Below are positions 1-64,000 of a stretch of DNA of 64,000 bases, piece after piece (position 1 is the stretch's first letter; each line of letters begins with the position of its first letter). Where the stretch lies: the NCBI GenBank assembly GCA_963728005.1, contig CAVSIG010000005.1, forward strand, positions 57,716 to 121,715. The letters run 5' to 3'. The DNA is from an uncultured Microthrixaceae bacterium. GTDB taxonomy: Bacteria > Actinomycetota > Acidimicrobiia > Acidimicrobiales > DATDAH01. The position numbers and the translations under genes are program-made. The notes beneath the pieces are model-generated. The model was not told the DNA's origin. It worked only from the letters and a program-made list of their open reading frames with translations, and searched no databases.

Positions 1-518
1 ACGCCTCGTCGCCGACGGCCAGCACCTCGTCGACCAGCAGGACGTCGGGGTCGGAGTGGACCACGAGGGAGAAGCCGAGGCGGAGGCCCATGCCCGCCGA
101 GTAGGCCGAGAGGGGCCAGTCGAGGGCCTCGTCGGGCAGGCCGCTGAACGCCACGATCTCCTCCGCCCGCTCGCGCACCTCGGCTCGTCCGAGCCCGAGC
201 AGCACCCCTCCGATCAGCAGGTTCTCGTGACCGGTGAGGTCGCGATGGAACCCGGCGGAGAGGTCGACCAGCGAGGCGACCCTCCCCTGGATGTCGACCT
301 CACCGGCGGTCGGCCGGATGACCCCGGCCAGCACCTGGAGCAGGGTGGTCTTGCCCGATCCGTTCGCCGCCGATGACCCCGAGCGACCGGCCCGGGGACA
401 CGGTCAGGTCGACGTCCTGCAGGGCCCAGGCGTCGGCGTGACGCCGGCGCCATCCGAGGCGGGTGCGGGTCCGGTAGGCGACCGAGAGGCCGTGGGTGGC
501 GACGGCGGTGGAGCTCAC
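1..518 (-). CDS. ABC transporter ATP-binding protein, polysaccharide/teichoic acid export (Wzt/TagH-like); runs off the window, frameshift near 370
   Basis: Minus-strand translation gives ALQDVDL...GVIG..GSGKTTLL, ASLVDLSAGFHRDLTGHEN, YSAGMGLRLGFS and LLVDEVLAVGD, typical of Wzt/TagH. The GTG start overlaps the GT2 stop. Confidence 0.85.
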
Positions 519-1558
519 CGACGCACGGGCGCCGCATCCTCGTAGCGGGTCGGCGCCCAGGCCAACACCTCCGGCTCGGGCGGCGACGGCGTCGAGCGGA
601 GCAGGCCCCGCAGCACGCCGGACCCATAGGCCGCGTGCAGGACGACGAGGAGGAGTGCGGCGAGCGGCAGGTCGCGGGCCCGGCGGAGGGTCCAGGCGAT
701 CCAGGCCGCCGAGATCGCCATCCCGACGGCGTAGAGCGCGAGTGGCAGCAGGACGGCAGGGTGCAGCACCACGGCGAGGACGGGCGCCAGCAGGGCGTAC
801 ACGATCGCCAACGAGGGCACCAGGTAGGCGGGCCGCAGCGTGGCGGGGACCTGTCGGGTGAGCTGGCCCCGGCCGTGGCCGTACTTGAACATCTGCCGGG
901 CGAAGCCGCGCAGCGTGGGGCGGCGGTCGTGGTACGCGACCAGGCGGGGGTCGTAGTACATGGCGACGCCGTCCCTGCTCATGTCGCTGAGCACGGCGTT
1001 CTCCTCGGCGCACACCAGGTCCGGGGCGAACGGAAGCATGGCGTCGCGGCGGATGGCGAGGTTGCAGAGGATGAAGAAGCGCTCGTCGGCCGGGCCCGCC
1101 GGGTGGGCGCCGTAGCGACGGCGGACCGGCCCCGAGCCGAGGATGGACGCCAGCGCCGCGCCCTGGACGACCTCGAAGCGACTGCTGCCCGGCGGGGTGT
1201 CGTTGGGGCCGCCGAACACGGCGGACTCCGGATGGGCGTCGGCCAGCTCGACGAGGAGGGCGAGGGCATGGGGCTCGAGGGTGACGTCGTCGTCGACGAA
1301 GAAGAGGAGGTCGCCTCGGGCTTCGCGGACCAGCAGGTTGCGCGCCGCGCCAGGCAGCGCCCGGTCCACCAGGCACACCCGGGCGTCGGGCAGGCGGCCG
1401 GTGACGGCGTCGGCCACCTCCCGGTCCCCGTCGGAGCAGACCAGGACCTCGTGGGGCGGCGCGTCGACCTGGGCCTCGATGCTGGCGAGGCACTCGTCGA
1501 GCAGCCGCAGGCGGCGGCCGGTCACGATGCAGATGGAGACCTTGGGCTCGCCGCGCAT
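515..1558 (-). CDS. Glycosyltransferase family 2 with C-terminal transmembrane helices
   Basis: VSICIVT, GAARN, FFVDDD (DxD), FILCNLA, EE and YGHGR motifs. Confidence 0.9.
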   Translation of the reverse strand: MRGEPKVSICIVTGRRLRLLDECLASIEAQVDAPPHEVLVCSDGDREVADAVTGRLPDARVCLVDRALPGAARNLLVREARGDLLFFVDDDVTLEPHALALLVELADAHPESAVFGGPNDTPPGSSRFEVVQGAALASILGSGPVRRRYGAHPAGPADERFFILCNLAIRRDAMLPFAPDLVCAEENAVLSDMSRDGVAMYYDPRLVAYHDRRPTLRGFARQMFKYGHGRGQLTRQVPATLRPAYLVPSLAIVYALLAPVLAVVLHPAVLLPLALYAVGMAISAAWIAWTLRRARDLPLAALLLVVLHAAYGSGVLRGLLRSTPSPPEPEVLAWAPTRYEDAAPVRR

Positions 1559-1651
1559 GGCGGACCATCATGCCCAATCCCGACGGGTGCGCGCCCAGCC
1601 GCCGCGGCCTAACCTGCCGCAGCCCGACGACGAAGGTGGAGGACGACGGCG

Positions 1652-3271
1652 GTGAGCACCTCGGCGATGGCCCGGCGGGGCGTTGGCGTGCTGCGGAGCC
1701 TGCGCGACCTGTCTCGCCACCCCGTTGGTCCCACCGAGGCCCGAGCGACGGTCGCCGACGAGGTGGCCCGCCGTGACGACCGGTTCCTGAGCGGCCTCGA
1801 CCGGGTGGTGTGGCCCTTCGCCTCCAGTCCCACCCGCCGCCTCCTGGACGCCGCCGGGCTCGAGCCCGGGGACGTGAAGGCCCTCGTCGCCGACCACGGC
1901 CTCGTCGGCGCGCTCGAGCAGCTGCGCGACCTCGGGGTGTACGTGACCTACGAGGAGCACCAGGGCGAGGTCGACGTGGTGCGCGGGAGCACGTGCTTCC
2001 GGGTCGGGCCGCGGGACTTCTTCAACCCCGTGGTGGAGGCGGACTACCTGGCGACGACGGGCGGGTCCCGCAGCGCCGGGACCCCGGTCGAGGTCTCCTT
2101 CGCCTGGCAGCGCCGTCAGGGCATGCAGCGGGCGATCCAGCACGCCATGACCGGGCTCGGCGCCCGGCCCCTCGCCATCTGGCTCCCCCTGTTCCCCTCT
2201 GCCGCCGGATTCGGGGCGGTCATGAAGAACGCCGCCGGGGGCAACACCCCCGCCCGGTGGTTCTCCCAGACCGACGCGGGCCTCACGGGGGTGTCCAGTC
2301 ACAAGCGCCTGGCCAACCGGATGCTGCCGGCGGCCCTGCGCTTCGGTCGCACCGGCCTGCCGCGGCCCGAGCACGTGCCCACCGCGACCCCCGAACCAGT
2401 CGTGGCGTGGCTGCGGGCGATGGTCGACCGCCATGGCGCCGCCGGGATCACCGGCTACGCCAGCTCCATCACCGCGGCGGCCCGCTGGGCGCTGGACCAC
2501 GGCGTCGACCTCACGGGGGTGGTCACCTACCCCAGCAGCGAGCCGGTGACGCCGGGCAAGCTCGCCGTCATGCGGGCGGCGGGGATGACCCCGAACCCGA
2601 CCTACGCCTTCATGCCCGAGGGCACGATGGCCATCGCCTGCGACCGGTGCGAGGACGAGGAGTACCACCTGTGGTACCACGAGGTCGCGGTGGTGACCCG
2701 ACGCCGGTCCCGGGGCGACGGGACGGAGGTGGACGCCTTCTGCTGGACGAGCCTGGCCGAGGAGGCTCCCCGGGTGCTGGTCAACGTGGAGAACGACGAC
2801 TACGGGGTCCTCGAGCACGATCGGGACTGCACCTGTCCGCTGGCCGAACTGGGCCTGCGCACCCGGGTGCGCGACATCCGGGGGATCTCCAAGGTCGTGG
2901 CCGCGGGGGTCAGCCTCGAGGGCGGGACCTTCGACCACCTGGCCGAGACGGCGCTGCCGGCCCGCCTCGGTGGGAGGGCGGGCGACTACCAGTTCGTCGA
3001 GGAGGCCGAGGACGGCCACACCGTCGTCGTACTGCGCATTGCGCCGAGCGTCGGGACCGTCGACGAGGCGGAGGCCCTCGCCCTCGTCAGGGAGGTCGTG
3101 ACCCGCGATGAGTATGGTGTCCTCGCCCATTCGGTCTGGGGCCCGGAGACACTTCGTGTGCAGCGGCGGCCGCCCCACGTGACCAAGGCGGGCAAGACCC
3201 TTTCCTACGAACGAGCGGGATCTGGCGTGCCCGGACCCCCCACCACCACCAACGGGAGCAGCAACACGTGA
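1652..3271 (+). CDS. Uncharacterised adenylate-forming-like protein (distant PaaK/LuxE/GH3-like)
   Basis: 539-aa ORF with host-like codon use. It has a P-loop-like TTGGSRSAGTP, SSEPV, YAFMPEG and a C-terminal VENDDYG...IRGISKV resembling ANL motifs. Confidence 0.55.
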   Translation: MSTSAMARRGVGVLRSLRDLSRHPVGPTEARATVADEVARRDDRFLSGLDRVVWPFASSPTRRLLDAAGLEPGDVKALVADHGLVGALEQLRDLGVYVTYEEHQGEVDVVRGSTCFRVGPRDFFNPVVEADYLATTGGSRSAGTPVEVSFAWQRRQGMQRAIQHAMTGLGARPLAIWLPLFPSAAGFGAVMKNAAGGNTPARWFSQTDAGLTGVSSHKRLANRMLPAALRFGRTGLPRPEHVPTATPEPVVAWLRAMVDRHGAAGITGYASSITAAARWALDHGVDLTGVVTYPSSEPVTPGKLAVMRAAGMTPNPTYAFMPEGTMAIACDRCEDEEYHLWYHEVAVVTRRRSRGDGTEVDAFCWTSLAEEAPRVLVNVENDDYGVLEHDRDCTCPLAELGLRTRVRDIRGISKVVAAGVSLEGGTFDHLAETALPARLGGRAGDYQFVEEAEDGHTVVVLRIAPSVGTVDEAEALALVREVVTRDEYGVLAHSVWGPETLRVQRRPPHVTKAGKTLSYERAGSGVPGPPTTTNGSSNT

Positions 3272-4332
3272 ACGACCTGGACCGGCGACGGTTCCTCAAG
3301 ACCTCTTTGGCCACGACCTTCGCGCTCGGCGCGTCGGGCCTCTTCGTCGCCTGCGGCGACGACGGGGACGAGGGCTCGGGCGGGAGCAACGGCGGTGGTG
3401 GGGACCTGACCCCGCTGACCGTGATGATGCCCTTCCCCATCATCCTCAACTTCATCGCCGACTGCGCCGGGGTGTCGGGCGGCTACTTCGAGGACGTCGG
3501 CCTGGACGTGGACCTCCAGTTCGCCCGGACCTCATCGCAGGCCATCCAGCAGATGGCCGGGGGCAACGCCGACGTCATCCGGACGGCTCCCATCGCCATC
3601 GCCGGCGCCGTGGCCAACGAGGGCGCCCCGTTCATCTCCGTCGGCATGCCCGTCCAGGAGATCGTCTACGTGCTGGTCTCGTCTCCCGACGAGCCCTACG
3701 AGACCCTGGAGTCCCTCGAGGGTCACACCGTGGGCCTGCCCCAGCTCGGCAGCAACGCCGAGGACAGCCTTGACCTCGTGCTCCGCTCAGCGGGCGTGGA
3801 CCCCGAGTCGGTCGAGCGCGAGGCCGTCGGCGTGGAGTCCACGGCCTACGCGTTGGTCGAGGAGGGTCGCGTGGACGCCATCTTCGCCACCAAGGAGGCC
3901 GCCCGGGCGATGGAGCTGGCCGGCATGGAGCCGGTGGTCGCCGACATCAGCGAGGGCAACCCTCTGCTGGGCGTGGCCCTGGCCACGACCACCCAGACCC
4001 TCGACGAGAAGGCCGACCCGCTCACCCGCTACCTCGAGGGCCTGGCGGCGTCGATGCGAGCCGTCAGCGACCCCGACACGTTCCTGGAGCTGGCCCCGGC
4101 CATGCGCGAGGACTGGGATCTGCCACAGCTGGAGGATCCGGAGGCGGTGCTGCCGATCGTCGAGACGATCTCCGGCATGTGGTTCAGCGAAGGCGACGAG
4201 AACCTGCTGCGCAACATCCCGGAGGAGTGGGAGGCCGGCATCGCCAACTTCGCCGAGCTGTCGATCGTGCCCGAGGGCACCGACCCCACGACCCTCTACA
4301 CCAACGACCTGTGGGAGGAGGCGCTCGGCTGA
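3268..4332 (+). CDS. ABC transporter substrate-binding lipoprotein, SsuA/THI5(NMT1)-like, Tat-exported
   Basis: DRRRFLK Tat motif, lipobox FVAC, GYFEDVGLDV and LEGHTVG; GTGA overlap with the upstream gene. Confidence 0.85.
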   Translation: MNDLDRRRFLKTSLATTFALGASGLFVACGDDGDEGSGGSNGGGGDLTPLTVMMPFPIILNFIADCAGVSGGYFEDVGLDVDLQFARTSSQAIQQMAGGNADVIRTAPIAIAGAVANEGAPFISVGMPVQEIVYVLVSSPDEPYETLESLEGHTVGLPQLGSNAEDSLDLVLRSAGVDPESVEREAVGVESTAYALVEEGRVDAIFATKEAARAMELAGMEPVVADISEGNPLLGVALATTTQTLDEKADPLTRYLEGLAASMRAVSDPDTFLELAPAMREDWDLPQLEDPEAVLPIVETISGMWFSEGDENLLRNIPEEWEAGIANFAELSIVPEGTDPTTLYTNDLWEEALG

Positions 4333-4344
4333 CGCCGGGCCTCC

Positions 4345-5124
4345 ATGCCCCGCATCGTCGTCCAGGATCTCGACAAGCACTTCGGCGAGGGCGCGTCCGA
4401 AGTCCGGGCGCTGCGGGGGATCGACCTCACCGTCGAGGACGGTGAGGTCGTCGCCGTCGTCGGGCCCTCGGGCTGCGGCAAGACCACCCTCCTGCGCGCG
4501 ATCGCGGGCCTGACGCCGCCGACCGCCGGCGAGGCGCGCATCGGCGAGCGGGCCGTGTGGGACGGCGACCGCGTCGACCCGGCCGCGGTGGCCGGCCTGG
4601 CCGTGGTCTTCCAGGAGGCTCACCTGCTGCCCTGGCTCTCGGTCGTCGAGAACGTGGCCCTGCCCCTGCGCCTGCGGGGCGAGGGGCGCGAGGTGCGCCG
4701 GGCCCGGGCCCTCGAGATGCTGGCGCTGGTCGAGGTCGACGGGTTCGGCGACCACCGGCCCAGCGAGCTCTCGGTGGGGATGGCCCAGCGGGCGGCGATC
4801 GCCCGGGCGCTCATCGCCGAGCCGGATGTGCTCCTGCTCGACGAGCCGTTCGGCGCCCTGGACGCCATCACCCGCGACACCATGAACCTCGAGCTCCAGC
4901 GGGTCTGGCTGCGCCACCCCGCGACGTCGGTGCTGGTCACCCATTCGATCTCCGAGGCCGTGTTCCTGGCCGACCGGGTCGTGTGCCTGACCGGCCGGCC
5001 GGGGCGGGTGGCCGGGAACACGGCGGTGCCGTTCCCCCGCCCGCGGCCGATCGACCTCCAACACACGGCGCCGTTCCAGGACCTGGTCCGCACGGTGCGC
5101 CACCACCTGGCCGAGGCCGCCTGA
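4345..5124 (+). CDS. ABC transporter ATP-binding protein (SsuB/TauB/NrtD-like)
   Basis: GPSGCGKT, LSVGM, LLLDEPFGALD, VTHSISEAVFLADRV. Confidence 0.92.
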   Translation: MPRIVVQDLDKHFGEGASEVRALRGIDLTVEDGEVVAVVGPSGCGKTTLLRAIAGLTPPTAGEARIGERAVWDGDRVDPAAVAGLAVVFQEAHLLPWLSVVENVALPLRLRGEGREVRRARALEMLALVEVDGFGDHRPSELSVGMAQRAAIARALIAEPDVLLLDEPFGALDAITRDTMNLELQRVWLRHPATSVLVTHSISEAVFLADRVVCLTGRPGRVAGNTAVPFPRPRPIDLQHTAPFQDLVRTVRHHLAEAA

Positions 5125-5125
5125 C

Positions 5126-5902
5126 GTGCGGACCCGGCTGTTCTCGTTGGGCCTGTCGCTGCTCGTCCTCGTGGCCCTCCTGGTGGCGTGGAAGGCCTAC
5201 GTCGAGATCAACGACGTCTCCCGCTTCGTCCTGCCCCCTCCCGAGGACGTCGGCCAGGGGGTCCTGGAGGTGCTCGGGGACGAGGCCACCTGGCACCACC
5301 TGTGGGTCACGGTCCAGGAGATCCTGATCGGGTTCGCGCTGGCGACCGTCTTCGGGCTCCTCACCGGGGCGCTCCTGGGTGAGTTCCCCGTCGTCGACCG
5401 GGCGCTGACCCCGTTCCTGGTGTTCCTCCAGGTCCTGCCCAAGGTCGCCGTCGTCCCCCTCCTGATCGTCTGGTTGGGCTTCGGGCTGTCGGCCAAGGTC
5501 GTGATCGCGTCCGTGTTCGCCTTCTTCCCCATCACGGTCGGCGCCCGGTCCGGCCTGCGATCGGTCGATCCCGGCCACCGGGACCTGGCCAGCACCCTCC
5601 AGGCGACGCGCCGCCAGCGGTTCTGGCTCATCGAGTGCCCGAGCGCGCTGCCCTCCGTCCTCACCGGCATGGAGGTGGGCATCGTGCTGGCCACCATCGG
5701 CGCAGTCGTGGCCGAGTTCCTCGCCGGCAGCGAGGGCCTGGGCTGGCTCTCGGTCTCGTACCTGAACCAGCTCCAGGTCGACCTGTTGTTCGGGGTGATC
5801 GTCCTGCTGTCGGTGCTCGGCTTCGTCCTCTACGCCCTCGTGGCCGGGATCCGGCGCCTGGTTGTGCCGTGGCACCCTTCTGCTGGGCTGCCTGGCGCCT
5901 GA
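5126..5902 (+). CDS. ABC transporter permease (SsuC/TauC-like)
   Basis: LPPP, PKVAVVPLLIVWLG, VVAEF motifs; multiple TM segments. Confidence 0.92.
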   Translation: MRTRLFSLGLSLLVLVALLVAWKAYVEINDVSRFVLPPPEDVGQGVLEVLGDEATWHHLWVTVQEILIGFALATVFGLLTGALLGEFPVVDRALTPFLVFLQVLPKVAVVPLLIVWLGFGLSAKVVIASVFAFFPITVGARSGLRSVDPGHRDLASTLQATRRQRFWLIECPSALPSVLTGMEVGIVLATIGAVVAEFLAGSEGLGWLSVSYLNQLQVDLLFGVIVLLSVLGFVLYALVAGIRRLVVPWHPSAGLPGA

Positions 5903-7342
5903 TCAGAGCCCGGCGGCGATCTCCGGGTTCCTGCGGCGCAGGGCCCGGAGGGAGAGCAGGGCACGGACCCGTTCGGATGGCTCGCCCCGCACCGATGTTG
6001 CGGCGAGGTAGGCCTCCCGCCAGCCGACGACGTCGCGCTCGACCTCGTCGTGGACCAGTTGGGCGGGCCACCCGGCCGACGGCGGCACGATGGCCTCCTC
6101 GCCGAGGGTGACGGCGTAGGCGAGCGCATGGGGTGTCAGGCCGTCACCGGCTTGCAACGTCGTGCCGAAGGCCTCCCAACGGGCGGCCAGCACCTCGCCC
6201 TCCTCCGTGCGTCGGGCGAAGGCCGTGGCGCTGGCGAGGACGAGGGCACCGGCGGCGGTGGTCGCCAGCCATCCCGGAGAGCCGTGTGCCGTCCCGACCA
6301 CGCCGGCCACCAGGAGCGCCAGGCCGCCGGCGGCCACGGCGAGGACGGCGGGGGAGGCCACGTCGCGTTCCACCAGGTCGTCAGCCCGACCCCGGGCCTC
6401 GACACCGGCGACGAACGCGGACCAGAGGTCGGCCCACCGGTCCGGGTCGGCGGTGATCGTGGTCCGCTGGGCGACGAGGTCCACCTCCCGGGCGGCCACC
6501 TCGCCGGCGAAGAGCCAGTCGAGGACGAGGGTCTCGTGGGGATCCAGGCCGTCGGCGGGCCGGCCTCGGCCGAGGACCAACGCGCCGTCGCGTCGGTAGG
6601 GGAGGAGGAAGCCGCGGGCGGTCAGGTCGACGAGCGTGGCCGCCAGGTCGGCCACGGTCACCCGGCCGTGACGCAGGAGCCAGCCGACCACCGCGGGCGG
6701 GTGGGTCGAGGGGAGCTCGTCGCCGGGCGCCAACTCCGCCGGCTCCCGTCGGGACCGGCGGAGGCTGACGACCCAGGCCAGCGCGGCCAGCACGCCGACG
6801 GCGAGGCCGATCGCGTTCCACGGCACCGAGGTGTCCTCGTCGTCTTCACTGGGCACGAGCGACTCGTTCGCCTGACGCTGGGCGTCGACCACGACGTCGC
6901 CGTCTCGCACCTGGGCCGTGGCATCGGCGTTCACGGTCCCGAGGTCGACCGGGTCGTCGTCGGTGACGAGGTAGCGGATCACGACCGGCGACTCGGCGTC
7001 GGCGCCGATGGCCACGGTCAGGCCGTCGTCGCCTCGCGGCAGCTCCAGCACCTCGTCCGGGTCGTGGGCGACGACCTCGAGCAGGCGGGCGGGCCCGTCG
7101 ATGCGCCGCACCAGCTCCTCCTCGCCCAGCCGGTCCGGGTCGAAGGCGAGCTCCTCCTCGACGTCGAGGTCGCCCTCCTCGCCCTGAGCGATGCTGGCCA
7201 CGATCTGCAGGTCGGCCTCCACGCCGTCGTGGCGGGCGTGGGACCACCACAGGCCGGTGACCGCGCCGCCGAGGCCGAGGGCGGCGACGAGCAGGGCCCG
7301 GGTGGCGAGGGTCCGGCGTCGGCGCCGGTCGGCGCCGGTCAA
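5903..7342 (-). CDS. DUF2207-like membrane protein
   Basis: PPAVVGWLL, ATLVDLTARGFL, RRTEEG..WEAF and AYAVTLG match the DUF2207 C-terminus. Probable TTG start overlapping the ClC stop. Confidence 0.65.
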   Translation of the reverse strand: MTGADRRRRRTLATRALLVAALGLGGAVTGLWWSHARHDGVEADLQIVASIAQGEEGDLDVEEELAFDPDRLGEEELVRRIDGPARLLEVVAHDPDEVLELPRGDDGLTVAIGADAESPVVIRYLVTDDDPVDLGTVNADATAQVRDGDVVVDAQRQANESLVPSEDDEDTSVPWNAIGLAVGVLAALAWVVSLRRSRREPAELAPGDELPSTHPPAVVGWLLRHGRVTVADLAATLVDLTARGFLLPYRRDGALVLGRGRPADGLDPHETLVLDWLFAGEVAAREVDLVAQRTTITADPDRWADLWSAFVAGVEARGRADDLVERDVASPAVLAVAAGGLALLVAGVVGTAHGSPGWLATTAAGALVLASATAFARRTEEGEVLAARWEAFGTTLQAGDGLTPHALAYAVTLGEEAIVPPSAGWPAQLVHDEVERDVVGWREAYLAATSVRGEPSERVRALLSLRALRRRNPEIAAGL

Positions 7343-8580
7343 TGCTCGCCCTCCCGGGTGCGCTGGGTGTCGATCATCCCGACCCGGCTGGTGAGCAGCA
7401 GCGCCACGAGGGCGGCGATGAGCGTGCTGGGCAGCGTCGTCAGGCCGGCCATCTCGGCCACGATCAGCGTCGAGCCCAGCGGGGTCTTCGTCACGCCGAC
7501 GTTGGTGGCGACCATGACCGCCGCCATGACGATCCCACGGTCCAGGTCGAAGCCGTCGGCCAGCGCGGCGCCGAAGCAGGCGCCGACGAAGAACAGCGGG
7601 ATGATGAAGCCGCCGCGCCATCCGGCGGTGACGATCAAGGCGGAGGCGAGGAGCTTGGCGAGGCCGGCGCTGATCAGCGCCGCGATAGTGAGGTCGGCGG
7701 CGCTGATCACGGCGATCTGCTCCTCGCCGAAGGTCAGGGCGTAGGGCGACGCGAAGGCGAGGCCGCCCAGCGCCAGGCCGCCGAGGATGGGACGGACGGC
7801 GAGCGGCACCCGTCGCCACACGGCGCGCAGGACCTGGGTGCCGTAGGTGAACGCGGCGGCCAGCACGGCGCCGACGACACCGAGGCCGACAGCGAGCACG
7901 AGGTGCCCGGCCTCCAGCGGGCCCGGTTGGGGGAGGTGGAGCGCCGGGTCGAGGCCGACTTCGGTGACGGCGATGTAGACGCCGTAACCGGAGAGGGCGC
8001 CGACCAGGGCGGGCAGGAGGGCTTCGTAGTACTCGAGGCCCCGGCGATGGAGGATCTCCAGGGCGAAGATGGCCGAGCCCAGCGGGACGCCGAGCAGGAC
8101 CGTGAAGCCCGCCGCCATGCCGCTGATGGTGAGGAGGCGCAGCTGGTCCTCGCCGAGGCGCAGGCGCAGCCCGACCCAGCTGCCGATCGAGCCCGTTGTC
8201 TGGACCAGCGGAGCCTCGGGGCCGATGGCGCTGCCCGCGGCGATGCCGAGCAGTGAGACCGGCACCAGGCTGCGGAGGTCGCGGATGTCCGAGCGACCGC
8301 CGCTCACGTGGATGTTGTTGACCAGCAGCTCGACGTCGCCGGGGTTGCCGAGCACCAGGGTGATCAGGGCGATGGCGGCGCCCGCCACGCCCAGCACGAT
8401 CAGCGTCCCGACGTCGGACCAGTGCTCCGGGCCGAGGACCGAGGCCAGCGCGCGGAGGGCGGCGACGAAGGTGGCGGCGACCAGCCCTGACGCCGTGCCG
8501 ACCAGGGCCACCAGCAGCAGCAGCGGCCAGCGCACGCCGGCCGTGACCCGCCCGGCGAAGCCGGGGACGATGGCGGTCAC
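7339..8580 (-). CDS. Chloride channel (ClC) family protein
   Basis: GPEAP, GMAAGF...PLGSAIFALE and GWRGGFIIPLF motifs. Confidence 0.88.
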   Translation of the reverse strand: MTAIVPGFAGRVTAGVRWPLLLLVALVGTASGLVAATFVAALRALASVLGPEHWSDVGTLIVLGVAGAAIALITLVLGNPGDVELLVNNIHVSGGRSDIRDLRSLVPVSLLGIAAGSAIGPEAPLVQTTGSIGSWVGLRLRLGEDQLRLLTISGMAAGFTVLLGVPLGSAIFALEILHRRGLEYYEALLPALVGALSGYGVYIAVTEVGLDPALHLPQPGPLEAGHLVLAVGLGVVGAVLAAAFTYGTQVLRAVWRRVPLAVRPILGGLALGGLAFASPYALTFGEEQIAVISAADLTIAALISAGLAKLLASALIVTAGWRGGFIIPLFFVGACFGAALADGFDLDRGIVMAAVMVATNVGVTKTPLGSTLIVAEMAGLTTLPSTLIAALVALLLTSRVGMIDTQRTREGEH

Positions 8581-8584
8581 GTCG

Positions 8585-9653
8585 TCAGCCGAAGATCTGC
8601 TCGAGCTCCGCAGGCGTGCTGATGGTGAACTGCTCGAACGTGCACTCGGCCGGAGTCTTGTCCGGGCGCCAGCGCACCAGGTGGGAGGTGTGGCGGAACC
8701 GGCCCGACTGCAACCCGTCGTAGGTCACCTCGCCCACCAGCTCCAGGCGCAGTGGGTGCCAGGACTGGTCCTTCGACCCGGTCCAGCGGTTCTGGACGCC
8801 GGGCTTGCGGCCGCCCTCCTCGTGGGCGGCCATGTCGGCCCACTCGCGCCACGGGTGGTCGTCCAGGGCGTCCTTCTCGTAGGGGGCCAGCTCGTCGATC
8901 AGCTCCTTGCGGCGGGCGGCCGAGAACGAGGCGGCCACGCCGAGGTGGTGGAGCTCGCCCTCGTCGTCGTAGACGCCCATGAGCAGCGACCCGATGCCCT
9001 CGCCGTCCTTGTGGGTGCGGTAGCCGGCCACCACGCAGTCGGCGGTGCGCTTGTGCTTGACCTTCAGCTGGGCCCGCTTGTTCTCCTGGTAGGTGCCCTC
9101 GGGGTCCTTGGCCATGACCCCGTCGAAACCGGCGCCCTCGAAGCGGTCGAACCAGTCCTCGGCCAGCTCCCGGTCCTCGGTCTGCGGCGTCAGGTGGACC
9201 GGCGGCTTCGCCTTCCCCAGCAGCTTCTCGAGGCGCTTGCGTCGCTCGCCGGAAGGGCAGCTCGCGGAGGTCCTCGTCACCCACGGCCAGCAGGTCGAAG
9301 GCCACGAAGCTGGCCGGCGTGTGCTCGGCCAGCATGTTCACCCGGGACTCGGCCGGGTGGATGCGCTGCTGGAGGGCCTCGAAGTCGAGCTTCGTCCCGA
9401 CGGCGACGACGACCTCGCCGTCGACCACGCACCTGTCGGGGAGCGCGTTGCGCAGGAGGGGCGGGAGCTCGGGGAAGTAGCGGGTCAGCGGGCGGTCGTT
9501 TCGGCTGCCGAGCTCCACCTCGTCGCCGTCGCGGAACACGATGCAGCGGAAGCCGTCCCACTTCGGCTCGAAGAGCAGGGCGCCCGCCGGCGGCATCTCG
9601 TGCACCGCCTTCGCCAGCATCGGGCGGACCGGTGGCATCACGGGCAGATCCAT
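8585..9653 (-). CDS. ligC: ATP-dependent DNA ligase, LigC type (frameshift near 9250)
   Basis: MDLPVMPPVRPMLAK, EPKWDGFR (motif I), DGVMAK, KVKHKRTADCVV and RWRPDK spread over two frames. Confidence 0.9.
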
Positions 9654-9690
9654 GTGAGCTGAGACTAGGGAAGTCGCTACGGTCCGCGGG

Positions 9691-11111
<1,421 letters not shown>

Positions 11112-11115
<4 letters not shown>

Positions 11116-11855
11116 TCCGGGCGGTGACCTTCGACTACTGGAACACGCTCATCGCCACCCCCGGTGATGACTTCGTCCGGACGCGGGCGGACCACTGGGT
11201 GCGGGTGTTGGCCGCCGCCGGCCACGAGGTGACGACCGATCGGGTGGGCGAGGCGTTCGCGTCGTCGTGGGCCAGCTTCCAGGAGGCCTGGAAGGCCAAC
11301 CGGCAGTACCAGACGCCGGAGGCCGTCGCCCATGTGCTCGAGCTCCTCGACCTCGCCGGCGAGGAGGAGCTGGCCGAGGTCCTGGTGCAGGACTACGAGG
11401 CCGGCAAGGTCGAGGCCGACCTGGAGCCGACGCCCCACATCGGCGCGGCGCTGGAGGCGCTCAAGGCCGCCGGGGTCAAGGTCGGGATCATCTGCGATGT
11501 CGGCATGACGCCGTCGGTGGCGCTCCGGTCGAAGCTCGAGCAGTTCGGTCTCCTGGGTCACTTCGACCACCACTCGTTCTCCGACGACGTGGGGATCTAC
11601 AAGCCCGACCCCGCGATCTTCGCCCACGCCCTCGACGGCCTGGGCACCTCGCCCGAGGAGACCGCCCACGTCGGCGACCTCCGCCGCACCGACGTCGCCG
11701 GGGCCCGGGCCGTCGGCTGGACGAGCGTCCGCTACGCGGGGGTCTTCGACGACACCGGCGAGCGCGACGGGGTCGAGGACGTGGAGGCCGACCACGTCAT
11801 CTTCGACCATGCCGAGCTGGCGAGGGTGCTTGATGTCGTCACACCCCTCGGGTAG
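11112..11855 (+). CDS. HAD family hydrolase
   Basis: AVTFDYWNTL (motif I variant), KPDPAIF, HVGDLRRTDVAGA; TTG start overlapping the upstream stop. Confidence 0.88.
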
Positions 11856-11875
11856 GCTCACGAACACCAGTTCGT
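11830..11875 (+). promoter_or_regulatory. Promoter with LexA (SOS) box upstream of the DUF222/HNH gene
   Basis: TTGATG-N17-TAGGCT (11830-11858) followed by ACGAAC-ACCA-GTTCGT (11860-11875), matching the actinobacterial CGAAC-N4-GTTCG LexA box. Confidence 0.75.
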
Positions 11876-11940
11876 AGCCGACTGGGGCAGGCGACGGCTA
11901 CCTCCAACAAGGACTCGACGCGATCGAGGGGAGGTGTGCG

Positions 11941-13215
11941 GTGCCTGCGTGTGTGGATGAGCTCGTTGTCTCAGCCGAATTGACCAGCAAGGTCTCCTGG
12001 GGTGACGAGCCGCCCGCAGTCGTGGGCGAGTCGATCGAGGCCCTCGGTCGTGTGCAGTGCCAGCTCGACCTTGGGTTGTTGATGGCGGTCCGGTCCTTTG
12101 ACTGCCGGGGTGAGCACCGGGCCGAGGGGCACAGCTCGGTCGTGGCCTGGTTGCGGCACCACCTGCGGCTCAGGAAGCGCACCGCGCAGCGCATCGCCCG
12201 CCTGTCCCGATTCGTGTTCCAGCACCCCGCCATCGAGGAGGGGATGCGCCAGGGTGTGTTGACCTTCGACCATGTCGAGGCGATCGCCGATGCGTACAAG
12301 GACCGGTACGCGCAGGCGTGGGAGGCGGCGTTGCCCCACATCATCGACTACGCGGCCGAGGCCCGCTTCGAGGACGTGGCCCGCCACCTGCTGGCCTTCG
12401 CGGACGGCCTGTTGCCCCAGGACGCCGAGGATCGATTCGACGAACAGCTCGGGTCCCGGTCGTTCACCAAGGCCAAGACCCTCGATGGGTACGGGTTCCT
12501 GCGGGGCTGGATGGACCCGCTCAGCTACGACGAGTTCGCCGCCGAGCACGACCGCCGCATCACCGAGCTGTTCGAGGCCGACTGGTCTGCGGCCAAGGAG
12601 ATCCTGGGCCGAGACCCCGAACCACTCGAGCTCGTCGAACTCACCCGCAGCGCCCAGCAACGCGCCCACGACGCGCTGGTGGAGATGGCCCGCCGCTCCA
12701 AGACCCTGGCTGGCGGCGCCGTCGCGGCTGGGCCTGAGGTCGTGTTCCACACCACCTGGGACACCTACCAGGCCGCGCTCCACCACCTCGCCACCGGCGA
12801 ACCCCTGGTCATCCCCGACGGTGGGTTCTGCCAGACCGACGACGGCACCCCCATCACCCCCGCCGCCGCCGTGTACGCCTCACTGGTCGGCAAGGTCCGC
12901 CGCATCGTCTTCGGCGCCCACGACGAGATCCTCTCCTACGGCCGGGCCCGACGCGCCTTCACCCCCACCCAAGCCAGCGCCGCACGAGCCAAGCTCGGCC
13001 GCTGCGCCCATCCCTACGGCTGCGACCGCACCGGCCCCCTGCTGCAGACCGACCACGTCACCGAACACCAAGACGGCGGCCCCACCGACATCACCAACGC
13101 CGAACCACGCTGCGGCCCCCACAACCGATGGAAGACCAACACCCGCGGCCAACCACCCCCCAGCGACACCTGGACCGACACCAACCAGCGCCGAGGCCCA
13201 CCACCCTGGGCGTGA
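11941..13215 (+). CDS. DUF222 / HNH endonuclease domain protein (13E12-like family)
   Basis: AWLRHHL, LTFDHV, QQRAHDALVEM, LSYGRARR, and a C-terminal HNH motif CAHPYGC...DHV..H..GGPTDITN...C..HNRWK. Confidence 0.88.
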   Translation: MPACVDELVVSAELTSKVSWGDEPPAVVGESIEALGRVQCQLDLGLLMAVRSFDCRGEHRAEGHSSVVAWLRHHLRLRKRTAQRIARLSRFVFQHPAIEEGMRQGVLTFDHVEAIADAYKDRYAQAWEAALPHIIDYAAEARFEDVARHLLAFADGLLPQDAEDRFDEQLGSRSFTKAKTLDGYGFLRGWMDPLSYDEFAAEHDRRITELFEADWSAAKEILGRDPEPLELVELTRSAQQRAHDALVEMARRSKTLAGGAVAAGPEVVFHTTWDTYQAALHHLATGEPLVIPDGGFCQTDDGTPITPAAAVYASLVGKVRRIVFGAHDEILSYGRARRAFTPTQASAARAKLGRCAHPYGCDRTGPLLQTDHVTEHQDGGPTDITNAEPRCGPHNRWKTNTRGQPPPSDTWTDTNQRRGPPPWA

Positions 13216-13251
13216 GACGGTCTCGCGCGGATCAGGGTGAAACCGAGAAAG

Positions 13252-13324
13252 TGGTCGGGACCGGCGTCGATCCGGTGACCTCGCGCTTTTCAGGCGCGCG
13301 CTCTGCCAACTGAGCTACCCGACC
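13252..13324 (-). tRNA. tRNA-Phe(GAA), CCA not encoded
   Basis: GGTCGGGTAGCTCAGTTGGCAGAGCGCGCGCCTGAAAAGCGCGAGGTCACCGGATCGACGCCGGTCCCGACCA folds as a cloverleaf with anticodon GAA. Confidence 0.95.
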
Positions 13325-13370
13325 TTGTTGTTGCGCCCGAAAGCGCAGCGTGCCGCCACAACGGGCGGAG

Positions 13371-13445
13371 CGGTCCCGACGGGATTTGAACCCGCGACCT
13401 CCGGCTTGACAGGCCGGCGTGCACTCCAAACTGCACCACGGGACC
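13371..13445 (-). tRNA. tRNA-Asp(GTC), CCA not encoded
   Basis: GGTCCCGTGGTGCAGTTTGGAGTGCACGCCGGCCTGTCAAGCCGGAGGTCGCGGGTTCAAATCCCGTCGGGACCG cloverleaf. Confidence 0.96.
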
Positions 13446-13485
13446 CTTCCACCCGACGAGCGGGCGTCGTGGCAGGGTAGCCGTC

Positions 13486-13891
13486 GTGGACGACATCTTC
13501 GCCATCCAGATCCTGAAGGCGCAGTACTTCCGCGCCATCGACACGAAGGACTGGGACCTGCTCGCTTCGGTCATGACCGAGGACGTCGCCATCGACGTCA
13601 CCGACGACGTGGAGGGCGGTTCGCCCTACGTCGGACGGGACCAGTTCGTGGGCACCTGCGCCAAGGTCCTGCGGGATGCGGTGACCGTCCACCACGGCCA
13701 CATGCCCGAGATCGCGCTCGTCGGCACGGACGAGGCGACCGGGATCTGGGCCATGGAGGACTACGTGGACTGGGGTGAGCGGCGGGGCCTTTCGGGGCTA
13801 CGGCCACTACCACGAGCGCTACGTGAAGCAGGACGGTGAATGGCGCATCGCCGACCTCACCCTGACCCGCATCCGGCGGGACTGGTCGTGA
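13486..13891 (+). CDS. NTF2-like / SnoaL-like protein (frameshift near 13785)
   Basis: LKAQYFRAIDTKDW, TVHHGHMPEI, ATGIWAMEDY, then GYGHYHERYVKQDGEWRI in a second frame. Confidence 0.85.
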
Positions 13892-13898
13892 ACCCGGA

Positions 13899-14306
13899 CT
13901 ACTCGGCGGGTTCGAGGATGACGACCGGGATCTCCCGATCGGTGCCCGCCTCGTAGTCGGCGAAGCCGGGGTAGCGCTCCTTCTGCGTCTCCCAGATGCG
14001 GGTCCGCTCGTCCCCGTCGGCGACCCGGGCCCGGACGTCCCGGGTCTCGGTGCCCACCTCGACCCGGGCCTCGGGGTTGGCCCGGAGGTTGTGGAACCAG
14101 TCGGGGTTGGTCGGGGCGCCTGCCTTGGAGGCGAACACGGCCAGGTCGTCACCGACCTGTTGGTACATGACCGGGTTGACCCGCTCCTGCCCGGTCCTGG
14201 CACCGGTCGTGTGGAGGAGCAGCAGCGGCGCGCCCTCGAAGGCGCCGCCGACCTTGCCGCGGTTGGCCCGGAACTCCTCGATGGTCTTCACGTTCCAGTC
14301 ACTCAT
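13899..14306 (-). CDS. Deazaflavin (F420)-dependent nitroreductase family oxidoreductase
   Basis: IEEFRANRGKVGG, LLLHTTGARTG, ASKAG...PDWFHNL.ANP, REIPVVIL. Confidence 0.92.
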   Translation of the reverse strand: MSDWNVKTIEEFRANRGKVGGAFEGAPLLLLHTTGARTGQERVNPVMYQQVGDDLAVFASKAGAPTNPDWFHNLRANPEARVEVGTETRDVRARVADGDERTRIWETQKERYPGFADYEAGTDREIPVVILEPAE

Positions 14307-14315
14307 GCCTGCTCC

Positions 14316-15710
14316 CTACCCTCGGCTGCAGTCCTCCATGGAGTCCAGGATCGCCGTGATGTCGTCGACGGTGGTCTTCGGGTTCACGATGCAGAGGCGC
14401 ATGATCGTCTCGCCGGCGTGCTTCGACGGGAGGCAGAAGGCGAACCCGGTCTCCAGGGCCCTGTCGGACCACGCGTCGTAGTCCTCTGCGGTCCATCCGA
14501 CCCGCCGGAAGACGAGGATCGACAGCTCGGGCTCGGTGACCAGCTCGAAGCCGTCGCGCTCGCGGATCACGTCGGCGCCGCGGTGGGCCACGTCGAGGGT
14601 GGTCTCGATGGCGATGCGGTACGCCTCGGTGCCGTGGACGGCGACGGAGAACCAGAACGGCAGGCCCGCGGGCCCGGCGGCTGAGGTGGACGGCGTAGTC
14701 CGACGGGTTCCAGTCGTCGAGGTCGGTGATGGCGTCCAGGTACGAGCGCGTGTTGGGTGTGGGCGGCCCGGGCGGGCGTCGGGGTCCCGGTAGACCAGGG
14801 CGCAGCAGTCGAAGGTCGAGAACAGCCACTTGTGGGGGTCGACGATGAACGAGTCCGCCCGCTCGACGCCGGCGAAGAGGTGCCGGTACGCAGGGGCACA
14901 CAGGGCGGCGCCGCCGTAGGCGCCGTCGACGTGGAACCACAGGCCCGCCTCGTTGGCCACCTTCCCGACGCCCTCGAGGTCGTCGACGATCCCCAGGTTG
15001 GTGACCCCGGCGGTGGCGGCCACGGCGAAGTAGCCGTCGTCGGGCTGGAGCTCGAGCACCTTGGCCAGCTCCTTGCCCGTCAGCCGGCCCCGCTCGTCGA
15101 CGGGAACCCGCACGATGTCGATGTCCATCACCCGGGCGGAGTGGTCGATGGAGCTGTGGGCGCCGGCGCTGGCCAGGACCTTCCAGCGGGCGGGTCGCTC
15201 GCGACCTTGGGCGGCCTGGTGCCGGGCGGTGACGAGGGCGCTGAGGTTGCCCGCCGTGCCGCCCGAGACGAAGACGCCGCCGGCCGACTCGGGAAGGCCG
15301 GCGAGATCAGCGACCCAGCGCAGGGCCTCGTTCTCGGCGTGGACCGCCCCCGAGGCCTCCATCCACGAGCCGCCGTACATGGACGAGGCACCGACGATCA
15401 GGTCGAAGAGGGCGGCGGACTCGGTGGGAGCGGCGGGAACGAACGACAGGTAGCGGGGGTGGTCGACCGAGATCGTCGACGGAGCGATGTGTTCGACGAA
15501 GCGGCGGAACGCCTCGTGGCCCCCCAGGCCTTCGGGGGTGATGGTCGTCCCGACCAGCTTCCGGAGCTCGTCGGGGGTCTTCGGCGCGTCGAGCGGAGGC
15601 GGATCCATGCGCACGCGCTCGAGGGCGTAGGCGACGACCTCTTCGGCCAGGTCGTCGGTGGACTCGTCGTAGATGTGCAAGGTCCGCCATTCTGGCCGCG
15701 GACCCGCCAT
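14316..15710 (-). CDS. Group II PLP-dependent decarboxylase (frameshifts about 14680-14770)
   Basis: HPRYLSFV, GVFVSGGT.GNL, AHSSI, WFHVDGAYGG and DPHKWL (PLP lysine). Confidence 0.9.
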   Translation of the reverse strand: MAGPRPEWRTLHIYDESTDDLAEEVVAYALERVRMDPPPLDAPKTPDELRKLVGTTITPEGLGGHEAFRRFVEHIAPSTISVDHPRYLSFVPAAPTESAALFDLIVGASSMYGGSWMEASGAVHAENEALRWVADLAGLPESAGGVFVSGGTAGNLSALVTARHQAAQGRERPARWKVLASAGAHSSIDHSARVMDIDIVRVPVDERGRLTGKELAKVLELQPDDGYFAVAATAGVTNLGIVDDLEGVGKVANEAGLWFHVDGAYGGAALCAPAYRHLFAGVERADSFIVDPHKWLFSTFDCCALVYRDPDARPGRPHPTRARTWTPSPTSTTGTRRTTPSTSAAGPAGLPFWFSVAVHGTEAYRIAIETTLDVAHRGADVIRERDGFELVTEPELSILVFRRVGWTAEDYDAWSDRALETGFAFCLPSKHAGETIMRLCIVNPKTTVDDITAILDSMEDCSRG

Positions 15711-15721
15711 CGCGACGAAGG

Positions 15722-17128
15722 TCACTCTCCGAAAGCGTCCTCGGCCACGGTGTAGAGGTCCCGGTCGTCGCCCGCGGGCGCCGTCGCCCCGCGCACCATC
15801 GCCGCACAGGCCCGACCCCAGCGGGTCCAACCCTCGGCGTCCGGCCCCAGGCCCGTCGGGTCGAGGCGATGGCGGACGACGCAGCCGTCCATGGCCGCGC
15901 CCATGGCCAGCACCACCTGCTCGGCGACGAGCGGCGGCCGGAGGTGGCGGTCGAACTGGTCGAGCAGGCCCTCGAGCACCTGGGTCCACGGCCCCTGGAG
16001 CGCCCTGGTCTCGTCGCCGAGGCGGGCGTCGATGTACGGGTCGCCGAGGGCGGCGAAGCCCAGCTGCACCGTGTTGGCCGGGTGCTCGGCCGCCTCGGAC
16101 CAGTACCAGGAGGTGGCCCGGCGAGCGCCCTCGTCGATGTCCATGGCGCTCAACGTCGTGTCGGCCTGGGCCTCGACGTCCTCGGGGTCCAGATATCGGT
16201 CGGCGTCGAACAGCGTGTCGACCAGGTCGTCGCGGTAGTCGTCCTGCGTCTCCCAGTAGTGGTAGAAGGCGCCGACCGTCACCCCGACCCGAGCCACCAC
16301 GTCGTCGGCCCGGATGTGGTCGAGGGCGTTGCCGGTGGGCTGGGCCAGAGCGGCGGCCACACCCAGATCCAGCAGCCGCCGGCGCTTGGGCGTCACCTCC
16401 GCCCGTGGGTCGGAGGCCTCGGCCGCCTCACGTGACAGCGCCCCGCCGACCTCGCCCGGCTCGGTGGCGCCCAGCAGCATGACGACGGCGAGCAGGCCAC
16501 CCAGCGGCCAGGTGCGGCCCGACGGGTCGACGACCTCCGTCAGGCGGGTGGCGTCCATGAGCTCCTGGGTGCGCAGGCCGTCGCTCAGCAGCACCAAGGT
16601 CGTCGCCAGCGTGGGCAGGTCCCAGCCCGGCCCGGGGGCGCGCCCACATGCGGTCAGGAACCGGGCGAGGCCGGCGGTCCACGCCGCGTCGGTGCGCCGG
16701 GCGCGTCGGAGGAGGCCGGCGATGGCGCGAGGGTCGTCGTGGGCCCAGAGGGCCAGCTCCAGGCGGTGCTCACGGGAGCCGGCGGAGGCCGTCGCCGCCC
16801 GGGTCGTGGCCTGCCGCAGTCCCTCGAGCCCGTCGACCGCCCCCGTGAGCAGGTCCGTGTCGACCCGATCGCCGGCGAGCAGGACGTCGAGCAGGTCGGC
16901 CCGGTAGGCCTCCTGGCCATCCGGCCAGTGGTGGTAGAAGGCACCCGAGGTGACGCCGGCCTGCCGGGCCAGGTCGCTGATGCGGAGGTGGCCGAGGGTC
17001 TCGCCCATGGCCCGCTCGTGGACGAGGTCCACGCCCGCGGCGAGCAGCTGCGCCTTGGCCACGTCGGGTGGACGGCGCACCCGCCGCCGTTCGGCCCGGC
17101 GGCGACGCTGCGGTGGCGCTGCGGCCAT
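15722..17128 (-). CDS. Transcriptional regulator with two tandem TetR-like modules
   Basis: Two HTH segments, LRISDLARQAGVTSGAFYHHW and IRADDVVARVGVTVGAFYHYW, each followed by a similar helical domain. Confidence 0.7.
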   Translation of the reverse strand: MAAAPPQRRRRAERRRVRRPPDVAKAQLLAAGVDLVHERAMGETLGHLRISDLARQAGVTSGAFYHHWPDGQEAYRADLLDVLLAGDRVDTDLLTGAVDGLEGLRQATTRAATASAGSREHRLELALWAHDDPRAIAGLLRRARRTDAAWTAGLARFLTACGRAPGPGWDLPTLATTLVLLSDGLRTQELMDATRLTEVVDPSGRTWPLGGLLAVVMLLGATEPGEVGGALSREAAEASDPRAEVTPKRRRLLDLGVAAALAQPTGNALDHIRADDVVARVGVTVGAFYHYWETQDDYRDDLVDTLFDADRYLDPEDVEAQADTTLSAMDIDEGARRATSWYWSEAAEHPANTVQLGFAALGDPYIDARLGDETRALQGPWTQVLEGLLDQFDRHLRPPLVAEQVVLAMGAAMDGCVVRHRLDPTGLGPDAEGWTRWGRACAAMVRGATAPAGDDRDLYTVAEDAFGE

Positions 17129-17251
17129 CTGGTGACGCTACCCAATACCTACGAGGTACTAGGTACCGGCTGCTGCCGGTCTGGCTCGGGTGGGCCGCCG
17201 CTACGCTCCGCAAGCCCTTCGGGCACCCAGTGAGCAAGAGGAGAATGGTGC

Positions 17252-18586
17252 GTGCGTAAGTTCTTGGCGTTGTTGGCGGTTGTGCTGCTGTGTTCGGTGG
17301 CCGTCGCCTGTGGTGACGACAGCGGGGAGGACGCCGGGGGCTCTGCGTCCGCCAACGCCGACGACGACTCGGACGGCGATGTCGCCGAGACCGATGAGGA
17401 CGGTGGGTTCGACATCGACGTCGACGAGGACGAGGAGGAGGACCTCGACAACGAGGACGTGATCGAGAACGTCCAGGAGTTCTGGGAGGACGAGGCCGAG
17501 AACATCGGTCACGAGTACGAGGAGATCCCCGACGACCGCATCTCGCCCGTGCCGAGCGATGACCCGGTGCCGGAGTGCGGCGGGTTCGAGATCCAGCCGG
17601 AGGACGTCGAGGCGAACGCCTTCGCCGCCCCCTGCCCCGAGGGCCTGACCGTCGCCTGGGACCCGGAGCTCATCGACGAGACGCTGACCGACCAGTTCGG
17701 TGAGGCCGGTCCCGCCGTTGTGTTCGCCCACGAGTGGGGCCACATCATCCAGTACCAGAGCGAGATCATCGACCCCACCGGCCAGGGCATCGGCAACCCG
17801 CCGAGCGTGCTGGTCGAGAACCAGGCCGACTGCTTCGCCGGCGCGTGGGTCGCCCAGCAGGTCGACGACGAGTACGGGCCCTTCGCCGACCCGGGGGCGC
17901 TGGACAACTCGATCGGCGCCCTCCTCTACGTCCGCGACCAGCCGGGCAGCGACCCGAACGCGGCGCTGGCCCACGGCTCCGGGTTCGACCGGGTCCGGGC
18001 CTTCCAGGACGGCGTCGACCGCGGCGCCGAGTACTGCAGCACCTATGTCGAGGACCCGCCGTTCATCGACGAGCTGCCCTTCGAGGGCGAGGACGCCGTG
18101 AACCAGGGCAACCTCCCCTTCGACGAGGTCTCGGAGCTGGTCATCCAGGACCTGGACGACTACTTCGGGAACAACGTCGACGACTTCGACGAGCCCGGCG
18201 ACCCGTTCGACTACGTCCCCCAGGACGACCTCGAGGACCTGCACGAGGAGATCGGTGACGGGGCCGTCGCCACGGTGTTCGGGATGATCTGGGCCCAGCG
18301 GGCCCAGGAGGCCGCCGGCGACGACACCGACGGGGAGGGGCCGCTGCTGCAGCGGGCCTGCCTGGTCGGTTCGTGGCTCGGTGACATCCTCCGGGACCAG
18401 CGCGACGGCGAGGTCGAGCGGGAGAGCGGCGTCCAGCTCTCGCCCGGTGACCTCGACGAGACGATCATCACGTTCATCACGCTGACCGAGGACGCCATGA
18501 GCGGCGGCGGCGTCGCCTTCGAGGCCATCTTCGACATGCGCCAGGGCGTGTTCGGCGGGATCGAGGACTGTCGCCTGGGCGAGTGA
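17252..18586 (+). CDS. Acidic lipoprotein, neutral zinc metallopeptidase (YpfJ/LpqM-like)
   Basis: Lipobox AVAC, AHEWGHIIQ (HExxH), ENQADCFAG, AHGSGFDRV; degenerate second repeat ending LSPGDLDE. Confidence 0.85.
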   Translation: MRKFLALLAVVLLCSVAVACGDDSGEDAGGSASANADDDSDGDVAETDEDGGFDIDVDEDEEEDLDNEDVIENVQEFWEDEAENIGHEYEEIPDDRISPVPSDDPVPECGGFEIQPEDVEANAFAAPCPEGLTVAWDPELIDETLTDQFGEAGPAVVFAHEWGHIIQYQSEIIDPTGQGIGNPPSVLVENQADCFAGAWVAQQVDDEYGPFADPGALDNSIGALLYVRDQPGSDPNAALAHGSGFDRVRAFQDGVDRGAEYCSTYVEDPPFIDELPFEGEDAVNQGNLPFDEVSELVIQDLDDYFGNNVDDFDEPGDPFDYVPQDDLEDLHEEIGDGAVATVFGMIWAQRAQEAAGDDTDGEGPLLQRACLVGSWLGDILRDQRDGEVERESGVQLSPGDLDETIITFITLTEDAMSGGGVAFEAIFDMRQGVFGGIEDCRLGE

Positions 18587-18595
18587 GCCCCGTCG

Positions 18596-19072
18596 TCAGC
18601 TGAGCTCGAGCTCCCGGTCCGGCGTCCGGGCGAAGTGGCTGACCGGAACCGCACCGGTGTCGTCGCGGTGGACGATCACGTAGCCGGAGCGCAGGTAGAG
18701 GCTGATCGCCGGCGTGTTGCCGGTCGAGGTCATGACCTCGATGCGCCGGGCGTCGGCCTCCCGGTCGTGCAGAGCACGCAGGAGCGAGGCGCCGATGCCC
18801 CGCCGGAAGTGGTCCGGGTGGACGGCCAAGCGGTCCACGTCGACCAGGTCGCCGTGACGCAGGTAGCCGAGCACGCCCACCAGCGTCTCGTCGACGCTGG
18901 CGCCCAGCATCACGCCGTCGAGGGCGGCCACGTCGTCGGCGTCCTGCGTCAGGCCGGGCATGCCGTCGTAGCCGGTGAGCTGGGCCTCGACCCGGTAGCC
19001 GGCTTGCTGTACCTCGACGATCCGCTCGGCCACCGGCTGGGCGCGGTGGTCGAGGACCACGATGTCGATCAC
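18596..19072 (-). CDS. GNAT family N-acetyltransferase
   Basis: RLAVHPDHFRRGIG and NTPAISLYLRSGY; GTG start overlapping the upstream stop. Confidence 0.85.
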   Translation of the reverse strand: MIDIVVLDHRAQPVAERIVEVQQAGYRVEAQLTGYDGMPGLTQDADDVAALDGVMLGASVDETLVGVLGYLRHGDLVDVDRLAVHPDHFRRGIGASLLRALHDREADARRIEVMTSTGNTPAISLYLRSGYVIVHRDDTGAVPVSHFARTPDRELELS

Positions 19073-19878
19073 TCGGTGAGCCACCTCGCCGTCTCGATGT
19101 GTGTCGGGATCGCCCCGTCGTCGTCGAACGCCCACGCCATGGTGTGGGCGAACGCCCAGCCCCGGACCCGCTCCCGATCGAGCCCGAGCTCGTCGCTGCA
19201 CCGGTCCAGCCGGTGGCGTACCTGCTCGCGGCTGTGGCCCAGCTCCTTCGAGCGGATGACCGGCGTCGGGGCGAAGGCCATCTCGCCCACCAGCGGCTTC
19301 GGGTCGATCGTCAGCCATGGCTCCCGCTCCGCGGCCAGGACGTTGTCCCCGTGCAGGTCCTGGTTGACGAGGACGGCCGGGCCCTGGCTCGGCCCCAGCT
19401 CCTCCAGCACCCCGACCGCGCGGTCGACCAGCTCGCGTTCGAACGGTCGGCCAGCGGTCTCCCACATACGGGGGAGTGTGCCTGCCCAACGCGGGGCTTC
19501 ATCAGCCAGCCGCGCGAACGGCTCGCCGGCCGGCACCGAGAGCCTTTGCACGATCTGCATGATTGCAGTCAGTGCCACATCCGGCGGGGACGCTGCCAGC
19601 GGGGTGCCCGGCACGCACCGCTCCAGGAGCAGCGCGTGACGCTCCCGATCGTGGTCCAGGAGCCGGACCGCACCGTTCCCGTCCCACACCCGGAGCGCGT
19701 CCGCCTCGTGCTCTGCCTCGCGGTGCGGGAACTGCACCTTCAGCACGACAGGCATCCCGTCCGCCTGGGTCGCCGGCGCCACCCACCCCCCGACGCCGCC
19801 CTCGTACGGCGAGCCGAGCTCGAGACCCCAGCGCTGCGCGCACTCGTCCACGAGCTTCGGCAGCCCGGGCCATTCCAC
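19069..19878 (-). CDS. Aminoglycoside/hydroxyurea resistance kinase family (APH(6)-like), N-terminus possibly truncated
   Basis: VVLK, EADALRVWDGNGAVRLL, LLLER, NQDLHGDNVL, WLTIDPKP. Confidence 0.8.
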   Translation of the reverse strand: MEWPGLPKLVDECAQRWGLELGSPYEGGVGGWVAPATQADGMPVVLKVQFPHREAEHEADALRVWDGNGAVRLLDHDRERHALLLERCVPGTPLAASPPDVALTAIMQIVQRLSVPAGEPFARLADEAPRWAGTLPRMWETAGRPFERELVDRAVGVLEELGPSQGPAVLVNQDLHGDNVLAAEREPWLTIDPKPLVGEMAFAPTPVIRSKELGHSREQVRHRLDRCSDELGLDRERVRGWAFAHTMAWAFDDDGAIPTHIETARWLTE

Positions 19879-19942
19879 ACACCGTGGCTAGCAGCCGCCT
19901 TCGCGCCCCCTCAACGGGATTCGCCCGGTGGCGCTCGGTGAG

Positions 19943-20191
19943 CTACTCGTCGTCGTCGCTCTGGCGGGCGGACTTTCTCCGCTCGAGTCGCCAGTGGATC
20001 TCGTGGGTGGTCGGGTGCCGCCACTCGCGCATGCGGTACTCGAACCCCGGCAACAGCACGATCGGGATCGGATCGGGGGACGCCGGGGCGACCGCTCCGA
20101 CCACGATCTTCGCGTCCGTGGGGATGAACGGGGACTGCGCGGGGACGGGTCCGGTGATGATCTCGACCGGGTCTCCATAGGGGCGCGGCAT
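19943..20191 (-). CDS. Small hypothetical protein (82 aa)
   Basis: ATG at 20191 preceded by a -10-like TAGCTT (leaderless spacing); protein-like composition MPRPYGDPVEIITGP...EYRMREWRHP..EIHWRLERRK. Confidence 0.5.
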   Translation of the reverse strand: MPRPYGDPVEIITGPVPAQSPFIPTDAKIVVGAVAPASPDPIPIVLLPGFEYRMREWRHPTTHEIHWRLERRKSARQSDDDE

Positions 20192-20240
20192 GAAGCTCGA
20201 AGCTAGCAGGCGGGATCCAGTGGGCGCTGATAGAGATCCG

Positions 20241-20269
20241 TTGGATTCCAAATAGAAATCCGATAGAGT
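20241..20269 (+). promoter_or_regulatory. SigmaA-like promoter embedded in an 11-bp repeat array
   Basis: TTGGAT-N17-TAGAGT, with no convincing ORF downstream until 20499. Confidence 0.55.
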
Positions 20270-20276
20270 TCCCAGC

Positions 20277-20456
20277 AGAATTGGTTCTCCGGGACTCCGG
20301 CCCGATCAGCCTTCGGCGGATCCACACGGCCATGTCCCTCTTTCGGCGGGAACCGACAGCAGCACGTCCCGCTTCGGCGGGGCGCGCAAGCGGCCAACGG
20401 CGGATGGGGCTCCCCTCCCATCCGCCCTTGGCCCGTGCTGATCCGGCGAAGAAAAA
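20277..20456 (+). ncRNA. Candidate structured non-coding RNA of unknown family
   Basis: Nested stems: CAGCACG/CGTGCTG (20360-66/20434-40), TCCCGC-TTCG-GCGGGG, GC-GCAA-GC, GGCCAA.GGCGGATGGG/CCCATCCGCC.TTGGCC, GATC.GCC-TTC-GGC.GATC and TGTC/GACA; upstream promoter. Confidence 0.55.
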
Positions 20457-20460
20457 GGGC

Positions 20461-20498
20461 TTGACCATGACGCGGGGTCAACCCTGCACCCTGGGGTC
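20461..20498 (+). promoter_or_regulatory. MerR-type promoter/operator for the ABC-2 exporter operon
   Basis: TTGACC -35 forms an inverted repeat with GGTCAA. A long 20-bp spacer leads to CACCCT, with ATG 6 nt later. A MerR gene lies in the same operon. Confidence 0.65.
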
Positions 20499-21275
20499 AT
20501 GACCAACCATCCCGCCATCGCCGCCAGGGGGCTGCGCAAGTCCTACGGCGACCACCTCGTGCTGGACGGCATCGACCTCGAGGTCCCCGTTGGCACCATC
20601 TTCAGCCTCCTCGGGCCCAACGGCGCCGGGAAGACGACCGTCGTGCAGATCCTCTCGACGCTGCTCCGGGCCGATGCCGGTGAGGTGCGCGTCCTCGGCC
20701 ACGACCTCGCGACCGAACCCGACGCGGTCCGCGCCGGGATCGGCGTGACCGGCCAGTTCGCCGCGGTGGACGGGCTGCTCACGGGCCGGGAGAACCTGCG
20801 CCTGATGGCCCGCCTCCACCACCTCGACCGCACGGTCGGCGGGCAGCGGCTGGAGGAGCTCCTCGAGCGGTTCGACCTCTTCGACGCGGCCGACACGCCG
20901 GCGGCGACCTTCTCCGGCGGCATGCGCCGGCGGCTGGACATCGCCATGACGCTCATGGGCTCTCCGCGCCTGCTCTTCCTCGACGAGCCCACCACCGGCC
21001 TCGATCCCCGGAGCCGGCGCGACGTCTGGCTGATCGTCCGGGACCTGGTCGCGGACGGCACCACGGTCTTCCTCACCACCCAGTACCTGGAGGAGGCCGA
21101 TCAGCTCGCCGACCGCGTTGCGCTGCTCGACGAAGGTCGCATCGTGGCCGAGGGCTCGCCCGACGAGCTCAAGCGCTCCGTCCCCGGGAGCGTGGACCTG
21201 GACGACGTCTTCCTCGCCCTCACCGGGCGTTCGCGGGACGACGTGTCCGAACCCGAACTGGAGGTGATCCGATGA
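20499..21275 (+). CDS. ABC transporter ATP-binding protein, DrrA-like
   Basis: GPNGAGKT, FSGGMRRRLDIA, LFLDEPTTGLD, LTTQYLEEAD. Confidence 0.93.
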   Translation: MTNHPAIAARGLRKSYGDHLVLDGIDLEVPVGTIFSLLGPNGAGKTTVVQILSTLLRADAGEVRVLGHDLATEPDAVRAGIGVTGQFAAVDGLLTGRENLRLMARLHHLDRTVGGQRLEELLERFDLFDAADTPAATFSGGMRRRLDIAMTLMGSPRLLFLDEPTTGLDPRSRRDVWLIVRDLVADGTTVFLTTQYLEEADQLADRVALLDEGRIVAEGSPDELKRSVPGSVDLDDVFLALTGRSRDDVSEPELEVIR

Positions 21276-22063
21276 CCGCACTGTCCCTTGCCGTTACCGA
21301 CTCGACCACGATGCTCCAGCGGCGGTTGCTCCACCTCCGCCGCTACCCGTCCCTCACGATCATGCTCATCGGGCAACCGCTCGTGCTCCTCCTGCTGTTC
21401 GTCTACGTCTTCGGCGGCACGTTGGGCGCCGGGATCGAGGGAGCCGGGGCCGGCCGGGCCGAGTACCTGGCCTACATCACGCCGGCGATCCTGGTGATGG
21501 CGGTCGCCAGTGTCGCCCTCGGCACCGCGATCGCCGTCGCCACCGACATGACCGAGGGCATCGTCGCCCGCTTCCGGACGATGGACATCGCCCCGGTCTC
21601 GGTCCTTGCCGGCCACGTGTTGGGCGCCCTCGCCCAGACCGCGCTCGCCCTCGTCGTGACCGGGGGCGTGGCCGTCCTCCTCGGCTTCGACCCCGGCGGC
21701 GACGCTTTCGACCTCCTGGGCGCCGCCGGGGTCCTCATTGCCCTCGGCTTCGCCCTGACCTGGTTGACGGTGGCGATGGGGCTCGCCAGCGGGAGCGTCG
21801 AGACGGCCAGCAACATCCCGATGGTGCTCGTCCTCCTGCCGTTCCTCGGCAGCGGGTTCGTCCCGACGGAGTCCATGCCGACCGGCCTGCGCTGGTTCGC
21901 CGAGCACCAGCCGTTCACCCCCGTCATCGAGTCGGTGCGGGCACTCCTCGCCGGGGAGCCGGCCGGCGGCGACCTGTGGTTCGGGCTGGCGTGGTGTGCG
22001 GTGCTCGCCGCCATCGGCTACTTCTGGTCGAAGCGCCTGTACGACCGAGAGCCGACCGCATGA
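21272..22063 (+). CDS. ABC-2 type permease (DrrB-like)
   Basis: DMTEGIVARFRTM, GSGFVPTESMP, AEHQPFT; several TM segments. Confidence 0.92.
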   Translation: MTALSLAVTDSTTMLQRRLLHLRRYPSLTIMLIGQPLVLLLLFVYVFGGTLGAGIEGAGAGRAEYLAYITPAILVMAVASVALGTAIAVATDMTEGIVARFRTMDIAPVSVLAGHVLGALAQTALALVVTGGVAVLLGFDPGGDAFDLLGAAGVLIALGFALTWLTVAMGLASGSVETASNIPMVLVLLPFLGSGFVPTESMPTGLRWFAEHQPFTPVIESVRALLAGEPAGGDLWFGLAWCAVLAAIGYFWSKRLYDREPTA

Positions 22064-22866
22064 GTTCACCCGACACCAGCGGCCCCGCCCTCCTGACGAT
22101 CAGCGAGCTCGCCCGCTTCGTCGGGGTGACGGTCCGGGCCGTCCGCCACTACCACGCCCGCGGGTTGCTGCCCGAGCCGGAACGGGACGGCTCGGGCTAC
22201 CGGCGGTACGACGCCCAGGCCGTCGTCGACCTGATCCGCATCAAGATCCTGGCCGAAGCCGGCGTCCCACTGGCCCGGGTCGGCGAGCTGCTCGAGGCCG
22301 ATCCGGTGGCGTTCGCGGACGCCGTCGACGACATCGACTGCTCGCTGGCGGATGAGATCGACCGCCTGCAGGAACACCGCAAGCGCATCGCCGAGCTCGC
22401 GGCCGGCGACAGCCTGGCGTTGCCGCCGGTGGGGCTCGCCTTGCTGGCTCGCCTCCGCGAGATCGGGGTCTCCGAGCGAGCGATCACGATGGAGCGCGAC
22501 GGCTGGATCATGGTGGTGGCGGCCCACTCGCCCGACGACGTCTTCGAATGGATCACCCAGAAGCTGGCCGAGTTCGAGGACGAAGAGTTCCGCGAGGTGT
22601 ACCGAGCCTTCGACGAGGCCTTCGACTGGGATCCGGATGACCCCCGCCTCGAGCAGCTCGCCGACACCCTCGTCGCCTTCATGCGTCGCCGGGCCGAGGA
22701 GGACGCCGCGTCCCTGGCTGACGAGGAGGCGTTCGACCAGCACCTCGTGGCCCTCATCGACGCCCAGACGACCACGGCGTCACCGGCGTGGAGCCGCCTG
22801 ACCACACTGTTGGAGCGACGAGGTTGGTCGGGCTGGTCGAGGCTCGACCCGCCCGAGGACACCTGA
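22060..22866 (+). CDS. MerR family transcriptional regulator
   Basis: LTISELARFVGVTVRAVRHYHARGLL...GYRRY; ATGA overlap. Confidence 0.92.
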   Translation: MSSPDTSGPALLTISELARFVGVTVRAVRHYHARGLLPEPERDGSGYRRYDAQAVVDLIRIKILAEAGVPLARVGELLEADPVAFADAVDDIDCSLADEIDRLQEHRKRIAELAAGDSLALPPVGLALLARLREIGVSERAITMERDGWIMVVAAHSPDDVFEWITQKLAEFEDEEFREVYRAFDEAFDWDPDDPRLEQLADTLVAFMRRRAEEDAASLADEEAFDQHLVALIDAQTTTASPAWSRLTTLLERRGWSGWSRLDPPEDT

Positions 22867-22868
22867 GG

Positions 22869-23489
22869 TCAGCGGTCGGTCATGTCTCCCGTCTCGGGTG
22901 TGCCATCGGCGAGCCCATAGCGCAGGAACACGACGCCCGTCGGACTGGCGATCGGCGGTTCGAGGAGCGTGACGTTCGTGGGCACCGCGCCACCGTCGAA
23001 CACCGTTTTCCCGACGCCGAGCACGATCGGGTGCACCCAGAGATCGAGACGGTCGAAGAGCTTCTCGCGCAGCAGGGTCTGCACCAGGTTCAGGCTCCCG
23101 ACGACCTTCACGTGCTCGTGCCGGTCGCGGATCTCCCGCACGGCACCGGCCAGATCCGAGCCGAGCTGGGTGGACCCGGCCCACGAGAGCTCGGGCCTGC
23201 CGCGGGAGGCCACGTACTTCGGGACGCTGTTGAAGAGCGTGGCGATCTCGTTGTCCTCGCCCCCCTCCTGGTGCGGCCAGTAGGCGGCGAAGATGTCATA
23301 CGTCCGCCGGCCGAGCAGGAGGGCGTCCGTGCCCTCGTACGCGGCACCGACCTGCGCCCCGGCGACCTCGTCCAGCAGGGGCGCCTGCCAGCCGCCGAAC
23401 GGGAACCCCACCGGGTCCTCGTCGGGGCCGCCGGGCGCCTGCCCGACGAGGTCGAGGGTTGCGAACATCTCGATGTGGATGAGGCCCAT
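22869..23489 (-). CDS. Dihydrofolate reductase family protein (RibD C-terminal-like)
   Basis: FATLDLVGQAPGG, LLLGRRTYDIF, PKYVAS, VVGS, HPIVLGVGK. Confidence 0.9.
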   Translation of the reverse strand: MGLIHIEMFATLDLVGQAPGGPDEDPVGFPFGGWQAPLLDEVAGAQVGAAYEGTDALLLGRRTYDIFAAYWPHQEGGEDNEIATLFNSVPKYVASRGRPELSWAGSTQLGSDLAGAVREIRDRHEHVKVVGSLNLVQTLLREKLFDRLDLWVHPIVLGVGKTVFDGGAVPTNVTLLEPPIASPTGVVFLRYGLADGTPETGDMTDR

Positions 23490-23526
23490 GCCTTGCTCCA
23501 ATGAGTCGGTTGTCTCGGTCGAGAGG

Positions 23527-23555
23527 TAGACCCGTGGGCGCCGGCAGACTCATCG
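23527..23555 (-). promoter_or_regulatory. ECF sigma (SigG/ECF56-like) promoter upstream of the DHFR-like gene
   Basis: Minus strand reads CGATGA-N18-GTCTA, resembling the mycobacterial SigG consensus CGATGA-N18-GTC. Confidence 0.55.
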
Positions 23556-24689
23556 CTGCTCGGGAGGCGCTTCACCGTCAGGGCTGAGGTTGCCCGGGTC
23601 GCCCGAGGCGAGCCGTGGCGCGTAGTGGTCGAAGAACACCCGGGCGACGAGCTCGCCGCGCGTCCGCACGCCGACCTTGTCGAAGATGGACTTCAGGTGG
23701 TCCTGCACCGTGTAGGCGGACAGGTGGAGCTGGTCGGCGATCTCCGTCGTGGACAAGCCACGGGCGACGAGCTCGGTCACGGCCCGCTCCCGCGACGTGA
23801 GGTCGTACGCCTCGGCGATCATCGGCGCGAGGTGGTGGGCGTGAGCCGGCTCGAGGATCACGGCGGCCCGCGAGTCGGGACCGTCGCCGATGACCGATCC
23901 GCGGGCCAGCAGCCAACGCCCGGATGCCGTCCGGATGCGCGCCGTTGCCGCCGGCCCGCTCGAGCGACCGGTGGCGGCGGTCCGTGCCCGGTGGGCCACC
24001 GCCGCGATCAGGGTCGGTGGTTCGTCGTCAGGTCGACCGCCGTTCGTCAGCTCGGCCAGCCATCGGCGTGCGCCGGCATCAGCCATCTCGATCGAGCCGT
24101 CGGGAGCCAACAGGACCACGCCCGGAACGGTGTCGTCGGTCTCGTCGACCTTGGTTGGCGGATCCGTGAGCAGGACTGCGCGCACGAGTCCCTCCACGAG
24201 ATCCGGCCCCAGAGACGCGAGGAGGGCCGCGTCTCGGGGTTCGAAGGGCGGCCGCCCCGCCTCCCGTAGCAGGGTGATGCCGCCCCACGTCTCGGAACCG
24301 CTCACCAGCGCGGCGCGCAGCTCATCGCCGAACCCGGCGGGCCGCTTGAGCTCGCGATGCCGCAGGCTTCGATCGAGCGCGCCGTCCGTCGCTTCGCTGA
24401 GGCTCGCGGCCGGCCGTGGCGCTCGCGCCAGGTCGGTGAACTTGTTGAAGTCCGGCTCCCCGATCTCGATTTCCGCCATCCGCGGCACCGTCGCGGGCGG
24501 GAGGCCGTTCTCGACGATCTCCCCGGTCGGCAGGAGCGTGGCCGGGTCGAAGAGCAGCAGGCAGACGCCGTCGAAGGGCACCAGGCGGCCGACGAGATGA
24601 GCGGCCGCGAGCGCGTAGTCGCCGACGACCAGCCCTCGGTGGCCGAGCCCGAGGATGTCACTGCGCAGACGGTCCGGTGAGATGACCAT
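23550..24689 (-). CDS. LuxR-type HTH transcriptional regulator with GAF-like N-terminus
   Basis: C-terminal LTSRERAV...GLST.EIA.QLHLSAYTVQDHLKSIFDKVG; N-terminal DPATLLPT, GFGDELR; GAGGAG RBS upstream. Confidence 0.88.
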   Translation of the reverse strand: MVISPDRLRSDILGLGHRGLVVGDYALAAAHLVGRLVPFDGVCLLLFDPATLLPTGEIVENGLPPATVPRMAEIEIGEPDFNKFTDLARAPRPAASLSEATDGALDRSLRHRELKRPAGFGDELRAALVSGSETWGGITLLREAGRPPFEPRDAALLASLGPDLVEGLVRAVLLTDPPTKVDETDDTVPGVVLLAPDGSIEMADAGARRWLAELTNGGRPDDEPPTLIAAVAHRARTAATGRSSGPAATARIRTASGRWLLARGSVIGDGPDSRAAVILEPAHAHHLAPMIAEAYDLTSRERAVTELVARGLSTTEIADQLHLSAYTVQDHLKSIFDKVGVRTRGELVARVFFDHYAPRLASGDPGNLSPDGEAPPEQR

Positions 24690-24726
24690 CACCAGTCGCT
24701 CCTCACGCGCCCGCCCTCGAAAACTA

Positions 24727-24740
24727 CCCAGGATCCTGGG
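24727..24740. promoter_or_regulatory. Palindromic operator candidate between divergent LuxR and FAD oxidoreductase genes
   Basis: Perfect 14-bp palindrome CCCAGGATCCTGGG. Confidence 0.5.
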
Positions 24741-24804
24741 ATGTCGGCGCGGCGACCCCGTCTCTACGTTCGACAACGAGAGAGCGTGACGAGAGGAGAC
24801 ACCG

Positions 24805-26184
24805 ATGGCCGTGACCCAGGGTTCATCGACCGAATGGCTCGAAGGGCGCCTCATCGTGCCGGGCGACCGCGAGTACGACGCGGCGCGGGCGACGTGGAAC
24901 GGACGCTTCGACCCGCACCCGGCGCTCGTCGTCCGCGTCGCGGGAACGACTGACGTGGTCGGCGCCATCGACTTCGCCCAGAGGTCGGGCTTGCCGATCT
25001 CGGTGCGCGGCGGTTCCTACAACGTCGCCGGCAAGTCCGTGGTCGACGACGGGCTCGTCATCGACTTCTCGGAGATGACGGGGATCCGCGTCGACGTCGG
25101 GGCGCGCCGCGCCCGGGTGCAGCCCGGGGTGCGCAGTGGCGATCTGCTCCGCACCCTCGAGGAGCACGGTCTCGCCGTCCCCGTCGGACGGGTGTCGCAG
25201 GTCGGGGTGTCCGGTCTCGCGCTCGGCGGTGGCATCGGGTTCCTCCTGGGAACGCGTGGGCTGACGCTCGACAACATCGTCTCGTTCGAAGTCGTGACGG
25301 CCGACGGCCGGGTCCTGCGGGCCGCGGCGGACGAGAACCAGGATCTGTTCTGGGCCCTCCGAGGCGGTGGCGGCAACGTCGGCGCCGTCACCGAGTTCGA
25401 GCTCCAACTCCATGAGCAGGGTCCGGTCGTCGCGGGACGGATCGTCCATCCGGCGACGGCGGCGACCGACCTGCTCGGGTTCTATCGACGGTTCGCCGCT
25501 GCCGCTCCGGATGAGCTGACCGTCAGCGCTGCCTTCGTGCACACACCGGACGGGCATCCGGTGGTCGTGGTGGTGCCGGTCTATTCGGGTGCTGACCTGG
25601 CGGAGGGCGAGCGGCTCATGCGCCCGCTGCGCGACTTCGGCACACCCATGGCCGACACCATCGGCCCGATGCGGTACTCCGAAGCCAGCGCGATGATGGA
25701 TGAATCGGGCCGCCCCGGGCGCCGCAACCACTGGCAGTCGGGCTTCATCCCTGAGCTCGACGACGGTGCCATCGACGCGCTGGCGAGCGGCTACCGCCGC
25801 GTCCCCTCACCGCGAACGCTCGTGCTGATCGACTACCTGCACGGCGCGGCGACCCGGGTCGCACCGACCGCGACGGCATTCCCGCACCGAGGTGTCGGCT
25901 TCAACCTGATCGTGGCGTCGGGCTGGGACGACCCCGCCGACGACGCCCGAAACGTCGACTGGACCGACGAGGTGTGGGCACCGTTGCGCCAGCGCTCCAC
26001 CGGCGTGTACGTCAACACCCTCGGGAGCGACGGTGATCGGTACGTGCGCGACGCGTACGGCCCGAACTACGACCGCCTGGCCGGGATCAAGGCGAAGTAC
26101 GACCCGGCGAACGTCTTCCGCATGAACCAGAACATCGAGCCTCGACAGGCGAGTGCCTCACCGAGGATCAGCGGCGATCGGTGA
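24805..26184 (+). CDS. FAD-binding oxidoreductase, VAO/BBE family
   Basis: VGVSGLALGGG, DLFWALRGGGGN.G.VT, YVN, KAKYDPANVF. Confidence 0.92.
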   Translation: MAVTQGSSTEWLEGRLIVPGDREYDAARATWNGRFDPHPALVVRVAGTTDVVGAIDFAQRSGLPISVRGGSYNVAGKSVVDDGLVIDFSEMTGIRVDVGARRARVQPGVRSGDLLRTLEEHGLAVPVGRVSQVGVSGLALGGGIGFLLGTRGLTLDNIVSFEVVTADGRVLRAAADENQDLFWALRGGGGNVGAVTEFELQLHEQGPVVAGRIVHPATAATDLLGFYRRFAAAAPDELTVSAAFVHTPDGHPVVVVVPVYSGADLAEGERLMRPLRDFGTPMADTIGPMRYSEASAMMDESGRPGRRNHWQSGFIPELDDGAIDALASGYRRVPSPRTLVLIDYLHGAATRVAPTATAFPHRGVGFNLIVASGWDDPADDARNVDWTDEVWAPLRQRSTGVYVNTLGSDGDRYVRDAYGPNYDRLAGIKAKYDPANVFRMNQNIEPRQASASPRISGDR

Positions 26185-26434
26185 CGGTGCGCACGACGTC
26201 GGTGCGTTGGGCGTTGGTGTTCGGAACCTGTCACTGCGTAGGGATGACGTCTGAGCACCCCCAAGCACTTCCGATTGGAACCCGGTCCGGGCGTGGCTGG
26301 AGGGTGTGGACAGCCTCCGAACGCAGCATGAACCGGCCCTGATGACCGAGCCGGCCACCCTCGACGAGCGCCGGTCACGCAGGAGACCTCGGTGATTTCG
26401 ACGACCAGCTCGACCTCATCCCGTGGTCGAAGGG

Positions 26435-26938
26435 TCAGGGCACCTCGTTGATGAAATGGCCGCACTCGTCCTGCACGGCTTGGTCGACAGCGGCGACGGT
26501 GTCGGTGATCTCGGCGACGACCTCGGCGCCCTCGCCGGACTGGTACTCGGGACGGCCGGTTCCCAGGCTGATCTCGTAGTCCCGCTCGGCGCCATACTCC
26601 GCGTAGCGCTGCATGGCGTCATCGAAGGCTTGGGCGTCCTCGGTGACGTCCTCCGGAGCGGTCTCGACGAGGTCCTCGGTGGCCTGGGTAATAGCCGTCA
26701 GTCGCTCTTCGACGCCCTCGGGGGTCGACTCCTCGGCCGCCCCGCTCTGTGCGATCGCGAAGTCTTCGGCGGCGGCGCAGAACGCCTCCTGGTTGAAAGG
26801 ATCTTCCTCCGTGTCGGCCGGTGCACTCGCCGAGCTTGTCGACGACCCGCCTTCATCGCTGTCATCGCTGCCGCAACCGGCGAGGACAAACAGCGCAACG
26901 AGCGCAAGGACAAGCGGGCGAAGGCGGCTTGGCCCCAT
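26435..26938 (-). CDS. Hypothetical lipoprotein
   Basis: Signal peptide with LAGC lipobox, Ser-rich linker, acidic helical domain with two Cys. Confidence 0.7.
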   Translation of the reverse strand: MGPSRLRPLVLALVALFVLAGCGSDDSDEGGSSTSSASAPADTEEDPFNQEAFCAAAEDFAIAQSGAAEESTPEGVEERLTAITQATEDLVETAPEDVTEDAQAFDDAMQRYAEYGAERDYEISLGTGRPEYQSGEGAEVVAEITDTVAAVDQAVQDECGHFINEVP

Positions 26939-27133
26939 CCGGCAAACCTAGCGACGCCGTCCTTCCGACCTGCCCCCAACTCGATGAGTTGGCCCCGTGC
27001 GAGCGCATCGCGATCGGTTCGGTGGGCAGGGCTACCGTCCGACAGCGCGGCGTAGAGGCGGTCGTTCTGTCGACCTCATCGAGTACGCGCCGGAAGTCCT
27101 CGGCAGCCGCATCGACGACCCGGAGAGACGAAC

Positions 27134-28024
27134 ATGAGTCAGGAGCTGTTCGACGCCACCAAGCGGTGGGGCCGGTGGGGTGACGACGACGACCGCGGCG
27201 CCCTCAACCTGCTCACGCCCGAGCGCGTCGCCAGGGCCGCGACGCTCGTGCGGGACGGCCTCACCGTCCCTTGCGGCCGACCGCTCGCCACGGCACCCGC
27301 CGTCGACAACCCCAACCCGGCGCTGCACCACATGATCCACGCCGGCGACATGGCCGCCGGATCGAAGGGCTTCGAGTGGTCGGGCGACTTCGTCGGGGTC
27401 GCCTTCCACGGCAACAACGTCAGCCACATCGACGCGCTGTGCCACGTGTTCGTCGACGGCCAGATGTACAACGGCGCGCCCGCCACCGAGGTCACCAGCG
27501 TCGGCGCCAAGCGCAGCTCGATCGAGGCCGCCAACGCCGGCATCGTCGGCCGGGGCGTGCTGCTCGACATCCCCCGGGTCCGAGACGTTGACTGGCTCGA
27601 GCCCGGCGACGTCATCACCCCCGACGAGCTCGACGCCACCGGCGTCACCGTCGAGCAGGGCGACATCGTCCTCGTCCACATCGGCCGCGACCGCAGGCGG
27701 GATGCCCTGGGTCCGTGGAACACCTACGCCGGACTCGCCGGGCTGGCGCCCGAGTGCGCCCGGTGGCTCTACGACAAGGACCCGTCCGTGCTCGGTAGCG
27801 ACGGCGTCTCCGACGTGAACCCCGGACCGGGCGGCGAGTGGCCCATCCCCATCCACATGTGCGCCCTCGTCGGGATGGGCATCCACCTGCTCGACAACCT
27901 GCGCCTCGACCTGCTGTCCGACGCCTGCGCCGAGCGCGACCGCTGGGAGTTCCTGTTCGTCGTGGCCCCGCTACAGATCGGTGGCGGCACCGGCTCGCCC
28001 GTCAACCCGATCGCAATCCTGTGA
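27134..28024 (+). CDS. Cyclase family protein (kynurenine formamidase-like)
   Basis: WGRWGDDD.RGALN, HGNNVSHIDAL.H, GRGVLLD, GGTGSPVNPIA. Confidence 0.9.
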   Translation: MSQELFDATKRWGRWGDDDDRGALNLLTPERVARAATLVRDGLTVPCGRPLATAPAVDNPNPALHHMIHAGDMAAGSKGFEWSGDFVGVAFHGNNVSHIDALCHVFVDGQMYNGAPATEVTSVGAKRSSIEAANAGIVGRGVLLDIPRVRDVDWLEPGDVITPDELDATGVTVEQGDIVLVHIGRDRRRDALGPWNTYAGLAGLAPECARWLYDKDPSVLGSDGVSDVNPGPGGEWPIPIHMCALVGMGIHLLDNLRLDLLSDACAERDRWEFLFVVAPLQIGGGTGSPVNPIAIL

Positions 28025-28059
28025 TCTTCGACCGCTTCGACGCGGCGGCCCCGCATCGG

Positions 28060-28132
28060 CACCCCCAACGGGATTCGAACCCGTGTTACCAGCTTGAAAG
28101 GCTGGCGTCCTAGGCCGCTGGACGATGGGGGC
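28060..28132 (-). tRNA. tRNA-Glu(TTC), CCA not encoded
   Basis: GCCCCCATCGTCCAGCGGCCTAGGACGCCAGCCTTTCAAGCTGGTAACACGGGTTCGAATCCCGTTGGGGGTG cloverleaf. Confidence 0.96.
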
Positions 28133-28189
28133 CTGGCCCCATCGGGGCCGGACGGTGAGGCTACCGGCGAGCGCCAGTAGCTTTCCGGC

Positions 28190-29530
28190 GTGGGAGAGCG
28201 GCTGGTCGTGATCGGTGGGGACGCCGGCGGCATGACGGCCGCCACGGGCGCCCGGAAGCTGAACGGCGACATCGACATCGTCGCCCTCGAGAAGTCGTCC
28301 TTCGTCTCGTACTCGGCCTGCGGCATCCCCTACCTGGTGGCCGGTGACGTCGACCACCTCGACGACCTCGTCGCCCGTACGCCCCAGGAGTTCCGGGACC
28401 GGAACAAGATCGACGTGCGGCTCCGGCACGAGGCCATGGCCATCGACACCGACGCCCACCAGGTCGAGGTCCGGGACCACGAGCACGGCCGCACGGTCAG
28501 GGTCCCCTACGACCAGCTGGTCATCGCCACCGGGGCCCGGCCTCGGCGGCCGGACATCCCGGGGATCAACGGCGAATCGGTGCTCGGGGTGCAGACCCTG
28601 GCCGATGCCCAGCGGCTGATGGAGCGCACCCAGCGGGTGAACCCCAAGGAGGTCGTGGTCGTCGGAGGCGGCTACATCGGCCTCGAGATGGCCGAGGCCT
28701 TCGTCCGGAGGGGCTCGCACGTCACCGTCGTCGAGTCCGCCGCCGAGATCATGGGCAACCTCGACCCGGACATGGCCACGCTGGTCCGTACCGCCATGGT
28801 CCGCACGGGGATCGAGGTCCGCTGCGGCTGCCCGGTCACCGGCTTCGAGCCGGGCGCGGTCCACCTGGAGTCGGGTGAGTCGATCCCCGCCGACCTCGTG
28901 ATCCTCGGTCTGGGCGTCGAGCCGAACACCGAGCTGGCGGCCGACGCGGGCGTCGAGTTGGGGGCGAAGAACAGCATCCGGGTCAACCGCCGCCAGCAGG
29001 CCAGCGTCGACGGCATCTGGGCCGCGGGTGACTGCTGCGAGTCCCACCACCTCGTCTCCCGCCAGCCGGTCCACGTCGCCCTCGGCACCGTGGCCAACCG
29101 GCAGGCTCGCGTGGCGGGCATCAACCTCGGCGGGGGCTATGCCACCTTCCCCGGAGTCGTCGGGACAGGTGTCGCCAAGTTGTGCTCGACCGAGATCGCC
29201 CGCACGGGGCTGAACGAGAAGGAGGCCGCCGACGCCGGGTTCGAGTACGTCGTGGCCAAGATCAAGGCGACCACCCGCGCCGGCTACTACCCGGGGGCGA
29301 AGCCGATCGTGGTGAAGCTGCTGGCCGAGAAGGCGAGCGGCCGCCTGCTCGGCGCCCAGATCGTGGGGGAAGAGGGGGCCGGCAAGCGCATCGACGCTTT
29401 CGCCGTCGCGCTCACCGCCGAGATGACCGTCGAGGACCTGATCAGCGCCGACCTGTCCTACGCCCCGCCGTTCTCTCCGCTGTGGGACCCCGTCCAGGTG
29501 GCTGCCCGCAAGGCCTCGGGAATGCTCTGA
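28190..29530 (+). CDS. CoA-disulfide reductase / NADH oxidase family flavoprotein
   Basis: IGGDAGG, SYSACGIPY (single redox Cys), GGGYIGLEMAE, AAGDC, DLSYAPPFS. Confidence 0.9.
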   Translation: MGERLVVIGGDAGGMTAATGARKLNGDIDIVALEKSSFVSYSACGIPYLVAGDVDHLDDLVARTPQEFRDRNKIDVRLRHEAMAIDTDAHQVEVRDHEHGRTVRVPYDQLVIATGARPRRPDIPGINGESVLGVQTLADAQRLMERTQRVNPKEVVVVGGGYIGLEMAEAFVRRGSHVTVVESAAEIMGNLDPDMATLVRTAMVRTGIEVRCGCPVTGFEPGAVHLESGESIPADLVILGLGVEPNTELAADAGVELGAKNSIRVNRRQQASVDGIWAAGDCCESHHLVSRQPVHVALGTVANRQARVAGINLGGGYATFPGVVGTGVAKLCSTEIARTGLNEKEAADAGFEYVVAKIKATTRAGYYPGAKPIVVKLLAEKASGRLLGAQIVGEEGAGKRIDAFAVALTAEMTVEDLISADLSYAPPFSPLWDPVQVAARKASGML

Positions 29531-29531
29531 G

Positions 29532-31815
29532 ATGGGGGCGACGCTGGACCGGGACGCCCTGCTGGCCGACACGTCGATCGCGGGTCGCGAGTTCTGCACG
29601 GCGTACACCGCGGCCGTCGACCGGTGGGTGGCCGAGCTGTTCACCGCCGCGGCCCCCGACCCCGACGGGCTGGCCCTCGTGGCCGTCGGCGGGTACGGAC
29701 GGGGCGACCTCGCCCCGGGCAGTGACCTCGACCTGCTGCTCCTCCACCACCCGAAGCGCTCGGCCAACGAGGCGGCGCAGGGCATCTGGTACCCGATCTG
29801 GGACACCGGGCTGAAGCTCGGCCACTCCGTCCGCACCGTCAAGGAGGCGCTGACCCTCGCCTCGAGCGACCTCGACACCGCCACCTCGCTGCTGGCGATC
29901 CGCCACCTGGCCGGGGATGCCGCACTCACGACCGAGCTGGCCGACGAAGCCGTCGCCCTGTGGCGCAAGCGGTCGAAGCGCTGGCTGGGGGACCTGGCCC
30001 GGTCGGTCAGGGAGCGCCACCGCCAGCACGGCGAGGTCGCCTTCCTGCTCGAGCCCGACCTGAAGGACGGTCGGGGCGGGCTGCGCGACGTCCACGCCCT
30101 GGGCTGGTCCGAGGCGGCCCGGCCCCTGCTTGCCAACGGCGACCCCGAGGCGCTGGCCGAGGCCGCCGACGTCCTGCTGGCCGTCCGCGTCGAGCTCCAC
30201 CGCCGCACCGGCCGCGCCAGCGACCGGCTGGTGCTCCAGGAGCAGGACGCCGTGGCCGTGGCCCTCGACTATCCGAACGCCGACCGTCTCATGGCCGACG
30301 TGGCTCGGTCCGCCCGCACGATCGCCTGGATCGCCGACGAGGCCTGGGACCGGACCGAGTCCTCGCTGGCCGGGCCTCTGGGACGGCTGGCCCGCTCGGA
30401 CCGGGTCCTCGGCCCGGGGGTGGTCCTGCGGGACGGCGAGGTCCACCTGGAGGTCGACGCCGACCCGAAGACCTTCCCCGCCCTCGTGCTGCGAGTGGCC
30501 GTCGCCGCCGCCCAGCACGACGTCCGCATCGAGCGCCGCTCCCTCGACCGGCTGGCCGCCGAGGTCCCCGTCTTCCCCGACCCGTGGCCCGAAGGGGCTC
30601 GCGGCCTGCTGGCCGACCTGCTGCTGGCGGGCCGCCCGGCCATCCGGGTGCTCGAGGCGCTCGACCAGCGGGACCTGCTCGTCCGCATCCTCCCCGAGTG
30701 GGAGCCGGTGCGCAGCCGGCCCCAGCGCAACGCCTACCACCAGTTCACCGTCGACCGTCACCTGCTGCGAGGCGGCCGTGAACGCGGCGGCGCTGGCCGA
30801 CCAGGTCCACCGCCACGACCTCCTGGTCATCGGCGCCCTCCTCCACGACCTCGGCAAGGGCTACCCGGGCGACCACACCGAGGTCGGCATCGAGCTGGTG
30901 CAGAAGATCGGCCCCCGCCTCGGCTTCCCGGACGACGACGTCGACACCCTGGTGGCCATGGTGGAGCACCACCTGCTGCTCCCCGACGTGGCCACCCGGC
31001 GGGACATCCGCGACGACGACACCATCGCCGCCGTCGCCTCGGCCGTCGGCTCGCTGCCCACCCTCGAGCTGCTGGCGGCGCTGACCGAGGCCGACTCGCT
31101 GGCGACGGGCCCGGCCGCGTGGGGGACCTGGAAGGCCGGCCTGGTCGCCGAGCTGGTGGCCCGCACGGGGCACGCCCTCGGCGGTCCGAGCCCGGCGCCC
31201 CGCACGCCCCTGCTCACCGACGAGCACCGCCGGCTCATGGCCGACGGCGCCACCCACGTCCTCGGCGAAGGGCGCACGCTGACCGTCATCAGCCGCGACC
31301 GCCCCGGCACGTTCAGCCGCGTCGCCGGTGTGCTGGCCGTCACCGGTCTGGACGTCCTGGAGGCGTCGGCCCACTCGGAGGGGACCGCCGCCCTCAGCCG
31401 CTTCACCGTGACCCCGACCCACGGCGACACCATCGACTGGGACAAGGTCATCGACCAGGTCGAGCAGGCGCTCGCCGGCCAGATGGCTCTCGACGCCCGC
31501 GTGGCCGAGCGGGAGCGGACCTACGCCCGCACCGAGCCCGTCCCCGACGCCGCTCCGCCGGAGGTCCTGGTCGACAACGACGCGTCCAGCTCGGCCACGG
31601 TGATCGAGGTCCACGCCCCCGACACCATCGGCATCCTCTACCGCCTCACCCAGGCCCTCGCCGGCCTCGACCTCGACATCCGCACCGCAAAGGTCCAGAC
31701 CCTCGGCCACCGAGTCGTCGACTCCTTCTACGTCCGCACCGCCGCCGGCGACAAGATCACCGACCTCGCCCACCTGAAGGAGATCGAGCGGGCGATCCTC
31801 TACGCGCTGGGCTGA
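29532..31815 (+). CDS. glnD: [Protein-PII] nucleotidyltransferase GlnD (frameshift near 30765)
   Basis: AVGGYGRG.LAPGSDLDL, EPDLKDGRGGLRD, YHQFTVDRH, LLHDLGKG (HD), two C-terminal ACT domains. Confidence 0.92.
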
Positions 31816-31828
31816 CATCATCGGGGGC

Positions 31829-32738
31829 ATGCGCTTCTCCGTGTGGGTCGGCCTGACCCAGCCGTGGGCGGATGTGGTCGACGCCGTCCAGCACGCCGAG
31901 CACACGGGATGGGACGGGATCTACGTCGCCGACCACTTCATGGCCGACGCCGAGGGGCCGTTCCCGGAGGACATGCCCAACTTCGAGGCGACGGCCGCGC
32001 TGGCGGCGCTGGCCGCGGCGACCGAGCGGGTGCGGCTGGCGCCGCTGGTCCTCGGCATCACCTACCGCCACCCGGCCGTGCTGGCCAAGTGGGCGGCCAC
32101 GACCGACCACATCAGCAACGGGCGCCTGCTCCTCGGCGTCGGTGCGGGCTGGCAGGAGAACGAGCACGAGCAGTACGGCATCCCGCTGGGGTCGCCGGGG
32201 GAGCGGGTCGAGCGCTTCGATCGAGGCACTGCAGGTCCTCCGGGGCCTGCTGGACGAGCCGACGACGACCGTGGCAGGCGACCACTACACGGTCACCGAT
32301 GCCATCGCCTGGCCCAAGCCCGTCCAGGAGCGGCTGCCGATCCTCATCGGGGCGAAGGGCGACCGCATGCTGGGCGTCGTCGCCGAGTACGGGGACCAGT
32401 GGAACATGTGGTCGGACCCCGAAGAGCTGGCCGAACGGCGATCGGTCCTCGACCGCCACTGCGAGAAGCTCGGCCGTGATCCGGCCGAGATCGCCACGTC
32501 GACGCAGGCGCTGACCTTCGTCCTCGACAGCAACGACAAGGCCGAGGAGCTGGAGCAGTCGATGGCCGTGCGGGCCGCGGTCGCCGGCACGCCCGAACGG
32601 ATCGCCGAGCGCGTGGCGGCGTGGCGGGACGCCGGCGCCGACGAGATCATCGTCCCCGACTTCACCCTCGGGCGGGGCACCCAGCGGGCCGAGGCCCTCG
32701 ACGCCCTCATCGAACAGGTGGCCCCCGACTTCCGATGA
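31829..32738 (+). CDS. LLM class (probably F420-dependent) oxidoreductase (frameshift near 32222)
   Basis: YVADHF, YRHPAVLAK, GRLLLGVGAGW.E.EH, PKPVQ.RLPILIG. Confidence 0.88.
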
Positions 32739-33467
32739 GCGACCAGCCCGCCGATCAGCACCGCCCCCCGTCCGAGGTCGATCTCCTCCGCTGGAGTGAG
32801 GCGCTGTCGGCCATCGCCAAGACCGGCCTCGGCTTCAGCGACAACCTCTACGAGCGGGAGCGCTTCGAGGAGGTGCTGGCGGTGGCCGCCGACATCCGGG
32901 TGGCGTCCGGGCCATGCCTTCGACACCGACACCACCGTCGTCGAGTGGATGAAGGAGGTCGGCAAGGGCGTCCCCGGCTACGTCACGCCGAAGGTCGCCG
33001 TCGGGGCGGTCGTCGGCGACGACGAGGGTCGCATCCTGCTGATCCAGCGGGCCGACTCCGGCATCTGGCTCTACCCGACCGGGTGGTGCGACGTCGGCTA
33101 CTCGCCATCCGAGGTCGTCCTCAAGGAGGTGTGGGAGGAGACCGGCATCGAGGCCGAGGTCATCGCCCCCATCGCCATCTTCGACGGCCTGCGCCTGGGC
33201 TTCACCGGCATCCCGCTGTACTCGTTGGTGTTCGCCTGCCGACCCATCGGCGGCGAGCTGCGCCCCCACCCGCTGGAGTGCCAGGACGCGGGCTGGTTCG
33301 CCCAGGACGAGCTCCCCGAGCCGATGGCGGGGGCGGACCTGTGGATCGAGCACGCCTTCAAGGCGATCCGGGGCGAGCAGGTCCCGGTCTGGTTCGACCC
33401 GCCCCGGCGCCGGCCGTGGCGGGAACACGAGGGGCAGGACCACGAGGGGGAGGACCACGATGGCTGA
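32735..33467 (+). CDS. NUDIX hydrolase with Nudix_N domain (frameshift near 32912)
   Basis: IAKTGLGFSDNLYERERF, then GYVTPKVAV and a Nudix box GWCDVGYSPSEVVLKEVWEETG. Confidence 0.87.
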
Positions 33468-34861
33468 TCCGACGGCGATCGAGATCGCCGAATCCGTCCG
33501 GTCGGGTGAGCGCTCGGCCCGGGAGGTGCTCGACGACCACCTGTCCCGCATCGAGGCGGGCAACGAGGCGCTGAACGCCTTCGTCCACCTCGACGCCGAC
33601 CTGGCCCACGCCGCGGCGGCCAGGGTCGACGACCAGGTGGCGCCGGCGAGGACCCGGGCCCCTTCGCCGGTGTGCCCTTCGGGGTCAAGGACCTCGAGGA
33701 CTGCGCGGGCATGCCCACCTCGCACGGGCTCGCTGCTGTACCTGGGCCGGGGCCCGGTGGCCGCCGACTCCGTCCACGTCGCCCGCCTCCGGGCCGCGGG
33801 TGGCGTCCCCGTCGGCAAGACCGCGGCCCCCGAGTTCGGCACCCTCAACTTCACGAAGACGAAGGCGTGCGGCATCGACCCGCAGCCCGTGGGGTGAGAA
33901 CCGCACGCCGGGCGGCTCCAGCGGGGGCTCGGCCGCCGCGGTCGCCGCCGGTCTGGTGCCGATGGCGACGGCCAGCGACGGCGGAGGGTCGACCCGCATC
34001 CCGGCGTCCTTCTCGGGCTTGGTGGGCATGAAGCCGAGCCACGGCCGCATCCCCCACCCGGGCGCGCAGGACAGCCAGACCTCGGTCTTCGGCCTGCTGA
34101 CGACGACGGTGGCCGACTCCGCCCGCCACCTCGACGTCACGGCCGGCCCTGACGACCGGGACCGGCTCTCGCTGCCGCCGCCGACCGTCGGCTACGAGGC
34201 CGCCATCGAGGCGCTGGACGTCAGCGGCCTGAAGGCCCGCTGGTCGCCGGACCTCGGCTTCGCCAAGGCCGACCCGGAGGTCCTCGTTCCATGCCGAGGC
34301 GCGCCGCCCGCGAGCTGGCGACGGCCGCCGGCCTGGCGCTCGACGATGAGCCGGTGCAGCTGCCCGACGCGGTGAAGGTCTGGCTGAGCGCCGGCGCCAT
34401 GGACCTCTGGCTCGACCTGGAGCCGGGCATGTGGCCGGCCGGTGCCGACGACCTCACCTTCTTCTCCCGGCAGGGCCTGGAGCAGACCGAGGACTGGGTC
34501 ATCTCCCGCTTCGCCAACGTGAAGAAGCGGCGGGAGGACCTCACGGCCGCATGCCGCCGCCCTGTTCGAGGAGATCGACGTCCTGCTGACGCCGACGACC
34601 GCCATCCCCGCCTTCGACGCCGAGGGCCCGCCCCAGAAGGAGGTCGACGGCGAGGAGATCTTCGGCGCCATGACGACCCCGTTCACGATGCTGGCCAACC
34701 TCTGCTGGAACCCGGCGATCTCCGTCCCCGCCGGGCTCACCGACGACGGCCTGCCCGTCGGCCTGCAGATCATGGCCCGCCGCCACCACGACGAGATCCC
34801 GCTGCGCCTGGCCCGCATCCTCGAGCAGACCCGGCCCTGGCCCCGGTTGGCGCCGTCCTGA
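33460..34861 (+). CDS. Amidase signature family protein (several frameshifts)
   Basis: GVPFGVKD, GKTAAPEFG, PGGSSGGSAAAVA, SDGGGSTRIPAS, GLPVGLQI across frames. Confidence 0.88.
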
Positions 34862-35337
34862 CCCACCTCGTCGAGGTCGCGCCGGCCACCACGCACGACC
34901 TCCGCCGGGAGGTCCTGCGCGGGGGGAGGGCCGACGCCGACGTCACTTGGACCGGCGACGACGAGCGGGAGACCTTCCACCTCGCCGTCATCGACCGGGA
35001 CGCCACAGGCGACGAGACGCCGGTCGGCGTGGCCACCTTCCTCGACCGGGCCTGTCCGGTGCGGCCGGGTCGCTTCCCCGCCCGCCAGGTCCGGGGCATG
35101 GCGGTGGCCGAGGACCGCCAGGGCGAGGGCATCGGCAGCGCGCTGTTGGCCGCCGGCCTCGAGCGGTGCCGGGACGAGGGCGTGGCCGTGGTGTGGGCGC
35201 ACGCCCGGGAGCCCGTCGTTCCGTGGTACGAGGCCCACGGCCTGCTGCCGGAAGGCGCCGTGTACGACCGCCCGGTCGGCGACCGCACGCTGCCCCACCG
35301 CACGGTGGTGCTCGACCTCGACGTCGGCTCGACCTGA
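34858..35337 (+). CDS. GNAT family N-acetyltransferase (start uncertain)
   Basis: LRREVLR, QVRGMAVAEDRQGEGIG, VWAHAR. Confidence 0.8.
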   Translation: MTHLVEVAPATTHDLRREVLRGGRADADVTWTGDDERETFHLAVIDRDATGDETPVGVATFLDRACPVRPGRFPARQVRGMAVAEDRQGEGIGSALLAAGLERCRDEGVAVVWAHAREPVVPWYEAHGLLPEGAVYDRPVGDRTLPHRTVVLDLDVGST

Positions 35338-35338
35338 G

Positions 35339-36364
35339 ATGCCGACCTGGGTCCTCCACGTCGACCTGGACCAGTTCCTCGCCGCTGTCGAGGTCCTTCG
35401 CCGGCCGGAGCTGGCCGGGAAGCCCGTCGTGGTCGGCGGGGACGGGAACCCGAAGCGCCCCCGCCAGGTGGTGGCCACCTCGTCGTACGAGGCCCGGGCG
35501 TTCGGCGTGCGGTCGGGCATGCCGCTGGCCCGGGCGGCCCGGTTGTGCCCCGACGCCGTCTTCCTCCCGTCGGACCGCCCCGCCTACGAGGCCAAGTCAG
35601 CCGAGGTGCTGGCCGCGCTGCGCTCGCTCCCGGTCGCGGTCGAGGAGTGGGGCTGGGACGAGTGGTTCCTCGGCGCCGACACCGACGACCCCGAGGCGCT
35701 GGCGCAGATGGTGAAGGACCGGGTCGTCGAGGACACGCAGCTGAGCTCGGCGGTGGGGATCGGCGAATCCCGGCTGATGGCGAAGACGGCGACGGGCTGG
35801 GCCAAGCCGGGCGGCATCGCCCGCCTGACCCGGAGAGAGTGGCTGGACCGCATGGGCGACGAGCCGGTCACGGCCCTGTGGGGCATCGGCTCCCGGATCG
35901 CCGCCCGGCTGGCCGAGCTGGACGTGCACACGGTCCGCCAGCTGGCCTTCGCCGACACCGAGGCCCTGGCTCGCGCCTTCGGCCCCCGCATCGGGCCGTC
36001 GCTGAGGGTCAGTGGCCTGGGCGGCGACGAGTCGCCCATCGTGGACACCCCCCGACGGGCGAAGGGCCGGAGCAAGGAGGAGACCTTCGTCCGGGACCTC
36101 GTCGATCGGGACGACATGCTGCGGGAGCTGGATCGGCTGGCGTCCGACGTGACCGAGTCGGTCGTGGCCGACGGTCGCACGGTGACCCACGTCGGCGTCA
36201 AGGTGCGCACGGCGAGCTTCTTCACCCGGTCGAAGGTGGGGAAGCTGGCAGAACCGACCACCGATCCGACCGTCGTGGCGGCCAAGGCCCGGGAGGTGTT
36301 CGACCGCTTCGAGCTGTTCTCGCCCGTCCGGCTGCTGGGCGTCCGCGTCGTCCTGGACGAGTGA
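35339..36364 (+). CDS. dinB: DNA polymerase IV (Y family, mycobacterial DinB2-like)
   Basis: WVLHVDLDQFLAAVE, SYEARAFGV, WGWDE, LWGIG, VRLLGV. Confidence 0.92.
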   Translation: MPTWVLHVDLDQFLAAVEVLRRPELAGKPVVVGGDGNPKRPRQVVATSSYEARAFGVRSGMPLARAARLCPDAVFLPSDRPAYEAKSAEVLAALRSLPVAVEEWGWDEWFLGADTDDPEALAQMVKDRVVEDTQLSSAVGIGESRLMAKTATGWAKPGGIARLTRREWLDRMGDEPVTALWGIGSRIAARLAELDVHTVRQLAFADTEALARAFGPRIGPSLRVSGLGGDESPIVDTPRRAKGRSKEETFVRDLVDRDDMLRELDRLASDVTESVVADGRTVTHVGVKVRTASFFTRSKVGKLAEPTTDPTVVAAKAREVFDRFELFSPVRLLGVRVVLDE

Positions 36365-36375
36365 CCGGCGTCACG

Positions 36376-36407
36376 TTGACCAGATAGAGATACCCCCCTA
36401 GGGTATC
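36376..36407 (+). promoter_or_regulatory. CsoR-type operator/promoter of the copper ATPase
   Basis: TTGACC at 36376 and GATACCC-CCCTA-GGGTATC (36389-36407): ATAC..GTAT arms flanking a C/G tract. Confidence 0.7.
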
Positions 36408-36410
36408 GGA

Positions 36411-38430
36411 ATGACGATGGTCGAGGACCACCGGACATCCGAGCCCGAGGAGCACGGCGGCCACGGCGGGCACGACCACCACAGCCCTGCCGACCACGCT
36501 GAGATGTTCCGCCGGCGCTTCTGGTGGAGCCTCCTCCTGAGCCTCCCGGTCGTCCTGACCAGCGACATGATCATGGACTGGTTCGGCTACGAGCTGGACC
36601 TGCCCGGCCGAGCGCGCCATCGCCCCAGTGCTGGGCACCGTCGTCTTCCTGTGGGGCGGGTGGCCGTTCCTCAGCGGCGGGGCGGCCGAGCTCCGCAGCC
36701 GGCAGCCCGGGATGATGCTGCTGGTGGCCATGGCCATCACCGTGGCCTTCGTGGCCTCGGCGGCCACGACGCTCGGTTGGTTCGACCTCGAGTTCTGGTG
36801 GGAGCTCGTCGCCCTGGTGACCGTCATGCTCCTGGGTCACTGGCAGGAGATGAAGGCGCTCGGCCAGGCGGGTGACGCCCTGGCCGCGCTCGCCGCGCTG
36901 CTCCCCGACGAGGCCGAGCGCCTCGACGCCGACGGCCGCCCCGAGGTCGTTCCGGTGGGTGACTTGGCGGTGGGCGACGTCGTCCTGGTGCGCCCGGGCG
37001 GGCGGATCCCCGCCGACGGCGAGGTGGTCGACGGAGGGGCGGAGATCGACGAGTCGATGATCACGGGCGAGTCGCGCCCGGTGCCACGCGGCGGGGGCGA
37101 TCACATCGTGGCGGGCAGCGTCGTCACCGACTCGGCCCTGCGGGTGCGGGTCGAGGCCGTCGGCGAGCAGACCGCTCTCGCCGGCATCCAGCGGCTGGTC
37201 GAGGAGGCCCAGCGCTCCTCCAGCCGGGCCCAGGTGCTGGCCGACCGGGCCGCCGCCCTCCTCTTCTACGTGGCCACCGCCGCCGCCATCGTCACCTTCC
37301 TGGCCTGGGCAGCCTTCGACTCCGTGGACGAGGCGGTCGTCCGCACCGTCACCGTCCTGGTCATCTCCTGCCCTCATGCCCTCGGGCTGGCCATCCCGCT
37401 CGTGATCTCGTTGTCGTCGGGCCTCGCGGCCCGTCGCGGGATCCTGGTGAAGGACCGGCTCGCCCTAGAGCGCAGCCGGACGGTCGATGCCTTCCTGTTC
37501 GACAAGACGGGAACGCTGACCAAGGCCGAGCACACGGTCACTGGGGTCGTCGGTGTGGGCCGGAGCGATGACGAGGTCCTTGCCATCGCCGCTGCCGTGG
37601 AGGCCGACAGCGAGCACCCGCTGGCCCGGGCGATCGTGGCCGCGGCGCCGGCGAACCGGCCTCGGGCGCGCGACTTCCGCTCGCACACCGGCCGGGGCGT
37701 CGATGCCGTGGTCGACGGTCGGCGGTACGCCGTCGGCGGGCCGGCGCTGCTCCGGGAGCGGGACCTGACCGAGCCGCCGGAGGCTGCCGAGCACGCGGAT
37801 GGGTGGCGCGGCCGGGGTGCCGCCGTGCTCTACCTGGTGGGCGACGACGGCATCGTGGGGGCCCTGTCGCTGGAAGACGAGGTCCGCCCCGAGGCCCGCG
37901 ACGCCGTCGCCGAGCTGCGGGCGATGGGCAAGCGGGTCGTGATGATCACCGGCGACGCCCGGGAGGTGGCGGACGCGGTCGCCGCCGACCTGGGCGTCGA
38001 CGAGGTGTTCGCCGAGGTCCTGCCCGAGGACAAGGACGCCACCGTGGCCGAGCTGCAGGCTCGGGGGCTGGCTGTGGCGATGGTCGGCGACGGGGTGAAC
38101 GACGCCCCGGCGCTGGCCCGCGCCGACGTCGGCATCGCCATCGGTGCGGGGACCGACGTCGCCATCGAGTCGGCCGGGATCATCCTCGCCCGCTCGGACC
38201 CCCGGGCCGTGGTCAGCGCCGTCCGCCTCTCCGAGGCGGTGCACCGCAAGAGCCTGCAGAACCTGGTCTGGGCCGCGGGCTACAACGTCGTCGCCATCCC
38301 CCTGGCCGCCGGCGCCCTGTCCTGGGCCGGGGTCGACCTCCCGCCGGCGGTGGCCGCGATCCTGATGAGCATCTCGACGATCGTCGTCGCCCTCAACGCC
38401 CAGCTGCTGCGGCGGGTGGACCTGGGCTGA
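36411..38430 (+). CDS. Heavy-metal P1B-type ATPase, CopB-like copper exporter (frameshift near 36615)
   Basis: His-rich N-terminus, TGES, CPH in the TM motif, DKTGT, SEHP, GDGVND, YN and MSIST. Confidence 0.92.
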
Positions 38431-38433
38431 ACC

Positions 38434-39252
38434 TCAGGACCTGGCCGTCACCAGCCAGGCCGCGCCCGGCGGATCGATGTGACCGTCGGGCCCGGCGTGC
38501 TCCGACAGCGCCTCCCGGGCTGCTGCGAGTGCCTCGGCGGCTTGGTCGTCCGGTGCGCCGTCGAGCACGGCCTTGGCCCAGTCCATGTTCCGGATGAAGC
38601 CGACGGCGTCGTCGGGCGAGTCGCCGAAGTGGACCGGGCGCTGGACGTCGTCGAATCGGACGTCGGTGAAGCCGGCGCCGGTGAGGATCCCTCGCACATG
38701 GTCCGGATCGGCGAAGGCGAACGGGCCGGGCCCGGGCGGCGGTACCGGCATCGTCAGGACCGAGGCCACGGCCTCACGCGCCAGACGCAGCCAGAGGTTG
38801 CGTTCCACGGGCTGCCAGCAGACGAACGCCAGCCGCCCGTTCACCACCCGGTGGAGGTTGGTGAAGGCGGCGACGGCGTCGTCGAAGAACATGACGCCGA
38901 ACCGGCTGACCAGCACGTCGAAGGGCGCCGATCCCAGTTCGTCGTCGGCGGCGTCGGCCCGGCGCAGCTCGACGTTGCTCAGCCCTCGGCCGGCGGCTCG
39001 GGCGGCGGCCACGTCCAGCTCCTCGGGCGAGAGGTCAACGCCGACGACGGACCCGTCGGGTCCGACGGCCTCGGCGGCGGCCACCGTGATGTCACCGTTG
39101 CCGCAGCCCACGTCCAGCACCCGCTCGCCGGGTTGCAGGTCGGCGCCCTCGATCAGGGCGTCGCCGAACTCGGCCAGCATCCGCGTGAACCAATCGGCGT
39201 GCTCGGCCCAGTAGCGGCCCTTCTCGCCCTGCCAGGTCTCGTCGGGGCTCAA
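38434..39252 (-). CDS. Class I SAM-dependent methyltransferase
   Basis: VLDVGCGNG, SRFGVMFFDD, GRLAFVCWQ, PGPFAFAD; TTG start overlapping the upstream stop. Confidence 0.88.
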   Translation of the reverse strand: MSPDETWQGEKGRYWAEHADWFTRMLAEFGDALIEGADLQPGERVLDVGCGNGDITVAAAEAVGPDGSVVGVDLSPEELDVAAARAAGRGLSNVELRRADAADDELGSAPFDVLVSRFGVMFFDDAVAAFTNLHRVVNGRLAFVCWQPVERNLWLRLAREAVASVLTMPVPPPGPGPFAFADPDHVRGILTGAGFTDVRFDDVQRPVHFGDSPDDAVGFIRNMDWAKAVLDGAPDDQAAEALAAAREALSEHAGPDGHIDPPGAAWLVTARS

Positions 39253-40098
39253 CGGTCGCGCAGGAAGCGTTCGACTTCGTCGACGAGGGCGCTGCCGTCG
39301 CCGTGCATGGCCTGCTCGTCGAAGACCCGCTCGAGCTCGGCGACGTAGGTCGAGGACTCCTCGTCCTCCTGGACCAGCTCGTCGAGCTGGCGCTCGTAGT
39401 CGGTCGTGGCGATCTCGAGGTCGGTGACCGGGACGGTCGTGTCCAGCAGCTGGCCCACCCGCTCGACCAGGGCGAGCGCCGCCTTCGGCGAGGTGCTGCC
39501 CGGCACATACGACGGGACCGACCCCCAGAGGGAGATCGAGTCGAGCCCGGCGGCCCGGCACGAGTGGTGCATCGCGCCGACGATTCCGGTCGGCCCCTCG
39601 TAGGACGACGGCCGGAGGTCGAGGCGGCCGATCAGCTCGGCGGAGTCGGCGGTCCCGATGACCGACGTCGGTCGGGTGTGGGGGATGTCGGTGAGCAGCG
39701 CCCCGAGGGTCACGAAGAGGGTGGCGCCCAGCTCCTGGGCCACGCCGGTGACGTGCTCGCCGAAGGTGCGCCAGCGCAGGTTCGGCTCGATGCCCGTCGA
39801 GCACGACGATGTCGCGGTCCGTGTCGGGGATGGCCCCGGCCCAGAAGCGGTTCGCCGGCCACTCGATGTGACGCAGGCCGCCCTCGTCGAAGGCCACGTG
39901 CGGGCGGGTGTCGGTGAAGCTGTAGAACTCCTCGGGGTCCAGCTCGGCGACCAGCTCGAGGTCCCAGGCGTCGCGCAGGTGGCGGACCGCCATGGTGGCG
40001 GCGTCACCGGCGTCGTTCCAGCCTTCGAAGGCGGCGATCAGGAGCGGGTCCCGCAGCCGTTCCCGCCGTTGCCAGACCACATGGTCGAGGTTCGCCAT
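39249..40098 (-). CDS. PAC2 family (proteasome assembly chaperone-like) protein (frameshift near 39795)
   Basis: AFEGWNDAGDAAT, EEFY.F..TRP, GIEPNLRWR, PHTRP, YEGPTGIVG, EVERFLR. Confidence 0.9.
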
Positions 40099-40150
40099 CT
40101 CGTTCCACGCTACCGGCGAGGGGTCGCACCGCCGAGTCGTTCACCCCCGA

Positions 40151-40201
40151 CGAAATTGCTCCGATTCCGGTTGCTGGACGACCTCGATCGGAGCAATTTC
40201 G
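40151..40201. repeat. Perfect 15-bp inverted repeat (REP-like hairpin or terminator)
   Basis: CGAAATTGCTCCGAT-N21-ATCGGAGCAATTTCG in an intergenic region. Confidence 0.75.
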
Positions 40202-40209
40202 AGTGTGGA

Positions 40210-41073
40210 TCAGGGCTGGACGGCGTCGCCGAGGTTGGACGGATCGATGGGGTAGCCGCCGGCGGCGACCACCGCCTTCGCCCACGGGCGCAGCAGGTCG
40301 ACCAGCTCGTCGAGGTCGTCGTCGAGCGCCTCCAGCACGGCCCGGTCGCCGGCGTCGGTCGCCGCCTCGATGCCCTCGCGGACCTCGCGGCCGGCGTCGG
40401 TCAGGTCCTCCCCGTCGAGGAGGCCACGGTCCCGGAGGCGGGCGATGCCGGCGTCGATCTCCTCCTGGCTCCAGCCCCGGGTCCACGTGTAGCTGTTCAG
40501 GCCGATGCCCCACCAGCGCTCGGTGAGCAGGGTGATCTCGACGGCGTCGACCCCACCCGCCACCCAGGCGGCGTTGTGGCTGTCGCCCCGGAACTCCCGC
40601 AGGAGGTCGGCGGCCCGCCAGAGGTCGCCCACCGGGTCGCCGGGCCAGGGCAGCGAGCGCAGGCCGGCGTGGATCGGGTGGCCGTTGGGGGTGGTCGCCG
40701 CACCGGCCTGGCGGAGCAGCTCGGTGGCCCGATCGATGCCGTCGGGCAGGTCGCCGTCGTTGGCCTCGGTGAGGATGCGGGTGAGCTCCTCGGTGGCCCC
40801 CTCCCGCCGGGCGTCGAGCAACGGCTCGGGCTCGGTCAGCGACCACCCCTTCTCGACGGCGGGGATCACCGCGGTCGGGGAGAAGACGCCGAACGTGGCG
40901 GTCACCGCCTCGCCGGTGAGGCGGCCCATGCAGGCCGAGCGGGAGCAGAAGTACCCGGCGAAGTAGTCCAGGCCGAGGCCCTCGTAGCGCTGGTGGGCCG
41001 GCTTGGCGAAGTAGACGTTGGCCGCCAGCGGCTCGATGACGTTGCGGAGGCGGCGTGAGGGTTCGGTGGCCAT
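40210..41073 (-). CDS. SCO6745-like conserved actinobacterial protein
   Basis: IEPLAANVYF, YFCSRSACMG, LWRAADLLREFRGDSH, RGWSQEE. Confidence 0.75.
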   Translation of the reverse strand: MATEPSRRLRNVIEPLAANVYFAKPAHQRYEGLGLDYFAGYFCSRSACMGRLTGEAVTATFGVFSPTAVIPAVEKGWSLTEPEPLLDARREGATEELTRILTEANDGDLPDGIDRATELLRQAGAATTPNGHPIHAGLRSLPWPGDPVGDLWRAADLLREFRGDSHNAAWVAGGVDAVEITLLTERWWGIGLNSYTWTRGWSQEEIDAGIARLRDRGLLDGEDLTDAGREVREGIEAATDAGDRAVLEALDDDLDELVDLLRPWAKAVVAAGGYPIDPSNLGDAVQP

Positions 41074-41160
41074 CGGCCAAACGTAGGGCACGTCGTCGGA
41101 CGCCGGGTCAGGGCGATCGGTAGGATCCGCCAGGGCCCAACCAGCGACGAAGGGGATCGG

Positions 41161-42732
41161 ATGGCCGATGGCGCCGTAGTCCGGACGGTCGGCGAGCTCA
41201 TGAGCTCACCGGTCGTCACCGCCGAACCGGCCGAGACCGTGGCCGCCGCCTCGACCCGCATGCGGGACGCCGGCGTCGGTTCCGTCGTCGTGGTCGACGG
41301 CACCCGACGCGCCGTCGGCATCCTCACCGAGCGGGACCTGGTCCGCTTCGCCGCCGCCGGCGACGACGCCGCGGGCCACCAAGGTCTCCGAGTGGATGAC
41401 CGAGGACCCGGCCACGGTCGGGCCCGACGTCCCGGTCGGCGAGGCCTTCGCCGTGGCTGTCCGAGCACGGCTACCGCCACATCCCGGTCGTCGACGACGA
41501 GACGGCGCTCGTCGGCATCGTGTCGATGCGGGACCTGCTGCAAGATCGCCGCCATCGAGCCCGTCACCCACCCCGGGCACATCGAGGCCCCCAAGGGCCT
41601 GGCCGGGGTCATCGTGGCCGAGACCGCGGTCGGCGACGTCCGGGGCCAGGAGGGCTTCTACCACTACCGCCAGTACTCGGCGACGGACCTGGCCGAGAAG
41701 CGCTCGCTGGAGGACGTCTGGCACCTGATGTTCGAGGGCGAGCTGCCCACGGCCGCCGCAGCGGGAGGCCTTCGCCGAGCGAGATCCGGGCCAACCGGGT
41801 CCTGCCCGACACGGTCGCCGCCCAGCTGCCGGCCATCGCCGACGCCGGCGAGCGCTTCCTGCCGCTCGACGGCCTGCGCACGGTCGATCTCGCTGCGTCG
41901 GCTCGGCGCTGCGACTTCCAGCCGTCGCTCGACATCGACGCGCCGAGGAGCTGCGCGCGCAACGCCATGCAGGTCTGCGCCGTGATCCCCACCGTCGCTC
42001 ACCGCGCTGTACCGGCTGCACCAGGGCCAGCGAGCCCATCGACCCCCACCCCGACCTCGGCTACGCCGCCAACTACCTCTACATGCTCACCGGCGAGGAG
42101 CCCGACCCCGAGCTGGCCCGGGCGATCGAGCAGTACCAGATCACCACCGTCGACCACGGGTTCAACGCCTCGACCTTCACCGCCCGGGTCATCACCTCGA
42201 CCGGCGCCGACCTGGGCGCGGCCGTGGTCGGGCGGCATCGGCGCGCTGTCGGGCCCGCTGCACGGCGGCGCCCCCAGCCGGGCCCTCGACATGCTCGACG
42301 CCATCGGCACGCCCGACAAGACCGAGGCCTGGGTCCGCGACGCGGTCGAGAGCGGCGACCGGATCATGGGCTTCGGCCACCGGGTCTACAAGACCGACGA
42401 CCCCCGCTCGCCGCTGCTGCAAGGGCGTGGCCAAGCGCCTCGGCGGCGACATGGCCGACTTCGCCGAGAAGGTCGAGCAGACCGTCGTCGACACCCTCGC
42501 CGAGCTGAAGCCCGGCCGCGAGCTCTACGCCAACGTCGAGTTCTACGCCGGCGTGGTCATGGACCGCTGCGGCCTGCCCCGGGAGATGTTCACCCCGACC
42601 TTCGCCGTCCAGCCGGGTGATCGGCTGGTGCGCCAACATCCTCGAGCAGGCCGCCGACAACCGGATCATCCGCCCCAGCGCCCGCTACGTCGGCCCGCCG
42701 CCGCCCCGTGCCCGTCCCCGACGCCGGAGTGA
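41161..42732 (+). CDS. Citrate/2-methylcitrate synthase with N-terminal CBS-domain pair (many frameshifts)
   Basis: CBS motifs ([36 protein letters not shown]) followed by [44 protein letters not shown] and ANVEFY. Confidence 0.85.
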
Positions 42733-43176
42733 CGGTCACCGTCACGGGCGGTCACCGAGGTCGACGACGAGCTGGTCGAGGCCTTCGACCGACTGACGCC
42801 CCAGCTGTCGTCGTCCAACCCGCCGCCCGTCCCGTGCCGCGCTGGCGGAGATCGTGGCCTCGCCGGCGACCGTGCTGCTTCGTCGCCCGGGACGACGACG
42901 GCGCCGATCGTCGGCTCGCTGACGCTGGCGCTGTTCCGCATCCCCACCGGCGCTGCGGGCCTGGATCGAGGACGTGGTCGTCGACGAGGCCGCCCGCGGC
43001 AAGGGCGTGGGCGCGGCCCTGAACGAGGCGGCCCTCGACCGCGCCCGCGCGGCCGGGCGCCCGCACGGTCGACCTCACCTCCCGCCCGCAGCCGCGAGGC
43101 GGCCAACCGCCTCTACCAACGCCTCGGCTTCGTCCAGCGCGACACCAACGTCTACCGGTTCGACCTGAACGCCTAG
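42729..43176 (+). CDS. GNAT family N-acetyltransferase (frameshifted)
   Basis: [36 protein letters not shown] across frames. Confidence 0.8.
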
Positions 43177-43180
43177 TTGC

Positions 43181-44011
43181 TCACGCCCCGGCTTCGTCCA
43201 GCCGCAGGATCATCTCCTGGGCCATCGAGGCCACGATGCGGCCGTCGGTGTCTCGGATCACCCCCCGCAGGGTGCCGCGGCCGCCGGCGTTGACGAGGCT
43301 CTGGACGTCCTGGAGGAGCCACTCGTCGGCACGCGCCGGGCGATGGAACCAGGCTGCGTGGTCGAGGCTGATCATGCCGGTCGTGTCGCCGTCGAGGTGC
43401 AGGGGCCTCCCGCCGATGCCGGTCCAGTCGGTGGCATAGCCGAGCAGGGCCGCGTGCAGGGGCGGATCGTCGTCGAGGTCCCGTGGGAGGCGGAACCAGT
43501 GCCGGTGCGTCGCCTCGCGGGTCCCGTCCGGGCGCGGGGCGCTGGGCCCGATCCAACGGACCTCCCACGGCGCCGGGTGGTCCTCGTCGTCGGGTGCGGG
43601 GAGGTCGTCGGGGAGGGCCACACCGTCGGGGATCCCTGAGAGGTCGTAGTCGTAGCCGTCGGTGTCCGCCGTGAACGAGCAGGTCATCGTGATGACGGGC
43701 TTGCCGTCCTGTGACGCCGTCACGAGGTGAAGTCCGAGGGTGCGTCCCGCCTTCACCACCTCGCTGTGGAAGGCGATGTCCGCCCCACCCTGCACCGGTC
43801 TGAGGAAGTGGGCGTGGATCGAGTGGAGGCGGCGCCCGGCCGGGGCGTCCCGGCAGGCGGCGCTGATGGTGAGGGCGAGCCCGATGCCGCCGAACACCAC
43901 CGGCCCGTACCAGTCCGGCGTGCGGCCGCCCCAGCCGTTGCCGGCTCGCTGCGGCCGCAGGAGCTCGAGGAGCTCGTCGATCGCCGCCTCCTTCGCTGCC
44001 CGGTCCCGCAC
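43181..44011 (-). CDS. Acyl-CoA thioesterase (TesB-like)
   Basis: VFGG, HSIHAHFLRP, YATD, SLDHAAWFHRP, ASMAQE. Confidence 0.88.
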   Translation of the reverse strand: MRDRAAKEAAIDELLELLRPQRAGNGWGGRTPDWYGPVVFGGIGLALTISAACRDAPAGRRLHSIHAHFLRPVQGGADIAFHSEVVKAGRTLGLHLVTASQDGKPVITMTCSFTADTDGYDYDLSGIPDGVALPDDLPAPDDEDHPAPWEVRWIGPSAPRPDGTREATHRHWFRLPRDLDDDPPLHAALLGYATDWTGIGGRPLHLDGDTTGMISLDHAAWFHRPARADEWLLQDVQSLVNAGGRGTLRGVIRDTDGRIVASMAQEMILRLDEAGA

Positions 44012-44012
44012 T

Positions 44013-44817
44013 TCAGCGGCCCCGGAACGTCGGCGACCGCTTCTCGAAGATGGCCTGCACCGCCTCCTGGCCGTCCTCGCTGTCGAGGCCCGCCACCGCC
44101 TTGCGGATCTCGTCGACCACCCGTGCCTCCACGTCCGTGACCAGCGGTGTCCGGGCGACCAGTGCCTTCGTCCTCCTCACCGCGAGCGGCGCCTGGGCGG
44201 CGATGCTCTCGCAGACCTCCAGGAGCCGGCCATCGAGCTCGTCGGTGGGGACGACCTCAGAGACGAACCCGCGCTGGCGCGCCTCCTCCGCGTCGACGAA
44301 CCGGGACTCGAGCAGGAAGCGGATGGCCTGCTCGTGGCCGACGAGCGTCGGGAGCGGACCAGGTGAGCCCACCGTCGGGTGATGCCCCGGCCCGCAGATA
44401 GCCAGGGTGGAGTCGCGCCGTGTCCGCCGCGATCCGGATGTCCGCCGCCATCGCCAGGGAGAGGCCGGCGCCGACCGCCACCCCGTTGAGCCCGACGACC
44501 ACGGGCTTGTCGGTCTCGAACCGCAGCGCGAGGAGGAACCGCCCGACCCAGCCCTTCTCGTCGAGGACCTGCGCCTGCTCTGACAGGCCGGTGTCCGGCG
44601 AATCCTCGTCGTCACCGGTGCCCAGGTCGAGGCCGGAGCAGAAGGCGTCCCCGTTGCCGGTGAGGGCGATGACGCGGACCTCGTCGTCGTCATGGGCCTC
44701 GGCCACCGCTCGCACAATGCTCCAGCCCAGCGAGGAGGTGATGGCGTTCTTCCGCTCCGGACGGTTGAGCCGAAGCACGCGCACGTGCCCGACGGTCTCG
44801 GCAAGGAGATGCGACAT
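44013..44817 (-). CDS. Enoyl-CoA hydratase/isomerase family protein (frameshift near 44355)
   Basis: LNRPERKNA, AFCSGLDL, NGVAVGAG, DIRIA, FEKRSPTFRG. Confidence 0.9.
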
Positions 44818-44881
44818 GGCGCCACGCTGCCACGCGGCCGCGCCCCCCTGGGCTCCCGTTTGGGATCGGGACCTCTGAGGA

Positions 44882-45436
44882 TCAGCGCACCAGCCGCTCC
44901 AGTGCCGCGTCGACGACCTGCCTCCGGGTACGGCCGCGGTGGCGGGCGGCGACGAAGGGGCTGCCCACGAACAGGGACATGACCAGCAGGCAGCGCGCTT
45001 CGACGTCGTCCTCGTCGGGGCAGAAGGTGCCGAACAGCCCGCGCAGGTAGTCCACCCGCCGATCGTCGACGCGGCGCACCCGGTGGGCCACCGCCGGGTC
45101 GCGGCGGGCCCAGTCCCGGACGGCGAGCTCGGTGCGTTGGAACGGGCGCCCTGCCTCGGCTGCGAGGTCGAAGAGCCGGCGGAGCTTGTCCCGGGGGTCG
45201 CCGCCCGTGCTGTCGACCTGCTCGATGACCCGGTCCACGGCCGTCTGCTCCCAGCTGTCGAGCATGGCTTCGAGCAGGGTCGGCCGGTCGTCGAAGTGCC
45301 AGTAGAAGCCGCCCTTGGTGACGCCGAGCGCCCGGGCCAGGGACTCGATCCGGACCGCGTCAGGGCCACCACCATCGGCGAGGGCCAGCATGCCCTCCTC
45401 GATCCAGCGCTCACGAGGTGTGCGGGCCGTGGCCAT
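44882..45436 (-). CDS. TetR/AcrR family transcriptional regulator
   Basis: VRIESLARALGVTKGGFYWHF HTH, ELAVRDWAR. Confidence 0.92.
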   Translation of the reverse strand: MATARTPRERWIEEGMLALADGGGPDAVRIESLARALGVTKGGFYWHFDDRPTLLEAMLDSWEQTAVDRVIEQVDSTGGDPRDKLRRLFDLAAEAGRPFQRTELAVRDWARRDPAVAHRVRRVDDRRVDYLRGLFGTFCPDEDDVEARCLLVMSLFVGSPFVAARHRGRTRRQVVDAALERLVR

Positions 45437-45449
45437 CGCCGATTGCTAC

Positions 45450-45513
45450 TCCATACGACACCGTATGGACAATCACCCTGGCCTGTCGTATGGTCCATAC
45501 GTACCCGTATGGA
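45450..45513. promoter_or_regulatory. Two TetR-type operators TCCATACG-N4-CGTATGGA
   Basis: Palindromes with identical arms at 45450-45469 and 45494-45513 between divergent genes; the second overlaps the ATG at 45509. Confidence 0.8.
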
Positions 45514-46189
45514 AAAGACCCTGCCCCCTGGCCAGAACGCGCTCGATCGCTTCCCGCGCTTCGGGACCCACCTGCACGATCCGCCGCCGGAGGTGCCGGA
45601 GAACCCGGTGATCGAGGTCGACGGCGCGGTCGTCGAGTCGTTCACGGTGCCGGTGGCGGATCTCACGACGCTCCCCAGGACGGAGGTGACCGCCGACTTC
45701 CACTGCGTGGCCGGATGGTCGGCCACCGACCTGCACTGGGAGGGTGTCGCCTTCGAGGACTTCCATCGTCTGGTCATCCAGCCGGCGCTCGCACCCGGGA
45801 CCGTGGTGACCCACGTCGTGTTCGAGGGCCTCGACCGCTACCGGTCGATCGTGGTGCTCGAGGACGCACTGGCCGACGACGTCCTGCTGGCCGACCGACT
45901 CGACGGTGCGCCCATCGGCCCCGACCACGGCGAGCCCGTGCGCCTGGTCAGCCCGCAGCAGTACGGCTTCATGAGCACCAAGCACCTGTGCCGTATCGAG
46001 CTCCACACCGAGGAGCCTCCCGGCCGGTACCACCCGTCGTGGCGGATCGACTGGGGCCTGCAGGTGGTCAAACCCCACCGCCGGGCCCGGGTGTGGCAGG
46101 AGGAGCGGCACCGCTACCTCCCCGCCCGTGTGGTGCGACCGATCTACCACCGCCTCGTGCCGATGGTCCGGTCGCTCAGTCGGCGCTGA
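45509..46189 (+). CDS. Molybdopterin-dependent oxidoreductase (sulfite oxidase/MsrP-like Moco domain)
   Basis: DFHCVAGWS (Mo-ligand Cys), HGEPVRLV.P..YGFMS.K. Confidence 0.88.
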   Translation: MEKTLPPGQNALDRFPRFGTHLHDPPPEVPENPVIEVDGAVVESFTVPVADLTTLPRTEVTADFHCVAGWSATDLHWEGVAFEDFHRLVIQPALAPGTVVTHVVFEGLDRYRSIVVLEDALADDVLLADRLDGAPIGPDHGEPVRLVSPQQYGFMSTKHLCRIELHTEEPPGRYHPSWRIDWGLQVVKPHRRARVWQEERHRYLPARVVRPIYHRLVPMVRSLSRR

Positions 46190-46744
46190 TCACCCCGTCC
46201 ACTCGTCGGCGAGCACGGCGAAGACCAGTTCGTCGTTCCACCGGCCCTTGACCAACCGGCTGCGGACGAAGTGCGCCTCCTGGCGCATGCCCACGCGGCG
46301 CATGAGGCCGGCCGAGGCCTCGTTGCGGGCGTCGCAGCGGCCGATGACCCGGTGCCAGCCGAGGTCCTCGAAGGCCATGCGCAGCGCCCGTTCGACGGCC
46401 TCCCGGGCGAAGCCCTGGCGGTGGTGGTCCGGGTGGAGGATGTAGCCGATCTCGCCCGTCCGGTCCTCGATGCTGCGCAGGATCAGCATCACGTCGCCGA
46501 TGAGCTCGCCGGTGGCCTTGCGCACCATGCCCAGCTCGACCCGGTCATCGACCCGGTCGAGACCGGTCATGGTCACCGCCTTGTGGAGCCGCGCCGCTGC
46601 CGCAGCGCGGTCCAGCGGGTCGTCGAGGAGGTACCGGGCCACGTCCTCACGTCCCTGGTAGCCGTGGTAGGCGTCGAGGTCACCGACCTCGAGCCGCCGC
46701 AGCTCCAGCCGGTCGGTGTGCAGCGGGAGCTCGGGCAGGGGCAT
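46190..46744 (-). CDS. GNAT family N-acetyltransferase (RimJ/RimL-like)
   Basis: TDRLELR, EIGYILHP...QGFA.EA, NEAS..LMRRVGM. Confidence 0.9.
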   Translation of the reverse strand: MPLPELPLHTDRLELRRLEVGDLDAYHGYQGREDVARYLLDDPLDRAAAAARLHKAVTMTGLDRVDDRVELGMVRKATGELIGDVMLILRSIEDRTGEIGYILHPDHHRQGFAREAVERALRMAFEDLGWHRVIGRCDARNEASAGLMRRVGMRQEAHFVRSRLVKGRWNDELVFAVLADEWTG

Positions 46745-46747
46745 GCG

Positions 46748-47746
46748 CTACGGGACGACGCCCGAGGGCTGATCCTCGGGGTCGAGGGCGATCTGGAACG
46801 TGATCGAGCGGTGCTCGGGCTCGAACCCGAGGCTGCGGTAGAGGTGGAAGGCACCCGTCGGGTTCTCCGAATCGACGTCCAGGGCGGCATGGTCGAAGCT
46901 GGTCGCGGCGAACGCGTGCATCGACCGAGCGATCAGGGCCGACGCAACACCGCGGCCGCGGGCGGCCCGCAGCGTGCCCAGCGTGGCGATGATGGCGTCG
47001 CGCCGGCCCGTCACGGCCTCGTCCTCCGGGTAGGCCTGGTTCAGGCAGATGGCGACCAGCTCGCCGGTCGCCTCGTCGACGGCGACGAACGACAGGTCGG
47101 GCCGCCCCCCGTGCCCGTGCACGACCTCGTCCCACACCTCCGCCGGGATCGCCGTCGTCCCCCAGTGGTCGGCGAAGGTGGTGTTGCGCACCTCCAGCGT
47201 CTGCTCGTCGGTCTCCGGCCACGGCTCGATGCGGACGCCGTCGGGCGTCGTGGTCTCCGGGAGGTCGACGAGCGGCCGGAGGAGCATCTCGTTCCAGCGA
47301 GCCGCCGCGAAGCCGAACCGCTGGTAGAGGTGGTGGCGGTCGGTCAACCAGTCGAAGGCGTCCACGCGGATGAAGCGGGGGAGCCCGTGGGTGGTCGCCC
47401 CGAGCCGCTCCTGGGCCCGGCCGAGGCTCCAACCCAGCAACGCCCGACCCACCCCCGTGCCGCGGTGCTCGGCCGCGACCTCGCCGAAGAGCTGGGCGCG
47501 GTCCAGCCGCTCGCGGGCCTCCGGGTGCCACACCTGTGCCCACCCGATCACCTCGCCACATCGCTCGGCGACCCGGGTGTCCAGCTCCAGGTCGACGTAC
47601 GAGGCCGACAGGTCGTCGGCCAGCTCCTCGTCGGTGAGCACCTGGGGGACCCGGTCGTGCGCCTGGGCATGTCGGACCAGGGCGGCGATGGTCGGGACGT
47701 CGTCGAGGGTCGCCGGCCGGAGCTCCATCGCCCCAGCCTCGCTCAA
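46748..47746 (-). CDS. Tandem GNAT acetyltransferase (MshD-like architecture)
   Basis: Two GNAT motifs (HRGTGVG; RGRGVA), FADHWG, LDVDSENPTGA..LYRSLGF. Confidence 0.85.
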   Translation of the reverse strand: MSEAGAMELRPATLDDVPTIAALVRHAQAHDRVPQVLTDEELADDLSASYVDLELDTRVAERCGEVIGWAQVWHPEARERLDRAQLFGEVAAEHRGTGVGRALLGWSLGRAQERLGATTHGLPRFIRVDAFDWLTDRHHLYQRFGFAAARWNEMLLRPLVDLPETTTPDGVRIEPWPETDEQTLEVRNTTFADHWGTTAIPAEVWDEVVHGHGGRPDLSFVAVDEATGELVAICLNQAYPEDEAVTGRRDAIIATLGTLRAARGRGVASALIARSMHAFAATSFDHAALDVDSENPTGAFHLYRSLGFEPEHRSITFQIALDPEDQPSGVVP

Positions 47747-48532
47747 TCAGCCCGGCGGACCGGCGTCGATTCGGCGGCGGATGACGTCCTGGTCATCGGT
47801 GCCCCACGCCGCCTCGAGCCACCACGTGGCGCCGGCCTCGGCCCACGGGCCGACGGTGTCGGCGCCACCGCCGGGCTCGGTCTCGCCCTCGGCGACCAGG
47901 TCGTAGCCGTCGTGGATGCCGTTCTCGCGCAGCCAGGCCACCATCTCGCGGTAGTCGTCGGGGGTTTCGACACCCTGGGGGACGATCCCGTCGAACCGGG
48001 TCACCCGGCGCATGGACTTCGGTCGGTTCCACAGCCCGACGACCCAGATCGGGACCCGGGGCTCCTGGATGCAGACGCCGGTGGTGTCCAGGTCGCCACG
48101 GCGGGACAGGTCCATCTCGTAGTGCTCGCCGGAGAACGTCGGCCGGTCGGTCCACACACCGGTGATCAGGTCGAGCGCCTCGTCCAACCGGGCGGCCCGC
48201 ACCCGGAGGTCCTCCTCCTCGCCGGTCACGCCGATCTCGGGCTCGGTGGCGCCGAGACCGACGGCCAGGATGGCCCGGCCCCCGGACAGCTGGTCGAGGG
48301 TGGCCGCCTGGCTGGCCACCTTCCACGGCCGGCGCCAGGGCAGTGGGGTGAGCATGGTGCCGAGGCGGACCCGCTCGGTGCGCGCGGCCATGGCCGACAG
48401 GAGGGACCACGCGTCCACGCCGTAGGCCGACTCGTAGACGAACACGCCGTCCCAGCCCGCCGCCTCGGCGGCGATGGCGTGGTCCAGCTGCTCGGGGGCG
48501 GTGCCCCCGGGGAACACGAATCCGTACTTCAT
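47747..48532 (-). CDS. LLM class flavin-dependent oxidoreductase
   Basis: AEAAGWDG, VRLGTMLTP..RRPW, LSGGRAILAVGLG. Confidence 0.88.
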   Translation of the reverse strand: MKYGFVFPGGTAPEQLDHAIAAEAAGWDGVFVYESAYGVDAWSLLSAMAARTERVRLGTMLTPLPWRRPWKVASQAATLDQLSGGRAILAVGLGATEPEIGVTGEEEDLRVRAARLDEALDLITGVWTDRPTFSGEHYEMDLSRRGDLDTTGVCIQEPRVPIWVVGLWNRPKSMRRVTRFDGIVPQGVETPDDYREMVAWLRENGIHDGYDLVAEGETEPGGGADTVGPWAEAGATWWLEAAWGTDDQDVIRRRIDAGPPG

Positions 48533-48579
48533 CCCTCTTCGATACCCCAGGGCCGTGACACGCGGTACAACGGATCGTC

Positions 48580-48954
48580 ATGGCCGACCCCGTGGCGACC
48601 GCGCTGGCGCACGTCCGCACCGCCTGCCTCGCCCTCCCGGAGGTGACCGAACGGCTCAGCCACGGCTCGCCGACGTTCTTCGTGCGGGGCAAGAAGACCT
48701 TCGTCATGTTCCTGAACGACCACCACGGCGACGGGCGGCTGGCCCTCTGGGTGGCGGCCGCCCCCGGCGTCCAGGCCGAGATGGTGGACGAGGAGCCCGA
48801 CCGCTTCTTCGTCCCGCCCTACGTCGGCCACCGGGGTTGGCTGGGCGTGCGCCTCGACCGCAAGCCGGACTGGGACGAGGTGGCCGGGATCTGCGCCGAC
48901 GCGTACCGGCAGGTGGCCCCCAAGACCCTCGTCGCCCAGCTCGACGCCGACTGA
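48580..48954 (+). CDS. MmcQ/YjbR family protein
   Basis: LALPEVTE..SHGSPTF, FFVPPYVGHRGW, AYRQVAPK. Confidence 0.88.
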   Translation: MADPVATALAHVRTACLALPEVTERLSHGSPTFFVRGKKTFVMFLNDHHGDGRLALWVAAAPGVQAEMVDEEPDRFFVPPYVGHRGWLGVRLDRKPDWDEVAGICADAYRQVAPKTLVAQLDAD

Positions 48955-48976
48955 CGTACGTCGTACGACGTACGTC
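48953..48976. promoter_or_regulatory. 24-bp perfect palindrome, candidate NarL-type regulator site upstream of the kinase
   Basis: GACGTACGTCGTACGACGTACGTC; its core GTACG-N8-CGTAC is echoed at 50931-50948. Confidence 0.6.
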
Positions 48977-48996
48977 CCGGTTGCGCCGCCGGGCGG

Positions 48997-50214
48997 ATGT
49001 GGACCGACCGGTCGACCCGTAACGTCGTGAGGGTGATCCCGCCGTTCCTGCGCCGGCAAGGGGTGCAGGACGCCCTGATCGGCGTCGTCTTCTACCTCTC
49101 CGTGATGCTGATCACGATCCGGATCGACAGTGCCGAGACGTCGACGCCCGGCCAGCGCTTCGACGGCCTGACGGCTTTCCTCATCCTGGGCGCCAGCGTC
49201 GCCCTGGCCTTCCGCCACCGGCTGCCGAGGCTGCACCTCTATGTCATCCTCGGGCTGACCGTCGTCTACATCGCCCGGGACTACGTCGGTGGGCCGTTCT
49301 TCCTGGCCATCTTCATCGCCATCGGCACGGTCGCCAGCATCCTGCCGACACGAGAGGCCCTGCGCCCCGCGGTCATCGCCTTCGTGGCCATGGCGATCAG
49401 CGGCTTCGTGGTCGACAGCGAGGAGACCGAGGGCTGGGCCCACCTCCTCTATCTGAGCTGGTCGGTCGTGGCGTTCCTGGCGGGCAAGACCATCCGGGAC
49501 CGCCGCGAGCTGTTGGACGGGTTGCGGAAGCGGAACCAGCAGCTGGAGGAGACCCGGGAGGAGGAGGCGTTGCGGCGGGTGGCCGAAGAGCGGGTGCGCA
49601 TCGCCCGCGACCTGCACGACATCGTCGCCCACAACATCGCCGGCATCAGCCTGCAGGCGGCCACCGGCGCCCACGTCGCCGACGCCCACCCGGAGCAGGC
49701 CCGTGCCGCGCTCCTGGCCATCCGGGAGGCCAGCCGCCAGACCCTCGACGAGCTCCGCACCACCCTCCACCTGCTGCGGGAGGGTGACGACGACGCCCCG
49801 CTGGCGCCGACGCCGGGCCTCGACGCACTCGACGAGCTGATCGCCTCGGTGGTCGCCAACGGGGTGCCGACCACGCTCGAGGTGCTGGGCGACACCTCCG
49901 ACGTTCCCGAGGCCGTGGCCGGGGCCGCCTACCGCATCGTCCAGGAGTCGCTGACCAACGTCATGCGCCACGCCGGTCCCGCCCGGGCGACGATCCAGGT
50001 CGACCGCGTCACCGACGGGCTCAGCGTCCGCGTCGAGGACGACGGCCGTGGCGTGTCCGCCGCGGTCCAGGCGGCCACCGTCACCGGTCATGGCCTGTCC
50101 GGCATGCGGGAGCGGGCGCTGGCGCTCGGCGGCAGTGTCGACGCCGGGCCCCGACCGGGCGGCGGCTTCCGGGTCCGGGCGTGGCTCCCGGTCGGACCGG
50201 GCCGACGCGCCTGA
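48997..50214 (+). CDS. Sensor histidine kinase (HisKA_3)
   Basis: TM N-terminus, ERVRIARDLHDIVAH, QESLTNV.RHA, DDGRG, GHGLSGMRER. Confidence 0.93.
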   Translation: MWTDRSTRNVVRVIPPFLRRQGVQDALIGVVFYLSVMLITIRIDSAETSTPGQRFDGLTAFLILGASVALAFRHRLPRLHLYVILGLTVVYIARDYVGGPFFLAIFIAIGTVASILPTREALRPAVIAFVAMAISGFVVDSEETEGWAHLLYLSWSVVAFLAGKTIRDRRELLDGLRKRNQQLEETREEEALRRVAEERVRIARDLHDIVAHNIAGISLQAATGAHVADAHPEQARAALLAIREASRQTLDELRTTLHLLREGDDDAPLAPTPGLDALDELIASVVANGVPTTLEVLGDTSDVPEAVAGAAYRIVQESLTNVMRHAGPARATIQVDRVTDGLSVRVEDDGRGVSAAVQAATVTGHGLSGMRERALALGGSVDAGPRPGGGFRVRAWLPVGPGRRA

Positions 50215-50241
50215 GGAGACCTCGCCCGAGGGGGCCCGGGC

Positions 50242-50922
50242 GTGATCCGGGTGGTCATCGCCGACGACCAGGCGCTGGTGCGGGCCGGCCTCCGGGTCCT
50301 GATCGACGCCGAGGACGGCATCGAGGTCGTCGCCGAGGCGAACGACGGCGAGCAGGCCGTCGCCCGGGTCACCGAGACCCGCCCCGACGTCGTCCTCATG
50401 GACATCCGCATGCCCCACCTGGACGGGCTGGCCGCCACCCGACAGATCGTGGCCGACCCGGAGCTGGACGGGGTGCGGGTGCTGATCCTGACCACGTTCG
50501 AGCTGGACGAGTACGTGTTCGAGGCGCTGCGCTCCGGGGCGAGCGGCTTCCTGGTCAAGGACACCGAGCCGGTCGAGCTGCTGCGGGCCATCCGGGTCGT
50601 CGCCGAGGGCGAGGCCCTCCTGTCGCCCGGCGTGACCCGCCGCCTCATCGGGGAGTTCGTGGCCCAGCCGCAGGGTCGCACGTTCACCGCCGACGCCCTC
50701 GACCCGCTGACCGACCGCGAGCGCGAGGTCGTGGCCCTGGTGGCCGCCGGCCTCAGCAACGAGGAGATCGCCGCCGAGCTGTACATCAGCCCGGCGACGG
50801 CCCGGACCCACGTCAGCCGGGCGATGGTGAAGCTCCACGCCCGCGACCGTGCCCAGCTCGTCGTGCTGGCGTACGAGTCGGGGCTCGTCGCACCCGGCCA
50901 GGGACGTCACCAGCCCTTGTGA
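50242..50922 (+). CDS. NarL/LuxR family response regulator
   Basis: ADDQ, DVVLMDIRMP, LTTF, GFLVKD, LTDREREV...GLSNEEIA. Confidence 0.95.
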   Translation: MIRVVIADDQALVRAGLRVLIDAEDGIEVVAEANDGEQAVARVTETRPDVVLMDIRMPHLDGLAATRQIVADPELDGVRVLILTTFELDEYVFEALRSGASGFLVKDTEPVELLRAIRVVAEGEALLSPGVTRRLIGEFVAQPQGRTFTADALDPLTDREREVVALVAAGLSNEEIAAELYISPATARTHVSRAMVKLHARDRAQLVVLAYESGLVAPGQGRHQPL

Positions 50923-50930
50923 CATCCGGC

Positions 50931-50948
50931 CTACGCCTCGTGACGTAG
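50931..50948. promoter_or_regulatory. Candidate response-regulator site upstream of the ABC exporter
   Basis: CTACG-N8-CGTAG inverted repeat. Confidence 0.55.
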
Positions 50949-51027
50949 TCCCTACGGCCGACGGCGCACCCCGAAGTCACGTCCCCCGGCCGACGACGGC
51001 GACGTCCGCGTTCCGGAAGATGGCGTC

Positions 51028-51794
51028 ATGACCAACGCCACCCTCATCCCCCCGACGCGTACGGCCACCGGGGTGGCCGCCCGCACCGTCCACGCCAGCA
51101 AGGTCTACGGCTCCGGGCTCCACGGCGGTCACCGCCTTGGACGACGTGAGCGTCGACCTGCCCTCCGGTCGCTTCACGGCGATCATGGGCCCCTCCGGCT
51201 CGGGCAAGTCGACCCTGCTCCACGTCCTCGCCGGCCTCGACACGCTCACCAGCGGTCAGGTCTTCGTGGGCGACACGGACCTGTCGACCCTCAACGACCG
51301 CAAGCTCACCGAGCTGCGACGCGACCGCCTCGGCTTCGTGTTCCAGGCGTTCAACCTGGTGCCGACGCTGACGGCGGAGGAGAACATGACCCTGCCGTCG
51401 TCGCTCGGCGGCACGGACGTCGATCCGGCCTGGTTCGACGAGGTCGTCCGCACGGTCGGCCTGCAGGACCGGCTCGAGCACCGTCCGTCCGAGCTGTCGG
51501 GCGGCCAGCAGCAGCGGGTCGCCGTGGCCCGGGCCCTGGTCAACCGTCCCGACGTGGTCATGGCCGACGAGCCCACCGGGAACCTCGACTCGCGCAGCGG
51601 GACCGAGATCCTGGAGTTCCTCCGCCGTGCGGTGAAGGAGCTGGGCCAGACCGTCGTCATGGTCACCCACGATCCCGATGGCCGCCGGCTACGCCGACCA
51701 CGTCCTGTTCCTGGCCGACGGCCGCATCGTCGACCGCATCGACGATCCCACCCCCGAGTCGGTCCTGGACCGCCTCAAGTCCCTCGGGAGCTAA
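51028..51794 (+). CDS. ABC transporter ATP-binding protein (LolD/MacB-like; frameshifted)
   Basis: GPSGSGKS, LSGGQQQRVA, ADEPTGNLD, VTHDP. Confidence 0.9.
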
Positions 51795-51797
51795 GCC

Positions 51798-54346
51798 ATG
51801 TTGAAGCTCACCCTGCGAAACCTGGCGGCGCACAAGCGCCGGCTGATCGGCACGTCGTTGGCGGTCTGCCTCGGCGTGGCCTTCCTGGCCGGGACCTTCG
51901 TGCTCGGCGACACGATGGCGGCGAACTTCGACCGCCTGTTCACCTCGTCGATCGGCCAGACCGACGCCGTGGTCCGCAACGCCAACCAGGTCGGTGGCGA
52001 CGTGGAGACGGCTCAGGCCCTCGTCCCCCCGGACGTCATCGACCGGATCGACGACGTCGACGGGGTGGCGGACTCGGCCGTTCAGATCGACGGACTCGGC
52101 CAGCTCAACGACAGCGACGGCGAGAAGCTCGGCGGCTTCGGCCCGCCGACCATCGCCGCCGCCTGGATCGACGGATTCGCTCAACACGTGGCGACCTGGC
52201 CGAGGGCCGCGCGCCCGAGGGGCTGAACGAGGTCGTCATCAACCGGGGAGCGGCCGAGGACGGCAACCTGCACGTCGGCGACCGCACCACTGTCGAGACG
52301 CCGAACCCCGGTGGAGGTCGAGATCGTCGGCATCGCCACCATCGGCGGTGAGGACGGCCTCGGGCCCTCCACCTACACGGCGTTCAGCCTCGAGGGCGCC
52401 CAGGAGCACATCCTGAACGGGCGCAGCGGGGCGACCAGCGTGCTGGTCGAGGCCGACGACGGCGTGTCCGCCACCGAGTTGCGGGACAACCTCGACGAGG
52501 CCTTCGGCGACGACGTCGAGGTCCTGACCGGCCAGGAGCTGGTCGACGAGAACAACGACGAGATCAACAGCGACTTCCTGGGCTTCCTGCGAACGTTCCT
52601 CGGCGTGTTCGGCGGGATCGCCCTGCTCGTCGCCGCCTTCAGCATCAACAACACCTTCTCGATCATCATCGCCCAGCGGAAGCGGGACTCCGCCCTGCTG
52701 CGGGCCGTCGGCGCATCGCGTCGACAGGTGCTCGGCTCCATGGTGCTGGAGACCCTGATGGTCGGGGTGATCGCCTCCCTGCTCGGCGTCGTCGCCGGCG
52801 TGGGCATCGCCGTCGGCTTGAAGGCCATGTTCTCGGCGTTCGGGTTCGCCCTGCCCGCCGGTGGCCTGACCCTGACGGCCTCGTCGCTGATCATCGCCCC
52901 CGCCGTGGGCCTGCTGATCACGCTCGTCGCCGGCATCGGGCCGTCGCATCCGGGGCAGCCGGGTTCCGCCCCTGGCCGCGCTGCGGGACGTCGCCGTCGA
53001 CCGGGCCGATGCTTCCCGGCCCCGCCTGGCGATCGGCAGCGTGCTGACCCTGCTCGGGGCCTACGTGGTCATCGACTCGGCCCTGACCGGTGGCGGCGGT
53101 GTGCCGCGAGCCGGGCTCGGTGCCCTCCTGGTCGTTGCTGGTGCGGTGACGCTCGGCCCGGTCGTGGCCAAGCCGATCAGCTCCGTGCTCGGCCGTCCGG
53201 TGGCCAAGACCCGGGGCATCCCGGGCTCGTTGGCCCGACGCAACGCCATGCGCAACCCGCGCCGGACGTCGGCGACCGCCGCCGCCCTGCTGGTCGGCGT
53301 CGGCGTGGTGGCGCTGTTCACGGTGTTCGCCGCCTCGCTGAAGGCGTCCATCGACGACAGCGTCTCGGAGAGCTTCGGCGGTGACCTCGTCATCCAGGCC
53401 AGCGGCTTCGGCGGCGGGGGCCTCAGCCCCGAGCTGACGACCGCGGTGGGCGAGATCCCCGAGGTCGAGCGCGGCCACGGGCATGTCCTACGGCGAGATC
53501 CAGCTCGCCGACAGTGACGGCCTGGCTGGGGTCACCGTGGCCGACCTGGCCGCCATGACCCAGGTGCTCGACGTCGACCCCGTCGACGGCGACCTGCCCG
53601 GGCTCGCCGGCTCGGAGATCGCCGTCAGCACCAAGTACGCCGAGGACCACGACCTGGCCGTCGGCGATCCGCTGAGCGCCCGGTTCCAGGACGGTGAGCA
53701 GGTCGACCTCACGGTCGCGGCCACCTACGACGACGCCGAGCTGGTCGGCGACCTCACGGTGCCCCAGGACCTCTGGGCCGAGCACTCCATCCAGCTCATC
53801 GACACCAACGTGCTGGTGTCGCTGGCGGACGGGGTGTCCACCTCCGAGGGCGAGCGGGCCGTGCAGGCCGTCGCCGACGACTTCGGCAAGCCCGAGGTCA
53901 TGGACCGCCAGGAGTACATCGACGCCGCCTCCGCCGGGGTCGACGGGATGCTGACGCTCATCTACGTGATGCTGGCGCTGGCCATCCTGATCGCCCTCAT
54001 GGGCATCGCCAACGCCCTGTCGCTGGCGATCCACGAGCGGACCCGCGAGCTCGGCCTCCTGCGGGCCGTCGGCACCACCCGGCGCCAGATGCGGTCGATG
54101 GTCCGCTGGGAGTCGGTCCTCGTGGCCACCCTGGGGGCGGTCGGCGGCATCGCCATCGGGACGTTCTTGGGCTGGGCGCTGGTCAAGGCGGCCGACGCCG
54201 ACGGCTTCATCAGCGTCTTCACCATCCCGGTGGGCTCGCTGGCGATCGTCCTCCTGGTCGGCGCCCTCGCCGGCGCACTGGCGGCGGTCCGCCCCGCCCG
54301 GCGGGCGGCGAAGCTCGACGTCCTCGAGGCCATCGCCGCCGGCTAG
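51798..54346 (+). CDS. FtsX-like ABC transporter permease (several frameshifts)
   Basis: Two FtsX repeats (NNTFSIIIAQR..ALLRAVGA; ANALSLAIHERTRELGLLRAVG) and NAMRNPRR. Confidence 0.9.
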
Positions 54347-54362
54347 TTCCCCCCAACCCGGC

Positions 54363-54404
54363 CTGGCCCCGGTCCTCCGCGCTCCCGCCGGAGGCCGGGG
54401 CCAG
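54363..54404. terminator. GC-rich hairpin between convergent genes
   Basis: CTGGCCCCGG-T-CCTCCG...CGGAGG-CCGGGGCCAG. Confidence 0.6.
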
Positions 54405-54449
54405 CCCGCGTGTACGCCGCCGCCGGCGAGCCAGCGGTCGCTGAGCTGC

Positions 54450-55019
54450 TCAGCGCGCCTCGAGGGCGGTGAGGTCCCGTTCGAAGAAGCGGTGATGCCA
54501 CCACTCCTCTTCGATCACGGTCCAGAGGCAGATCTTGAGGGGGTGAGGCTCGGCGGGGTGTGTCGCCTGGTCGGGTGGCACGCACTCTCGATCGAGGTCG
54601 GCATCGGTGAGGCCGGCGAGCAGCCCACGGACGCGCTGGACCCGGCTGGCGCGGACCTCGAGGACCGCAGCGAAGGACGGTTCGGCGTCCAGGTCGAGGC
54701 CGAGCGCGTCGAGGTCCTCCAGCTCGGTGAAGGGCTGGCCCCAGGGGTGGTAGGGCTGCGACTCGCCGAACACGAGGCGGGAGATCCAGATGTCGGTGGC
54801 GTAGACGAGGTGACGGAGGGTCCGGGTCAGCGACCACTCGCCGTCAACGGATTCGTGTCGCTTCGGCTCGGGCAGCGCCTTGGCGCGGGCGATCGTCTCG
54901 TCCCACTGCGCCTGGACCTGTTCGAACGCCTCGCGCAGTCCGGCGGCGTCGTCCACGAGCAGTTCCCGGAGCTCGGTGGGGAAGTCCTCGAGACCGACGT
55001 CGGGGTCCCACTCCTCCAT
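54450..55019 (-). CDS. DinB/YfiT-like (DinB_2) protein
   Basis: EWSLTRTLRHLVYATD, EEEWWHHRF.ERDL. Confidence 0.8.
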   Translation of the reverse strand: MEEWDPDVGLEDFPTELRELLVDDAAGLREAFEQVQAQWDETIARAKALPEPKRHESVDGEWSLTRTLRHLVYATDIWISRLVFGESQPYHPWGQPFTELEDLDALGLDLDAEPSFAAVLEVRASRVQRVRGLLAGLTDADLDRECVPPDQATHPAEPHPLKICLWTVIEEEWWHHRFFERDLTALEAR

Positions 55020-55021
55020 GG

Positions 55022-56233
55022 TCAGGCCGCCGCCAGCGCCCGTCCGGCGGTGCCCATGAGGTCGAGGAAGTTGTCGCAGTAGAAGGCCTGGCGCACGTCG
55101 TCGGGGACGTCGCCGAGGCTGGACTCGAAGCGCTCCAGGGGCTTGCGCCCGCCCTCGACGTGGGGGTAGTCGCTGGAGAACATGCAGATCTCCGGGCCGG
55201 TGTTGGCGACGATCCAGCCGACGTCTTCGGTGGGGTACGGCGTGCACCGCACCTGGCGGCGGACGTACTCGGTGGGGCGCAGGCTCAGGCCCTGGAGGCG
55301 CTCCTCGTGGCGGTGGAACGCGTCGTAGGCGGACTCCATCTGCCGCAGCCAGCTCGGCACCCAGATGGCGCCCTGCTCGATCACCCCGATGCGCAGGTCG
55401 GGGAAGCGCTCCAGCACGCCGTCGAAGATCATGGTGGCCAGCGTCTGCATGGGTGGGTGGGGGATCCCCATGTAGTCGACCGAGCGGAAGTTCTCCTCAC
55501 CGCCGTGGAAGTCGGGCGGGATGGGGAGCCCGTTCTGGAAGTAGCCGGGCTCGATCAGGTCGCCGGTGCCGCCGACGTGGAAGACGACGGGGATGCCCGC
55601 CTCCTGGGCCCGGGCCCACACGGGGTCGAGGCCGATGTGGCTGGGGGAGTGGCCGGGCGGGCAGCCGGAGGCGACCAGCAGGGCGGCGGCGCCCAGGTCG
55701 AGGGCCTCGTCGACCAGGCCGGGGGCGGCCTCGATGTCGAAGAGCGGCACGTAGCAGGAGGGCAGCAGGCGGTCGTCGACGGAGCAGAACTCGACCATGC
55801 CCCGGTTGTGGGCCCGGGCGGCGCCGACGGCCAGCTCGGCGTCGTCACCGTGCTCCCAGTTGCGCAGCCGCCGGTTGTGGAACGTGTTGAAGACCAGCTG
55901 GCTCTGGAACCCGAGGAGGTCCAGCGCCCGCGGCCGGTCCTCGGCCACGAACGAGCCGGTGGCGGCGAAGTTCTTGCGGGCCATGATCTGCTCGGCCTCG
56001 TCGGCCCGGTACTCGGGCGAAGCGTGCTTGTCGGCCAATCGGTCGAAGGCGGCGACCAGGTCCCTCAACTGCTCCTCGGGGTCGCCGGTCTGGCGCAGCT
56101 CGTTGCCGCTGCTCAGGTCCAGCGGAGCGATGCGGTCCCGCACCGATGGATCGGCGTGGTCGCGCAGCCACGTGGGCGTCTCCATGATGTGCGCATCGGC
56201 GTCGTGGATGATCCGACCCGACGCGTAGGGCAT
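55022..56233 (-). CDS. Amidohydrolase_2 family protein
   Basis: DADAHIME, VVFH, GVLERFPDLR..IE, FSSDYPHVEG. Confidence 0.9.
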   Translation of the reverse strand: MPYASGRIIHDADAHIMETPTWLRDHADPSVRDRIAPLDLSSGNELRQTGDPEEQLRDLVAAFDRLADKHASPEYRADEAEQIMARKNFAATGSFVAEDRPRALDLLGFQSQLVFNTFHNRRLRNWEHGDDAELAVGAARAHNRGMVEFCSVDDRLLPSCYVPLFDIEAAPGLVDEALDLGAAALLVASGCPPGHSPSHIGLDPVWARAQEAGIPVVFHVGGTGDLIEPGYFQNGLPIPPDFHGGEENFRSVDYMGIPHPPMQTLATMIFDGVLERFPDLRIGVIEQGAIWVPSWLRQMESAYDAFHRHEERLQGLSLRPTEYVRRQVRCTPYPTEDVGWIVANTGPEICMFSSDYPHVEGGRKPLERFESSLGDVPDDVRQAFYCDNFLDLMGTAGRALAAA

Positions 56234-57348
56234 CAGGCCACCCCGGCCGTCGCCGGCTCGCGGTCCCGCTCGAACGGGGAGGCGTCCAGCTCGGCCCGGC
56301 GGGCGTAGGCCCAGCCCGGACCCCGCGCCACGAACGAGATGCGGTCGCTCCAGTTGTCGCTGTCGGCCACGTCCCGGACGATGTCCCGGAACTCGTGGGA
56401 GGCGATGACCGCCGGGTTGTCCGAGTGGATGTTCTTGGTCAGCCCGTAGATGACGGGCTCGGCGTCGTCCTCCCGGGAGAACGTGCCGAACAGGCGGTCC
56501 CACACGATGAGGATCGAGCCGTGGTTCCGGTCGATGTACCGGATGTTGCTGCCGTGGTGGACCCGGTGGTGCGACGCCGTGTTCAGCGCCTCCTCGGCCT
56601 TGCCCAGCTTCGGGATCAGGTCGGTGTGGATCCAGAACTGGTACAGCAGGTTGATGCCCCGGGCCTGCTCGATCAGCGCGGGCCGGACGCCCGCCAGGCA
56701 GAGCACGCCGTACGGGACGTAGACGCCGAGCACGTCAGCCACCGGCTGGCGCAGGGCGGTCGACAGGTTGAAGCGCTCCGAGCTGTGGTGCGCGACGTGG
56801 TGCGCCCACAGCAGTCGGGACGTGTGCATCAACCGGTGGTTCCAGTAGTAGATGAAGTCCCAGGCCGCGATCGTGGCGATGGCGGCGACCGCACCCGTGC
56901 CGAGGTCCCGCGTGCGGCGGGGGCTGTTCCAGACCTTCTTCGGGCGGGTGGCGGTCAGCGTGGCGGTGGTCAGCGCCAGGGTGCCGGCGGCGAGGGCGGT
57001 GGGGCCGCCGTAGCGGGCGACCGCCTCTGCCTGCACGTGGCGCTCCCCCCGCGCCTTGCGGCGGCGGACGACGCGGTCGGCGACCGTCGTGGCGACCGCA
57101 GCGCCGGCCGCGAGGGCGATCAGCCCCTTGCCGATCTTCGACTTCTGCGGGGCGATGCGTTCGGCCAGGGGATAGGTGACCATCGGGACCAGCAAGCTGG
57201 CCGTTCCCATGGCGAGGTTTGCCAGGGTGTCGCCCTTCTCGTAGTCGGCGGCGGTAGGCCCGATGCGCTCGGCGCGGCGTTTCAGCAGCCACTGCTCGAG
57301 CCCCATCGAGGCGAAGTAGCCCGGTGTCGCCACCGCGGTCAGGTCCAC
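56233..57348 (-). CDS. Sterol desaturase / fatty acid hydroxylase family protein
   Basis: His boxes HRLMH, HVAHH, FWIH, HHRVHH and WDRLFGT. Confidence 0.88.
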   Translation of the reverse strand: MDLTAVATPGYFASMGLEQWLLKRRAERIGPTAADYEKGDTLANLAMGTASLLVPMVTYPLAERIAPQKSKIGKGLIALAAGAAVATTVADRVVRRRKARGERHVQAEAVARYGGPTALAAGTLALTTATLTATRPKKVWNSPRRTRDLGTGAVAAIATIAAWDFIYYWNHRLMHTSRLLWAHHVAHHSSERFNLSTALRQPVADVLGVYVPYGVLCLAGVRPALIEQARGINLLYQFWIHTDLIPKLGKAEEALNTASHHRVHHGSNIRYIDRNHGSILIVWDRLFGTFSREDDAEPVIYGLTKNIHSDNPAVIASHEFRDIVRDVADSDNWSDRISFVARGPGWAYARRAELDASPFERDREPATAGVA

Positions 57349-57422
57349 GCCAGAAGTGTCGCACGCCGGACTGCGACTGTGACCGGTCGGGTCGACGATG
57401 GTCGCCGACGCCCGCCTCCCGG

Positions 57423-58665
57423 TCAGGCGGGGACGATGCGCAGGAGCTGACCGGGCTGGGTGAGGACGTAGAGCTCGCCGGCGGCGTCCTCGCCGAAGGA
57501 GATCGGGGCGGTGATCGGATCGGGCAGGACCGTCGCCTCGTCGACGACCTCGCCGGCCTCCCGGTCGAAGGCCAGAGCCCGCAGCTCGCCCTGGCAGTAG
57601 TCGGCGAACAGGTAGGCGCCGAACAGGTCCTCCAGCTCCGAGCCGCGGTACACGTAGCCGCCGGTCACCGAGCACCCGCCCTCGTCGTGGCTGTAGGTGA
57701 AGACCGGCGGCGTGTGGTCCTCGGGCTCGACGCCGTCCTCGTAGGGCTGGTCGCCCTCCATCTCGTTCCAGCCGAGGTTGGCGCCCCTCCCGGCGTCGAC
57801 GCCGTCTTCGGCGGGGAGCCAGTCGACCTCCTCGATCGCGTTCTGGCCGACGTCGCCGATCCACAGGTCGCCGGTCGCCCGGTCGAAGGTGAACCGCCAG
57901 GGGTTGCGCACCCCCTTCAGCCACACCTCCGGCCGGGCGCCCTCCCGCCCGGCGTACGGGTTGGTGGCGGGTACCGCGTACGCGTTGCTGCCGCCGCCAC
58001 CGGGGTCGATGCGCAGGAGCGAGCCCAGGATCTGGCCCCGGTCCTGCCCGGCCAGGAGCGGGTCGCCCGCGCTCCCACCATCGCCGAGCCCGATGTAGAG
58101 GAAGCCGTCCGGGCCGAAGGTCACCTCGCCGCCGTTGTGGTTCGCGAACGGCTGGTCGTGGGCGAAGACCGTCCGCTTCGACGCGACCGTCGAATGAGCC
58201 GTCGGCGGCGACGGCGTACTCGTCGACCCGGGTGTCGCCATCGGTGTTCGTGGAGCTCACGTACACGTGCTCGCCGTCGGCGGTGACGGCCAGGCCCAGC
58301 AGCCCCCGCTCCGAGTCGGTCGTCGTCTGGTCAGAGATGTCGAGCACGACCTCCGACGAGCCGTCGGCCAGCGACAGGTCGAGGACCCGGCCGGCCCGCT
58401 CGCCCACGTAGACCCGGTCGGGTTCGCCCGGGCGCGTGGCCATCACCGTCGGCTCCGCCAGGTCGGCAACCGGTTCCAGCCCGACCTCGACGCCGTCGAC
58501 CGAGGTGACGTCCTCGCGCTCGACGACCGTCGGGGGCGTGGTCGTGGGCACGGTTAGGTCCTCGACGATCGGGGCGCGCGTGTCGCTGGGCAGCGCCTCG
58601 GGTTCGTCGCCGCACGCCACGGCCAGGAGGGACAAGGCCAGCACCCTGGCCACCAGCCGCCTCAT
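57423..58665 (-). CDS. PQQ-dependent sugar dehydrogenase (GSDH-like) lipoprotein (frameshift near 58190)
   Basis: LAVAC lipobox, ERGLLGLA, NHNGG...FGPDG.LYIG.GDGG, GVRNPWR, SFGED..GELY. Confidence 0.88.
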
Positions 58666-59539
58666 CGCACGGGCCGGATCAGGCCTTCCTGCACCACCGA
58701 CACGGCGAGGTCGCCGTCCTGCGTGTAGATGGAAGCCGCGGGCCATGCCCCGCCCGCCGGAGGTCGAGGGCGTGTCCTGCACGTACAGCAGCCACTCGTC
58801 GGCCCGGAACGGACGGTGGAACCACATGGCGTGGTCGAGGCTGGCCATCATGATCGACTCGTCGGCGCGCGCTCGGCCCCGTGGGGCAGCAGCGTCGTGT
58901 CGAGCAGGGTCATGTCCGAGGCGTAGGTCACCACGCACTGGTGGAGCACGGGGTCGTCGGGCAGCGCGCCCGTCGGCCCGTAGCCACACCCGCTGGTGCG
59001 GTGGCTGTGGATCGCGGCGTTGGTCCCACGACCAGTCCACGTTGCGGGTGTCGATGGGCCGGGGCCGGTCGAGGTAGGGGCCGAACCGCTCGGCGTAGGG
59101 CTGCCATCCGGGTCCGCCAGTCGGGCAGCGTCTCGGGCTCGGGCGGCAGCTGGCTGTCCCACATGGCGTCGGACAGCGGCAGCTGGTGGTCGAGGCCCTC
59201 CTCCCGGACGTGAAAGGACGCCTGCAGGTTGAAGATGGCCCGACCGTGCTGGATGGCGACCACACGACGGGTCGTGAAGGACCGTCCGTCGCGGATGCGG
59301 TCGACGTCGTAGAGGATCGGCACCGTGGGGTCGCCAGGGCGCAGGAAGTAGGCGTGCAGCGAGTGCACCGAGCGCTCGTCGTCGACCGTCCGGGCCGCGG
59401 CGACCAGCGCCTGGCCGGCCACCTGGCCCCCGAAGACCCGCTGACGGTCCTCGTCCGGGCTCCTGCCGCGGAAGATGTTCACCTCGATGGCCTCCAGGTC
59501 GAGCAGCTCGCAGAGCGCGTCGACCGCGGCCTGACTCAT
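58662..59539 (-). CDS. tesB: Acyl-CoA thioesterase II (several frameshifts)
   Basis: LLDLEAIEVNIFRG, RVFGGQV, HSLHAYFLRPGD, RDGRSF, YASD, ASLDHAMWFHRP. Confidence 0.88.
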
Positions 59540-59614
59540 CAACGCGGACCCTACCGGTGCCGATGGAGTGGGCGATGGCCGTGATCGACACACGCCCCAG
59601 CTACCATCGGCTTC

Positions 59615-60104
59615 ATGGCGAGGTCCCGCGCAGAGGTGCTCGCGCGCGTCCGCGAGGCTGACTACCGCAAGATGCTGAAGTACTCCGCGGTCTCGGCCAT
59701 CGCGTTCCCCTTCACCCAGGTCCTGCTCCTGCTGTTCACCGTCGGGTTCGAGTGGTCCTTCGTCACCGCCAACCTGGTGGCCGTCTCGATCATGGCGTTC
59801 CCCGCGTACCTCATGAACCGCTACTGGGTCTGGGGCAAGAAGGACAAGAACCGGATCACCACCGAGGTGCTGCCGTTCTGGATCATCACGCTGATCGGCC
59901 TCGCGCTGTCCACCATCTGCGCCCACTACGCCGACAAGTGGTTCCGACTCGCCGATCGCCGTCAACGTGGCCAACGCGGTCGGGTTCGGCATGGTCTGGG
60001 TCTTCAAGTTCCTGTTCCTGGACCGGATCATGTTCGGCGCCCACCAGCACTTCCCGGTGGACGAGGAGCTCGAGTCCGAGCTCGAGTCCGCGCCGGCGGT
60101 CTAG
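59615..60104 (+). CDS. GtrA-like membrane protein (frameshift near 59945)
   Basis: Four hydrophobic segments, ANLVA, YLMNRYWVW, VWVFKF..LDRIMF. Confidence 0.8.
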
Positions 60105-60741
<637 letters not shown>

Positions 60742-60742
<1 letters not shown>

Positions 60743-61273
60743 TGGCCGAGGCGATGGACTGGACCAAGGTGCTGGAGGAGCCGTGCCCGTTCTGCGGCAC
60801 GGCTCCCGCCGAGGTCGCCTCGGAGGCCCTGCCCGACGCCCTCCGGCCAGGAGGCGTCCCGCTGGGAGACCCTCCTGGTGAACGCCGACGACGTGGCGGT
60901 CCGCGCCCGCCCCGAGGACGGCAGCTGGACGGCGCTGGAATACGGCTGCCACTGCCGTGACCTCCTGTCGGTCATGACCGAACGGGTGGCCCGGGTGCTG
61001 GTCGAGGACGAGCCCGACTTCGGCTGGTGGGACCACGACGCCGCCGCCGTCGACGAGCACTACAACGAGCAGGACCCGACCGCGGTCGCCGGTGACCTGG
61101 CGGCCAACGCACAGTGGTTGGCGGGGACGCTGTCGCTGGTCGACGGCGACGAGTGGGACCGGGCCGGCACCCGGGGCGACGGCGCGCACCTGAGCGTCAC
61201 CGGCATCGGACGGTTCACCCTCCACGAACTGGCCCACCACCTGTCGGGACAGCCGGAGACCCGTCTCCGTTAG
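60742..61273 (+). CDS. DinB_2 family protein (frameshift near 60850)
   Basis: DWTKVLEEPCPFCG, WTALEYGCHCRD, HELAHH. Confidence 0.8.
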
Positions 61274-62368
61274 TCCAGCGAGGGCTCGTCTTCGTGGTCT
61301 CGTCGAGGGCGACCTCCGGCAGCGACGTCGTGGTCGGTGAACAACGAGGCCGCCGCTGAGGCACCCGGCCAGGGCGTCGGCGGCCAGGATCACCGCGGCG
61401 GCCGTGTAGGTCGAGCGCTCGTCGCCGGGGAAGTGGACCTGCTCGGGGTAGACGATGCCGGTCCAGTAGTAGCCCTCTTCGGAGCGGAGGGTCTGGGCCT
61501 GGCGGAACAGCTCGAGGGCGAAGTCCTCGGTCCGCCCGACGGCCAGGTAGGCCAGGAGGCACTCGCAGGTCTCGGCCGCGGTGATCCACGGGCGGTCGGA
61601 CACGCAGCGGATGCCGCGGCCCTCCAGGTAGAAGGTGTCGAGGCGGTCGTCGAGGTGGGCCCGGCCCTCGTCGCCGCCGATCACCCCGGCGAGCACCGGG
61701 TAGTACCAGTCCATCGCCCAGCGGTGCTTGGGGGCGAAGGCGTCGGGCTCGTGTGCGCAGGGTGTGGACGAGACGACCGAGCGACACCTCCCAGTCGGGG
61801 CGCTCGTGGCCCAGCTCGTCGGCGATGGCCAACGGCGCAGCGGAGGCTGTGGCGAGATGCTCGACGACCCGGTCAGCAGGGCGAAGGACCACGGTGTGCC
61901 GTCGGCGTGGCGGGCCCAGAGGATCTCGCCCCGCGGGGTCTGCAGGTCGAGGACGAAGTCGATGGCCCGCTCGACCATGCCCCAGGTGGCCTCGAGGAAG
62001 CCCCGGTCCTTGGTCAGCAGCCAGTGGTGCCAGACGCCGGTGGCCACGTAGGCGACGGTGTTGGCGTCGAGCTTCTCCTGCTCGACCCGGTCGGCCAGGT
62101 AGTACTGGTGCCAGGCGCCGTCGTCCCGCTGGGTGTCGACGCCAGCCAGTCGAAGGCCCGGTCGACCTCGTGGTGGCGGCCGCACACGTCCAGGGCCATG
62201 GTCGCCTCGACGTGGTTCCACACGTCGGCGTGGCCGCCGGGGAACCACGGGATCATCCCGGTCGGCAGCTGCCACTCGGCGATCGACTCGGCGGTCTCCG
62301 CGACCTGCGTCGGCGGTCAGGATGCCGGGGACCTCGGGCAGCCCGCGGGACTCAGGCGACACGGGCAT
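61270..62368 (-). CDS. Prenyltransferase/squalene-oxidase-repeat-like protein (frameshifted; ends approximate)
   Basis: IPWFPGGHADVWNHVE, YVATGVWHH, ALLTGSSS, WAMDWYYPVL, AAETCE, YWTG across frames. Confidence 0.75.
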
Positions 62369-63145
62369 GGCCCTCCAGGCGTGGCCGAATCGGTCGGGGA
62401 TTCCACCCGACGGCGGTCCGGGGCTTGCGGGCGTAGAGCACGAGGCTCTTGCCCAGCACGGGCTGCAGCAGGCGCTCGGCCACCCGGGTGACGAGCGGCT
62501 GCGTCGACCATGTCCCACACCAGGAGGCGGTGGTAGGCCCTGGTGAGCGGGTGGTCCTCGATGTCGCTGCTGGGGCCCGACGGCGCAGCGCAGCCACCAG
62601 TACGGGGTGTGGAGGGCGTGCACCTGGTGGGAGCCGCCGGGCTCGAGGCCGGCGGCGGCCAGCTTCCGCGCGCAGCTCGGCCTCGGTGTAGATGCGGACG
62701 TGGCCGCCCTCGACCTTCGGGGCGTGGTACTCGTCGGAGAGCTTCCAGCAGACGACCTCGGGCAGCCAGGCCGGCACGGTGACGGCGAGGGTCCCGCCCG
62801 GCTTGAGCACCCGGGCCAGCTCGGCGGCGGCCGCCTCGTCGTCGGGGATGTGCTCCATCACCTCGGCGGCGATGATCCGGTCGAAGGTGGCGTCGGGGAA
62901 GGGCAGGCCGCTGCCCGTCGGCCACCGCGGCCGCGGCCAGCCCGCCGGCGGGTGCCTCGCCCGACGGCCTCCATGGCCGCGCACATCGTGCGGCACTCGA
63001 CCATGTCGCCGTGGTCGAAGTCGGCGGCCACCACCCGGACCCCGCGGCGGAACGCCTCGTAGGCGTGGCGGCCGTTGCCGGCGCCGAGGTCGAGCAGGAG
63101 CTCGCCGGCGCGCACGCCGAGTCGGTCGTAGTCGACGGTGAGCAA
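62352..63145 (-). CDS. Class I SAM-dependent methyltransferase (Methyltransf_11-like; frameshifted)
   Basis: LLTVDYDRLG, LDLGAGNGRHA, LPFPDATFDRIIAAEVMEH, GGHVRIY, HALHTPYWWL, GKSLVLY. Confidence 0.85.
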
Positions 63146-63150
63146 CCGGC

Positions 63151-64000
63151 TCAGCCCTGCTTCAGCCGGATCCGGTACTGCTCGACGGTCTTCTCGGCGG
63201 TGTGCCGCCAGGTCCAGTTGTCGATGACCCGCTGGCGACCGGCCGCGCCGACCTTGGTGGCCAGCTCGGGGTCGTCCATGGCGTCGGTGATGCGGGCGGC
63301 CAGCGCCGCGGCGTCGCCCGGCGGGCAGGTGAAGGCCGTCTCGTCGTCGGGGCCGACGACCTCCTTCAGGGCGCCACCGGTGGTCGCCACCAGGGGCACG
63401 CCGCAGCACTGCGCCTCGATGGCGGGCAGCGAGAAGCCCTCGTAGAGCGACGGCACGACGGCCAGCTCGGCCTCGGCGTACAGCTCGACGATGCGCTCGT
63501 CGGTGACGCCGTAGACGAACTGCACGGCGTCGGTCAGCCCGTACTGCTCGAGGGTCCGCATCGGCGCGGCCCTCCTCCTTGGGCTTGCCGATGACGACCA
63601 GGTCGCATTGGCGCTCGGTGCGGATCTTGGCCACGGCCTCCAGCAGGTAGGCCAGGCCCTTCATGGCCACGTCGGCCGACGCCGTGGTGATGAGACGGCC
63701 GGGCACCCGCTGCGATGTGGGGGAGGGGCTTGAACTGCTCCTGGTCCACACCCACCGGGACGATGGCCATGTTCTGCAGCGGGACCAGGTGATCCGTGTG
63801 GATGTCGTCCCGCGAGTTCTCCGACACCGTGATGACCCGCTTCAGGCGGCTGGCCACCCGGGTCTGCATCTTGGTGAAGGCGTACCAGCGGCTCTTGTTG
63901 AAGCGCTGCCAGCCGGTGTCGGCGTGCTCCATCTCCAAGCGGCGGTCGACGGTGATGGGGTGGTGGATGGTGGCCACGACGGGCAGGCCCTCGCGCTCGA
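63151..64000 (-). CDS. Glycosyltransferase family 4 (5' part outside the window; frameshifted)
   Basis: ATIHHPIT.DR, ITVSE, SADVAMKGL, VPSLYEGFSLPAIEA. Confidence 0.9.

Follow-up and report, generated by a model that had tools for sequence, protein, structure and literature searches.

A candidate structured small RNA with conserved promoter boxes, divergent from an 82-residue ORF in Microthrixaceae

Closest described systems

The 6C RNA (RF01066; 6C/B11 in M. tuberculosis) consists of two hairpins, each with a C-rich loop, and is described as conserved among high-GC Gram-positives. The element reported here, at about 20,276-20,443 on the + strand of the window (the whole 64,000-nt stretch of DNA that was analysed), resembles it as an actinobacterial, GC-rich hairpin RNA with a putative promoter of its own and a C-rich loop predicted to be exposed, but it carries one C-rich apical loop rather than two, adds a three-way junction and extra hairpins over a length of about 170 nt, and is narrowly distributed (3 of 18 genomes of the family, and none of the 150 other genomes of the order searched with R1, a covariance model of the RNA). 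In a published account, the C-rich loops of 6C bind their mRNA targets directly and without a chaperone (PMC6486639). The candidate also differs from 6C in its lack of any Rfam match: at the gathering score the whole window returned three tRNAs only, and 20,150-20,520 gave five chance-level rows even at E ≤ 10, with 6C not among them. An earlier sequence-only reading of this DNA, which recognised the element as neither 6C, Ms1, raiA, C4 nor a ribozyme, was right in this respect.

The CcsR sRNAs lie in the 3' UTR of a protein gene and are co-transcribed with it, unlike the candidate, which is divergent from its protein-coding neighbour, an 82-residue ORF referred to here as ORF82, and appears to have its own promoter. 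The small DUF1127 protein CcaF1 of Rhodobacter, as one source describes it in connection with the CcsR or 'cuckoo' sRNAs, binds RNA and affects sRNA maturation (PMC8034643). The likeness, a small protein gene tied to a structured sRNA with C-rich, anti-Shine-Dalgarno-like loops, makes this pair a working analogy as far as that source describes it; at the same time, ORF82 has no DUF1127 or other Pfam domain, the RNA has no Rfam CcsR match, and the phylum is a different one.

Three-way-junction riboswitch aptamers and other 5' leaders share with the candidate an upstream promoter, covarying stems, invariant junction-flanking bases and, in three loci, a co-oriented gene; the family of the downstream gene is inconstant, however, a conserved expression platform is missing, and in two copies the neighbour is convergent. 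Type III (ToxI-like) toxin-antitoxin systems are likewise compact cassettes of protein and RNA with a repeated short motif, here TTCGGCGG, but the candidate is divergent rather than upstream and co-transcribed, its repeats are not tandem and only two of the three are conserved, ORF82 is widespread without the RNA, and PADLOC gives no match. A search of the full-text literature found no description of the RNA or of ORF82. Overall, the explanation we tentatively favour, with a probability of roughly 45%, is that this + strand segment is the gene of an unnamed structured sRNA of about 170 nt, which would be transcribed from its own promoter, act in trans via its C-rich loop and be linked with ORF82.

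Fold, strand and promoter of the candidate RNA

Five related copies of the RNA were found, three in two Microthrixaceae MAGs of the same genus and two on soil metagenome contigs. Exact-pattern scans with TTCGGCGGGAACCGNCAGCA were followed by nhmmer to sort out true homologues. In the GTDB genome contigs, 3 of 28 stretches were true (E ≤ 1e-33), all in two genomes of this genus, and the remaining 25 matched little beyond the pattern (best E 9.6e-5); the JGI metagenomes gave 39 stretches, among them one full homologue (L059, 1.2e-25) and one cut by a contig end (L066, 6.1e-6), the other 37 being pattern-only; and IMG/VR gave one stretch and no homologue. Spurious ORFs over the RNA, used as a further route to homologues, produced no candidate in the + frame and, in the minus frame, two matches to unrelated long repetitive proteins. 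The R1 model found no member in the ORF82-carrying genomes G004, G588 and G758, and a partial match in G387 (28.6 bits) proved to be a look-alike of the P3 hairpin only. The homologous block is exactly window 19,931-20,443, that is, the RNA and the divergent ORF82, and the flanks are unrelated in every locus. Identity is 74% over the full 244-nt stretch and 85-87% in the 3' domain, which is also found alone at two further places. Common to the copies is a core of P1, the mini-hairpin UCGG[CGGGAA]CCGA, and a three-way junction with one UNCG-capped arm and one 18-bp arm ending in CUCCCC.

The near-complete folding claimed for 20,277-20,456 does exceed dinucleotide-shuffled controls: the minimum free energy is -93.8 kcal/mol against -76.3 ± 4.5 in 200 shuffles, none of which was as good (z -3.94). 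The four promoter-bearing homologues reach z -4.1 to -8.4 on the + strand, and the copy at G006:C8:105552 folds at -5.4; G009:C5, which has no promoter, gives z -1.75 and is a decaying copy. The minus strand of the window segment has a z of -3.15, and across window and homologues the minus-strand values run from -3.15 to -5.9, so that both strands fold well and folding energy is uninformative about the strand. The + strand is supported by other features, namely a cUUCGg or cUACGg loop in 5/5 sequences, eight G-U cells against four A-C cells (leaving out the UCCC/GGGA helix, which is weak and is not returned by RNAalifold), and -35 and -10 boxes that face this strand. The same features bear on a reading to which we give almost no credence, in which the fold would be a long structured 5' leader of ORF82, on the minus strand, with a promoter right of 20,445. 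ORF82 and the folded region do form one conserved block, and the two strands fold equally well; yet read on the minus strand the loops become CGAA and CGUA, and a U-G pair kept in 3/5 sequences becomes a C-A mismatch. Moreover, nothing is conserved right of 20,443, and hence no conserved promoter lies there, a conserved TANNNT box stands 8 nt before the ORF82 ATG, and two copies of the folded domain occur without ORF82. The RNA region itself is non-coding: substitutions among five homologues fall evenly over the codon phases (21/16/19, no periodicity) and indels of 1, 2, 4 and 5 nt are not multiples of three, which bears out the statement that it holds no convincing ORF.

The predicted RNA (20,276-20,443, + strand) is about 168 nt long: its 5' end would lie 6-8 nt past the -10 box, and the 3' end was set where conservation stops. 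No intrinsic terminator was found, with zero terminator-like sites in 19,850-20,600 and no U run 3' of the closing helix in any homologue; since actinobacterial terminators often lack U tails, this is weak evidence. All elements of the fold lie on the + strand. A small 5' hairpin, P0 (CCGG-GACU-CCGG, 20,289-20,300), varies in sequence, with equivalents in G009_C11 (GCCC...GGGC), L059 (GCGG...CCGC) and L066 (CCGC...GCGG) and none in G006_C8. In P1 (GAUCAGC/GCGGAUC, 20,304-20,322, from RNAalifold), columns 9/19 of the alignment pair as C-G in 3/6 sequences and as G-C in 2/6, with G-G in 1/6. The C-to-G change of L059 and L066 is compensated in this local hairpin and uncompensated in a rival structure, where the 5' strand of P1 pairs with GCUGAUC at the 3' end; that long-range pairing, although it is the minimum-energy structure in the window, was dropped for its lack of compensation in L059. 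The most conserved stretch is UUCGGCGGGAACCGACAGCA (20,342-20,361), invariant in 6/6 sequences bar one A/C position. Covariation is no test of the mini-hairpin returned there by RNAalifold (20,343-20,356), because its sequence never varies.

Individual elements of the sequence-only reading, CAGCACG (20,360-20,366) with CGTGCTG (20,434-20,440), a C(UUCG)G hairpin, GCGCAAGC, the 20,392-20,433 arm and the spaced promoter hexamers at 20,241-20,269, are where it put them. The four-way junction that it built from them gives way in the homologues to a three-way junction, closed by CAGCA/UGCUG three bases 5' of the proposed register (20,357-20,361/20,436-20,440); this conserved 5-bp helix is paired at 5/5 positions in 5/5 sequences, with no variation. 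The GC(GCAA)GC mini-hairpin exists in the window but is not conserved, its GCAA becoming GCAG, GGAG or GCAU, and a proposed TGTC/GACA hairpin likewise has no conserved counterpart. The sequences of the suggested outer stem, TTCT.CCGGG/TCCGG..AGAA, are indeed present but extend beyond the conserved block ending at 20,443, and the stem is specific to the window.

Of the two arms of the junction, P2 (20,362-20,387) has 11 pairs and a cap at 20,373-20,376 that is UUCG in 4/5 and UACG in 1/5 sequences; 89% of its cells are paired, and both partners have changed in three pairs (G-C to U-A, G-C to U-G, C-G to G-U). P3 (20,392-20,433), which the repeat search also flagged as an inverted repeat (I12), has 18 pairs below the apical loop CUCCCC (20,410-20,415), with 95.5% of cells paired and both-side changes in two pairs (C-G/G-C at 20,394/20,431, and G-C to A-U); its C-C mismatch at 20,398/20,427 is found in the window copy alone. 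CUCCCC is the one C-rich apical loop, the remaining loops being UUCG, CGGGAA and the variable loop of P1, and the CCUCC within CUCCCCUCCC, in P3, is complementary to the Shine-Dalgarno sequence GGAGG. Another C-rich stretch, UCCCCC, precedes the mini-hairpin on its 5' side but is outside any supported loop.

Without a given structure, RNAalifold recovers P1, the mini-hairpin, the closing helix, P2 and P3. In the proposed structure, 90.5% of 241 cells are paired against 86.8 ± 0.9 in shuffles, a level reached by 0 of 500, and six pairs have changes in both partners, where shuffles average 2.4 ± 1.1 (1 of 500 as high) and slid controls give 0-3; the set is one of six closely related sequences (five full, one of these decaying), and kinship of this kind can outscore shuffles even without structure. 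With that proviso, the alignment shows a conserved secondary structure with compensatory changes. The triplicate TTCGGCGG that it had noticed does occur at 20,312, 20,342 and 20,373. The two conserved copies are parts of different helices and not tandem units. Matches to the motif number 16 in the window, where shuffled sequences average 4.7 ± 1.9.

Upstream lies a candidate promoter (20,241-20,269, + strand) composed of a -35 box TTGGAT (20,241-20,246), a 17-nt spacer and a -10 box TAGAGT (20,264-20,269), with ATAG boxes at about 20,231, 20,253 and 20,265 in the same region. The GTTGG and ATAGA.T columns are invariant in five aligned loci, at a spacing of 17-18 nt, while the surrounding sequence drifts, and the boxes are also present in L066 and G004_C44. 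The window has a single GTTGGA-N16-19-ATAGA, as does the whole 4.96-Mb genome, and 100 shuffles of the window have none. An E. coli-type scan did not call this promoter, because TTGGAT fits just 3/6 positions of TTGACA. We read TTGGAT, the 17-nt spacer and TAGAGT as a phylogenetic footprint, in all probability the RNA's own promoter; together with the copy at G006:C8:105552, which stands without ORF82, the invariant boxes sustain the view of an independent, promoter-driven + strand element. Between the two divergent promoters is a conserved box, GATCCAGTG (20,214-20,222), present in the window, G009_C11, both G006 loci (A and B) and two metatranscriptome loose ends, found as CCAGTG in G004 and absent from L059 and L066. 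On the minus strand, a -10-like box TAGCTT (20,200-20,205) stands 8 nt upstream of the ORF82 ATG and is kept as TA(N)CTT or TAGCCT in all ORF82 loci read; we take it to be the ORF82 promoter box on the model of actinobacterial TANNNT -10 boxes. The window sequence has no Shine-Dalgarno motif before this ATG, and the ORF82 mRNA is probably leaderless.

By sampled-word content no sequencing run reached half, the best being DNA run X1 at 0.40, with the RNA runs at or below 0.11. X1 yielded one 336-nt contig over 20,066-20,401 with nine differences. Three metatranscriptome runs gave contigs over relatives of ORF82 and none over 20,194-20,445; contigs from relatives cannot show starts, ends or absence, and these runs are silent on whether the RNA is transcribed.

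ORF82 and its linkage with the RNA

ORF82 (19,943-20,191, minus strand; 82 aa, MPRPYGDPVEI...RRKSARQSDDDE in translation) forms the left edge of the conserved block. Its relatives number 592 of 594 candidate proteins (clusters) at E ≤ 1e-3, in two actinobacterial classes, and the best 120 of the 592 are 80-93% identical; they also occur in soil and rhizosphere metatranscriptome assemblies. Differences among its copies are concentrated in third codon positions (2/2/12 for the window and G009, for example), the signature of a gene under strong purifying selection. The family search returned no Pfam (one chance row at E ≤ 1), NCBIfam, PHROG, PADLOC or PDB sequence-profile match, and tblastn none in 72,556 plasmids, 50,697 phages or IMG/VR. 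The AlphaFold2 model, of moderate confidence (pLDDT 70), has four strands and predicts a small all-beta protein, in which RRK forms a basic stretch and the tail is acidic. The model resembles no RNA-binding fold (Foldseek against PDB, best E 2.5; VIA-align wide, best Z 2.8), and the ESM Atlas holds only an unnamed 82-aa cluster, at 0.80. Apparently longer relatives were start-codon extensions, frameshifts or junction chimeras, with no true fused architecture; the apparent ORF82-integrase fusion at G004:C63 (ORF82 residues 46-76) is a rearrangement and not domain homology, because, set against the G006 integrase, its integrase part lacks the arm-binding domain and most of the core-binding domain. 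Two possible base pairings between the RNA and ORF82 were also rejected: that of GGGGCGCG, in the 3' strand of P2, with ORF82 codons 2-4 is lost in L059, where P2 has changed and the ORF has not, and that of CAGCAGCACG with the VLLPG codons involves variable and synonymous positions.

The suggested partnership with the 82-aa ORF holds up as co-occurrence. ORF82 is divergently adjacent at 4/6 RNA loci and is found in 4/18 genomes of the family, with all three RNA genomes among them. In G006 the two are 680 kb apart, and the RNA there keeps its promoter and fold, hence its behaviour as an independent gene; this copy (G006:C8:105552, locus B) retains promoter, P1 and 3' domain, has no ORF82, and is followed 70 nt downstream by a convergent gene. 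In all, two copies of the folded domain stand without ORF82. Conversely, carriers of ORF82 outside the genus (G588, G758 and G387) lack the RNA, and ORF82 therefore does not need it.

These observations bear directly on the idea that the RNA is chiefly a protein-binding one with ORF82 as its partner, whether as a small RNP, an RNA decoy or an antitoxin-like antagonist that titrates ORF82, the two travelling as a 0.5-kb two-gene cassette. We think this improbable. It would fit the exact coincidence of the conserved block with ORF82 plus RNA between unrelated flanks, the genome-level co-occurrence in 3/3 RNA genomes even at a distance in G006, and the predicted all-beta, basic-stretch, acidic-tailed protein of no known family; the invariant hexaloop CGGGAA and other invariant unpaired bases would likewise suggest a binding site for protein rather than a seed for base pairing, and CcaF1 with CcsR, a small protein on C-rich-loop sRNAs, offers a precedent as far as its source describes it (PMC8034643). 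Yet ORF82 is far commoner than the RNA (592 protein clusters against six RNA copies, with three carriers outside the genus), and toxin-antitoxin dependence is therefore unlikely; the protein model, only moderate at pLDDT 70, is also unlike any RNA-binding fold.

Genomic setting and proposed role

A co-oriented gene begins 22-56 nt past the RNA in 3/3 complete ORF82-linked copies, so read-through is possible and the RNA might be a cis-acting 5' leader. On this account the promoter divergent from ORF82 would drive cargo genes, with the RNA as their 5' UTR, serving as a stabiliser, a sensor of ligand or protein, or a source of 5'-UTR-derived sRNA. We regard it as a possible but rather unlikely alternative. 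The short distance to the co-oriented genes, the failure to find a terminator after the RNA, and an aptamer-like shape, with a three-way junction and an invariant flanking segment, all agree with it, and where ORF82 occurs without the full RNA, a like divergent promoter leads into a protein-coding gene, which specifies a 227-aa secreted-looking protein in G387 and, in G006 locus A, where homology breaks just past P1, a DrrA-like ABC-2 exporter. The downstream genes, however, belong to unrelated families: the window has an ABC-2 ATPase, G009:C11 a 108-aa signal-peptide protein and an SNase-domain protein, and L059 a 195-aa signal-peptide protein. Two of the five full copies are followed by a convergent gene, for a CHRD-domain protein in one and for a 137-aa membrane protein in the other. 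Locus B of G006 keeps promoter and fold with no cis target. Since nothing past the closing helix is conserved, the element has neither a conserved expression platform nor conserved pairing to downstream ribosome-binding sites. Finally, the ABC genes of the window come with their own palindrome, TTGACC-N9-GGTCAA, and their operon includes a MerR gene.

The sequence-only reading had also placed the element at an islet boundary, and this is borne out: G004 and G007, two genomes of the same genus, lack the greater part of window ~19.77-26.43 kb at the syntenic place, only 22,877-23,559 recurring there, inverted, and the conserved block is the left edge of this ~6.7-kb segment. Its further suggestion of a phage or ICE remnant finds no backing. 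Genes in window 13-28 kb encode SnoaL, F420H2 quinone reductase, TetR, Zn peptidase, GNAT, APH(6)-like kinase, ABC-2 exporter, MerR, RibD_C, LuxR, BBE oxidase and cyclase proteins, with no integrase, relaxase or phage gene among them; no convincing direct or inverted repeats bound the islet (19.6-26.6 kb); and ORF82 is unmatched in plasmids, phages and IMG/VR. Nothing speaks for the single-strand origin offered as an alternative. More broadly, it is highly improbable that the palindromes (P1 GATCAGC..GCTGATC and the long inverted repeat of P3) act at the DNA level in a mobile islet, whether as an operator, a recombination site or a single-strand origin. Such a role would suit a position at the edge of a segment mostly missing from relatives, a 3' domain that occurs alone at two other places, the homology break just after P1 in G006 locus A, the equally good minus-strand energy, and the integrases near ORF82 in G006 (a tyrosine integrase, 1.6 kb away) and G004 (truncated, adjacent). 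It sits poorly with G-U pairs and UNCG loops, asymmetries for which a duplex site has no need, and with a conserved promoter that reads into the RNA region, and the window offers neither integrase nor relaxase at 13-28 kb, no flanking repeats, and no ORF82 match in viral contigs.

On the reading we favour, TTGGAT-17-TAGAGT is a sigma-A-type promoter from which the RNA would be transcribed, away from the divergent and probably leaderless ORF82. The RNA would fold into P1 on its 5' side, a mini-hairpin that never varies and has GGA in its hexaloop, and a three-way junction whose arms are one UNCG-capped and one long, with a C-rich, anti-Shine-Dalgarno-like apical loop. Two segments, CUCCCC and UUUCGGCGGG, may be exposed. 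Most likely it would act in trans as a regulatory RNA, pairing through the exposed C-rich loop, and possibly through the invariant UUUCGGCGGGAACCG, with G-rich ribosome-binding regions of mRNAs, as actinobacterial 6C does with its targets. ORF82 would belong to the same pathway, either controlling the shared promoter region or binding the RNA. A bolder extension, which has a small chance of being correct, is that ORF82 and the RNA constitute a new two-part RNA-protein cassette, a 0.5-kb unit at the edges of variable islets that sets the expression of adjoining exporter and secreted-enzyme genes. In that case ORF82, as a new family of small all-beta proteins, extremely conserved and common in metatranscriptome assemblies from soil, would bind the invariant GGA hexaloop and the junction, and also the ATAG and GATCCA promoter boxes, and the RNA would be a lineage-specific regulatory partner of ORF82, as decoy or co-factor.

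To our knowledge, almost no regulatory RNAs have been described in Acidimicrobiia, including the Microthrixaceae of soil and wastewater. Given its narrow distribution and unproven function, we regard the present candidate as a solid lead that will not greatly surprise the field. If transcribed, it would define a new family of structured RNAs whose architecture is clear, with a UNCG arm and a C-rich, anti-Shine-Dalgarno-like loop on a three-way junction, and which has a natural genetic partner. Indeed, ORF82 may be the larger prize, a highly conserved protein that matches neither a family nor a fold and has no function assigned to it, and the RNA would then provide a handle on its role.

Extent and distribution of the conserved unit

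The window comes from a metagenome-assembled genome of the Microthrixaceae (Acidimicrobiia), and every sequence feature named in the sequence-only reading is present where that reading placed it. ORF82, the divergent 82-aa gene (19943-20191, minus strand, by translation), is separated by a gap of 307 nt from an ABC-2 exporter operon of ATPase (20499-21275), permease (21272-22063) and, at its end, a MerR-family gene (21976-22866). The folded element in this gap matches no Rfam 15 family: at the gathering level the whole window gives three tRNAs and nothing else, and a permissive scan of 20150-20520 returned five rows, all at chance level. The defining tests for 6C RNA, type III antitoxin RNAs, cuckoo RNAs and riboswitch leaders also came out negative. 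It is credible that the window RNA represents a new structured-RNA family outside all Rfam families, and it would class as a bacterial small RNA of narrow host range.

Among 41 related genomes, real BLAST matches are confined to two of the same genus, G009 (contig C11, 74% identity over 244 nt; contig C5, 85% over the 3' 108 nt) and G006 (contig C8, 87% over the 3' 102 nt), and the element is present in three of 18 family genomes. Further scans used an exact pattern taken from the best-conserved part of the element, with candidates then tested by nhmmer. The GTDB species set gave 28 stretches, of which those confirmed are the three G009 and G006 loci already known; JGI metagenomes gave 39, leading to one full homologue (L059) and one cut by a contig end (L066), both from one soil data set; and IMG/VR gave a single, non-homologous stretch. 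Searching 150 further genomes of the order with a covariance model of the six sequences added no member, and a 336-nt contig in one DNA run covers 20066-20401 with nine differences. The BLAST, pattern and covariance-model outcomes therefore describe a family that is real but narrow, with nhmmer placing relatives, as the sequence-only reading had suggested looking for, in two same-genus genomes and two soil metagenome contigs.

When 14-26 kb of the window was compared by BLAST with all of these loci, homology was limited to 19931/19942-20443, and no flanking synteny with G006 or G009 was found. Thus the conserved unit is about 510 bp of ORF82, intergenic promoter region and folded stretch, bounded by the ORF82 stop codon on one side and a point just past the RNA closing helix on the other, and the proposed link to the 82-aa ORF holds. 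In two other genomes of the genus, G004 and G007, synteny with the window runs up to ~19763 and resumes at ~26435; the DNA in between, which carries ORF82, the RNA, the ABC-2 exporter, MerR, LuxR-type and BBE-oxidase genes, is missing from G004:C75 and G007:C2, except for the RibD_C gene (22877-23559), which is inverted there. The module therefore lies at the left margin of a variable islet of ~6.7 kb, in keeping with the islet boundary first proposed. The further suggestion of a phage or ICE remnant is not supported, as window 13-28 kb has no integrase, phage or conjugation gene; no terminal repeats bounding the islet were found.

Several features of the surroundings may be recorded here. Homology with G004 and G007 stops within an APH(6)-like kinase gene (19069-19878, minus strand), about 115 nt from its 5' end. 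A 17-nt hairpin-forming string seen by eye, GGCTAGCAGCCGCCTTC, lies at 19887-19903, ~40 nt past the ORF82 stop, and also 3' of the degenerate RNA at the G006 ORF82 locus (L106 ~1955-1975); either a small repeat or chance may account for it. Within 20461-20501, the palindrome TTGACC-N9-GGTCAA stands directly 5' of the codon at which the ABC ATPase starts (20499), where a clear Shine-Dalgarno sequence was not seen. Palindrome and MerR-family gene would fit the MerR-type promoter suggested in the sequence-only reading, from which the operon mRNA is possibly leaderless. The window's own assembly comprises 4.96 Mb in five contigs with a marker completeness of just 56.7%, and the other RNA-bearing genomes, G006 (66%) and G009 (88%), likewise combine few contigs with low completeness; the marker set may be ill-suited to this genus.

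Fold, coding potential and strand

The 180 nt at 20277-20456 have a minimum free energy of -93.8 kcal/mol versus -76.3 +/- 4.5 in dinucleotide shuffles (z -3.94; 0/200 equally stable), so the fold passes the shuffle control proposed for it; the reverse strand gives z -3.15. From a MAFFT alignment alone, with no structure supplied, RNAalifold returned five plus-strand helices: P1 (GAUCAGC/GCUGAUC, 20304-20322), a mini-hairpin UCGG[CGGGAA]CCGA (20343-56), a 5-bp closing helix CAGCA/UGCUG (20357-61/20436-40), P2 with a UUCG cap, UACG in the G009 C11 copy (20362-87), and P3 with the apical loop CUCCCC (20392-20433). Pairs were counted on a structure that we named ourselves, in which a weak 4-bp UCCC/GGGA helix takes the place of the RNAalifold mini-hairpin. 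Standard pairs occupy 90.5% of 241 cells versus 86.8 +/- 0.9 in shuffles (reached by 0/500) and six pairs changed on both sides versus 2.4 +/- 1.1 (reached by 1/500), in a sample of six closely related sequences (five full length), whose relatedness can inflate such statistics. As a control, sliding the partners by 1-3 columns left 31-52% of cells paired and 0-3 both-side changes; RNAalifold's own structure has five.

The covariation check that the sequence-only reading called for thus gives, in these six sequences, compensatory changes in P1 (C-G to G-C in L059 and L066), P2 (G-C to U-A in L059 and to U-G in G009 C5) and P3 (window C-G versus G-C in the other four; G-C to A-U in G009 C5). The closing helix and mini-hairpin are invariant in all sequences and hence lie outside the test. 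Other details of that reading need revision. The junction is multi-branched, as described, but the conserved one is three-way rather than four-way; the closing helix stands, but its 7-bp register is window-specific, three bases downstream of the conserved one; and the P3 arm is retained, with a C-C mismatch found in the window alone. Its GNRA mini-hairpin, TGTC/GACA pairing and outer TTCT.CCGGG/TCCGG..AGAA stem are not conserved among homologues.

The earlier view that the region holds no convincing ORF is upheld: variable core columns fall 21/16/19 by codon phase, with no codon periodicity, and core indels are of 1, 2, 4 and 5 nt. ORF82, by contrast, shows 2/2/12 differences by codon position between window and G009, with 11 synonymous versus 2 non-synonymous codons. 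Folding energy does not tell the strands apart, and two alternatives could draw on this. A site acting at the DNA level is improbable, and a minus-strand leader of ORF82 is more improbable still. The sole conserved promoter faces the plus strand. The plus strand as RNA, as originally favoured, agrees with that direction, with a P2 loop of cUUCGg or cUACGg in 5/5 sequences, and with eight G-U versus four A-C cells (weak UCCC/GGGA helix left out); one U-G pair is held in 3/5 sequences, the remaining ones having C-G and U-A.

Promoters and stand-alone copies

Invariant intergenic columns in a five-locus alignment include GTTGG (20240-44) and ATAGA.T (20263-69), so that the promoter proposed from the sequence, -35 TTGGAT, a 17-nt spacer and -10 TAGAGT (20241-69, plus strand), is present, conserved and reads into the fold. 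The same layout recurs in L066 and at the contig end of G004:C44. GTTGGA-N16-19-ATAGA occurs once in the window, compared with 0 times in 100 shuffles, and once in the 4.96-Mb genome. A promoter scan, with an E. coli consensus for an actinobacterial host, did not call TTGGAT/TAGAGT, which we take to fit the actinobacterial TTGNNN/TANNNT promoter. Further footprints are three ATAG boxes and one GATCCAGTG box; G387, a distant carrier, has TTAG for the boxes at its ORF82 locus, in a similar layout. On the minus strand TA(N)CTT is kept 8 nt 5' of the ATG of ORF82, which no Shine-Dalgarno sequence precedes, and we therefore infer a leaderless ORF82 mRNA.

The G006 ORF82 locus (C8:787921) keeps the promoter, the small 5' hairpin P0 (20289-20300) and P1, diverges after CACACGG, and has a 3' part reduced to a short ACCGCCAGCA remnant. 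At C8:105552, 680 kb away, a second copy has promoter, P1 and complete 3' domain (folding z -5.4), with no ORF82 or remnant found there (tblastn best E 1.7), and 70 nt past the RNA lies the end of a convergent gene. Promoter and fold thus persist without ORF82, as an independent element should. The only promoter-less copy, on G009:C5, is flanked by the 3' ends of sulfotransferase and CHRD-domain genes, has built up mismatches and folds with z -1.75. An intact stand-alone copy and a decayed promoter-less one match what would be expected of a transcribed, trans-acting gene that decays once untranscribed.

ORF82 and the proposed mode of action

ORF82 belongs to a far wider family, with 592 of 594 candidates at E <= 1e-3 and a span of Acidimicrobiia and Actinomycetes; the best 120 of the 592 clusters are 80-93% identical, one being from a Terrabacter isolate. 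Its distribution is nevertheless patchy: carriers number 2/401 sampled genomes for the phylum, 5/401 for the order and 4/18 for the family, own genome included and two order matches being partial or frameshifted. ORF82 has no match in Pfam, NCBIfam, PHROG, PADLOC or PDB sequences and is absent from plasmid, phage and IMG/VR collections; its AlphaFold2 model (pLDDT 70, four beta strands) has no significant structural neighbour. Two metatranscriptome assemblies, rhizosphere and soil, contain 51 and 15 contigs of relatives over ORF82, a presence that does not in itself prove transcription. Outside the genus, carriers lack the RNA, which is therefore a lineage-specific companion of ORF82 and not required by it.

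Other observations concern ORF82 itself. It is broken repeatedly at its LLPGFEY codons, possibly a hot spot of recombination or insertion. A 1.2-kb insert separates residues 3-50 from 46-76 in G004:C63 (L100 5740-5883, 7071-7940), where the second piece continues in frame into a tyrosine integrase without N-terminal domains. In the metagenome protein P0149, residues 1-52 are joined at this spot to a C-terminal DUF2252 part. Integrases also lie 1.6 kb downstream in G006 and in the scrambled region of G004:C63. The short-read G004 assembly has two full copies at contig ends (C63:1-254; C44:11422-11741), C63 beginning 8 nt 5' of the ATG and C44 ending within the RNA promoter -10 box; the ORF82-promoter region acts there like an assembly-breaking repeat. 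The divergent side holds a DrrA-like ABC-2 exporter (ATPase and permease) in two loci of unrelated DNA (L107 8434-10865, G006; window 20499-22063) and proteins with signal-peptide-like N-termini, by eye, in three others, a possible link with export or secretion genes. In G387 a hairpin CAGCAGCCCGUCCCGCU..GGCGGGGCGGGCUGCUG (L091 2546-2631), after the secreted-protein gene adjoining ORF82, resembles the closing helix and P2 (23.6 bits), and another, 243 kb off (L105 1501-1628), has AACGGCGGAUG/CAUCCGCCGUU in common with P3 (28.6 bits). The two hairpins are perhaps remotely related to the RNA arms, or else products of chance in GC-rich DNA.

Overall, the folded stretch is noncoding, conserved and compensated, read into by a conserved promoter, linked to ORF82 and persistent without it. 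We put at roughly 45% the reading that it is a ~170-nt trans-acting RNA with ORF82 in the same pathway. Transcription would yield the RNA, and its best handle for target pairing would be the apical loop CUCCCC, which is invariant and lies in CUCCCCUCCC; that string includes CCUCC, complementary to the Shine-Dalgarno GGAGG. The 6C RNA of M. tuberculosis is described as binding mRNAs directly at C-rich loops, independently of a chaperone (PMC6486639). The main rival, unlikely yet the most serious, is that the RNA is a 5' leader of cargo genes: no terminator was found, a co-oriented gene follows 22-56 nt after the RNA in three complete ORF82-linked copies, and the divergent promoter of ORF82 drives protein genes at RNA-less loci; the stand-alone G006 copy meets a convergent gene. 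The two are compatible, as an sRNA derived from a 5' UTR would satisfy both. In the trans-acting reading ORF82 would target either the promoter region that both genes share or the RNA itself. That the RNA instead binds or antagonizes ORF82 is doubtful, though their linkage in one unit would suit it. Much of the interest of the finding lies in this partnership with an unexplained and extremely conserved ORF82.
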